Shown here piece after piece: positions 1 to 64,000 of a stretch of 64,000 nt of DNA. Origin of the DNA: Laetmonice hystrix (lineage: Eukaryota); assembly GCA_965235115.1 (NCBI GenBank), contig OZ249436.1, positions 16,184,001-16,248,000 on the forward strand, written 5' to 3'. Under the pieces are notes generated by a model. That model was not told the origin of the DNA. It saw only the letters and a list, made by a program, of their open reading frames with translations, and made no database searches. A program made the translations under genes and the position numbers. Every line of letters begins with the position of its first letter. The first letter of the stretch is position 1.

Positions 1-256
1 TTCATTTGGACAAGAGAAAAATTTTTGGGGTGATCTTGTAATGCCAGGTAACGACTTAGCGATGTCATTAAATACTAGTTACTTTTAAAATGATGTCACT
101 AAGTCGTTATTACCGGTTAATCAATCTCAGTGATATCATTAAGTCACAAAAACACAATAACGAGTTAATGACATTATTTTTAAGTCATTACAAAATTACC
201 ACAAACTTTTTGTCTGAAAAGAATTTTTTTCTTCATGTCCCCAACAGGGCTCCGTA
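1..256. mobile_element. Partial MITE-like element (left end outside window)
   Basis: GGACAAGAGAAAAA near 8 is inverted relative to TTTTTTCTTCATGTCC near 225-240. It ends in GGGCTCCGTA and contains repeated internal GTCATTAA motifs. Confidence 0.4.
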
Positions 257-325
257 ATTTCACATGCACTTCGTACTGGGATCTAGTAATACATATTTTT
301 TATGCATATTTTTTTCATTCATCAG

Positions 326-3300
326 GTTGCAGCACAAACGGGTCATAATGTAACAATGGTTGAGTTGTCTGAAGACATTCTTAACAAAACAAGCACTAAC
401 ATTCAGAAGTCCTTATCTCGAGTTGCGAAGAAGATGTTCGAAAATCAAGAGGTAAGATACAGTACTAGATAATTTTGTTTGTTTGACATGGGTTGCCAAT
501 GATACTGTTCATTCAGCAATTGAGTCTTAGCAGAAAATACAGTGTATGTTAAGAGGCAGTGTGAAATAATTTCTGACCTGTTGAGGAATATGACTGTATG
601 CAGGTGTCATTACTGTTAATTTTTCAAAATCTATTACACTTATCCCAGGAAGGAGGGAAATTTATGGCAGAAACAATGGGTCGGCTGACAATGGAGACAG
701 ATGTTTCAGCTGGTGTGCAGAATGCAGACCTTGTCATTGAAGCCATTGTTGAAAACATTAACATCAAACAGAAGCTTTTTGCAACTCTTGATGAAGCAGC
801 TCCTCAGTAAGTAAATAAATAGAACTACAGTGGAGTCCAGTTATAACGAACATAGTTAACAAATTTCCGCTTATACAGGGTTTCCGCCAGAAAATAATTA
901 ATGGGGGGGGACGGGCGAGCCCGCCGAAGGCGGGCCAGAACGGGGGCTCTGAGGGCCCTCCCCCAGAAAAATTTTGTTCAGGAACTCCGGAGATGCGTTT
1001 TCCTGGCCTCTCAGAGCGAGAATCTTCACTAAATCTTATCTACCACCCAAAAATCCACAATTTTTACGCCAAAAACACAAAATTGGCAGTGACAGCCAAC
1101 AGAATCATACCAACATTTTAAATAAATGCATCATTACAATATTATTCAACATCAGAAGGGAGGATTGTCAGGATTATTCATAGACATTTCGTTGTCGACG
1201 TTGAAACTATGTTCAGATACCTTTAAAAAAAACACTGCTCTGCAGATTGATGGGGGGGATATCCCCCTCATGTCCCAATCATGGGGGGGATAAATCCCCC
1301 CCGTCCCCCCTCTGTATGAAACCCTGTTATATAGTGGAAGTTATTGTCAGGAACAAAATCATTTTCTGTTATGATACTGAAGGCCTTTTCAACCCCAAAA
1401 GTGACAACTTCCCGGCTATATCGAAGTACACCAAGTGGCAACAGACCCCAAGTTGGCAGGCGTAAGCTGCCGGGCTTTTGCCAGCTTTTGCCATCTGATG
1501 GGCTATGGACTGTAGGCTTAGGCCAATCTATCTGGGAAGAGAAGCCATTGCAATTCAGTTTGTATAGAACATTAGTAACCTGGGAGTATGTACCCAGTGT
1601 TCGAATTTGCCCATGGCAACCATTGCCGTGCCTTCTTTGGTCTAACTCTTTTGCTGTGGTGCCATTTTAATTTGGCCTCTATTGGTGGCATTATAATGCT
1701 TTGCCCTTTTCTCCTCTTGCCTGGATGCCCTCCCATTGATTGCATCCATCGTCAGCGATGTCTTAATACTTTCTTAAAAATGTTTTCACTCATAATCGGC
1801 CATGATAATGTGTAGGGTCTGCCTTCTTCTAAAGTCTTCATCATTGATTGGTTTAGGTTTTGGTGGAACTTGCTTAGTGTGATAATCTCTGTCTGTTTTT
1901 CTCTTCCCCCCACAAAAAAATCAATTGGTGATTATAGGCGAGGCCTACCTAGAGAGCAGTCTAGCGGCAGTTATGGACCTTAAGGAATAATGGGGAGATC
2001 CCTTTGGTGCCTGACTGAAACAGGCATCACCCTCTTAGAATTTCTCCATGATAACCAATTTTTTCCTCCGTCCCAAGTACTTTGTTATAACTGGACTCCA
2101 CTTTAATAGTTAATCATGATTTATGCCTAGGCCTAATGGTCTTTTTTGAGGAATTTTATCAAGTTCCATTGTTATCAGATATTAGTTTTAAAATATTATT
2201 GAAACTTTTGAATTGCTGTATTTTCAATTGATTAAATTGATCCGATAAAATCTCTCTCCCAAGGAGCACAATATTTGTGAGCAACACATCCTCTCTTCCA
2301 ATTGCTGCGATTGCAGCAGCAACCAAAAGACCAGACCGTGTCTCAGGCCTGCATTTCTTTAACCCAGTGCCTGTCATGAAACTTGTAGAGGTATGTGCTT
2401 TTCTATTTTTGGGAGGGGGGGGGGGTAGACTTGCTTGTAAAAAAAATTCCTGTTGATATCTTCTAACTTCATTAAATCAGGGATACTAAAATATTGTCCA
2501 GTCAATATCCCAAATATCATCAGGTGGTGAAGACATCTGAGACAAGTGAAGACACCACAAAAGCCCTTCAGGAATTTGCTCGAAAGATGGGGAAAACATC
2601 TGTCCAGGCAAAGGTAAGCAGCAAGTATATTGGTAACACTTAACCCAAGAGATTTTTCAGGAAATATTATCTTAAAAGTTAAGGGGAATAGTTACAAAGT
2701 TGAAAGGTATAACCTTATAAAGTATACCAATGATTTTGCTTTACAGACCTGACTGAAATTAATTTGTTGAAATTTTATTCTATGTTTAAGGATACACCAG
2801 GCTTCATTGTGAACCGTCTCTTAGTGCCTTACATTATGGAGTCAATTAGAATGTTGGAGAGAGGCAAGTTAAAAACCTTTTTTGGATCAACAAATCTGTA
2901 TGGTTCTGCAACATTAGGTTCAGTATTATCATAATAGCATTCTGCGACAATGACTTAATGATCAGTCCAAAGACCGTGATGTTTGGACAAAGGCATGCTG
3001 TCAAGATGGGGTCTACAAGTAATTTCCAGCATGTAGTGTTAGTAGAAACTGATGTTCCCGGCACAAAACTGCATCCTGAAGGCCTTGATAGGTATTTCAA
3101 CACACAGATTAAGAGCTAGCTGGCAGTGTGCTGCATGTCTTTGTCCGAGTATTTGAATTGTGCACAAAAACTGTGACGTTGTGTTTCTATAATTATTAGT
3201 ATTGTCGCGGACGCTATTCTTTCTGTAGATTGTACTCTTCAAGAAGAGATTTTCTTTCTGAGAGAAAGGTCCTAAGGGTCAGGTGCAGCATACAAACTTA

Positions 3301-6300
3301 TTTGCACTTTGTTAAACATAAACATGCTTTGTTATGTATTAGAAAAGTACAAATGATTTATGACCTAAGAGGCTGGGCTATTTACGTCTTGAACTAAGGT
3401 GATGCCACCAAGGAAGACATTGACGTTGCTATGAAGTTGGGGGCTGGTGTTCCAATGGGACCAGTTGGTCTCGCCGACTATTGTGGCCTTGATATAACAA
3501 AGTTTGTCAATGATGGTACAGTTAACCGTTAATGAAATCTAATTTAAGATGGCATACAATATATCCCTCAAGGGTAGAAAAATCCAACTTTTGGCCACAA
3601 GCCCGGAGTCGTGTTGTGGGCAAAAACGCATTACGTCGGACTAGTTTAATGCATTTGCTTGGGTCTTGGGGGCAGTCCGACCTGAAATAACGCTAGTCCT
3701 GGGCATCGAAGTACCGGATTTTTCTACCCCTGTCCGTTCCTCCTCTTCTACATCCAAAGTTGAATATGTACAGTTTCCCCCCACTGCTTCTATACTAAGT
3801 TACCAATATTTGTCACTAGGGGTCGCTAGCAAGGAAGACATCGACACTGCAATGAAGCTAGGGTCTGGTGTACCAATGGGACCGATCACCTTGGCCGACT
3901 ATGTTGGACTTGACACATTGAAATTTATCAATGATGGTAGACTACACTATATTTTTCAGCATTATTTTCTTTCTGAACAGTTTTTAACAGATTTTGACTG
4001 GAGTAACTTTTTTTTATTGGCTCTGTGCCTTTCTACTTAACTCAGGTACAGTAATTTGTGTGGAGTGACATAGTCTCTTATCACATAAGATGCAATTAAG
4101 GAGGTTCGAGGGTATTTTCGAAATTATTGATATCCGCCTGATTTTTTCACAGTTTGTAGTCCTTACGATGCAGGTTTGAAATCTAAATTTTTTTAGGGGG
4201 TTTCCCGAGTTAGTTTTTTTTCTAAAAAATAAAAAAGATGGAGAAATGTTTACTATGGCCGCCTATGGGAAATCAAGGTTTTTTCAAGCATTTTGTCCAT
4301 TTTTATTGATAAATTAATTTTAGAAATGGCTTAAACTGCAGTATATTATAATTCAAAGGGTATACTTCGTAAAAAGAAAAAAGGGGGTCCCCGACTTAAT
4401 TTTTGAGCTATACGCCCCTGAAGTGACAGCCCCGCGTGATGTGCGCGTTGCTCTGGGCCGGGCCGTCTGGGGCTCTCCCGGGACCCTGATGTAGGCGTAT
4501 CCCGGCGTTAACACGCGTAGGCTATAAGGAGGCGCGCCATGTACTCAAACTTTGCACTAGCTTTAGCTCATAATTATGAACCTTTGTATATGTGACAGTT
4601 TGATAACGATTCATAGCCGAGTTTATGAAAAATTTCGAGTTCAAAATGAGTGTGTGTCAGCAGCGGTATAGCGATGGCAGCTGCCCTCTCGCTGGGACGG
4701 CCACACCGCTGGCACCACTGTCCGCCCCCCTCCTGGTCGGCCACGTAAACAGTGTCGTAATGCAGACAACTCACACGGAAAACCAAATTTTAATCATCAG
4801 AAATACTTTTCTTACAGTTACTGAGAAGTACTGTATAAGAATTTTACCAAACAAACTATAAAATATGGATAGGCAGCATGTCGTAAAATGTTGCTGAGCA
4901 GAGCCCGAAGTTGGCAGCTGAGAAATACACTCGAACCTCCTTATAGTGATTGGATGATCTGAATACAGAATACTCAGTAGTACAGTAAACCCTTTCAAAT
5001 TATAACATTAACTTTGGATATTATTTGGTACTCAAACAAAAACATAACATGAATAATCACAGAATGTTCTCCTTTCGCATGATCTTTGACCTGACATGTT
5101 ATTGCTTGCATGTCATCAGTCATGTGTGTCCTTTAGCACTGCAATTTGAAGTCGATAGCATCAAATGCATTACTTTGAAACAAATTGACTGACTGAATCA
5201 ATTCTAATTAGGCAATAATTTGATTTTAAAATACAACTAAGGCAGTGTTTTTATATTTTATATTAAGCAAACAACTGTTATTTGAAAAAATTTCTGTTTG
5301 AAAGGAGTGATAACAACATGGATTCAACTAATGTGAAGTTTACTGTACTGAGTCATTACTAGCATGGTTAGATACCTCAGAACAAAGTCCTCGCAACACT
5401 GTCAGACCTTGTTAATCCCTACTTCTTTAATCCGTATACCTCACAATCCGAACACACTTTCTAGTAACTGCTTCTACCATTTTCTATTTATAGAGTAGCC
5501 TCAGTGATTTCCTTTAAACTCTCCTTGTTGTCACTATATCAAAGATTTACTTTAAAAAAATCATTATACAGACGCCCGTATCTGTGGACTGCATTGTATA
5601 GTAGAGGGTGTACTTCTGGCTGGGGATGCTTAGAATCGAAGTTGAGATGTCACAAGTCAAGATGCACAGCCTGGCGTAGAGAAGCATTGTCCATGACAGT
5701 CAAGTAGATTTTACTCTTGCTTCTGAATGATCAATGTTCTTCTGAGGCCTTAGGGTGGAATTATTCTGTAACTTTGGCTGTAACCAATCAAGTACAGAGA
5801 CATAGCCATACCAAGGCATAACATGTTAGTCTGAAGCCAGCCTATCCTCTGTAGACTGTTTTTACTGTAGAGTTTAGTTTTGACAGTGGAAGCACGTCAT
5901 CACTCAGACTCATCTAGAGAAATGTGGGCAGGCCGGACAGGGAGATTTTTGAAAAATAAATATTAAAAAAAGAACAAGAAAATGATGCTGTTCCCACTAG
6001 GCCTAAGTGATTGAATGCAAAACTTTGACAGAGCCTAGGCCTACCTGCACTGCAGCTCGGTTAGCTGTCAGTAGCCAGGCCGTGCATCACGTGGCGCTCG
6101 CTAGGCCTGCATAAGAGAGGGGTTCAGGAAAGCCGACACTGAAACACTGTTCCTGACAATTCAAATTCGGTACATAGGCCCATGTTTTGACTTTTGGGTT
6201 TTTAAATCGGCGTGCTGGGAACTGCAGTGGGCAGAATGCAACTACGTCACCGGGGCAAAGCTTAGGGCCATCTCAGCCAGTTCCATTTTTGACTGGTTTC

Positions 6301-6803
6301 ATGCACTGACCTTATAAAATAGAGGATATACGGCTTCTGTATAATGATTATAGCCAGTATAGGCAGAGGAACTCAAGCCTCAGCCTGAGCACTACCCCAG
6401 TGTCACGCAATAATTCCTAGATCCACCGATAAGTATTCACCAGTAATTAAGATCGACTTTATGTATTTAACAAGCAAATGCAGATTTGAAGTATAAAAGT
6501 GTGTATGTGGCAATGATATTATATTGTGTGTAATGGTTGTTACTTAATTTTATCTCGGTCTTTTTTCTAATATCTGTCTTTTTTCTAATAACTGTTGAAA
6601 ACATTGGATGTAAACTTAGAGATTTATGCAGCAGTAACCCAGTATAATGAATTGTATTTCTCAGGTGCTACATTTATTCTTTAGGTTGGCATGAGAGTTA
6701 CCCTGACCAGCAGCTCTTTGAACCATGTGAACTCCTTAACAAGGTAGTTGCTGAAGGTAAACTTGGCATAAAGAGTGGCGAAGGCTTCTACAGCTACAAA
6801 TAA
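326..6803 (+). CDS. HADH: Mitochondrial short/medium-chain 3-hydroxyacyl-CoA dehydrogenase, 5'-partial
   Basis: Exons 326-451, 649-806, 2264-2390, 2524-2613, 2791-2863, [3399-3515 or 3820-3936], 6685-6803 (TAA), with consistent phases. Motifs: [34 protein letters not shown] (catalytic His/Glu), [15 protein letters not shown], DIDxAMKLG.G.PMGP, GKLG.KSGEGFY. The GxGxxG exon lies upstream of the window. Confidence 0.96.
828..2103. mobile_element. Tc1/mariner(pogo)-type non-autonomous element in a HADH intron
   Basis: TA-CAGTGGAGTCCAGTTATAAC at 826-847 and its inverse GTTATAACTGGACTCCACTT-TA ending at 2105, with a TA target duplication. Confidence 0.75.
876..1326. mobile_element. MITE nested in the previous element (CAGGG ends, hAT-like)
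   Basis: TIRs CAGGGTTTC / GAAACCCTG flanked by the direct repeat TTATA (871-875, 1327-1331), with internal G/C-run hairpins. Confidence 0.7.
3399..3515 (+). CDS. HADH: HADH alternative exon copy A (117 nt, phase 1-1)
   Basis: ctaag|GT GAT GCC ... AAT GAT G|gtacag, encoding [39 protein letters not shown] with no stop or indel. Confidence 0.9.
3571..3731. mobile_element. ~160-bp foldback/MITE between HADH exons A and B
   Basis: AGGGTAGAAAAATCC is inverted relative to GGATTTTTCTACCCCT, with an inner pair GTCGGACT / AGTCCGAC. Confidence 0.6.
3820..3936 (+). CDS. HADH: HADH alternative exon copy B (117 nt, phase 1-1)
   Basis: cactag|GG GTC GCT ... AAT GAT G|gtagac, encoding [40 protein letters not shown] branch-point-like TACTAAG lies at 3793-3799. 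Confidence 0.9.
4096..4760. repeat. Probable DNA-transposon relic (TTAA-GG start, Kolobok-like) in the last HADH intron; right end not found
   Basis: Starts TTAAGGAGG, has two related internal motifs GGGGT(T/C)(T/C)CCGA(G/C)TTA, and a CpG-rich interior unlike the host intron. Confidence 0.3.
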
Positions 6804-7779
6804 TGCAAGTATAACATAGCAGGTATGCAGATTGGCATTGATTTACTATTACATTTTGTTATTTTATTAGTAGACTCTAAGACCTACCTGTATACCAGTA
6901 AGAAAAGCCATATTGTGATCTTGTGAGAAATTCATTATCCATTCATAATGGAAGTTCTCCAGATATTATGTGCAATACACAAGATTCCATCCCTGAATAT
7001 GTGTCGTACTTTTTTTTTTAATTTATGTAAGTTTGCACACTTTGTTCATATTTATAACACCCTAGTTACTTCTTTCAGGCTGTGATTGATAGTTCTGGAT
7101 TGTCAACATCCAGCAAGCCAACACGAACTGCCCGAAATGATTCCAGGGCAACACAGTGCACATGATAGAATGAAGTGTATGGGAGTGGAATTTTCGAGCA
7201 TATGCAATAATTGAGACCAAAAGAGACATATAAGCCGGTATGTTTGCTGAAGGACAGCAGAATCCACTTTTACATCTTATTTAGCCACAGGGTTTTGTGG
7301 ACATGACAATAAAAATTGAAATGTTATTGTGAAGAACGAAATCGAAAGACTTGTTCTCTTTCATCTTCCACAACTTCCCCACTATCCTGAAAAACTGGCC
7401 AGCCTTTATCCTGACTGAATAAAAAATTTCTGTACCTAGGGTATAGGTGATCATGCATCTTGATGCAAATCGTGCGCCTCAGTGAGACTTTTCAAAAATT
7501 TATTATCAAGTCAAAATGCCCTCTTCAATAAGTGTAAATTTACACAGCTAATTTTTGGTCATAGCCAGGGTTGGGGGGGGGTTCCAAAGTATCTACTTAT
7601 GAAGTATCCGAGTGTTGTGTTATTGCAGGGTGGAGGGGGGATAAAATTGTCCACAGTTCAAGTCGAGGTCAAATCAGTTGGGTGCACTACATGTACTGCA
7701 CATTCTTGCGACAATTCTATAAAAGATGTCAACATCTCTTTCCAAACAATCTAAGCATTAGTCGTTTACCTGGTCCAGA

Positions 7780-10770
7780 CGTTTGACAATTATACATCTG
7801 GCCTAACAATCATAATTTTGGGGGCATAGTTTTAAATTGACGTATAAAAATGAAGCCATTTTTCGCTTATCATTGCATAAACCTGTCTCTCCCATAAGCG
7901 CCACAGGTGCCTGCCAGCCCGGCCAGGTATACGTGGTGATTCCACCGGTAGCCGGAAGGGGTACAACGTCATTTGCCATTGTTAATTAAACCTTTACGGT
8001 AAACAACCATTGGCACTACCTGACAACGTTGTCGCACGCTTACAGATGGTCTGTAGAGGACACAGATGAGATGGGAGTAAATGATAGACGAAACGTATGG
8101 CCTGCCTCCTGGACAATAAAAGCATGGAAACCTGAAACATGAGGCATCCCTATACTACTGGCTACGGTTGTATACAAGCAAACAGTACAGTGAGGCCAAA
8201 GAGTACAGGAAGGCCAAAGAGTACAGTGAGGGATCCCCACTGGCTTGCCTAGTACCCAAGCAAACACTAGAGTGAGGCCAAACAGTACAGTGAGGCCGAA
8301 CAGTAGGCTATACTGTCAGGCCAAGCAGTATGGGAGGCCAAAGAGTACAGTAAGGAGTCCCTACATCTTACCAGTTGGCCTACTACCCATGCAAACAGTA
8401 CAGTGAGGTAGTGGAAATGAAAGGTACAGGCGAGGAGCATCTAATGTTAAAATTTGGAGAAGATACTCAAATGGGAAGTATACATGTCACAACCATTTAT
8501 CTGTAGCGAACGTACGAGACCTATACGTTTGACAATTATACATCTGGCCTAACAATCATAATTTTGGGGGCGTAGTTTCAAATTGACGCATCAAAAATGA
8601 AGCCATTTTTCGCTTATCATTGCATAAACCTGTCTCTCCCATAAGCGCCACAGGTGCCTGCCAGCCCGGCCAGGTATACGTGGTGATTCCACCGGTAGCC
8701 GGAAGGTAGCAGTGCAATCGCAGCCGCCGGTTCAGCACAGCACCCTGGCGGTTGCCTGCAACATCTCTGTAATCGTTTTTTACTTGGAGATGGGATAGCC
8801 TATCTGATATAGGAAAGGGGTACAACGTCATTTGCCATTGTTAATTAAACCTTTACGGTAAACAGCCATTGGCACTACCTGACGACGTTGTCGCACGCTT
8901 ACAGATGGTCCGTAGGGGACACAGAAGAGATGGAAGTAAATGATAGACGAAACGTATGGCCTGCCTCCTGGACAATAAAAGCATGGAAACCTGAAACATG
9001 AGGCATCCCTATATACTGGCTACGGTTGTATACAAGCAAACAGTACAGTGAGGCCAAAGAGTACAGTAAGGAGTCCCTACATCTTACCAGTTGGCCTACT
9101 ACCCATGCAAACAGTACAGTGAGGTAGTGGAAATGAAAGGTACAGGCGAGGAGCATCTAATGTTAAAATTTGGAGAAGATACTCAAATGGGAAGTATACA
9201 TGTCACAACCATTTATCTGTAGCGAACGTACGAGACCTATACGTTTGACAATTATACATCTGGCCTAACAATCATAATTTTGGGGGCGTAGTTTCAAATT
9301 GACGCATCAAAAATGAAGCCATTTTTCGCTTATCATTGCATAAACCTGTCTCTCCCATAAGCGCCACAGGTGCCTGCCAGCCCGGCCAGGTATACGTGGT
9401 GATTCCACCGGTAGCCGGAAGGTAGCAGTGCAATCACAGCCGCCGGTTCAGCACAGCACCCTGGCGGTTGCCTGCAACATCTCTGTAATCGTTTTTTACT
9501 TGGAGATGGGATATCTGATATAGGAAAGGGGTACAACGTCATTTGCCATTGTTAATTAAACCTTTACGGTAAACAGCCATTGGCACTACCTGACGACGTT
9601 GTCGCACGCTTACAGATGGTCCGTAGGGGACACAGAAGAGATGGAAGTAAATGATAGACGAAACGTATGGCCTGCCTCCTGGACAATAAAAGCATGGAAA
9701 CCTGAAACATGAGGCATCCCTATATACTGGCTACGGTTGTATACAAGCAAACAGTACAGTGAGGCCAAAGAGTACAGGAAGGAGTCCCTACATCTTACCA
9801 GTTGGCCTACTACCCATGCAAACAGTACAGTGAGGTAGTGGAAATGAAAGGTACAGGCGAGGAGCCTCTAATTGTAAAATTTGGAGAAGATACTCAAATG
9901 GGAAGTATACATATCAGAACTATTTATCTGTAGCGAACGTACGAGACCTATACGTTTGACAATTATACATCTGGCCTAACAATCATAATTTTGGGGGCGT
10001 AGTTCCAAATTGACGTATCAAAAATGAAGCCATTTGTCGCTTATCATTGCATAAACCTGTCTCTCCCCTAAGCGCCACAGGTGCCTGCCAGTCCGGCCAG
10101 GTATACGTGGTGATTCCACCGGTAGCTGGAAGGTGGCAGTGCAATCGCAGCCGCCGGTTCAGCACAACACCCTGGCGGTTGCCTGCAACATCTCTGTAAT
10201 CGTTTTTTACTTGGGGATGGGATATCTGATATAGGAAAGGGATACAACGTCCCTTGCCATTGTTAATTAAACCTTTACGGCAAACAGCCATTGGCACTAC
10301 CTGACAACGTTGTCGCACGCTTACAGATGGTCTGTAGGGGACACAGATGAGATGGAAGTAAATGATAGACGAAACGTATGGCCTGCCTCCTGGACAATAA
10401 AGGCATGGAAACATGAAACATGAGGCTTCCCTATACTACTGGCTACTGTTGTATACAGGCATATAGTACAGTGAGGCCAAAGAGTACAGGAAGGCCAAAC
10501 AGTACAGTGAAGAATCCCCACAAGGAACTGGCTGGCCTAGTACCCAAGCAAACCCTACAGTGAGGCCAAACAGTACAGTGAGGCCAAACAGTATACTGTG
10601 ACAATCGGCTTTTTTTACTTCGGGATGGGATATCTGATATAGGAAAGGCGTACAACGTCATTTGCCATTGTTAATTAAACTTTTACGACAAACACCCATT
10701 GGCACTACCTGACAACGTTGTCGCACGCTTACAGATGGGCTGTAGGGGACACAGATGAGATGAGAGTAAA
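7780..10770. repeat. Tandem array of ~715-bp units (4 units plus a partial fifth) between the convergent HADH and BMS1 3' ends
   Basis: GTTTGACAATTATACATCTGGCC recurs at 7781, 8527, 9243 and 9954 (periods 746, 716, 711). Units carry variable numbers of a ~20-bp AAA(C/G)AGTACAGTGAGGCC subrepeat. A partial unit spans about 10600-10770. Confidence 0.97.
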
Positions 10771-10799
10771 AAAAGACCAGAGCCGGTGGGGTGGGGGGG

Positions 10800-10903
10800 G
10801 GGGGTTGCAATAAGTGCGTCAGACCGTCCGACAAGCCCTAGAAGCAAGTGACAGACTGTCCGTCACCAGTTGGACATTCCAACGCACTTATTGAAACACC
10901 CCC
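10800..10903. mobile_element. Short MITE of the GGGGTGTTTCAATAA-TIR family (PIF/Harbinger-like)
   Basis: GGGGTTGCAATAAGTGCGT ... ACGCACTTATTGAAACACCCC. The same family occurs at 18857 and 25956. Confidence 0.7.
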
Positions 10904-11486
10904 CGGCACTATTACATCCAGAGGACTGGAAAACTGTTAAGGTGAACAGTGTTTGGTGTACCCGTGCCCTATTTGTTCAGTGGTATGTCAAATCTTTTAA
11001 AAAGCGGCTGCAAACTTTACCATTTTATTAAGTCTTACCTATTGGCTAATTATTAGCAACGAGAAAATGACATTTATTCCAGCCAAAAATGCCCTCATCC
11101 AGAGAAATACAAGGCCTCTTCGTTCAGTACACCCCCATCAAAAAGAACCTTCTTGCAAGGTATTAATATTAACTTAGCCAGCATTGTACCAACAGTGCCT
11201 CAGTAAAATGTCTCCAGACATAGGATTGGTTAAAAGAAGGGTTTGTAACAAAGTCCCAACAAGTTTCTTTTGCATACTTTATTTTTAGGTTATCTTTACA
11301 TTAGGGTCTTCACAATATTTAATACGTAAACGATAGCCACACTTGGAAATCATTTAATCCATGCACTTTTGTCTATAAAGATTGGACACTGAACTGTGGG
11401 AAGACATACGATGTACACTTCAACACTCTCATTGCATAATTTATAACAGAGTATGTGAAACATCACACAACCTCAATAAGTCTGCA

Positions 11487-14400
11487 TTATTTGGATGTTT
11501 TATTCGGTCTTTCTTGACCTGAACCTCTTCCTTTATACTTGTCCTTCCCCTTTTCCATCTTGCCTAGAACCCTGTACACTTGCTTCTTGACCTCCTTCGC
11601 CTTGGCAGCCCGTTTACTGCCAATGTACGTCATCTCCTTTTGATGTTTGGAGACTCTCTTACTCATCGCTTCCTTGCGTTTCTTCAATCTCTCCTCATTC
11701 AGTACTTTAAGCATGTTCATCAAATTGGCAACCTAAAAATTAAAATGCCTTATTAATTTGTGGTCGTGTTGGTGATAATGTGACATGCGTTAACAAGGTA
11801 GAAAATAAACTTTTGCTAGTGCATTTTTTTCAATGTGAGATGTATTGGATGTGGTCAAGTTTTACTTGCCTTCTTCTCCTTGCGATCTCTCACAATGGCA
11901 ATGCGACTATTTTGGATGGGATCTGATATCGTCTTGGCAACTTTGGGCTTATCCTTGAATGGCAGAGTTCGCTGAACACTTTTGGGAATGACAAGAGGGT
12001 CGTAAGTCTTTGGCTGTCGTTCCACAGGCTGAAACAAGATCATTACATTATGCCAGTTATCTTCCCTTCCTAGATCGACTTACCGGTATATCAAATTAAA
12101 CATTTTTTTATTCAGAGGGAAACTACAGAGCAGCCCAGGTAGTCCTATACATAGCGAGAGGGGCCACACTTGTGGTATGGAATAGATTTAGACGATCTCA
12201 TAGAACTTGAATGCAGTTAAAAACTGCCTTTTTAACTTGGCATGCACCTAGTTATACAACCTCATTTATAAATATTTGGCACTTGAATTTAGAATCTGTT
12301 TAGAGATTAAAAATGCAAGGATTTAATGTCGTGGAACATGGCAGTGGATTTCTTGTGGTAACGTTCAGATACTGAAAAGCAGGTCATTACCTTGTAGAGT
12401 GTGTCCTCGTTGACCTCTCGCCGTATGGATCTCTCCCGTCGTAGCTGTCCCACGGTCTTCATGCCTAGCCACTTCTCCTTCTCATCAGGTGGTAGCAGTA
12501 GTGTTGTCACAGGATTGTAGAACTTTGGCATGGCCACAGGATACCACGTGCGTACAAACACAATATCTGTGTCCGAGGTAATATTTATTGTACATACAAG
12601 TCTTAGGCTAGACTATTACATACAGTGAAGTTTGTATTAGCAGGTTTTAGACAGTACAAGTATAATCTTTGACTACGTTATATGTGAAAGGAAAAGCAAT
12701 ACGCTAAGAAAATGTGTGGAGTGAGAAATTCTGTTCAGATCAATGAAACAAGTGTAGTAAAAGATCACCTAGTTATTGCTAAGGGCCACCGGGACTTGTT
12801 TACAAAATCTTGTGGCGACCTCTGGGGCAAAGGAGGTAAAAGGTGCACCAACCACTAAGGAGGATCTTGTCTTCAAATGTAGCCCTGAAGGCTCCCTGGG
12901 GGGTGTTGGCAGCCTTCTTGATCTGACCACGAATGCCACTCACAGTACGGATGCTGCTTCCCTCAAAACGACTCACCTCAAGTTGTGAATTGAACATTCC
13001 CTGTGGAAAAGCAGGCAGTATTTATGTCATGTCTCTTACATTCATGTTGGTTTTCCATAAGGATAACTTCCGAAGTTGAGAAAACAAATATTTAATTACT
13101 GTAGTCATGAATTTCTGTAGTAATTAAAATGAAACTTATCCCATCCCATCTTTTGATTTGATTTTGAATACTGACCTCAATAAAGGCTGTTTTCCTGTAT
13201 ATTTTTGAAGGTGTTCCTGTCAACTTTAGTTTCTTCACAATTGTCATAGACTTGTCCAGTTCTAAAACAACACCTGTTGCACAGATGCGGAAGTCTGACT
13301 GCAAACAAGACAAAAACACTAATCTTCTCTTCTCTCTTCTCACGGTCATGAGTAGCAAGATCATTATAATCTCTATAAGAGTACACAAATACTGAACATA
13401 TGATGGTATTTTTTAGTTTTAATTGAACAGCATTTTCACAAATTTCTACATTTTTATGTGGAACAGATTAAAAAAGATGAAAGTAGATGATCTAGGCAGT
13501 ATGGAGGGTCATATTTCCAGACTAGACTCCTATCCACCTGTAATACATCAAGGGAACACGTGAGTAATGGTACACCTACTGTGTTTCCTGCTATGGTCTG
13601 GACAGCCAAGATGCCTGTACCCTGGGGTGTGATGGGGCCTTGACAGGAAAACATACCAAAGTCAACCAGCAATGAGAGCTATAGTTGAGGGACTATGACA
13701 AACGCAGTTCTTTTATTCTTTAAGTAGCTAGTCAATCTGGTAAAAAATACATCTGATGATGCAATTCCTCCCATAAATTTAATACATGATCTTAATTGTT
13801 ACTCCATCATATAGATTACTCTGCAAGTTTATGCCTGGTACTTTGTCAGATTATTGCTCTCACTCACCCCAGAATGAGCCATTGCAGTGCAAGTGCTCTG
13901 GTGTATACTTAAGTAGACGGTGCCTCATGTTGTGGTCCTGAATTGAGTACAATGCGATTGTTTGGAAGCGCCGCCAACCAAGCGACACTATCAGGGGGTC
14001 TCGCGTCTTCAGGATTTTCTTGTGCCACCGATGTTTTTTCAAACGCACCTTGTAAAGATAAATGCAAACATTTGTTACATTTCGAGAGCTTCTGCCACAG
14101 GCTCAAAGGTGAGAAGAAATTACCTCCTTCATGTGACCTTGAGGTAACATGACATATCATGCACTGCGATGAACATTAGATTAAGCCTTTCAAATATCGT
14201 GCTAGAAAAAGAAATTTTACCTGGACACAGCCAATATTTTGCTCAGCACTCAGGAGTGCACCGAGTATGACTGGATATGTGGGATCAAAGTTGTTGATGA
14301 ACTCACAGGCCAGGCCATTGACCTGAACCCTCGCATATAATCCTGGTCTCAAACCTTCATACTGGGCACGGGTCTCTTCATCCATGTTTTCAAACTCTGC

Positions 14401-17400
14401 ACGATTCAACTGGAATTAATCAAATTAGACTATTAGAAAACTTGTTAAAATGGATTGGTATTCAAATCTGTAAAAATTATAGATAAATTAGAGACTGCAG
14501 ATAGTTGTATAATGGGTTCTTTGCTGCCAAGTATTGAATACAGACAACCATGGCAGTTTGTTATGGAATATCGATTGTCTAATACCATAACTCTGTACCT
14601 GTGCCTGTTCTTCCATCTCCGTTTTGAGGGTATCAAAGTATGTTCCTTGTCCGTCAGTGTCATCATAATCCTTGTTAAACATTTCCTTTAAACGTTTCTT
14701 TTTTTCAAGACGTTTTGCCATCACCTTACGTTGTCGCTCCTCTTCCCGTGTCTCATGGATTCTTGCTGAAAAGTTTTCAACAATGTTCCATCAAATACCT
14801 TTTTAAGATTCTTATCTTCAATGAGCTAAAGATATGCTAAACCCTAAGCTCCCACTAACTAGACCCTGCCTAAGTAGGCTGTATTGTAGCATGTCTCTAG
14901 GGCTGTATCCCCTCATAATGAAAGCATGCTAAATCTTGACCATAAAGAATATTAATTAGTAATTAAGACAGGGTGTCTTATAGTCTACATTTGTAAGAAT
15001 CACTCAAAAGTATGACAAGTGAGATCCTTGTAACTTCTTGCTACAAATCTACAGAAAGCTTCCTACGTTTATCATCTTCTGCATCCTTCTCATCCTCCTC
15101 GCTATCTTCATTTTCTCCTGCTTTGTGTACCTCTCCTGTCTCCAGGTCCTCATAGTCTCCATACATTTCGTCTGAAAATGAGAATTCATGTAAACAGGTC
15201 TTTTATAAAGAAAACATTTTCTACAGTGTAGAGATTTTCTATCAATAAAGACTTCATAACTGCATCAGTTAAAGTTTAAGTGCCAAAGGAGTTAAAATGG
15301 TACATGTTCATTGTTCTGGCTCTTTACAAAGCATCAAGAAAATTGTTGAAAATTTATCCTATGAGCATATAAATTTCTTTCTGATATTCTTATCAAGTTA
15401 TTTGGTATCTGTTATCATAAGAAATCAGAACAAATAAATTATAGCTTTTATACCATCATTCTTTAGAAGGGTCTCTGCATCCTCTGTATCATCCCAAGTC
15501 CCAGTCACGAAACAGTCCCTTATTTGGTCCATCACCTGTAAAACAAAATCCAGTTTAAATTCAAGATAAATCTTTTCGACCTGATTACAAAAAGTAGTTA
15601 AATACCTTTATTGATACTTGCAGACAGTTTTGAAAAAAAACATCACCGAGAAAATATTGAGCATGTTTTATCTCCTGTTAAAACTGTTAAAACCTGCTTA
15701 AAAGTTAGGACATACATCTTCCAGGTCCCAGTCTTGTATATGGTCAAGCCTGAAGAGAGAGCAGTCCAAGTCATTGACGGTTGCCTTCCGACTCTTGCTG
15801 ACCTTGTGTTTGGCTACTGTGAATAGCCCTCCCACCTGACTGTTGTTTTCTTGCTCATCTTTATCACAAACTCCATCTGGATATGAAGGAATACATGTAC
15901 ACTTTCCTTGGCAAAGGGATTAGGAGATAGATGGTCAGAGGACCATAAATTGCATTAAAAACAAGACTAAAATGCTGAATAAAAAAATAAACAAGCCCGA
16001 CATGGGACTCAACTGGCTTAACCTACATTGGTAGCATAGTTCAACATTTCCTTGATGTTGTGTGAAAATCAAACTTGTCCGAGATATTGGCCATGTGAAC
16101 CCATGTAGGCCTGCAGACCTACTTGCGGCACATGGATTTCGCTCATTATCGAACTCGTCCAAGATATTGGCCATATGATCTTATGTTCAAAGTTTTGTTG
16201 AAATCCATTAGAATTTGTGGCAGTTATCTCGTTGAAACCAAATTGTTTATGGACAAACAGGGATACAGAGGGACGGACGACACACCATCACATAAGCTCG
16301 ACTGGCTTCCAGCCAGTAGAGCTAAATATTGTTTTAAACTGAATTCTACAACTACCACATCCGCGTCTGCTTTGTCACAGTTGATGTGATTATCAGGCAT
16401 TTCTTGCCGGATTTCGAGTTTTAAAGTCAGTTTAAGTCACTACTAAACAGCTACCCTCTGCCGGATTTTAAGTTTTAAAGTCAGTTTAAGTCACTACTAA
16501 ACATCTACCCTCACGACAACCCTTCTTACCGCAGCCATAGACAAGTTTCCTCAAGTTGGGCGTTTCATTTTGCCTTCGGTAAAATGCTTCCTGAGCTTTG
16601 GCAGCTAAATTGTCTTTCCATTTTAGGTGCCCTGAAATTCAATGACAGAGCATACAGTCATCACAGATCATTAGAAAGGCCTCATTCTCTATATTTGATT
16701 ACCATAACAGTGAGAAAGTGCACCATGGACGAGCACAGATCTAAACAGTCAGACCTCGTTAATCCATGCTTCTTTAATTGTATACCTCACAACCATTTTC
16801 TATATAAAATGATTCAGTAATTTGTTTCATAAACCGAACACATTTTAATGGGCACCAAGTTGTTCTGATAACGAGCTCTGAAGTCCTGTATATTATTTGT
16901 TCTGACCTGTTTCTTCATCTCCGCTTTCATCTTCCTTCATAATTTCATCTTCATCCTCATCGTCATCATTACTATCATCTTCACCACCATCTTCATCCCC
17001 ATATCCAGATTCATCCTCATCTTCATCCTCATCCATGCCATCATCTTCTTCATCAGATTCGTTTTGACCTGCATCACTTCCCTTGGAGTCACCCTTTTTG
17101 ACTTCAGTAGACAGTGCCACTTCTGGCACGAGACCACTTTCACTCCCCATTTTGTCTGGTTTTGGCCTTTGAATTAAATGCTTATCCTCTAAGTCTGAGG
17201 AACTGTCTTCATTACTGCCCATAGCATCCTCTTCCTCCCTGTCCTCTTCATCTTGAGAACTACTATTCTCCTTTTCCTCTTCATCCGTTTCTGATTCTCC
17301 ACTGGTTTTTTCAGAAATTAATTTTCTTTTACCTTTGCTAGATCTTTTAGTTGATTTGAATATTGTGGAATTTCCTTCTTCCAAGTCATCATCACTGTCA

Positions 17401-20400
17401 GCAAAGGCCAAATCATCCAGATCCTGAATATTTAGACAAAAAGATTATTTTTCCAGTCAACAGCTCAAAAGAGGTTAATAATTTCTTATATGTGGAAGTT
17501 ATGTCTTAGAAATCCTGATCGTTAGAGCCTAGAGTCATATTTAGTTGTGTCTGGCATGTACATGTTTATTTACTTACCAGTTTGGGTTTTTTAAATGACT
17601 TTTCAACCTCTGCTTCAACAGTTTCCTCTTCATCCTAGAAAACCCATAGACCACACTTTATACAACAAACTAGATGTGCTATGGACATCAATGTGCATCA
17701 TGTTTGCATGGAATTGATTATACATGTAGTTTATTTCATGCCAGACTGGACACAATTGTAAACAGCTGGCTTTGCAACACTTGACTTAACAACTCGCCAG
17801 CAAATACAATTTGAACTTCATTATTGAGCAACAATATAGCATATATTAAGTAAAAGTTCAAATGCATAGATCACGGGAAAAAGTGATGTTTGCCATAAGA
17901 GAGCAGTTATGTTCATCATTAAAATGCTGACACTGTACCTCAATATCACTTTCTTCATCTTCATCTTCTTCATCTTCTTCTCCACTACCTACATCAGCCA
18001 CATCAGATTCACTCTCATCCTCATCATCTTCCTCAGCACTATCGTCATCATCAGTTAGCAAAGCTTTTCTCCGTACACGCCCATTCGCTTCTACCACTTT
18101 TACCTCCTCAGGTAGTCCAACTCTCGGATTCCTGTACAACGTACAGGAACAGGTATATTGCCATGAATTCAGTTGTTAACTTAACATCACTTTACATACG
18201 AGTAAAATAATATCCTAGTCTGATACCTGGAACTTGCAGATTTCTTGTCATCGACTGTATTCTTGGACAAGAATTTCTATTTTGGTTCCAGGGTGTGAAA
18301 AATTATTGTAAACTGTTATAGTTTTCTTTTAGTTAAACCTAAAAGTTTTGCATATACAAAAGAAATTACACACATAAACCAAATATTCTTATTATTATCA
18401 TCAAAAATTAGGATATGCAGGAAACTAGGTGTTCTAAATTGCGACAAATATCCGACTTCTCTCTATGTGCAATTTCCAAATTGCACTCAGGCTTCTAAAT
18501 GGACATTACCTGTCAAGCTCACTGGCAGAAATTGATGGTCCACCTTTAAAGAGTGTCAGATGACTGTCCTCTAGTTTAGCATCTATAGTTTTTTGTGCCT
18601 CAATGAGTTGACTTACAAACTCATTTGTTGGTTCTCCTCCCTAAAAATATTACAAAATAGAAGGATGATAAACTAAATATGACGGACATTTAACTAAAAT
18701 ATAGCAGGGTTCACCCACATGAGATCTGGGCCCCATCTCACTAAGAATTTTAGTCCACAATCAGGGACGTCCCCGACTGGGGACTTGTAGTAATGTCAGT
18801 CTGGGGACTTTTCTGGGGATGTCCCTAAGGATTTGTGTTAGTGAGATGGAGCCCAGAAGGGTATTTCAATAAGCGTGTCAGACAGTCCTACCGGCGACGG
18901 ACCAGAAATGACAGGCCCTACAACCAAGCGACGCTTATTGAAACACCCTCCTAGAGTCTCAGTTGATGTTTCAATATAAATTAAACCAATTCATAATTCA
19001 GGAAGTGGATAGCTCTTAAATCCTTTTCATCCATAATCTAGTGAGGGGGAAAAACTGTACGTCTAAAAATATTATTTAAGAACCCTGGAAAGATCTTTGA
19101 TCAATAGTTGTAAAAAACATCTTTAACCTCAGGTAAATCTAGTAGCATTAGGCGATGACAAAAAACACTGAACCATCACTTAAAAAATGGCAACAACCTA
19201 CCTCCTCCTCCTTGTTATGTGAGTGGCTTCCACCAGTGTCGATGTAGATAGCATCCTTGTCATACACAATGCCCCCAACACCAGAGAACGGGGCATAGAT
19301 GCTGCGTTCCTTCTCACTGAGGCGTCTCCTCTTACCTTGACTGTCAGGCAGTGGACATGGGTCTGGTAGAATGCTCATATCCTGAACAGTAAAGTCACCA
19401 CATCCTGTGACAAAAATTATACATTTGTAACATATGCACATGAACCAGAAGATACATTATTAACTCAGAATGGAGCAAAGCTTCTGATGTAGTATGTACT
19501 ACCAGGCTCTATACTGAAGAGAGGTAAGTTAATGAATGCTAACCTGGAATGTGAATGTTTGATTTGTTTTTGAAGTGGGTGCCTCGGATATATCCATACA
19601 AACACACAGAACGATCCACCTTCGGATTCTGTCGTATTGCCTCTGGATCTGTCACATCCTCTATTCTAAAATTCCGGTACAAACATTTTGTTCATTAGTT
19701 CTCAGTCCTCAAATGAATTATCTGTGAGTAATGATATGAGATAGCCCAGTGAATTAAAACTTCCTCAAACTCAAACAAAAATAATACATGTAACTTACTT
19801 GTCTTTCTTGCCAAAGAACTGGGAATAGTCATAAATAAAGTTTTTTTGTTCATGTACTTTTTCAGTGCAATATATATCTCACCTGTCAGTGAGGAGGTAT
19901 GGATGTGTTGTCCGCCACTGTAGAGGTCGGAATTTCATTACTGAGATAAATCGGCCCAAGTTATGTACCTCTGTCCGTTGATACTCGCCATTCACCATTC
20001 CAGACAGGTAAAACAGCTTTGCTCCCTGCCAGAAATAATATACACATAATATATACATGAAATACATGAAATGTATATTTCCAAATGACTGAAACTATTA
20101 GATTTGAAATTAGTTAACTTCCCATATAAAGGTAACCTTTAAAAACCTTCATTTCTGACAACTTATTTACAACAACATCATGTCTCTTTTCCCCATGTTA
20201 AGTTTCCAAATGCGGAGTTTCAACCGTAAAAGTGACCTGCTTATACAAAGGCCCCTTCCTTTACTTTAGAGAAGGCAAGGAGATGTCTCAGTACCAGAGG
20301 GAATGTCTTGGAACTAGTTCCCTCCATCCATCTATCTAGATATATCCATCTAAACATTCTCACCTGGTATACTTCAGTCCAAAACCTGTGCTTCAGACGT

Positions 20401-21934
20401 TTCTTGGTCTTTCGTAGAGCTTTGTTATTACGGAAGTGATCGAGATGAGTCAGAACACCCATGATTTTTGGAAATCCATGTACTTGACAAATGTTCAGAA
20501 ACTCAAAGATCTCCATCTCAAAGCCAAAACTAGCATCCACCAACAGAAGAACCTGCATGAAATAATACTTCTTCTCAATTGATGTATTTCACTTTGAAAA
20601 ATGTACCTTTTATGGCAATTTTTATGACCATAAATCATCAGGTATGACACATTAAGAGTCCCTACCTTACAGTTACATACACAACTAAAACTGTGTTTTA
20701 TCCATTGTTAATTTACTGCATCCATCCTCAGGCCAGTTTATTCTTTTAGATGCAACATACATGATACTTACAAGATCAGCAATTTTGGCAACATCTATCA
20801 TAGAGTTGATGTCATTGTTACACTCTAAGATGGTAATTCGCCTCTTTTTCCCTGAAAGATCAATGCAAAGAGAACATAAGGCCCTACCCTCAGACATCTT
20901 TTCAGTTGAAGTGTACCATAATATCATTCACAAAATGTACCCATCAACTGTTAATCATCAAGGACTTTATTTTAAACTGAAATAGAATTTTGTTTTTTGT
21001 TTTTTGTTTTTTTTTTAAATTTTTTATTAACATGCCTGAATTTGTATTTGCATTATAATGGTTTTAATGTAAAACATACCCGAAACAATAGTCACTGGTC
21101 CTTGTATTTTTGACAGCTTGTACCTTGTGAAATTTTTGATAAGGCACTGAATGAGAGTGGTCTTGCCAACTTTAGGTGGGCCCACCACTGCTATCACTAT
21201 AGGAGGTGGTTCAACTGGTGTTCGATCAACCACTGGCACATGATGTTTCCTCTCACGAATGTCGAGTGTTCTAAAAATGAAATATAATGCAGAGCAATAC
21301 AATATACTCACAATAGACTAACCAAGACTCACTCAGGTACTCATCAGATCAAAAAGATCAGATTAAAACAAAATAGGACCAAGAGTCCCGTAGCTTACCA
21401 GCAAAAGGTTTCAACAAAGGCTTATATTATTCATCTTGATTTGTCAAGGGGCACTGTGCATCCAGCAAGGTACCCCTTCAGCTCAGCACAGACTAAAACA
21501 GTGTGAAAACGACCTCTGAGGTCAACTAATGAATATTAATAGGGTCTGGCATAGTTATAGACTTGACTACGTCATATATAGGGCCGGAAATCTTGGCTGG
21601 TTCCAGCGAGAGAGGCTCCGGTGACGTCATACACCAGTTTAGCCATGCACATTTATAGCCCTGTAAACATTTGGCTATGTGTTTTTTACAGGTGCCATGG
21701 CTGACAAGTGAGCTGAGAGTGTGTTGTAGAGAATAAGGTGTAGAAGGATGTCAAGGACATTTACCTCCGGACTGCTTTTGCAACTTTGTTGACCGAATGA
21801 ACTGCAAAAGCCTTTGGGTTTCTTTGCTTTGCTGTTAGTTCCTGTTCATGTTTGCTTTTTGCCTTCTTTTTGTCTGCCTTCGGCCCTGCTTGGCGCTTGT
21901 GATGTAATTTCTTTCCTTTCCCTTCTTCATCCAT
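11487..21934 (-). CDS. BMS1: Ribosome biogenesis GTPase BMS1
   Basis: Exons in gene order: 21934-21765, 21270-21080, 20851-20772, 20552-20364, 20025-19883, 19665-19544, 19404-19202, 18640-18510, 18131-17939, 17634-17578, 17423-16907, 16631-16530, 15876-15716, 15535-15454, 15171-15067, 14765-14599, 14409-14221, 14048-13868, 13638-13580, 13298-13176, 13000-12853, 12566-12391, 12028-11870, 11732-11487. Motifs: QRNPKAFA, P-loop [33 protein letters not shown], an acidic central region, [25 protein letters not shown]. Confidence 0.97.
15990..16325. mobile_element. Helentron-associated (HINE/DINE-like) non-autonomous repeat in a BMS1 intron
   Basis: Starts AACAAG, has a duplicated (A)ACT(T/C)GTCC(G/A)AGATATTGGCCAT core, a GGACGGACG microsatellite, and a terminal hairpin AGCTCGACTGGCT-TCC-AGCCAGTAGAGCT followed by an A-run. 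Confidence 0.55.
16405..16512. repeat. 54-bp tandem duplication (2 copies)
   Basis: TGCCGGATTT..AGTTTTAAAGTCAGTTTAAGTCACTACTAAACA.CTACCCTC at 16405 and 16459. Confidence 0.9.
18729..18853. mobile_element. PIF/Harbinger-like MITE (GGCCC family)
   Basis: TIRs GGCCCCATCTCACTAA / TTAGTGAGATGGAGCC with flanks CTG / CAG. Confidence 0.7.
18857..18950. mobile_element. Short MITE of the GGGTGTTTCAATAA family, abutting the previous element
   Basis: AGGGTATTTCAATAAGCGT ... ACGCTTATTGAAACACCCT. Confidence 0.7.
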
Positions 21935-21944
21935 TCTTTTTTTT

Positions 21945-23513
21945 CTAAAACATAAAAAGACTATCAACACAACATTTAGGAGATACAAGTGGGTCACGTG
22001 AAAATAACAGCTCAGTTTGATACATTTGGTACATGTCAGATTATTAAATTGAAATATTTCTTGCCTAGAATGTCTGTAAAAAACTTGATGATGTTCTAAT
22101 AAGTAAGGCCTAAGGGTTGTTATGAAATGTACAATAAATATATAGGAGGTTAAACTTTTTTTTCCTTTCGTGAAACTGAAAAGGAGCTTGGCACATATAT
22201 TAAGTGTGTAATAGCGAGCGCAGCGAGCCGCGAAGCGGCTCGCGAGCGAGCTCTATACCCAAGGAGAACTGCATACCGTGCATCGATCGGATATGGAAAC
22301 CTGTGGAGGTTTTGGTGGTATTACGGAGCCGGCAAAATCGGAGCAATCTGATTGGCTTAAATTGCACTGCATCGAAATTCAAATTTCCCAAACACATGGG
22401 AATCTACAAACCGCTTCATTATCTGTCACTTCTATAAACAGATTCCAAACATTTAGTGACTTTTCCATTTGATTCTACCTACTATTCACGTCAAATCGCC
22501 TGTCGGAAACGTAACGGCCAATCGCTCCCGTTTACGGCCGCTTGACCGAAGTGAAAATGGTGGAAAACGTAGCCTGCTAGACTGTGGATTTAGAACCCAA
22601 TCTGTTGATTTCTACTGTGACGTCACAATATCAACACATGCTTATTCCAAAGTCTACTATGACGTGACAATATTACCATGGTCGTCATAAGACGACAATG
22701 GGCGTTGCTGAGTGACCGGTTACTCCCGGCGCTGACGTATCATTATCAAATTCAATGACTATATGGCTATGGAAAGCTGAAACAAAACTGTAGTAGCTAG
22801 GCTAAATAAAACTGCGCTCGCCCCTGGGTAGCACCCAAATCATATTACAGATAAAGAGACAACTTTTCCTTTGTTGAGTTTCTCATGATTTGCGCTTTCA
22901 GAATACATGATATGGTTTACATGTTATAACAATATAAATTTTGACCCAAAAATGCCAAATCACTATTTACTACTAATACTAGCTGTTACTAGTTCCTGCC
23001 ATCTGTATATTACTAGCAGCTGTGTTTTGGCCAAATCAGGCCATCAAGTGTCAAGCTGTCCGTTGCCGTTGCTATGAGGCAAAAGCTGAACATGATCCGA
23101 CCATCTGGGGAACCTTAGCTAAGCCTAAGGCCAGTAAGGGGGCGCTCCTGACGTGTTACCAGATCCCATCAAACCACGTTTTTGGGCGATAATAGAAGTA
23201 TTCAAAGGAAGACACACAAGATACAGAAGATTATCTGCATCAATATGCAGCTCATTTTGAAAGATCAGATGAACGTAAAAACGACTTTTGATGAAAGTCT
23301 CTATACGAAGTTCTTCATTACGTTTTTCGACTAAATTCATTACCTGAATTAGTACAAGCAGAGTTCCAGATGTTTGACGGTGTCCTGGATATATCTGGTC
23401 CTGTGAATGTTTAGTCTACAATACTAGTTCTCAAATTCGCCGATAGATGTCCCTGGTAGTCCCTTATCAGGGTATAAATTGACGTGACACATCGTCCCCG
23501 GCACATTGACAAC
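21945..23513. promoter_or_regulatory. Divergent BMS1/TARS1 promoter region, including untranslated BMS1 exon(s)
   Basis: The BMS1 ATG exon has an acceptor 10 nt upstream of the ATG, so a non-coding first exon must lie further up. Candidate minus-strand donors are near 22477 and 23344. The region is CpG-enriched with several TGACGT motifs. Confidence 0.6.
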
Positions 23514-26500
23514 ATGGCGGAAAGCGTGGCGCAAGGCGTAAAGGAAATGAATATCGACGGGAAGAAAAAGGCAGGCGTGCATTTGTAATAATCTTTAAAT
23601 TGTCAAGGAATTTGAAATGGTTCTTCTTAGACTGTCCAGAACAATTTGTCAAGTACCCAAGCGTTTAGGATTCGTATTCGGCCAGAAAATGAGCACGGTT
23701 CGTTCGTTTTCGTTCCCTCGCCCTCGGCCTCGGCCTCGGGGCTTCGCTCAGTCCGAAAAATGTTGAGTTGGTCCACCTATAGATACTAGTAGAGTTACTT
23801 TAAGTTTACGTTGGGGCCGTTGCTTTAAGAATACTAAGGGTAGAAAAGTAAGCTACATTTTTCGGGTCAGATGTTGTTGATAATGTGGGTTCGATAATGT
23901 GTTGATCATTGAGGCCATGAGGGTGAGTGATCTGTGATGGGTTGGTTGGATTGTCATTGCGTCAGCCAGGGACACCGCCCGTCGGATCCAGTAAAAAAAA
24001 AGACAGTGACACGACTGGTCTATGAGCATGTCTAAACTAAAAATAAAGACCTATAACGTGGCAATTCCCAAATTGATTTTGTCAGATATTTCTAGAGTAT
24101 CTTTAAGAGTACTTTTAAGTTTATAATATTTTCCAATGATAAAGATCAATGCTGTCACATTTGTACATTTTTTTCTCTCTACACATTTTGTTGAAATATA
24201 CCTTTTTCTGTTTTTGAATCGCAGTTGTTATTTTTAAAGAAGACTTCTATAAGTGTGCATTCATGCACGCTGGAAGTAGGGGGATCGTTATTTTAAACAG
24301 CAGCGCAGGACTTTTCTTTGAAAAACAATAGTTCTGACAGAAGCAATTATGTTGTCAGAATATTTGTAGTATATTTTAGGCAGTCTCCACAAATTTGCAA
24401 TTGTTAATACGTGCCAATTCTGCAAAAGAACCAATCCCTTAGTTAAGCAATGATAGCTGAAATCCCCTTCTTAAATACATTTAAGTACTGTGGTTTACCA
24501 GTTAATTGGTAAAATACTGTATTGATTAATGGCCCTGAAGGTCATTTGTGCAATTCTAAGATGTTTTAACTTTTTTGTTCTAGGCAAGCGGAGATGCTAA
24601 GAAAAAGGGCAAAGACAAAGCCCCTAGCTCAGGGTTCCCCACAGAGATGGACCCTCCGCCAGAGTTTATAGCCCACAGGGATGAAATGTGGAAGAAGCTA
24701 AAGGCTGAGCATGATGCATTTGTAGCATCTCAGCAGCCTGTTGCCATCAAAGTGACTCTTCCTGATGGCACAGTGAAGGATGGAGAATCATGGCGCACAA
24801 CCCCATATGATGTTGCTAAGTCAATCAGGTATTCACAGCCTCTTTTTGCAGCCTAAGTGTATCAGTTTTTAAGTTGTGTATTTTTCAGCAGAAGTACAAA
24901 CCTTATGAGAGAGGCTTTAAACAAAAAACCTGCTGCTTATAATCATTTCAGCTTTGTATTGTAACATTTTGCAGTTGATAAAAATGCTGGAAGTACTTTC
25001 ACAGCAGGTGTAGCTCATGTTCCGTATTGATTTAATACAGATCGATCATCATTTATCAATTAGACTATTATGTTGAAAGCATTTTGGCATCTAAAATCAT
25101 TGAATCTTTCAAATATACACATGCATGAGGTATTCAACTACGGTAGTCCTTATATAGCGTGATTTCATGGATTTATTTCAGTCAAGGACTTGCTGATGCA
25201 ACTGTTATTGCCAAAGTAAATGGGGTTCTGTGGGATCTTGACCGGCCTTTGGAAACTGATGCTGAACTGAAGCTTCTCAAGTTTGATGACCCAGATGGTA
25301 GGCCATTTCCTATTTTTTCACAGAGGTGTTTCCCCTTGGCACCAGTTTAGGAGTAGCCAGCCTGAGGGATTTTTTCTACACTTTGTTTCAGTTGAATTGT
25401 GACCCTACATTATTTTTAACACTGACCACATATTTTTGGTTTTAGTTTGATAAAAAGTGGTGTTTCACTGATATCAGAGAGACCAGGATGTAAAGAACGT
25501 ATTACGATCAGTGACATATACACATTAGTTATGCCTAGCTCAAATATGATTGGATGAGCAGGTATTGCTACAGAGTGTCTTAGATTCTATAGACATACAG
25601 ACATAATTCACTAATATTAACAGTGATAAAAGACAGTGGTTACAATTTAGGTGATCCTAGTTGAGATCACAATCACTGGGATCAACTGACCGCTGTTGGT
25701 AGTAGTAACATAATGTTTTGCTGTGTATTGACGGGGATGGGGATTATTGACCTTACATGCGTGTTTAGATGTTTTGTTTTTGTTCTGGTACAGGACAGTA
25801 TGTGTTCTGGCACTCCAGTGCCCATATTCTTGGTGAGGCGATGGAACGTCATTATGGTGGTCACCTCTGTTATGGTCCCCCAGTGGAGAATGGCTTCTAC
25901 TATGACATGCATCTTGAAGGAAGGTTAGTAAGCTTAATTGTGCCTTCTAATCCAGGGGGGTGTTTCAATAAACTTCACTGGTCCGACCCGGTCGGACCAT
26001 CCGTCGCTTGAAAAGTCGGACATACGACGGACAGTGCCCGTCAGGTGTTGCAATAAACATGTCCGACGATGGTCCGACAGAGTCGGACTGTCCGACGCTG
26101 CCATGCCGACATGACAATAGACAAAGAGCGACGTCACAATACCACGTCGAACAAACGTGCATTCCCCAGAACTTGATCTACTTATATATTCTGGCAGTTT
26201 GTGACGTACAAAAGATGTTTTGAGACATCTTCTCACTCAGCAATAGTTCTCACTGATTTTCATTGTGTGATCTTCCGTTATTAGCCTGTATGATGCAGAT
26301 TTTATATATTTAATAGATATAAAACCTGTCACTTTTCGGCTAAAGATACGTTGCTAACGTTGTCCTGATCAAAGGTCAATATTTTCCTTCCGGGTCATAT
26401 ATTGAGGTTTGAGAAGATAACGTCACAATCTAATTGGGTCAATCTGGCACAGCCACATGCTTGCAGAATATCGGTTCACTTGTAAAAAACCAATGTCTGT

Positions 26501-29500
26501 GAATGCTATAATTATCAGATACATCTGATAAGGGTAGGAATACAAATATAAAAACCTTCACTACAGGAGGAGTGCACTTTAAACATTAGTAAGGACGACG
26601 GAATTTCTCAAATGGGCAGCCAAAGTTGACATGTCGAGAATCAAACAGTAGTTGGTCCGCCATGTTTTTTGGTCCGACCGCCGCCTAGGACAACTCCCGA
26701 GTAGTCCTAGAAAGTCAGACAGTCCGACCGGGTCGGACGCCAATCGAACGTTTATTCAAACACCCATACTGGCCATAGGCCTGTCCGACTGGGTCGGACA
26801 TGGTCCGTCGCGCGGTCGGACAGTCCTATGCTGATATTATGAAACACCCCCCAGGGCCCAGTTTTAGAAAGGTTAGCATCTTAACTTAAGCTCTGCTTAG
26901 GGCCTCTGATTGGCCGGTCCTCTGCTGCTCAACCAGTCAATGAGAGGCCCTTTAGAAGAAGGGCTTATCTTAAGATCCTAGTCGTTCTGAAACTGGGTCC
27001 AGGCATAGTTAGTGGAGTATGTCAATGCCATACTTTTTTTTAACTAAAGTGATGTGATACAAATATTAAAGCTGATCCCTGAAAGCCATTGAAAGAGCAG
27101 CTGTAATTCACTGGACATCATAAGCAGGTAGGACAGTATTTTTAAATGGGTGTAATAGTAAGATCATGTTGTTTAAATTATTTCATTTTATAAATTTTAT
27201 TTATTTATTTTTATGATATTTCCTACAGGCAGGTGACCCCTGCTGATTTCCCTCAGGTGGAACAGGTGATGAAGAAAGCTGTCAAAGAGAAGCAACCCTT
27301 TGAACGGTTGGAAATGAAGAAAGAAGACCTACTTAAGATGTTTGAGGTGTGTCTTATCATGTGAAACCTATTATGTCAACAAATTGTCAGTGATGTCACT
27401 TTCATAATCAGCACAAACCCTTTACGGACCATTAGGAGCGATGCTAAAATAATTACTGTTGCCTTAATTACTCCTGTGTAACAGTGTTCTGAACTGTTAG
27501 ACAAAACCAGCTAAAACCTCAGTCTCTGTTATGAACCAATATTTATCTATGCTAGACCCAGAAGTTTTCAGTAAAGTAGCATGCATTGCAAGTATCAGAT
27601 GTTTTGAATTTATTAGGACTTTTGTTCTTTAATAATGTACCCTGCCAGATTCCTCATGATAGACAGCAATGTTAAGTGTGGTAGTTTGTGTTTCAGTACA
27701 ATGAATTCAAGCAGAGAATTTTGAAAGAGAAGGTGACCACACCAACCACCACTGTCTACAAGTGTGGTCCACTCATTGACTTGTGCCGTGGACCTCATGT
27801 CCGCCACACTGGCAAAATCAAGGCCATGATGATCACCAAGGTTAGCATGCAAACGTCAAACATCCACATTCTTCATCCTCTTCTAAAAAACGGTGATTAA
27901 GTAGAAAATTTTAGGTTTCATAAAATTACTAGAATACTAATTTCATTAAAATCTAATAAGCTTTATAATGCACGCTTCTGTTTGAGGCTGTATTTAGGTA
28001 GTCTTGAAAGATATAACTGTGTCCAAACCTTGAAAATGGTGCCAAATTAAATGATTTTCCATGTAATTTTTGTTACAGAACTCGTCAACCTATTGGGAAG
28101 GCAAGGCAGATATGGAAAGCTTGCAGCGGATTTATGGAATTTCATTCCCAGATGCCAAGCAGTTAAAGGAATGGAAACAATTTCAGGAGGAGGCAGCCAA
28201 GCGTGATCATCGCAAGATAGGACGGGTCAGTGTTGGGTGATTTATATTAATTATGCTTACCAAGAAAAAGTAAGCTTTTATTATGGCCGCTTCCTCACGT
28301 GAATTGGAAAATTGATCTTTGTTAAATCTAAGTCGACATCTCTGCTGCATTTTGCTCTGCATTTTCCTAGTGTCATCCAGATAGATATCAGTGATATAAT
28401 ATCACCTATATGCGCATCATTGTTTTACAGGAGCAAGAACTGTTCTTCTTCCATGAACTGAGCCCAGGAAGTTGTTTCTTCCTCCCACGAGGTGCATTTA
28501 TATACAACACTTTGGTCAACTATATCAAGGTGAGGTTTGGCTGGTTAATAAAAAACTGTTTCTAAATTGTCCTAAAGAGCTAATACACAGTTCTGTGTCA
28601 CTAGAAAGAGATCAAGGCATTAAAAGTATAGTAATGTCTTTTTTTACATATTCTTACCTCCTCTATTGAATAAAGCAAAGTTTGAATTTCTGTATTATTG
28701 TGTTGACAGAATGAATATTGGAAGCGAGGCTTTGAAGAGGTTTTATCACCTAACATCTACAATAGCAAGTTGTGGGAGCAGTCTGGCCACTGGCAACACT
28801 ATTCTGATAACATGTTCTCTTTTGATGTAGAAAAAGAGAAGTTTGCCTTAAAACCCATGAATTGCCCTGGGCATTGGTAAGTTACAAACTTACAACGTAG
28901 TTGAAATGGTTGACATTATGACAACTTAGTGATCTTTGACCTTAACATGCAGTGGCTACTCTTAATGTTACAACATCAACACTTAAATCAATGACAGAAT
29001 AAGGTGTACAGGTGTCTGCATACAAGTGTGAAGCATCTTAGATGTAAGATTTTTTTCAGTTGTCGTTTCTAGTCCTGACACTATAACTTTTGTTACTGAT
29101 TTGGATGCCATGTGAAGACAAGTGCTCTGATATTCTGTATTTATGTCTTCCTTTAGCCTGATGTTTGATCATCGACCAAGGTCATGGAAAGAGTTGCCCA
29201 TACGTTTTGCTGACTTTGGTGTACTGCATAGAAATGAATTGTCTGGTGCCCTGTCCGGACTAACCCGAGTGAGAAGATTCCAACAAGACGATGCTCACAT
29301 CTTCTGCCGTAGTGACCAGGTTAGAACCTACTACAGCAAATTAGATTTTAAGGAAGATGTTCCTGAAATTACATAAGCACTGAAATGATTTTTAATTGGA
29401 TGTACGTCCATTGAAAGAAAAAAAAGACATAGATCTTCCATTACACCCCTATCTTTGAGTGAGGGAGTAATGGGTATTTTTTGTACCTAGGAAAAGATCC

Positions 29501-32167
29501 TCTTCTGTTGCTAAGTTGATAGCAAGTTCTCCTGACGTGAGCAACTGTGCATGTCGGTTTCAGATTAAAGAGGAGATGGCTGGCTGTCTAGACTTTATGA
29601 GGGCAGTCTACTCTATCTTTGGCTTCACATTTAAACTGCGCCTTTCTACACGACCAGAGAAATACCTTGGGGAAATTGAAGCATGGGATCATGCCGAGAA
29701 GGTATGCAAATATTAAGACACCTGTGTTTGAAAATTTCCTCATTAGCATGAAGAATGAAATCATTATGTCGAGTTTTTTTTGACAGCAGACTAGCCACTT
29801 AATAATGGTTTATTTTGGCATGTTTTTGTTTATTTGGATTTGTTAGCAACTGGAAGAGAGCCTCATTGAGTTTGGCCAGGAATGGGACTTCAACCCAGGA
29901 GATGGGGCTTTCTATGGACCAAAGGTATGTACTAAGTAATTTATGAATGGTGATGACTTTTGTCAGTTAAGTACTGTCAGAAGAAAAGAGAAATGACTAG
30001 ATTGAAACAGGCCCGCAGGAAACCCTGCTTGTTTTAGTAGAAATGCAAAAGTTAAAGGTTGAATACACAGCACCTGAAGGGGCAATCAGCAAAAGTAGCA
30101 AAGTGTCTGTAATCGTGGAAGTGACTACTATTTCTTCATTCTGGATGTATGGTAGGTGAAAAAGAAATGAATTTCATTTCAGATTGATATCACCATCAGT
30201 GACGCTTTAAGACGCCAACATCAGTGTGCTACCATACAGCTAGACTTCCAGCTTCCAGAACGCTTTAATCTCACATATGTAGGGTAAGTAAATCTTTGTA
30301 TTACTAAATACCTAGTCGGATTTTTTTCAAAGTGTTTAAATGTTCCCCATCATTTTAATGACTTGGCAGAGAAGACTACCAGGGAAGCTCCAAAGTACCC
30401 AACCAGGGATGTTGACACCCATGATCTTTCCATACACAGGGTCAGCAGTTGTGTGATGACCAAGGTCCCTTCAAGCCAGGGATCTTATGATCAATTTCCA
30501 ATAAATTCCCAGTCAGGCTATAGCCCATGGTAAAATTGAATCACAAACTCTGATGCAAGTCCAATTTAGCTACATGTCATACTCAGAACTGCATTATATT
30601 TGAATTAGGCATGTTTATTTTTATTGGTAATTAAAATGCGGAAAATCACTGATAAGACATTATCAGTTGAGTTGCCCATTAAAATGCCTTGGAAAATTAT
30701 GTAATGGCAAGTTAAATACAGGATTAGTTTTGGTATTGGTTGTCAGGTCTTCTTGAGAAAGGGGTATTCTGTCCCATTTTCCTATGTAAAGGGTGTTTTC
30801 CCTCTTTTATTATTAGTTCCCAGGTCCAGGAAAGGTAGGTTGAAAGGCACATGCCTATGTCATTTCTAGGGATTGGTGGTGGTCGAACCACCACTTAGCA
30901 AGCAGCCACTTTTAATGCTTTAATTTCCATACAAGACGCAACGTCTTGGCATTGGTCATTTCACATGAAGCTTGTACTTAGAGATTGTCTCTGGTATCTG
31001 TCTGACTTTCTTAAAGCTTTCAAGATTCATATTTTAGGTACAGCACTGGCTTGGTACTTATTGTAAGATGGCATGATGTGGAGGTTTAAGTAATTCAATG
31101 ACAGGAGGAAATCTAGCACCATTCCAGCATTTCAATGCAATATATTTTCATGGTCATCTGTTTTACTTTTATTGGCTATTCCTTTCCTATTTTAAAAGGC
31201 CTAACGCTCTGGAAGTCTACCTTCTTATAACATCGTTGAAACATCAAGTCATACTGCATTACCTTGGTGAAAATATAAGAATATGCATTAAGAAAAAGAT
31301 TCTCACTTAACGTATCTCTGCGTTAATTCATTTACCTTCCACTCTCAAGTGTTAGATGTAGCACAAATATATCAGTGGAAATTTCTTCTCAGAAACGAGT
31401 CTACAAATATGTCAATTTTGATGATTACCAATCGTTTAACAGTTACAAAGTAATGGCTCAATAGATACCAAGTAATGGCTATGTCAATCAAGATGGTGAG
31501 CGAAAACAAAGAATAATGCTTTCTTTTGATGATATGTCACTCGGTGCACTTTGCACTCTTGTCTGTTCTCCAGTGGTGATGAGAAAGGCGAGAAGCTGAG
31601 ACCAGTGATTATTCACCGGGCCATTCTGGGATCAGTTGAACGTATGATGGCCATCCTCTGTGAGAACTACGGTGGCAAGTGGCCCTTCTGGCTCTCGCCC
31701 AGACAGGCTGTGGTTGTACCCGTGGCGCCACCATTTGACGACTACGCCAAGAAAGTCCAATCGGAACTAAAGACAGCAGGATTCATGTGTGACCTTGACA
31801 TTGATCACGGTACCACACTAAACAAGAAAATCCGTAACAACCAGCTTGCCCAGTACAACTTCATCCTAGGTTGGTTTCTTCATGACAGATGATCAAGTTG
31901 TATACATATATCCCGTTACAGTTAGCATGTTACAGTAAAGTAACTGAAAATAAACTGGTGTATCTAGTGGAAGAAACCAATTATCATGTTGCTAACATTT
32001 GTCTACTTAAACTTGCAGTGGTTGGAGAGAAGGAGCAGGTGAATAACACAGCCAATGTACGTACCCGGGACAATAAGGTACATGGAGAGCATCCTCTCTC
32101 CTACATTGCGGAGCAGTTTGCACAACTCAACATCAACAAGGTACAGACTGAACAGGAAGGGTTCTAA
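23514..32167 (+). CDS. TARS1: Threonine--tRNA ligase, cytoplasmic type
   Basis: Exons 23514-~23570, 24584-24828, 25182-25297, 25794-25923, 27229-27346, 27697-27840, 28079-28225, 28431-28529, 28710-28876, 29157-29319, 29564-29701, 29847-29924, 30183-30283, 31574-31869, 32019-32167. Motifs: TGS domain (LWDLDRPLE), editing domain FWHSSAH and [68 protein letters not shown], and the anticodon domain. The exon 1 donor is uncertain. Confidence 0.97.
25956..26851. mobile_element. ~900-bp PIF/Harbinger-like non-autonomous element
   Basis: TIRs GGGGGTGTTTCAATAA / TTATGAAACACCCCC, CAG on both flanks, and many subterminal GTCCGAC/GTCGGAC motifs. Confidence 0.8.
26855..26999. mobile_element. PIF/Harbinger-like MITE (GGCCC family)
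   Basis: GGCCCAGTTTTAGAA / TTCTGAAACTGGGTC with CAG on both flanks. Confidence 0.7.
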
Positions 32168-34067
32168 AGACCGTCAGAAGGAGCCACTCCAGAGATGTTC
32201 CCCTAGTCCCATACAGACTGTATCAATTCAAATTTCCTCTCTTGAAGTTCTCTTGGAATTACCAGAACCTCGCCCAAATTAGGTGTATATTATCCCAAGA
32301 TAATCCATGCACTGCTTGCCCGAATTTGTAGGACATTGAAAAATTCGGTTCCATGAATGAAGGTACATCAGCATGATCACATTTAGGTGAAAGTTATTTT
32401 ACATTTGCACAGGTTCCATACATGCAGGTTTTCAACGTAGATACATAAGCGTTGATTTTGGCCTGTTTTCTGGCAGTATCAGAGTATACATACAACATAT
32501 TTACTATGTCACTTTTTGCCACAATAGAAGAATTTGCAGGCTCAGCAATTAATGTATTTATTTTAACGTATCGATGAACTGTCGGGGAGAGTATCCTGGT
32601 GGAGATGGGCAATGGTCATCACTCGTGCCTGTCAGAATTATGGTTTGTACCGGTATATGTGTATACACACGTGGATCTGATTTTACAAAAAACTTACGAA
32701 AGGAACTTATGGCTAAGTAAATATTTCACATTAATATTTCATATTTTACAAATGGAGAACCTACATTACCATCCATGTTGGGCGAAGGGGTTACTTTCGA
32801 CTCTTGCATCATGGTCTTGCTTATTGATTGAGTAGGTCGCTTGTACATATTGTTAACACCTTGTTGATTTCCGATCATGCAAGGCTGCATTTGGACCAAC
32901 TAGAAGTACAAGTAATGTTTGGCATAAAGAGATATTCATCTCCTAGTGAACGGGATGGTTCCTTAAACGTTGGTACTTGATGAGCGTGCTGCGGAAGGCA
33001 CTACTAAATCATAATCCGGTTCACTTGCAAACCACACAAATGTCAATTTGTCTCATTTAGTCTGACGCCCTGGTGGAATGGAAATAAATAAACGATTAAA
33101 AAAAAGATGACTTGTTTTTTTTTATATCCTGTAAGATATCTCCGGCTTCCTGTCCAATGGACTTATTTACATTCGGCATACGACGTGAAAACGTCGTTAC
33201 TCGAATATTGCCCAAACTCCTTTGGGTTCAGAGCCAGGGATACCCCGGGACGAGTTGTGCGGGACAAAAATGACTGCCAGCTAATTCAGCAAAGGCACTG
33301 GACATGGGCTAGGTATACTAAACATTTATAATATTTACAGACAGACAGATTCTGTATTGCGGATCTTTGGGGACAGATCCAAGGAAGATTCCTATAGATA
33401 AGGGCTCGCAAGGTGGCTATCCGACTTGGATCCACGTTCATCCGACAAATGGCACCTTTTCCATGAAGTCGGGCTTTGTTCAGGTTTAGGATTTGGAAAT
33501 CGTTGTGGTGCCACGTTGAGGGGAGGAAAAACGCTAAGATATTTTGACCTTTAAAATATATTGTTGTTTGGTCACAGTATGTTGTACCACCGAATCTCAT
33601 GGCGCATGAACCCCACACCGGGAGAACCCCCTACACTTCGAAAAATGTCGTGGGATATGCTCAGTCGCATAGACACCGGTGGAAACAGTAAAGCCTTTGT
33701 TTGATAATCCAGTTGCGGAGCACTGGGGAGGGCCAATCGGAGAAATGGTATAATGGAAAGATGCAAAGCCCTCTGCCACGCCGATGATTCTGAATAAGAC
33801 ACTATTAACCACTGCCCTCGCCACTTTCGAATAGTCAGAGCATAGATGAAGTACTAGCCTGGTCAGAGGTGTGGGGTGTTACCTATTAACGTCGGTGGAA
33901 AGGACACCAACAAGATTCGTTTTACATGCAGCCCGTGGGGTCAGATATCGCCGATATTCCACGGTGCCTGATATTCCACGCTCGAGTTTTTCCCCCAAAC
34001 TATCTGACATTTCACAAAATTCTAGACAATTTAACAAACACTTTCAGACCCTCTTCCCTCTTTGGTG

Positions 34068-34438
34068 TACCGTATGTCTGGTATATTTCGCGCGTTTTAT
34101 TTTTTCGATTTCCGCGTTTTCCAAAAAAACCCGCGAAATTAAGGTGGGTGGGTGGGTGTTTGGGGTTTTACGCCTTGCAATAGCCAGGGTCGCGAAATTA
34201 ACAAACGCCAAATTAAAGTCTTGAAAATGAAGTCATGCTTTTAGCTGATGGAATGCGTTGCAGCCAAACAGAATGCTGCCCTCTTGTTAAAGGATGAGTA
34301 GCTCTGACGTCAATGACATTTAATACATTTGTTCACGACGGTGCCATTGTCAGAATGTGAATTTAAGAAACGCGAAATCTGCCAAAAATGAAAAAAACAC
34401 GAAATTTTATTCATGTGAAATTAAAGTGACTTAGAGTA
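34068..34438. mobile_element. Degenerate Tc1/mariner-type MITE (TACCGTA...TTTCGCG / CGCGAAATT family)
   Basis: Starts TACCGTA with TTTCGCG motifs, has repeated CGCGAAATT motifs towards the right, and ends in TTAGAGTA. Confidence 0.5.
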
Positions 34439-34973
34439 CCTAACTAGATCCTCACAGGTGGTCGCTCGAATCTGTTATCACATGCGACCACCCCTCGGAT
34501 CTAGTGGAATAACCTTTACAAAAAAGGGGGGTATGTCTATGTATTGCCTAGCCTACAATTTTAGGGTAAATACAAGTAACACGTCTAAAATGGACAAGGT
34601 CCGGTTGTAGAGAAACAGTTGTAGGGCTTTCGTGTAGGCTTATTCAATCATTGGAATTTTATGTTCTAAAAGGATATAGGCCTAAAAGTAGTTCCAACGG
34701 TAGGCCTACCCGTTTGCTGTTCAGCTTGAATTAATGTTGATAATACTATGTGGGCATTATTTGGACTGCGTATATTGGCATTTATTTACATGTATAAGAA
34801 TACTGAAAATATATCACACATAGACCTAATACCTGATCAAGCTAATCGTCAGCATGTCACGGTTGGAGAATCTATACTCCTACAGAGATAGATTACATTA
34901 ATGGTAATCATCATATCAAATGTGCCATCACATTAAACAGACATTGAAAGGGAACGATTGAAGACGAGTGGAT

Positions 34974-37900
34974 CTACTGGCGTTTCTTCCCAGAGAGAAA
35001 CTGGCGCATGGCCTTGTTGACTTCCTCGGGGGCCTCCTGCTGAACCCAGTGACCTGACGTTTCAATATAATGCAGGGTCAGGTTGTGGATGTAGTCCTTG
35101 GAATATTCTGCCATTTGTTTGCCGAGCGCCAGATCGTGCACGCCCCATACCATCAGGGTGGGGAGAGTTGTCTTGTTGCTATTCACCACCGGACGCTGGT
35201 AGCGGATCGACGCCCGGTAGTAGTTCACCGGACCAGTCAGACCCGCTAAAACGAAAAGGGGGAGTTATTAAAGCTATAGTATAAGGTCAAAAGATCTCGA
35301 CAGGTAGGCCTACTCCAGTAACACATTACATGTATACAGTATAGGTTCGATCTCTTTCCAGAAGCATGGTGAATGTCAAATTTAATTAGTTCAAATATAA
35401 TTTTTAAACGACAAAGGGGCTTAGACATTCCTCAATAACCGGTGGTGGGCCTTCCACAGAACCGATATTTTGTATCTTGCAGGTAGACCTAAGTATTAGG
35501 CCTATAATACTTACATCCGTAGTCGATGGAGAATTTGAACGCCTCTCGTTCCTCTCCCTCTGCCAGTGCAGGCTTCTTACCGCCAGGTGCCCGGACCCCA
35601 AGGATACGGTCTAGGAAGGCATAGTCATTCGACCTGAGGAACAGCTCTGGCAGGTACGGCAGCTGGAAGAACATTATGTACCTGGAAACATATAGAATTC
35701 TGTGCAAATCAACAGATGCTACGATAACACCCATGGGTGTATGGCGACCCTTTGGTTAAGGGGGGCAGAGGGGTTAATTTGCCTGAAATTTCTGTCAGAT
35801 TGCTTTTCTTTTTGCTTTGCCCGATCTTACCCCACTGTTGTTGCCTGAATTTGTGAGGGCAGTTGCCCCCCCCCCCCCCCAGCTCCTACACCTATATGAT
35901 AACACCTGGGCCATCACAACTCAGCTGCATACCGGTATGCCCCATGGTGGTCCATCATATAAACTTGCACATGTGTAGGCATGTAGGCCTACATCAGTGC
36001 TGAAGCCTGTGGAGGGCTCATGGAGGGACGAAATGAAAGATATCAGGGATCAAAAACAGTAAATTAAAGGAAACAGACAAGCAAAAAAAAAATCTACCTG
36101 TTTATTTAGAACACAGTGATGCAACAACAGGATCCACCTATGTCTAGGCCTACTCACCATGACATGTATATCTGAGTCCAGGACCGTTGGAAGTGTCGCA
36201 AGAAGCCGTTAGGGTGCGGCATGTTGCAGACGATAAACTTGGACACCATCTCCGGATGAATGAAGGTGAACCAGTGGGCTACATTGCCACCCCAATCATG
36301 GGCCACCAACACACACTGCTTGTAACCTGTGGATAATTTCAGACAGCAATTTAGAAACGCCAAAAGTGGTTCATTTAACCACAAGGTAAACGCCGTCGTA
36401 TCAGCGTAATTTGCTCTCAGCCTATATCCCCCCCCCTCGATTTGCCCTTTTTATGCTGGACCCCCCTCGGACCCCCCCCCCCCCCGAATGTAGACCCTAG
36501 ATCCGCCCCTGTATCCCCCCCCCCTCCCTAAATTACGGCTCTGGTTTTTAAGGTTTCTTGTCCTCACCAAGTTCCTCGATCAACTCCTTCACATCATTTA
36601 CAAGTATCTCCACCGTATAGTCGGCCACGTTCGGCGGTTGGTCTGATTCACCGTATCCACGCATGTCGACGGCGACCGTCCTTTAACACAGGGAGTCGGT
36701 AGAATGCACATAAAACTTCCTTGTTCGTTTTCTTCGCGACGATATGTAGGATGGATGACACCGTACACTCGGCATATGTATTAGGGTCTAGCCTATCCTA
36801 TATAATGTTAGTCTATGGCAGATATACGGCCGGGAGGGGATTAGGATAAAAACGAAATTATTAGACCCACGTGACGGTATAGGCCAAATGAATTTCTCAG
36901 TTACAAAATGTAAGTTAAAACTTTATAACACGGGAAGTAAAGTCATTTAATTGTGGTTAAAGTGATGTACCTATAGTCCTGGGAGAATTCACGAATTTGG
37001 TATCTCCATGAGAACCAACATTCAGGGAATCCATGAAGGAAGAGCATCAAGGGTTTGCTGGGAGGTCCATTCACAACATAGTGGAGCCTGAGTCCTGACT
37101 GGAATTATATGAGAGGGAATATTATTGTATGTCTACAGAGCTAGGACTATATTAGCCCATACGTAGAACTTTCTAAAGGGGGGGGGGGTATTTTTGCAAA
37201 ACGCTAACCTTTTCCACTGCTGACAGAAATCGCCATAAATCGCAATCGCAACATAAATGGAGAGAAGCGGGGGGGGGGGGGGGTTCTTACTAGTCTAATG
37301 CTTCTTTAAATAGGTCCGAATTATAACCAAGAAATAATTAAGGGTCCAGATTTAAATTTTTTTCTAACCCTTTTCCACTCAACCTTTGATGCGGGATAGA
37401 CTCTACTTCAGTCCAAGCCAAGCCCCGAGGCCCCCCCTTGCTCAGTTAGACGCGAGTCATGATAGTGGGCCCAGTTTTTAAAAGGAAGATCAGTATCTCG
37501 AGCTTACAGTTACCAAGTGTTAAAAATAGACTTGCCACAGATTCCCAAGTTTGATTTGCCACTTGATATATAATCCACTAATTAATATGGGGTTAAGGGG
37601 CCCCCCGCAGTCAATATTTCTTTTTTTTCCATTTACCTTTCTGAATTTACCCCCCCCCCCCCCCAACACACACTGTAGCAAATAACCCCCCCCCCCCTTA
37701 CCAAAATCCTAGGATCCGTTCCTGGACCATAATAATTAAATGTGAATTGAAATATTTTTGGTCTTTTGGTCATCATGAACCTTTGAACATGGATTACTTT
37801 TTTTTACACTCCCTGTAAGTAACTTATATAATTCATTCATGTAGCTTTGTAGAGCAGATACTACACGAGATCTAGGGCAGGCATTTATCTCTTTTGAAGT

Positions 37901-38264
37901 ACTAGGCATGGTTCGGCCAATGCCATGGCATTGCCCCGTTAGCCTAGATGACAGGCAGACCGATGTGTACACACGGGTTAGCGTTACCGCGTCGTCAGGC
38001 CGGTCAAACATCACGTCCCGGCCAGGGGCCGGCGGACAACGGTACCTTGAGTTTGGCAAATCTATGCTCGCCCAGAGCAGGGTCGTCCATACATGCCGGT
38101 CGGCTTGTCCGCTTGTGAACAGTGAAGAATTTCCGAGGGCCGAACCTGACCATGTTGATCAACATGCTGATGACGCCCATTGTACCGAACACCATGACGA
38201 ATATCAACGTCGGTAGCAGTTCGGAAAGATGATTCCATTTCGGCTTTTTGTCTTTGACGGCCAT
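34974..38264 (-). CDS. EPHX4: Epoxide hydrolase 3/4-like alpha/beta hydrolase with N-terminal membrane anchor
   Basis: Exons 38264-38046, 37098-36971, 36680-36568, 36326-36158, 35681-35515, 35245-34974, with consistent phases. Motifs: HGFPE oxyanion motif, DMRGYGES, nucleophile HDWGG, lid tyrosines SWY and NYYR, acid WGVHD, catalytic GHWVQQ, and a hydrophobic N-terminus. EPHX3 versus EPHX4 orthology cannot be resolved. Confidence 0.9.
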
Positions 38265-38509
38265 CGTTGTCTGGCTGTGCCGTGCGGATCGACGGATGAT
38301 CACAGCACAACCAGGCCCGGGCCGGTGTGCACGTGAGTTCAGAGTACACGGGCGGGAAGGGCCGCACTGCGGGCAGCGCACGTGCCTGGGACTGCCCGCG
38401 AGCCGAGAGGCTCATGGGAAGGAGTTTGCCCGCGACAGTCCACCGCTGATCGTGGCGGGAACGAGAAGGGGGGCGTTCGGTCCAAGCCAAACCCAAGTCA
38501 AGGGGCGCC

Positions 38510-38582
38510 CTAGGGCTGATCCGGGGGGGGGGGTGCGCACCCCCCCCCCCCGCCCGTCTTGAAAATCTTGGATCCGCCCCTG
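38510..38582. mobile_element. Mini-MITE of the CAGGGGCGGATCC / GGATCCGCCCCTG family
   Basis: Degenerate left TIR CTAGGGCTGATCC, right TIR GGATCCGCCCCTG, and the direct repeat GGCGCC on both flanks. Relatives occur at ~36500, ~37715 and 39309-39432. Confidence 0.6.
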
Positions 38583-39001
38583 GGCGCCATATATGAATTA
38601 TATAGCCCTATATAGACTACGCTGCGTCGCCAGTCCATAGATAGGCCTCAACGGGAGGGGGCAAATTTAAGTCATAGACTGATAGAGATATGACGTCTAT
38701 GCCTATGGCATATGGGCAATCCCTGGCCTAATCCTATATAGGGAGCACGTCCCCCCCGTACAAAAGGTCCATGTGGTTGTATAAACTACAGTCTGCCGTT
38801 TGGTGGAAGGGCCCTGCTATTTTTGGTCCGTCGCCGGTCGGACGGTATTGTACACACCCACTGAGACTCTATTGTTGCAACACCCCCTGGATCCACCTCC
38901 AAGTGGGGCGTTCATACATCCCTCGTGGTAACCACGAAATTTGGTCGGAAGTAGATTTTTAGTGGGCATGGGGGAATAACTAGGGCGGTTAGATCCCCCT
39001 A

Positions 39002-39217
39002 TATAGTCTGTTCGCTCTAAGAAGAGCTCGACCTCGGCCTCATTAAAGCTCTGACCTGCCCCCCTCCCCCCGTCTACCCACAGCTGGCGTATCACAAGTC
39101 ATCACCGCCTGTCATTCAAGAATATGACCAAATTCCACGTGGTTCTGTATTACCCCAAATGAAGTAATATCTTTAATGAGGCCGAGGTCGAGCTCTTCTT
39201 AGAGCGAACAGACTATA
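39002..39217. mobile_element. MITE with perfect 47-bp inverted ends (TA-flanked)
   Basis: 39002-39048 TATAGTCTGTTCGCTCTAAGAAGAGCTCGACCTCGGCCTCATTAAAG is the exact reverse complement of 39171-39217. Confidence 0.85.
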
Positions 39218-40008
39218 GTCCCACCAATGCGCACTAGGCCCATATAGTTCCGGCGCCTATATGCAAGTACAGACTGGCCTACCGATATGCAGTTCTGTAT
39301 GCCCCAAACAGGACCGGATCCAAGGGAGGGGGGGGGGGCGTGGGGGGCGTACGCCCCCCCCCCTATTTTTGGCAGAATAATGATTTTTTGAGACCCAGAC
39401 CTCCCATGGGGAGCCTTCTATATCCGCCCCTGTAAGCCTAATCTATGTCTAGGCCTACCGCATTTGACTAGGGAAGAGGTGATTAATTAAGTGTGACCTT
39501 GATTGGAGCGGTGGGGAGCCTAACCTTTTCAAAACAAGGCAGATTGATTTGGTTAGGAGACTGCATATGATTGAGAAATAAAGCTTTGAGAAGTTTATGT
39601 CACTCACATCAATACAGGAAATCACAGAATTTCAAAAATACCAAGAAGAATGTTGATGTGTTTTCCTTAGATAGATGCAAGTGTCCATTCCTTTTGCGCA
39701 TACCGGTATACACCGTTAGAGTGTCGATATTGTATTTGAAAAATTGTAAGAAAGGTGACGTACTCTCCTCGAACCCCCGTGGAAGAGAGGGCTCGTGTGT
39801 TTTCACACCTCGCCACTCGGTGGATTCAAATACACATCTATAAATATACCAACTCTCCTTTAGCATATACACGTACATCACTGGACAGCCCTTCCTTCCT
39901 CTTATAAATCAGTTAGACACACTCTCTTGTTCTGAAACAGCTCCGATAGCAAATTGGGAGCAACTTTTAATTTTCATCCTGAATATCCACCCCTGCAGGC
40001 TGTAGAGA

Positions 40009-42267
40009 TTATTCCCTCGATGCCTGTCGTCTGTGTGGACCCGGCTGCTGAGGTGCACCACCAGCAGGGCTAGATGGTGTCACTCCGTAGATGGTCTGCA
40101 ACAGGAAAACTCGTCAGAGGCAACCCGAGACCATATTTGGTATAAAATCATTCAGCAAGCGGGACAATCGTAGCAGATATATCAATCATTTAATTTCTCA
40201 ACCCCAGTCTTCGTATTTCTGGTCGTGTCTGTAAAACATGTTTCTTATCTGAACTTATTGACACTGATCACAGATAGTCGACTCACATGACCTTTCAATT
40301 TCGTGTCTCCGTCAGGGCTTAATGATGTTAATGTTCTTCATCATGGCTCTGGCAACTTTCTTTATATTCCTAAACTTTTAAACTAGTATATTTAATTCAT
40401 ATATAAAGAAATATAAAAGAAAGAAATTAAACAGATTTTTTAAAACAACCAGTTCACAGGAATTAGAACTGACCAAAAAGCATCATTATTTTCCAGAATA
40501 AAGAAACAAAGGGAAGTCGAATTTGTGAAAAGAAGAATTGCAATTAAAAACATCAGAGAAAGCCAAAAATAATTCAAAATATCACATCGCTTACGCTATA
40601 TCAAGAGCTTGGACACATGTACATACCATAGGTCCATACTACCGTTACCATAATATGTGTATGGGTTTGGGGTACTTGCAAGTATTATGTTTGCACCTTC
40701 ACCATAATTACTCATATTTAATTTAATAAAAAAGCGATCTACATATATATAGCAGTAATAATCCATTAGCAGACCTATGCGAATGAACTTTTGGAAATGC
40801 ACAGTATGATTCCAATGTTCTGAGCCTTAAAAATGTCAAGAGCAATGCCATAGGCAGCATACTTCAAACCTGAAAAATATTCTATTAATTAACCAAATTG
40901 GCCAAAATATTTTATTCATTGGGGGGGGGGGGGGGGCAAATAAAGTCATTTTTCAACTGGGACCCCAATTCTCATGCAAGGTTTGACCCTATCCAATTCT
41001 TAAATGTCTTGAATTTTCATAGATTTCACTGAAAAATCTATTCATGAAAGTTTAGATGTTTCACAGACAATCTAGACTGCAAATGTTCTTAAATTGCAGG
41101 ACATTCTCAATTTGTTGAACTGTTGGGGACCATGTGTGCAGTCCTTCAGCTTCTACTCATTACTCTAACTAGATCTTCATTTAATTATTCACAAACATTT
41201 TATATTTACCTGCCACCAGGTAGAAGCATCCTGAACAAAACATTAACTTTTTTTTATGTCTTAAAATATGCTAACCATATGTAATTGCAAACTTTTATAC
41301 AGTGTGGTAAATACTAAAAATGTAAAAATATGTAACTGTCTAGCCAAGCCCAAGGCAATTTACAAGAGGGCTGCCGCTTAGCATGAAGCAGTGCCTGTGG
41401 TTTTATTGTTAGATAATACGTATTTGAGGTAAAATTTGAGGCTTTATTTCTGAGGAAAAGTTTTTGGTCTCGGGAGAAAAAGAGAAAGGGGATTCTAGGG
41501 AGAATAAACTTTTCCCTGACACAAGCCGACAAGGCAACTACCTAGCTATTGCAACACACCTGCGCCCCTGGGTATGATGTAAAGCGAGCAGCTGGGGAGG
41601 CTCTCTCAGAGGAGGATGTGAGAGCAGAGAAGCGACTGTACATTCCAGATGACACTGCTTGTTTGGCCTGTGCCTGTGGTAAATGAGGCAGTCTGTGGTC
41701 ATCAGCTGTTCCTCTTGGCCACGATCCATCAGAAGATATCCTTGAAGTGGCCGATGATGGGGCACTGCTTCTTGCAACTTGCAATTGAATGTTATCTGAT
41801 AGTGCTAGGCCTACGTCTTGATTGACTAAGTGATTTTTCAACTTCCTATTGATTTCATAGGCTTTTTTCAGGAGTTCCTCCGTTTCTTCTTCAGTTAGAT
41901 TTGCTTCATCCATTTTCTTAATAATATCGTCTGGATTTGTAAAGTCTATGTCGAATACAATATCGCTTTCGCCTGCTGAAAACCAGGGGGGCTGTTCCTT
42001 GGTCTTGGCCTGCTTCATCTTCCTTACGTGTCCTTCCTTTCCTTTCCCTGCGCTTGGCCCTGGCCCTGGCCCTGGCCCTGGCCCTGGCCCTGGCCCTGGC
42101 CCCGGAGCTTGGCCTAACGGGGTCGGTAGGGGGCCGAAATCTACACCCGACGAAGACAAAGATTGAACGTCATCTTCTACGACAAATTTCCGTTGCCTCG
42201 TCCTCTTAGGGTTTGAAATAGCAGATTTATCTTTACTTTCAATACTTGAATTCACTTGCGCTGCCAT
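40009..42267 (-). CDS. Unidentified protein with a (Gly-Pro)8 tract and a short predicted helical segment; 3' exon structure uncertain
   Basis: 241-codon ORF 42267-41542 with a good ATG context and a CAG|GTGTGT phase-0 donor after 41560. Candidate downstream exons: 41230-41210, 40369-40287 and 40095-40009 (TIYGVTPSSPAGGAPQQPGPHRRQASRE*). No family recognised. Confidence 0.65.
42055..42102 (-). repeat. (GGGCCA)8 coding hexamer microsatellite
   Basis: Eight perfect TGGCCC units on the + strand, encoding (GP)8. Confidence 0.95.
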
Positions 42268-42482
42268 AGCTTGTCATTTCAACTTGTAGACTAAATTGGT
42301 GGTGGGTCAGAAAAACCTGCCGATTTGTGCGTCGTTGGTTACTTTCTTTACTTATTTTATCTCTGTGAAGTTCCTGTCATGCGCAGTAGGGCTATACTGC
42401 TGTTTTCCGGTTGTACCAACGTTGGACATTCGCACGAATGCAACGAAAGATTAAAACAGTTTTATGCATCTAAATCTGGCAA
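42268..42482. promoter_or_regulatory. Compact bidirectional promoter (orphan gene / Cactin)
   Basis: Only 215 bp separate the divergent ATGs at 42267 (-) and 42483 (+). The interval contains CpGs and a TGCGCA motif. Confidence 0.65.
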
Positions 42483-45400
42483 ATGGGGAATAAAGACAAG
42501 AAAGCACGAAGAGGGAGATCACGTTCACCGTCAAGAGACAGAGAAAGATCACGGGCCAAACAAAGGGATGGCCGTAGAAGGTAAAGTTCATGTATTATCG
42601 CTCAATAATTCAATACAATGAGGGGTCTTTTTTTTTTTTTTTTTTTTTTTTTATTGAACATCTTTACCCAGGATAACCCTCTCGGCTGGGAGCCGTTGCA
42701 AATGTGGGGTCCTGCATATATCATACATCATCTTGCATATCATCTTTACATACATACGTAAAAATATACATTAGACTAGAGCCTTGCATAACAAATATTA
42801 CCTTACGTACATGTCAACATTACATAGTACTTAAACCACATGATCGACAATCAATAATTGGTGATCTCCCTGTCATTATCAATGATAAATAATCTAGTGT
42901 AGTATTTTTTAATTTCTTCTTTGAATGAATTAATCGAACTTGATCTAATATGAACAGGCAGACTGTTCACAGGAATACACGACATGTCCGCCCGTCGCCA
43001 TGTCCGCCCGGTCATGTCCGCCCCTCGGTACTATGCCCGCCCGCCCGCCGTGCCTCTGTGATAGACACTCAACTCTGCCCACCCTGCCGCCCGTAGTCCC
43101 GGGAAAAGCCGTCAACGTGACTAGGACAGTCTACTGAGTTAGAGGAGTGTATCAACAACTCTAGATCAACTATTGTAATCGCTAAGTGCCCGCCCGACCT
43201 TGGAGCCTCGTGGAGAACACTGGTTTAGGAGTTCTACAACATGGTGAAGACCTACTCCAACAAGCCAGAGTCTGATATCTGATATGTAGTCTGTATCAGA
43301 CTCTGGCAGTTGAATCGAAAAAGCGCGTGGCAACCACATTGAACGTTCGAGTGACCGGGGTTCGCGTCGTTCGGCGACTGATAACTTCCTTTTGGGATCA
43401 CTCTGGGTGGTAAAACTTGCCAAGTAGATACAAAAGATATTAATGTATGATTCACGGTGATGTGTTGCGTTGTGGTCTTTATAAAGCATACTTTTGTGCA
43501 CGGTTTTGCCTGTTCTTTTTGCACACACAACCGTCGAACGGAAGTATAGCCATGTTGGATTGACCGATTGGTCATGAACATATGAATTGTTATGTGGCCG
43601 CCAGGCGGAACGAACCACGCAGATTCCCAGCCAGCGTGGTGCTGTCCACTTCCCATTGCGATTCCACTTTTACCAGAAACATGCCCATGACGTCACCGCT
43701 AGCCAAATTCGAATCAAGATGGCGACAGATTCATCGACGATTTCAGAGAGGGTTGCAAACGACAGCCGCACACGAACTCAGTATTAATCAACATACCCCA
43801 ATAATGGTGTGAAGAGAGAGAAAAAGGTGTCTGCTGTCACCGGTAGAGTCAGTTTGTGTAATGAGTCAGTCGTAGTGAGTGAGTGAAGCCGGTGAAGTTC
43901 GCCACTGGATTTGAAAGCTTAACTCCTAGACCCTGTTGACAACAAACTAGCAGAAACGGGGTCTAGGTTCCTGGACTAGGTGAAGACCATGAAGCCTATC
44001 AAGTTATTATTTTTCATAACAAATAGTCTAAACACATCCTGCCACAGATTAGCATTTCTTTGTCCTATCTAACGTCATACTAATGTGTAGCCAAGAGGAC
44101 AGTGCTACCGCCACGTGGATATGACTGGAAATGCGCCATTGTGCATGTGTCTCGCCAGTCGTTTCGGCCGCCCGTATCTGTAGTGACCAGCTTCGCCGCG
44201 GGTCGCCGCCGCCGACTGGTCACTCAATCGGCCGCCGCTCGAAATTGGCCGCCCGTAATAACTTACAGATGATCGGGCATTGCACGCGGCACCCCCCGGC
44301 TCTGCCGTTGGAGCCGCCCGCGGGACTAAACTATCACTAACCCTAGTAACACTAACCCTAGGCCTAACCTTAACCTTGACTCTTCTGGTCGGGTACGGCC
44401 GCCCTTAACTTACCCGTGGCCGATTTCGAGTGGCGGCCGATTTCGATATAGGCCCCTACATCCTAACCCTAACGTTAACCATACGGGCGGCCGAACCGGT
44501 AGGCAGCCGAAATGTCCCTCATTACAAATTGCCCGAGGCTATCCTACTGAAGCTACTCCAACGATTCTGCTTGCCATTCAGGGATGTAACTCTTCCATCA
44601 TATAGCTGAATTCCGCCAACTGCCATTCCCCGTATTTTCACAAATTAGGAAGAGTCTGATATCTCTCTTAGCCTAACGTTAGCGTTTTTATTTGATTTCG
44701 CCATACCATCCCTCCCAGTGGGCTTTACCCAAATCATCGAGAAATGGAGTGTCAAGAGTTATTTTGTTTGATAGGACGGGCAGTTGTAGCACATGCAGCA
44801 GATGGAATACCCCACATGTCTATTTACGGCCGGTCAATCCGGACCAGCCCTAAACTCTAACACCTCCGTCACCTATAATCCACCCCCCCCCCATCCCTCA
44901 CCACCCACCTCACCCCAACAAGAGTAAGTTATTGTGAAGGAAAGCCCCTCAGACACTTAGATTGTATTTCATACATGATTTAGAACAACTGGTTATGGGC
45001 AAGTACCAGAAGAGTTGTGCAGACTTGCCACCACTGGGGCCCGTCTTACTAAGAATATTCCTTGCCAAATGGCGACATCGCCAAACGGCGATGTCCCGGC
45101 GACATGTCTTACTAACAAGTCGCCGATTGCTGCTTATGCTGATGATAATTCGCCCAGCAGAGAAACTTAAAACACAATGTTTTACACCCTTTAAAGTCTA
45201 TTTTACATTCTTACCATTCCAAAACATGCTATTTTAGATGTCTGCCATGTCCGTTCACTGGGTCAGCTAGAATCACTGTCTATTTTGATGACGTCAGACA
45301 ATGGTTTGTTTGGACATCACATAGTGCTGTCTGCAAACACAAATGTTGTGTTTGTGGCACCGGGGAAAGAAAGCAAGATCTCTAGTTCACGGTTTGACAC

Positions 45401-48400
45401 ATTTTAGCTTTTATTGACGTAAAGATGTACTTCTAATGAACGTTTTTTTATTGGCGATTTTGTGGCGACTGCTCAGTAGCACTCCCCGCCAAAGTCGCCA
45501 AATTGGCGACATCGCCAGGGAGGGATTTTTTAGTAAGACACCTAGAGCTGGCGATATCGCCAATTTGGCCACTTTGACGGCAATATTGCGGCGACCTACA
45601 TTAGTAAGATGGGCCCCTAGATGACCATTGCTTAAAACGTTTACCAATATAGAATGCATCCAGGGCCACATAAGACACAAAGGTTTTATAGTCATTTTTA
45701 AAATGATGTGCATTTATCTTTACCAGGTCCCACTCCTCCAGTTATGAATCGGAGAGTTCTACTTCATCTTCATCATCATCATCCTCAGCAGCAATAAAGA
45801 AACAACATAAGAAGGAAAGACAGCAGTCAAGGTCACCTGATGGAAGCAGATACAGGTCAAGGTCATCAGGTAGAAGGAAACAAAGATCAAGGTCAAGAGA
45901 CAAACAACAGAAGAAGAAAAAGAAGAAGCACAAGCGATCCCGATCAAGGGAAAGGCTGGAGAAACCATTGTCTGATGTGCAACTTGAGGAGAGGAAGAAA
46001 GAGCTGAGGTTTGAACTTTCAGAAAATTTAAATTCCCAGAAATTTAAACAGGGTAACTCATGTTATAAAGTAGGGCTGTCACCTGGAAACTGAGTAAGCC
46101 CTACCGGGGGGTATGTCATACTTATAGATTTTGATCTAGTTTCAGATAATTTCATTATTTCCAACACTGCTACATTAATCTGTCAGTCAAAGTTCTGTAT
46201 TCAAACACCAAGGTAAACCAACTATATTTAGCTTTATTCTTTTTGTATGTGACAAATAATCAGTGGTTTGGGATGAACCTTGAAACCTGGATTGATGGCT
46301 CATTGTTAGATGTATAGAGGATTATCAGGAAGCAGGCCTCGAATTACACGACGGCATCGACGGCAATTGCCGTGGTGCCCCTTCCATTTGCCGTGGTGCC
46401 CTCCTATTTTTTGCCCCATCGACGGCAGTCCAGTGCCGTGGTGCCTTTTTCCCTTGCTACCATGTGCCCTTCAGCTGTAACCAGCCATCGCCAAATCATC
46501 CCTGACATCGATCCCCTAGTGATCACCAACACCACTAACCTAAAGTGTGAAGGTTCCTTGTTTTACTGTTAAGCCAGACATGCGGGGTTTGGTTTTAGAG
46601 AAGTAAATTTGCCGTGGTGCCCTTCTAAACTTGTTGAAAATGCCGTGGTGCCCTCCTTTAAACAAGGCCCTCGACGGCAATTTTTGCCGTGCCCCTTTTA
46701 ACTTCTAATTCGAGGCCTGAGGAAGTGTGTGTACATCAGGTGCAGCTGATAAAACTGGGCCTAAAGCTTGAAAATCTGGTCTGGAGCCAAAGGCTTTAGA
46801 TATGGAATAGTCAATAACCCATGATGTTTAGTGCCCAAGGTGACATTATCACTGGTTAACCTAGCACGATGGCAGAGCCTGAACGATAGGTTAGGCAACA
46901 TTACCGGCACCAAGGGCTCTAAAAATCATGGGATATTTCCATCTTACCACTATGTTTTCCCCATACTTTTAGATAAACAGATACTTACCAGGGCTTCGTT
47001 AGATCTAGAAAAAACCCCTGTAGAGACTAGCACCCTAGACCAAACACTTGTCACTTCAAGTTTAATGACACTTGACCATGATGTAAAAGAGGCGTTCTTA
47101 TTGGTCATTTCGATACTTGGCCTAGCGTGGTTCCCTCACAGCGACTTTAATTGGTCAAGACATCACAAGAAACACATTCCAGCATTACATTTCATTGTAG
47201 ATAGAATAGAGTAATCATTACAAATTGGCATATTATCTACACTTATCCAGCAGAGTAAGGTGATTTAATGGTCTTAGCCGATTTCTTTGATATGGTACTG
47301 ATTGTAAGAGGATACGTGTATTATGTCTTCAAGTAATCGGTGAACGTTCAGTCGAAGCCTTGCTTCCAGCTAGCAGTGTGGTTATCCAGTTCTAAGGTAG
47401 TGCTAGTCAAGGTGTAACTCATGCTAACGAAGTTGGGCATGATATAACTGTAACCAACTGTCACAATCTGCCTAATGATTTCAGCTAATATTATTGCCTC
47501 TTCACACAGGGTGCAGAAAGATTTGGTTAAGTCACTGGAAACCCCAGAAGAAAAGCGGTTACGGCGACTAGCAAAGAAGGTATACATGATCATTAAGTCA
47601 TAGAATCATTAACTGGACTGTGTGCTGTTACTCTTTGAGGAAAGAATCATGGAAAGATGAGAGCAGTCTCCTTACTATAAAGTTACTGAGACCATGTCAG
47701 AAATAAAGGTTGTTACCAGTATATTTGTGACAGTGAAGAGTGCGATCAGATTATGTTGTTCACATTATTGAAATTTTCTTTTTCTTTGCTGTCTCAGGAC
47801 TCATATTGTCACTTTTTTTCCAGGAAGTCAAAGAACGGAAAAGGAAGGCAAATATGGGCTGGGATGATGAATATATGGTGAGTGACTGATTCTATTATTG
47901 CAGTAACTGACATTCTCAGAGTATCTGTACAGCTAAAAGTGTATTAACCGGTATATAGAAAATTCATGTTGGACAATGTTTCCCCAGTGAACATCGAAAA
48001 CATTGGTATTACATATTTTAACCAAATCAGTTACTGAGGTCTGTAGTAATATTACCTCACAGCTGATCTTGGCCAAAATTGTTTGCGGTCACCACACTAC
48101 TTTTTATTTCTGCAGTCAAAGTTGTACTAGTAAGTTTGAAGTGCAGCCTCCTCATGGTACCGGTATGGTATAATAATATTTTCTATTGTGAATATTAATA
48201 ATTCACTATCTTGTCCTTTCAGGGCTACACAAATGCTGACAATCCATTTGGAGATGAGCACCTTCTTGATAACTTCAAATGGGCAAAGAAAATGGATAAA
48301 GAGGGACGAAAGAATATCTCCAAGTCTGAACTAGAACAACTTCAGAAACAAAAAATGATAGAAAACAAGGTAATTGCCAGGCAGTGTTTTTAAAATTGAA

Positions 48401-51400
48401 TGCATGCACCATGTGTCCAGAATGTGATAGCAGATTGCATCCCTCCTGCCTGTATCCACCAGCCTGGACGGTGGCCGCAGTGGCTGGCTGCAGGGCAGTT
48501 GAGTCACATTTGGTAAAAAGGCGGAGGGTCTGCAGGTAGGTAGGTGCAGATGTTTATGCTCTCCTTCTGTCTGAGGCAATGATAATGCTGTATGCTGCAG
48601 TACCAGACTTACACTTAAGTAACAGTCAATAGTGAATAGAATAATACCCTGTTGTATGACAGCAGAACACTGACTTTGTTAGTGCACAGATGCAGTCATG
48701 TTAAAATGAGTATGTTGATTTACAGATTGAATTAGAAAAAGTGAAAAAGCGAAGACTTGAGAGGGAACACGAAATGGAGGAACGTGAAAAGGAAAGAGAG
48801 AGATTGCAAAGAGAAAAGGAAGCTGAATACTTCAGTGCATGGGAAAAGCAGGAAGACACGGTATTTTTGCTTTGGTTCTTATAAAACAGACAGGATGGTA
48901 CTTTTGTGAATGTAACAAATAATAAGATCTTTTGTGAAAAAAAATCTAAATTCATTTAACAGGCAATTTCAGAAGTGGTGTTAGAGATGGGAAGTATTAT
49001 TACAGAGACTGTATGAATTGTACAATTATAACAGTAATTCCTTTTTCAGTTCCATTTGAACCAAGCCAAACTTCGCTCAAGGATCCGGATAGAGGATGGC
49101 AGAGGTATGTTGATATTGCAACAGCATAACAGGCCGATTCAAATTTTTTCTGTTATTTACTGGTAGGTACATCCCTCATTCCTTTTTTGATACAGGTATA
49201 AGCTGTATAAAAAAAACAAATAATTACAGTCAGTTTGATTTAAGAATAGGAGTACCTAGTGATAGGCAATTTTTTATGAACTTAAACTTAAGCTTTTAGT
49301 TATTTTATAGTCTAAACAGTGGGGCTTATACCACTTGAGCCCAGACGTGATATTGATTGTTTCTGTCCCAAGATATGTTACAAACTCCTGTCGTGGCAAA
49401 GAAATGCTGTAGTAATAATTTGTTTTTTAACATTCCCTCTCTTACTCTTTAGCCAAGCCAATCGATCTTCTTGCAAAGTACATCAGCTCTGAAGATGATG
49501 ATTTCTCAGTCGAGATGCATGAACCATACACATGTTTGAATGTGAGTAAAACTTTGCAAAATGGACAAGATGAGTATTTATAAAAACATATGGATGATAG
49601 ACATGATTTATTTTGTATTAAATGGTCAGTTGGGATTAGTTATTTGAAAGAGGTACTGCACATGGGAAAGTTTACAGCATCGTATAATAAATACTTCCTT
49701 GAACAAGACTGGTCACTGGCGATGTGAAAATAGTGCCTGTATTTGAATGGACTAAAATATAATGCCTCAGTATGTGTATGAAAGAGTTTATGCTGAAGGA
49801 GTATTGTTAGCTTCACCTTCGTTGGCATCCTAAATTTATAAAGGTATCTCGGTCTCTTATATAAAGTAAGATTCGATTTCCAGGGTCTGACCATTGCTGA
49901 CTTGGAAGATCTGCTGGAGGATATCAAAGTGTACCTAGAGATGGAAGCAGGACGAAATATTGACTATTGGCGGGACATCACTATTATAACGGAAGATGAG
50001 ATTGCCAAACTCCGACGTATTGACCCTAACTGCAAGGGTATGCTTCAGTCACTGACTGACATCTGTTTGCAGTAATTTCACCTTACTCAGTGTTCTTTGG
50101 GAGGGGGTGGGGGTAAGATAGCTGGCTACTGATTTATAGAAGCAAGGAGTGGCTTGTAAAGAACATTTTTGCCACAGAATATTATTTAGAAACAGGTTTC
50201 AGCAGATGCTCGTCACTCACAATACATTTAGGAGACATAGGTAACTATTGTATACACTGACTGTGAATCACCTGAAAACTGTCTTTTGTTTTAGATTTTG
50301 TTGGTGAGCGCCGATCAGGTATAAATCTCTCTGTGGCGGATGATGTGGCCTCAGTTTTCAAGGGGAAAACTCTGCAGCAGCTGTCCATGTTGGAGGGAAG
50401 CATCAAGTCCAAACTGCAGGGTGGGGAGGGCGTAGATGTTGGTAAGATTTAATGTGCCTGTTATTTCCTCCTATTTAATAGCTCTGTGTCATGTTTTAAA
50501 TATGTGCACTATGCTATAGAGATACACTTGAATATTCTGTGTATGATCAAATGCTTTTAAAACCCTTTACAATGTTGTGTGGAACTATCTTTTATAGTTC
50601 TATATGATGGATGCCTGTCTTCATGTAGCAATAAAATTGTGCACTGCAGGGTACTGGGAGTCACTGCTTGGCCAGTTAAAGGCACACATGGCTCGCACTA
50701 GGCTTCGTGAGCGACACCAGGAACAGCTAAGAGCCAAGCTCTTCAAGCTCAAGCAACAGGTTTGTTTTGAATCAAATTCGTCTGAATGATAATATCTGCT
50801 AGACCTATTTCCAAATTATTTAATAATATTTTTTGCCATATTAGGAATTTATTTCAGACTTTGAGGATTAACTAAATGATGTTTCCATGAATGATTTTTA
50901 ATATTCTCATCTTACTTCCTTACAAATAGCAAGGAATAGAGAGTGCACCCCTTTTCCCAATCATGAGGCCAGGAGGGGGCAGTGATGAGGAAGAGGGGAC
51001 CAGCTCAGCGGGTGGGCACATGGAAATAATCAAAACAGAGCCTGAAACGTCAGGAGCTGAGGCTGCCAGGAGCATGGAAGAATCCAGTCAACAGCACATG
51101 GTGTCAGAACTTTATAATGAACCTACGGCATCTACATCAGGACTGGAACAAACAGAGAAAGAGAATGATAGGTAGGGATAAATTATTTACCTTTATTGTT
51201 CTGACTACTGGTTTTTGTCACCGTGGGGAGAGCCAAACATGACCGTCTCTGAAAACATGTAATATCTTCCTTAATACTGTCCTCAAATACCTTTTGACTG
51301 CATATACTGCACATCGTGTTTATTTAAAAATGTAAAGAAATCAGATTTGTTTAAATTCCGAATTTGGCTGGGTTTTCTCAGAATGTGAATAGAGCAAGAT

Positions 51401-53600
51401 TTGAATCACTTATTTACTGTAAAAATCTTGTTTTATCATGGGAAAGTTGAGGTGATTATTTGCCAGAGAGAGTTTGTAAGGTCCATATTGCTTCATTATG
51501 TCTCGAGTTTATTAAAGTTAAGCTTCAGTAAACATGGGATGAGTTTTGGCTCAGTCCGTTCACCAAAGGACAGTAGAATTTCTGGCAGTTGTTTACTAAT
51601 AATGGTGGTATTTTGTATGCACAGTGAGCAGGCGGCGGCAGAAGAAGCACAGATAGAACAGCTTTACTCAGACTATGTTGCTGGAGGCTACAGCCCTGTG
51701 TATAAACAACCATCTGATATTGACCCTGACACCATCATATATGAGGAAGATGATGATGTCAAACGGCTGGAATACTCTCGACGACGAACACTGCAGACTG
51801 GTCAAGCTAAAGTATGTTATTAGATGTCAATATATTTTACACAAATATCATAAAGGAAGTAGATTTAATTAAATTCCTGCAGAAAATATAATGGAAATAA
51901 CATAGAAAGCTTACTTGAAGGAAAGTCCTTGGGGCTGGTTGGCTACTGTTGAAATAGTGCTTTCCATCCTAAGTTAAAACAGACAAACATGTTTGTGATC
52001 TGCTCAGAGGAAGGCTGTTAGTGGAGGCAGATAGCTTGATCAGACAGCAAGAGGTAATCTTTGACCCAGTTTTAATTTGTTGGTTGTTATTCTCCCACAG
52101 GATGATGAGGACAGTGAGTATGTCAAACGTGCACGAGAGGGAATGAATGATGATGAAGCACAGTTCAGTGTGGAGGTACCCCTGGAGAAACAGACACTGC
52201 TTTGGTCAGACAAATACCGAGCTCGCAAACCACGCTTCTTCAACAGGGTGCACACAGTATGTAGGATTTTTCACCTTGCATATCTTTATACATATTGCAT
52301 GGTCTCCATGTTTTTTTTTTATGTATGTCCACAGAAAGACTGCATGTTTAGTGTAGTATAGCCCATTGTTAATCATTGAAAAACTTCTTGACCAAAGTTT
52401 GCGTTCAAAGCTCAGAAGACTTGTACTATTGTATGTTTGATACATTTATCTAGATAAATCTTGTTTAAAGCTAAACTATTGTTAAAATTTGTGATAAATT
52501 TTCTGTACTCAGGGGTTCGAATGGAATAAATACAATCAGACACATTACGACATTGACAATCCTCCACCAAAGATTGTGCAAGGTTACAAGTTCAATGTAA
52601 GTATAGAAATGCCTCATTATTAATGTAATATTGCAAAGTCAGGTTTCTAAGAAGGAGATGATGATGATAAAAGGTGCTAGTAATACAAGTACTTCTACCG
52701 GACTGTCAGATAAAGATGTTAAAAAGATAACACAATTACAGAACATATAAAACCTCTATAATATATGATGTACATGTATCTAGTTCATGTGTGTTTTCTT
52801 TGGTTCCATGACAGAGAAATACATGTACATGTACATTAAAGTCACCAAACAAAACAACTGAATGGAATAATGCACTATGATTCTATAAAAATATATGTTG
52901 TGCCTTTATTGATTTATTTATTCGTGTCTTGAATTGCAACTTTTTCTTTGAAACAGATATTTTACCCAGATTTGATTGACAAAACAAAGACACCCGAATA
53001 CTTCCTGGTAGGTATTTCTAAAATTACTGAAGATTTGGAGGTGGATTTTCCCCATATTGACATTAAATATAAACGTAAACGTATTGCTTCTTAAATTAAC
53101 TTGGTCGTACTCTATATATACTCATAAATACTGGTACATTTTAAAATTTCTATGCATTGTTTGCACAGACTCCATGTGATGACAACAAGGACTTTGCAAA
53201 TCTCCGGTTTCACTCAGGCCCACCATACGAGGTAAGTAATATTTCACAGGCTAAGAAAAAAAGACATCTTAAACTACTACCCTAAGTTATCGCCAAACAA
53301 TATCCCAGATGTAGATGGAATGCAAGGGTGTGATGACCTTTTCAAATACTTCTACTCCACACTACTCCACATGATAATAATTTTCAGAACCAACATTCCA
53401 CTTAGCAATGTAAAATATGTATTTACCCGTATATACATATCTTTCTACAATAAAATGTTATCATATTGTTCCAGGATATTGCGTTCAAGATCGTCAACCG
53501 TGAATGGGAGTATTCATACAAGCGTGGTTTTAGGTGTCAGTTCCATAATAACATATTCCAACTGTGGTTCCACTTCAAGAGATACAGATATAGGAGATAA
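42483..53600 (+). CDS. CACTIN: Splicing factor Cactin
   Basis: Exons 42483-42580, 45727-46008, 47510-47579, 47824-47877, 48223-48369, 48726-48860, 49050-49104, 49453-49541, 49884-50037, 50295-50441, 50650-50759, 50930-51171, 51625-51811, 52101-52256, 52513-52596, 52957-53007, 53169-53231, 53475-53600. Motifs: RS-rich N-terminus, ETPEEKR.RRLAKK, GYTNADNPFGD, GRAKPIDLLAKY, RKPRFFNRVHTGFEWNKYNQTHYD, and the C-terminus LWFHFKRYRYRR*. Confidence 0.97.
42628..42969 (-). mobile_element. 5'-truncated LINE 3' end (L2/CR1-group-like) with poly(A) tail in Cactin intron 1
   Basis: A ~25-nt T-run on + (the A-tail on -). The minus strand encodes NSLPVHIRSSSINSFKEEIKKY, matching the WNxLP..IR....FK ORF2 C-terminal motif. 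Confidence 0.65.
44149..44508. mobile_element. Foldback non-autonomous element with CCTAAC-rich interior
   Basis: TTCGGCCGCCCGTAT (44163) / ATACGGGCGGCCGAA (44481). The interior TAACACTAACCCTAGGCCTAACCTT recurs inverted at ~61495-61520. Confidence 0.6.
45037..45616. mobile_element. PIF/Harbinger-like MITE (GGGCCC family)
   Basis: TIRs GGGCCCGTCTTACTAA / TTAGTAAGATGGGCCC, with subterminal GGCGAC/TCGCC motifs. Confidence 0.8.
46333..46719. mobile_element. MITE with CAGG ends and a 6-bp target duplication (hAT-like)
   Basis: TIRs CAGGCCTCGAATTA / TAATTCGAGGCCTG, AGGAAG on both flanks, and internal GCCGTGGTGCC repeats. Confidence 0.8.
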
Positions 53601-53753
53601 GACAACAGCATCCTATTATGTGACAGAAAAAAAGAAGTCTTTAGACCAACAGCAAAACTCAGACAAACATTCTTAGAGTAATGGATTTGTTCACCTGTAG
53701 AATCAGAAACTTTTATACCAGACGTAACTAAGCAGGACACAACATAATACCAG

Positions 53754-53912
53754 GGCCCGGTTTTTCTGTTTAATTTGCCACCCTGAGCAAGGGTGAGCTG
53801 AGCTAAGACGAGGTGAAGATGAAATGCCCTTGCTCATCTTCACCTCACCTTGTCTCAGCTCAGCTAAGCTCACCCTTGCTCAAGGTGGACAAGTAAACCA
53901 AAAACTCGGGCC
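53754..53912. mobile_element. Palindromic MITE in the probable Cactin 3' UTR
   Basis: GGCCCGGTTTTT...TGAGCAAGGGTGAGCT...GAGGTGAAGATGA is inverted relative to TCATCTTCACCTC...AGCTCACCCTTGCTCA...AAAAACTCGGGCC. It lies before the AATAAA at 54059. Confidence 0.75.
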
Positions 53913-54941
53913 CAAACCTGTGGTGGAAGTAAAACCTCACCACGAATCATAAGTATTATGCTAAATTTAGTGACATATGAAGTGATGTAAAAATAGTATC
54001 AGGTATTTTAATGAATGTGCTCAGTGTGCGATAAAAGAGATCAGTGACGCTGTGATGAAATAAATAATAGAATCTATATGATATTCTGTGTTTGTTATAA
54101 TCTATGTACAGCATGTTTATATCTATAACTAGTCACTATGATTGCAAACCATTATTCATCCCTTTCCCCTTGTATATCAGTGAAACTAGCCTAAGAAATG
54201 TACCGGTATAGTGATAAAGGACTTGGGGGGGGTCTAGTATAATATTTGAAATTCTGACTTGCCTGATCTTACGGTAAAGTACATCATGTAAACTGCCATG
54301 ATGTGTGTGACGTGAATGACGTTGATCATGTGGTCATAAGGTTGACATACAGTAGACATAGTGCGCAACTCAGAGAGCGCTAAAGCGCCGGGTAACAATA
54401 CTGTGCTGCCCCCTGGCTTCAGTCAGTGAAAGCAGCGCAAAGTGCTCCCCCTGGCGTCAGTCAGTGGAAGCAAAGTGCCACGTTTGTTTACCACGACAGC
54501 AGAGAGTACCACGTTACGACCGCCGAGGTAACGACCTGTTAATTGTCAGTTTATGCAGAGAATCTCGTGTTTGCCTATAACGCTTCCTAATCTCTAGTGT
54601 TTCACCGAGTTTATCTGTGATTTTGTCATGTACAGACTTGTTTTCCTTACACCGAAGTAAAAAGCCCGTATTATCGCCCAGTGGGATCGTCTATACCTGT
54701 TGTGTTGACGTGTTGTGTTGACGCCCAGTCCCGTTGCCGCTAGACCTAGGGCCAGAGTCCTAAAAACTTCGTAAATGGTTATACCAATCACAGTTCGTAA
54801 ACTTGCTGCGATTATTGGATAGGGGCAGTTTAAGACTATACTTCTAAAATGCAATATGTACTAAATGCATGACTGACGGCGAGATAATGACGTTGACAGC
54901 AACTGAGTCTGATGAGTGATGGGTGGGCTAGGGAGGGTAGG

Positions 54942-55108
54942 CTAATCGGAATGACGAATGACATGGAATAACGAACGACCATAAAAAAATTGCATAAGAA
55001 CTGCTCCCTTGTCATTCGATTGACACTATTCAGAATGACAAGGGAGCAGTCCTTATGCCATTTCTTTTTTGTGATTCGTTATTCCATGTCATTCGTCATT
55101 CTGATTAG
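54942..55108. repeat. ~167-bp imperfect palindrome (foldback element)
   Basis: CTAATCGGAATGACGAATGACATGGAATAACGAA / TTCGTTATTCCATGTCATTCGTCATTCTGATTAG, with inner arms ACTGCTCCCTTGTCATTC / GAATGACAAGGGAGCAGT. Confidence 0.9.
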
Positions 55109-56280
55109 GGCGTCCCCAACTCGATGAGTCCGACTCGAACGAGTCACTGTTTATCACTGACATCCAAAACATTCATCTCTTTGCCCCCTGGGAAAGCAAA
55201 AAGTACATTCTGGTTGAAGTTGCATGGCTTAGTGGATTTTGACGTCACATTTGCCATAAATCTTGACGTCACCTTCGCCCTGCTTATTTCTATGGTCACA
55301 AACATGTAATGTCATAACTGAACTGAACCAAAGTAGGCTGCCCACACTGCCAGCTAATAATTATTTTAGGGCCACTGACATTGTCAGTCACTGTCAGTGC
55401 GTCAGTGCCGGTAGGATCAATCCAGATGTGTTTACGCCCTATAAGGATCTATGTTTCGAAAGAGTTGTGTTTCAATGGCATGATATTATGTCTTAAAGCA
55501 ACAGTCTCGTCCTTCAGCAGTGTGCAATAGGCTGGCCATCCTAACGGTTGATGTGCTATTTATAGACGTCAGTTCCTATGCTGTAGCATACATTTATCCT
55601 ATGTACTTTGAGAATTGAGTTTTTTTGACACAAATACAAGTTACCCAATTCTCAGACACTCACAGTGCTGTGAGACCCATCATCAGCCCTCGGCTACTCC
55701 GGCTACAGCGAAATGGGCGAGTTGAAGATTATTGCTTACAACAAACAGCCTTCTCAATAAGTGATGGTGGCCGGCAGTTTTGCCTGCCTACTTCCCAAAA
55801 AACTGCTGCAACTTGCTCAAAATCAAAAATCGTTTTTAGTCCAGTATGTCCTCCGACATAAATCTAAGTTGAACTGATCTATTTACCCCACAAATTCCAA
55901 TTTTACTCTCAGATGGCACCAGAGTTCACCTACGGACAAAACTTTTCAGGTAGATGTCCCCTCCCGAACAGCAAGAGTGGGGTCCCTCTTCCCACCCCCC
56001 ACCCCAAGGTCGGTGCAGCACTGACCTCTGGCTGCTCCACTATAGGGCCACCTCCTACTTTTTCAAATTCCCCTTCTACTACTTTTCTTATTGAAACCCC
56101 TGAACATATGTTGACAAAATCATTGACCTGGCATTGACTTGAACAGCCAATGAAATTCGTCATACGAGAAATTATTGTTGACTGCTTTAATTTAGAAAGT
56201 AAATTTATTTCATGTCTATCTTTGTAAGCGTAATGAAAATAAATAATTTATCTATTAACTTTAAGGAGAACAATCTGAAA

Positions 56281-59200
56281 ATGATGGAGGAAGTATCCGC
56301 TGCCGAGCAGCAGGAGGTGACTACAAAGGTTGCTGACCTGGCAATAGCTGACCAGCTTCAAGATGCAGCTCAAACCAATGTCACGGAAGGTAAGTGTGTA
56401 GGTCTTATAGTTCAGTTCCAGCCTATGAACCTGGCAGATAACATAGAGTTGGCTGGAAAACTAGCCTACGGACCCGAAGTGATTAAATGGTTAATGTGCA
56501 TAAAAATATATCAGGAACATGGGTAAGAATTTTAATGTCTTATTTTATTGATCAAGTTCTACAATCATTGTGTGAATCATCTCTTTCTGCAGACTATTTT
56601 TGTGTGACCATACAACCATTTAATTTCACTTGTTGGCAGCTGGCCGGCTTGCATCTCCTGTCGTATCATCTCTACAGACAAGTACCACTTCTGGAGGTGT
56701 CCCTGCACCATCCCAGCTGCCACCTCATCTATTCACCTCTCCTCAAGTTCCTGGCTCACCCATAATGCCAGAAATCGCACCTCCTCCCATGGGCGGTTTC
56801 ATTCCCACACCTGGTGCAATAACAGCCACCCCACCAAAGGTAAATAACAGAAGAATTTAAAGTGTTGACATGCAATTTTACAGCCTTGCTCATTGTAGTA
56901 TTAGTAACAAGGGGATATGTTTTGCATAGGATCTTTAATATCCTGTCCAACTGCTGTGCTTAGCCCCTGTAGGCGGCAGCACTGCTGCAGAAATACATTA
57001 TGGCAATTCTAGTTAAGGGAGCAGTGAATAGGTATCATTGTATAAAAGAGCCACTGGGATATCATTTAGATCTAGATGCCTAACTGGGAGCTTGAAGCTC
57101 ATGTATTTTCACCGTCTCAGGCCTCTTAATTTTCTATGATGTAAAATTTGAAATAATAAAACCAGATATATGCAGGGTTATTCTAGAGTACAAGATGGCC
57201 ATTGAGATTTGTTGTAGTGAACGATTTGCTGAAATAGGACCTGAGACAGATTATGTAAAGGCATTGTTTCACATTGCAGGGTCACATAGAAAGGACAGCT
57301 TTCACGACAAGCTTTGGCAGTCCTGCAGCACCGGCATCTATGCCAAGGTAGACAGCCATTTCCATATCAAAATTCCCTTTATTTATTTTATGTGTACGCA
57401 TGCAAAATTGGTAATTTATCAAATTTGCTTGTATAGACCATAAGTTTTGGAGAGATAGATGCACTAGAATTAGAAAGATAGCTGAAGAGAGAATTTTAAT
57501 CTTGTGGGCAGGGAAAATACCTGTGCCATGGCAGAGCTACTCAATGATCTCCATGACCCCAATGAATGTACCATGGTACTGATATTGATACAAACATACA
57601 TGTCCAGAATTGAACTGGAACATTTAGCAGGAGTTCACTCTCTAATTGTTACATTTAAGGCCTTATGGCAAATACCAGAATAGTTTGAAACGTGCCCACC
57701 AGGTGGCTCTCATAAATCTCATGTCACGTTCATCTGATGCTCAAGCATGGTTTTCTTTGCACAATATTTGGCAGCAAATCTTTTGAGGAATGTGTGCATA
57801 TAAATGTTACATTGTAGTGTTGTGGTCTTTCACGTGACCACCAGGTGTCTTATTTAAATTACACATGCCAGCCATTCTAGTTGGTATTCATGTGTATTTG
57901 GATGCAAAATGTCCAGATATTTTAAAGTGTTTTGGAGTGTCCACATTGGCATTCATAATACACCCGACACCTATTGTTCACAGCACTGAACATTAGAGAT
58001 GGCAATTTGGCTGAAAACTCTGTGGCTTTCTATTTGGGTTCACTGTAATATTATTCCAGCTTTTCTGAAAAAGAACATCAGGAAACATGGAGAGCTGAAA
58101 CTGCTTTGATTTTCTGTGATGTTTGCAATTTTTTTGATAAGAGCAATTTCTTCATTTTTCAATAGCATGTATCAGCCGCCTGTGACACCGGGTGGTTATG
58201 GAACTGCTGTACCACCTCCTAGCACTTCTCTGATGCAAACACCCCAGGATATACCACAGCCACAATATACCTCTGAACCAGGTAAGGGGAGAAGTCTTTG
58301 CTCAGCAAAACAGTCTCAGTATATCGAAGAATTCCTCATTTTTCGAATGATTTTTCTGATTCAATTGACCCTAAAGCAAGTGTCTCAGCAGGGGGGTTTA
58401 TCCAGTGCCTATCACATTGAAAAATGAATTTCTAGAGCCGTTATTTGGTTTTCTTTTTGCAAAGGGTAAGATCTTTTGTCTATCACTGTAAGAGAGTTTC
58501 AGGGTGAATGTTGAGCTGACTCACCTTGCCATTTCTCTTAAACATTGATTTCCTCATGAAACTGTTAAGAAATTGCAAATAATACAATCAAAAACATATC
58601 ACTGTTCAGTGGCAAATTTAAAAAGTACAGTATTTTTCAGCATAAATTATTCCTGCTTTTCTCTCTATGTGGGTCATAATGTGGCTGGTCAATGCCACAG
58701 CTAAAATTGCCGGCTCTAAGGCAGACTTCTGCAAAACTGTGAATTAAAGCCAGACCACCATCTTGTCTCCATTGATTCGTGTAAAAACAAGATTCCCAAA
58801 ATACCCCTACTTTACTGTCTATAAGATGCTACTTTTTGATCTAATATTACTACCGCTGTTTACGAACTTTTATTTAGTATGATTACCTCCATGTCCAATA
58901 CTTCAGAGCACTTTATGGTCCGTAAAGTGGGGGGGTGGGGGGGGGGCAGGGGGGCAGCTAACCCACACCCCGGACCAGCTCGACCAGCGCAATGACGTGC
59001 TATCACGTGGCAGGCCTACTGCCCCCCCCCCCCCACGGATTTGGGCTAGGCTACGGCCCTAGTTGCAGACAGCCTGACTCCTCTGTGTCTACCAGGAGCC
59101 TGTCATGTTTATTAGGAGTCTTGGTCTCACAGACTCCTGTAAAAATGGACTAGAGCTGTGTTCACATATCTTCCCATTGACCACCATATTGATCTCTTGG

Positions 59201-60992
59201 CTCACTGTCATTGAGCCGCAGGGATGCATAGACATCTTATAAATCCCTTGTGAAATTTGCTATAGAGCCTTTCTAAGGACTACAAGCCAAGCATTGGCTC
59301 ATCACACGCATTGTAAGACAAAAATTAAATTGGTAATACTTGATGTCGTGGAACAAACCATACAGTCCCTCGTCATTTTTTTTTTTCATTCGTTGGCTAC
59401 AGTACTTCTTGTGAGATGCAACCGGACCCCATTCAGGCCCCAGGCCTTCTTTGAAGATTGTATGGTTAATTAATGGCATCAACTGATGTCAACACAGAGG
59501 CAGTGTAACAGTGTAGTCTGTCCCTTAATGTAGTCGTCATAAAGAAAGAAGTTGGACGATGTTCAAACAGATTTCCTAACTGCAAGCAGATATCTTGAGG
59601 GTAGGTTTAAAGGTCACACAGCCACATGCAGCAGAACAAACCATTTAAAAGTTTGCTCCGTTGCAACTTGCAAGTAACGAACTTCTCTTTGTTTTAAATA
59701 GGTGACATTATGATAAAGAGGACAATAAAGACGATACAGTAATAGGGGTTGATATCGACATGATACATGTTAGCACATAGTGTCGGAGACTAAATTTCCA
59801 AGGCCGCACAACAAACACGTCCGTACTCTTCTACCACTTTATTCCGTCTCTCACCGGTACAAATTTAAACTTGCCTCGCTTTGATGAATGAACTCCTGGG
59901 GTCCGTAAGAAATAACAATTTTAATTTCCGACACAGAGTTGGCAGGGATTTAAGAGAATCCCGCAGTAGAGTTGCTATTCTTTAGGTTTGCCGCAAAATA
60001 ATATACATGTATCTGGTTAACTTAAACTAAAAGTAAAATGCAAGTTGATATATGGAGTAAGCAGCACATAGGCACGCAAGTTATTTCTGCTGCTCCGTTG
60101 ATTTATGGGGCCTACCCCTCAAGGCTCAAATAGTGAAATCAACCTTGACAGTATTTACTGTTAAAGGATGGGTAGAATGGGGATGCAGAAGTCAGATGGC
60201 CAACAGTCCGATTAGTTTGGTTGAAATATTGCGGAGTTGGTAGACATAAGAAGGCGTGCACACATCAGGAGAGCTGTCAGGCCGTCGTGATGTATAACTC
60301 CTCGCTTGGGCCTCGCACACCCATAGATTGATTGATGCTGACTTTTATATTGTTGTAGTTTCTATGTTGGGAATTAGATGAATTGACTGCAAAGGTTCAG
60401 ATCTCTGTGTAGTAACAGCAGTTGAAAACGGAGAGACATAAACACTGAATCTAGATGTGATATCTAAATTCAGTGTTTGGATACTGGGTGAGATCATATT
60501 TTTATTCGATACATTAAATAGGATCAGAAGGGATTTAAAGGGTTATGGTATAAAGCACATAGGCACGCCATTTTAATTGTGTGATACATGTTTTTATCTC
60601 GTCTGTGCTTATGTATATTTTGTTTCTCCTTTTGGAGGCTCAATAAAATCAATCAATCATTCAATCAATCAATAAACTTGATGGTGACACAAGAAAGTGG
60701 TGACAGGGGAGGATTGAAGAGGAGAATGGTCCATGGAATGGATCGCTAGCCAGCCGACCTTGTACCTCAGCAGACATTAAACGCTACATCTCAACACATA
60801 ATTTTTTAATATTCTGTTTCAGTTGTTATGCAGAGTCCGTATGGTGCCAGCGCTTCCATCAGTTTTGAAGGCGGAGCAGATACTGTGGGACCAATTTATC
60901 CTCACCCTGATGAGATGCACTCGAGCAACAAGGGACTTCTTGGATGGTTATCAAATAGCGAATTTGTGCACAAAGTCATGGAAAAGACAAAG
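56281..60992 (+). CDS. PRRC1: Proline-rich coiled-coil protein PRRC1, 3'-partial
   Basis: Exons 56281-56389, 56640-56839, 57280-57347, 58166-58281, 60823-60992, with consistent phases. MMEE start, a Pro-rich region, then ASISF...GLLGWLSNSEFVHKVMEKTK, resembling vertebrate SAITF...GIWGFIK...VKSVLDKTK. A candidate non-coding exon 1 donor follows 54527. Confidence 0.8.
60085..60675 (+). mobile_element. Highly decayed LINE relic ending in an (AATC)n tail
   Basis: AATAAA followed by (AATC)n at ~60642-60675, and a frameshifted GLP-QGS-like RT motif near 60109. Confidence 0.3.
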
Positions 60993-63900
60993 GTTAGATC
61001 TTATGAAACATTTATTTTATACAATATACACTCAAATACTTGCCCAGCCTATCCCATATTTCAACTACCGGATCAATCAAAATATCATTATATGAGATAC
61101 TCTGTTCGACTGATGAAGCATACATTCCCTACGGTACCAAGCAATCAAGCATACATCCTCTCATCTTGTGATCAGACAATGACTTTCACGGCATCTTCTC
61201 CACCAATATTAATAGACGGCCACAACAGAACAATCCATTCCATATCTAGTGACTGACATCAGATTTAATAGAGGGCTTGGACTGGGACTGTGAGCCATTT
61301 ATTCATTCAGAAGGATCCCAGAACTTCAAGGTCTTCTGATATCAGTCAGTTGAATCCGGGACGCGAAATTTTTTTTCCCACATTAGTTCTGAACCCCCCC
61401 ATTATCATACAGCCAATCAGAAACAGGCACACATATGGCTATGGAATACCGGCGACGACATGCGAGATGCGAGACAGTGTGTTTGGGTTAGGGTAAAGGT
61501 TAGGCCTAGGGTTAGTGTTAGTTTTCATAGCTCAGAATTATTGTTAAATAGGCACTAATTGATGAGCAGTGGATGTGTCAATAAGAAACATTCACTGACA
61601 CTGTTCGGTCCCATATCGCGAGCGATAGAGTCTGGTAATTAGTAATCCAGCAGAAGTACCTTTTAATTATCTCGTGATGTATCAAGATGATGGCATTGGC
61701 CATACAGTTGTATATTCTTTTTTTCCACTCTCTTTCTCACTGTCTTCAAAGTATTGCTGCATTAGCAGGCCTCCACAAACCTCCTTAAATCTCCTTCTTC
61801 ATTTGTACTTGGACTTGGTTACAGTTATTCCCTAACCTGAAAAGCCTCCCCTGTATATTTATGCTGCTCTCTATTTTTAAATAGAGACAGCCCGCAAGGA
61901 CAATGAATCACAGCACTGTGTCTGTGCGTAAATGGTTTTTGTGACTTTTGTGACTTTTTGTGAGTCCACCGAGGCTATAAGTTAGGAATCTATCATATTT
62001 CCCACTGGTCACGAATATCGATTTGATACGTATCGCGGTACCACAGTTCCTTTACTTCTTTCAAGGGAATAACGGTGCATTAAGTGAATCATCTACTTCT
62101 CTCAGTTTACGCCGTAGTGGACTGGTAGGAACCCCACTTATGAATAAAAGCTTCCTCGGAGATTATGAGATAAATGTAAAGAAAAAAGGTTTATATGATA
62201 AAAATAAATAAATTATGGTATGTTAGACACTACTTACAATAAAGTTTATGGCCAAGATTTGCAATACTTTTGTTTCTTGTAAGAGAAAATCATTCACCTG
62301 TTAAATAACCTCTGGACATCATTAACGCTCGGAATTTCATATACACGATCTAAAGCGTGCGGTATATGATTATATCAGGACAGCTGCTGCTTGCATCATA
62401 TAGCCAACCCATTGTTTGCAAGAACTGTTAGCGATATTGCAAGATGGGGGAGGGCAAGGCACGGTGCGAAGTGGACGTTGAGAGCTCTCTGGGCAATTAT
62501 GGACAATTTACAATTTAGAAGATGCGCATGATCCGGGCAGTGTAATCCATACCGCATGCCACGTACTTAGTTCAGAAGATTTGCCATTATCAATGATTTG
62601 CTACATGGGAGTGCTCTCAGAGATGAATGTTCTGTTAGATTATATCTATCATTCCAGGCTCGTTTTATAATTCCCCTCGGTGTGAACCTCGATGCAGTGA
62701 GACAAAAGCCTGAAACTATCGGCCTACATATATGCATATATAGGCGTATACATATCTAACTCATGCTTTATGTTTATGGGGTATAATTCAATAATATAAT
62801 TTGGTCGGAATTAAAGATCTTCTATCACTAGCCCTGACCTTATCCCGCACCCTTAACCCTAGTCCCCTCCTAAAAACATAAACATATCCCTATCCCTGAC
62901 CTTACCCATAACCCCTACCCATATTTTGTGGGAAAGTTACCATGAATTACTAACCGTTCATGGTATCAATGCCATTTTATTGATTATAACACTGGTTTGA
63001 AGGGTGAATTACGAATACGATTGAAGTAGCGTCGTCAGCAAGGTGATTATATATCACAGCTCCTACGCTGAGATCTCTCAGTCTCGCTAATGTAGCTTGG
63101 ACGTCGTTTGATGTTGAAACTGAATAGTATGTGGGCCGGCGGGCTCTGTGAACATCCTTAACACCAAACTGAGCCGATTGATAATATTGAGGTTACTCAG
63201 GTAGCATCCAGCACGGCCCCTGGGCATATTGAAGTACAAAAACTGCCATCGTGATGTGTATCCCGTTACTCTGGACATTAACAAATGGTAACATTGAGAA
63301 TGTATCAGTCGTGAAGAATTGGTTGGAAAACAGCGCGTGGGTGAACATTAACGGGATTCTACTTGACGTCAAGGATGGCATAACGAAAACCAGGAATGAT
63401 AATGAGATATGTCAGAGGATGATATATTGCTTGGTGGTGCAAATTGACTTAGTGTGGACATTTGGCGCTGTTTGATGATTGTTAATACCATTATACAAAC
63501 ATTTTGTTATTACGCTATAGGCCTGAAAGTCAGTGTTGATTGATAATGCCACCTGACCAACTCATCACTTGAGAGAAGAGGTAACCAGCCAACGCTATGT
63601 ATCCTCTCATGTGGACAGTCCAGCCATGCAGCTGTCGGCATCGTGTTGTCCTCACCAAGAATGGCGGAGTGTTATTCTCAATGCTGTCACTGCGAACATT
63701 GCCACCAGGGGGCGGGCTGTCCGCCGACCATGCCCCCGGTCGCCAATGGGACGTCAACAGGGGATGACAGTTGACTGTCACCTGTATTGTCTGAGCGTAT
63801 TCTCAATGAGTCCATTTACCGTGGACACCACTGGGGTATATCTGCCAGTCTGTACCCATCACGTTAAAATGAAGGTCACATAGGCCTACCCACCACGGTA

Positions 63901-64000
63901 ATAGCAAATATCTCCGGCTAATTTTCTATTCAGGAGGAATGCCTTCATCACCACGTGGTGAATACTGTCCAAACAATACACCGGCGATGCAGTTTATGCA

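Follow-up and report, generated by a model that had tools for sequence, protein, structure and literature searches.

The window, the stretch of 64,000 nucleotides analysed here, belongs to a genome assembly of 627 Mb in 35 contigs, and its start falls within an HADH gene on the + strand, as delineated by reading of the sequence, translation of the joined exons and tblastn with four full-length homologues. Before the window, at a distance of about 870 nt, tblastn places the first coding exon (L009:9013-9129). Within the window, and always on the + strand, the gene continues with exon e1 (326..451), exon e2 of the NAD-binding domain (649..806) and exon e4 (2524..2613), each placed by translation and tblastn, while exon e3 (2264..2390), which carries the Ser and His motifs, is placed by Pfam as well and matches positions 108-148 of PF02737. 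Exon e5 (2791..2863) was set by translation and splice-site reading and ends at a GC donor (gcaagt at 2864). It is followed by two homologous exons, A (3399..3515) and B (3820..3936), both of which match positions 22-59 of PF00725, and by the terminal coding exon T (6685..6803), which is present in a single copy, matches positions 62-97 of the same profile and holds the stop codon.

Since e3 matches PF02737 and A, B and T match PF00725, the exons describe a two-domain, HADH-type 3-hydroxyacyl-CoA dehydrogenase. In tblastn all of them are collinear with four full-length HADH proteins, the NAD-binding domain coming first and the C-terminal helical domain after it. The translation contains the motifs NTSS, HFFNP, LVE and VNR, which match columns that are invariant across 41 aligned relatives; the Glu of LVE and the Asn of VNR we take to be the catalytic partners of Ser and His in HADH. 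The catalytic pair itself is given for the human enzyme as Ser137 and His158 in section 3.3 of PMC6333283. The nearest full-length protein retrieved, P0070, is 66-68% identical to the HADH translation. In word-index protein searches with exon A, exon B and e2, the best identity was 80-85% on the exon and 65% on e2, and an exhaustive HMMER comparison of exon A with representative proteins gave no identity above 80% among the 150 matches listed out of 717. Judged by its sequence, the gene is assigned to the mitochondrial short-chain L-3-hydroxyacyl-CoA dehydrogenases.

The exon pair A/B

Exons A and B are each 117 nt long, both continue in phase 1 behind the final G of e5 (2863), and both are preceded by AG and followed by GT. 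They are adjacent on the same strand, separated by an intron of 304 nt (3516..3819, + strand) of the U2-type GT-AG class, and nothing coding lies between them. The two exons differ at 31 of 117 bases and at 10 of 39 residues, the remaining 29 residues being identical; identity by codon position is 30/39 at the first, 32/39 at the second and 24/39 at the third, which makes third positions the most diverged. The initial annotation had described two exons of equal length and phase with AG/GT ends, 304 nt apart, with ten residue differences and many silent third-position changes. The coordinates and translations match that description exactly, and the codon-position pattern agrees with its last point.

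The same annotation held the flanking introns to be unrelated, and this was confirmed by two comparisons. Aligned without gaps over 100 nt, the flanks of A and B have an identity of 0.28 upstream and 0.32 downstream, and local alignments of the 200-nt flanks score below the shuffle mean, with 281 of 300 and 268 of 300 shuffles scoring equal or higher. The introns around A and B are no more similar than random sequence. A falsely duplicated haplotype segment, that is, an artefact of the assembly, has next to no probability as an explanation of a pair in which the copies are 26% different, the flanks are unrelated and the duplicated unit is precisely an exon.

With four full-length homologues as queries, tblastn found each of the other HADH exons once across the window and the 10 kb preceding it. 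A search of the whole genome, in which 12 of 12 candidates were scored, gave seven HADH-like matches, all of them at this locus, with no HADH paralogue and no retrocopy recording a spliced form; the genome thus has no second HADH gene that could take over part of the work. The lone downstream terminal exon (6685..6803) had been taken as a sign that the gene as such was not duplicated, and both searches uphold this. The sequence evidence thus describes an old duplication confined to one exon of a single-copy HADH gene.

Selection on the two copies

By the Nei-Gojobori method, A and B show 15.8 synonymous differences over 26.8 sites and 15.2 non-synonymous differences over 90.2 sites, which corresponds to a dS of 1.16 (imprecise, as the sites are few), a dN of 0.19 and a ratio of about 0.16. 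Ten columns show no variation across 118 distinct relatives, and A and B each keep all of them; both exons also exceed the PF00725 cut-off of 22.1 bits at the same profile positions, with scores of 43.3 (A) and 47.2 (B).

Neutral drift was simulated by letting one copy diverge from a B-like start, with 20,000 runs per divergence, and a run was counted as a pass when the frame stayed open, AG and GT were kept, no more than 10 residues changed and the 10 invariant residues were retained. Passes amounted to 1.3% at 0.15 substitutions per site, 0.2% at 0.20 and 0.01% at 0.29, with none at 0.40 or 0.58; these percentages are rough figures, the criteria having been set after the data were seen. As yardsticks, half of dS is 0.58, and all the observed divergence placed on one copy comes to about 0.33. 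Taken together, the simulation, the kept invariant residues and the dN/dS ratio make long-term neutrality of either copy unlikely. The proposal of an old duplication with both copies under purifying selection is therefore sustained, the A-to-B comparison giving a low dN/dS ratio with neither copy decayed. A and B both appear to have been translated through most of their history.

Divergence from the family consensus

Comparison with relatives points to B as the more canonical copy, near the family consensus, and to A as the more derived one. In word-index searches exon A as a query found 5 proteins and exon B found 254. The first panel, of 118 distinct relatives, was retrieved mainly with B and is biased accordingly; the second was retrieved with A by exhaustive HMMER and comprises 143 regions from the 150 matches listed out of 717. 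Even in this second panel 104 regions are B-like, 25 are tied and 14 are A-like, and the majority has the B-like state at positions 4, 10, 29, 33 and 37 and the A-like state at positions 2, 16 and 34. A is derived at about seven positions (4, 10, 23, 24, 29, 33 and 37), and B at about four to five (2, 16, 24, 34 and perhaps 23). Within the B-biased panel, the states of A at positions 23, 24 and 29 are absent from the 118 relatives, and A has Ile where Thr fills the column in 97% of the 118 regions.

An exon that is so seldom matched, that carries such states, and that has a purine-rich stretch (gaactaag) directly before its acceptor and a weak donor could be one that is rarely used, or was recently abandoned and is still undecayed, with B as the working exon. 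We regard this as doubtful, however, for long-term neutrality is improbable by simulation, A keeps its ten invariant residues, its frame, both splice sites and a PF00725 score nearly twice the cut-off, and B has derived states of its own at positions 2, 16, 24 and 34 and a donor that is equally weak. A recent loss of use would still be compatible with the sequence. The rare states Val10, Cys29 and Ile33 of A are also seen in exon-sized HADH fragments of other eukaryotic contigs (P0147, P0157), which marks them as tolerated states.

The two copies share states that are rare elsewhere, namely Val18 (5%) and Asn38 (4%) in the panel of 118 relatives, which places the duplication within this lineage and not deep in animal history. 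The exon itself is old, since exon-sized fragments from other organisms have the same boundary residues (P0025, P0072, P0146-P0152).

Place of the segment in the enzyme

In human HADH (1F0Y_A, E 1.8e-14) the segment encoded by A or B aligns with chain positions 225-264, and in P0070, for which a predicted model was used (pLDDT 92.8), with residues 200-239. In that model residues 200-239 form a helix (204-215), a Gly-x-Pro-Met-Gly-Pro loop, a second helix (221-228) and the opening 10 residues of a third (230-243), and six of the ten A/B differences sit in the last two of these three helices. The available text of PMC6333283 describes the HADH dimer interface as formed by the C-terminal five-helix bundle alone, with the active site in the inter-domain cleft. 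The segment had been placed within the helical C-terminal, dimer-forming domain in the initial annotation, and by this description, together with the model and the alignment to 1F0Y_A, the placement is correct at the level of the domain. From the model and the same part of PMC6333283, a duplication or deletion of the segment in the five-helix dimer bundle is unlikely to be tolerated.

Human HADH (1F0Y and others) has the same two-domain architecture as the gene described here. In a motif count over the retrieved proteins, vertebrate HADH included, the segment was never present twice in one protein. The earlier statement that vertebrate HADH has one such exon accordingly stands at the level of the protein, and for the protein only. 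Among the retrieved proteins no pair was found that differs solely in this segment, and a cluster look-up for eight proteins returned no isoform members.

Splice sites and exclusion mechanisms

The donors of A (gtacag) and B (gtagac) are the weakest of the gene, each with 5/9 matches to the consensus and no G at +5, as against 6-8/9 for e1-e5. The intron upstream of the pair is GC-AG, its donor being the sole non-GT donor in the HADH gene. Weak donors on both exons fit a regulated competition, of which they are no proof. The A-B intron houses a MITE-like dispersed repeat (3569..3733, no strand assigned), about 165 nt long and bounded by terminal inverted repeats of 17 nt. Scoring yielded 39 further copies, 80-90% identical, on many contigs, from among 125 candidates; before this insertion the intron would have measured about 139 nt.

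Several devices that make paired exons exclusive were considered. Exclusion by frame shift and nonsense-mediated decay (NMD) was ruled out, as 117 is divisible by 3 and the A+B product is open; inclusion of both exons and skipping of both are thus in frame, and NMD does not police the choice. Incompatibility of U2 and U12 sites was also ruled out, all donors being U2-type GT or GC and none AT or GTATCC-like. Steric hindrance would require that the donor of the intervening intron be less than about 50 nt from its branch point, and the sequence lends it no clear support as an enforcer of A/B exclusivity. The branch-point-like motif nearest to B, tactaag at 3794-3800, lies about 20 nt before that exon, and further motifs occur 7-24 nt after the A donor, all of these being putative branch points. 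AGs at 3547, 3566, 3710, 3758, 3772 and 3798 follow the branch-like motifs near the A donor, so that the motifs lack the AG-free zone described for distant branch points. A crude scan for RNA duplexes over 13 region pairs, with 100 mononucleotide shuffles each, reached no better z than -1.95, and the 32 inverted repeats found were all of chance-like size. One pairing of 19 nt, 79% complementary and of chance-like strength, joins the intron upstream of A (3317-3335) to the 3' end of exon A near its donor (3494-3512). Altogether, no hard-wired cis mechanism enforcing exclusivity was visible at the locus in the frame, the spliceosome type, the intron or the duplex scan.

Joint inclusion of A and B has to be weighed against this background, as no cis barrier to A-to-B splicing was found and the joined product is in frame (927 nt, no stop); it would be an HADH in which 39 internal residues are repeated in tandem. 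Such a product is nevertheless improbable, because it would place two and a half extra helices in a five-helix dimer bundle and because identical retention of the 10 invariant residues would be surprising in copies that occupied different structural places. The motif count, in which the segment never occurs twice, also speaks against it, and the two-stretch matches that were inspected turned out to be joined part-genes or internal repeats longer than the segment.

Proposed use of the two exons

An intact old pair, selection on both copies and a single structural slot make either/or splicing the best reading, and A and B are probably used as alternatives, in the forms e5-A-T or e5-B-T. In this proposal, one exon of a single-copy HADH gene would have been duplicated in tandem long ago, with both copies kept as coding. 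Splicing would then yield two enzymes of roughly 309 residues. The ten differences between them, out of 39 residues, would be spread over three successive helices of the C-terminal bundle, through which the subunits dimerise and which lines one side of the active-site cleft. What argues for alternative rather than joint inclusion is that A and B have retained identical invariant residues, those of a single structural slot. Because no hard-wired exclusion is visible, the choice of exon would fall to competition between the two weak donors, together with trans factors or RNA structure. The A form would carry more of the unusual states, clustered in the second and third helix. In sum, the age of the duplication and selection on both copies are supported by the sequence, and mutual exclusivity of A and B is likely.

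A more specific version, in which HADH is switched by tissue or metabolic state, the A form has a different acyl-chain preference or dimer behaviour and A/B heterodimers may form, since one gene would supply both subunits, is possible, and we consider it rather unlikely.

Comparison with known exon pairs

Pairs of homologous exons that arose through tandem duplication form a well characterised class, as set out in PMC9013439, PMC9741552, PMC8373072 and PMC5740500. They are predicted from neighbouring exons of one gene that agree in length and phase, are homologous and have intact splice sites (Hatje et al. 2017, PMC5740500; Kassiopeia, PMC3923563). As in pairs of the WebScipio/Kassiopeia type, A and B are neighbours of the same length and phase, homologous and with intact splice sites, and they form a further case of a common and well described kind. 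Validation in Hatje et al., according to the available text of PMC5740500, required junction reads from each exon bridging the other and none joining them; 855 of 6,541 human candidates were validated, candidates having been admitted at a very low similarity threshold. Unlike the human pairs validated there by junction reads, A/B is a pair predicted from genomic sequence.

Exons 4a and 4b of OGDH are an ancient duplicated pair in a mitochondrial enzyme, the isoforms of which differ in regulation (PMC7969005, available text). The same text attributes their exclusivity to distant branch points, which lie 25-41 nt from the 5' splice site, restrict the length of the intron and exclude transposons. 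HADH is likewise a mitochondrial metabolic enzyme with an old duplicated exon pair, whereas its A-B intron has a 165-nt repeat insertion and no AG-free zone. In PKM, a swap between the homologous exons 9 and 10 retunes the enzyme. A homologous swap also retunes the enzyme in the case of the alternative exons of coq-2 in rhodoquinone-making animals, as the available text of PMC7434440 describes. Both of these switches have shown functional consequences, whereas for the HADH pair such consequences are hypothetical.

The UbiA family has three loci in this genome, an open frame of 346 aa that lacks introns and two genes that are split (G000 C30:1596260-1596952, C1:18955820-18958316 and C4:16903963-16905470). 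At the sensitivity of the search no tandem duplicate exon was seen at these three loci, so that nothing ties the animal to the rhodoquinone example.

HADH is absent as a whole word from the supplements of Hatje et al. 2017, which contain a candidate pair of 45-nt exons in HADHB, a member of another protein family. The literature searched, a scope that excluded subscription journals and preprint supplements, held no description of HADH exons that are duplicated or mutually exclusive, and the few papers that combined the two subjects are, by title and abstract, livestock RNA-seq surveys; within that scope and those supplements, the remark that no such description was known for HADH holds good. 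The A/B pair should be regarded as a prediction, well supported and of a common type, and not as a discovery. If both forms are made, a single gene would supply the penultimate step of mitochondrial beta-oxidation with two enzyme versions, and ten natural substitutions would mark the positions of the C-terminal bundle that tune HADH. A and B would also constitute a homologous pair that is in frame when joined and does without the usual hard-wired exclusion devices, and pairs of this sort need trans-acting or structural control, which is still poorly understood. Should the regulated switch prove true, it would be the first described for HADH.

Other features of the window

No Pfam match was obtained for the eight open frames of at least 130 aa in the window between 7000 and 64000, and no RNA family of Rfam matched across the whole window. 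In the e2-e3 intron, the stretch at 880-1330 is edged by inverted G-runs and C-runs and resembles another inserted element. The B-T intron has a 21-nt inverted repeat (4097-4117 and 4923-4943, 95% complementary) enclosing about 800 nt, which include a GC-rich stretch near 4380-4760 and may be a further transposon. Downstream of the gene, a 54-nt unit is present twice at 16405-16512, with 94% matches, and a perfect (TGGCCC)x8 microsatellite lies at 42055-42102.
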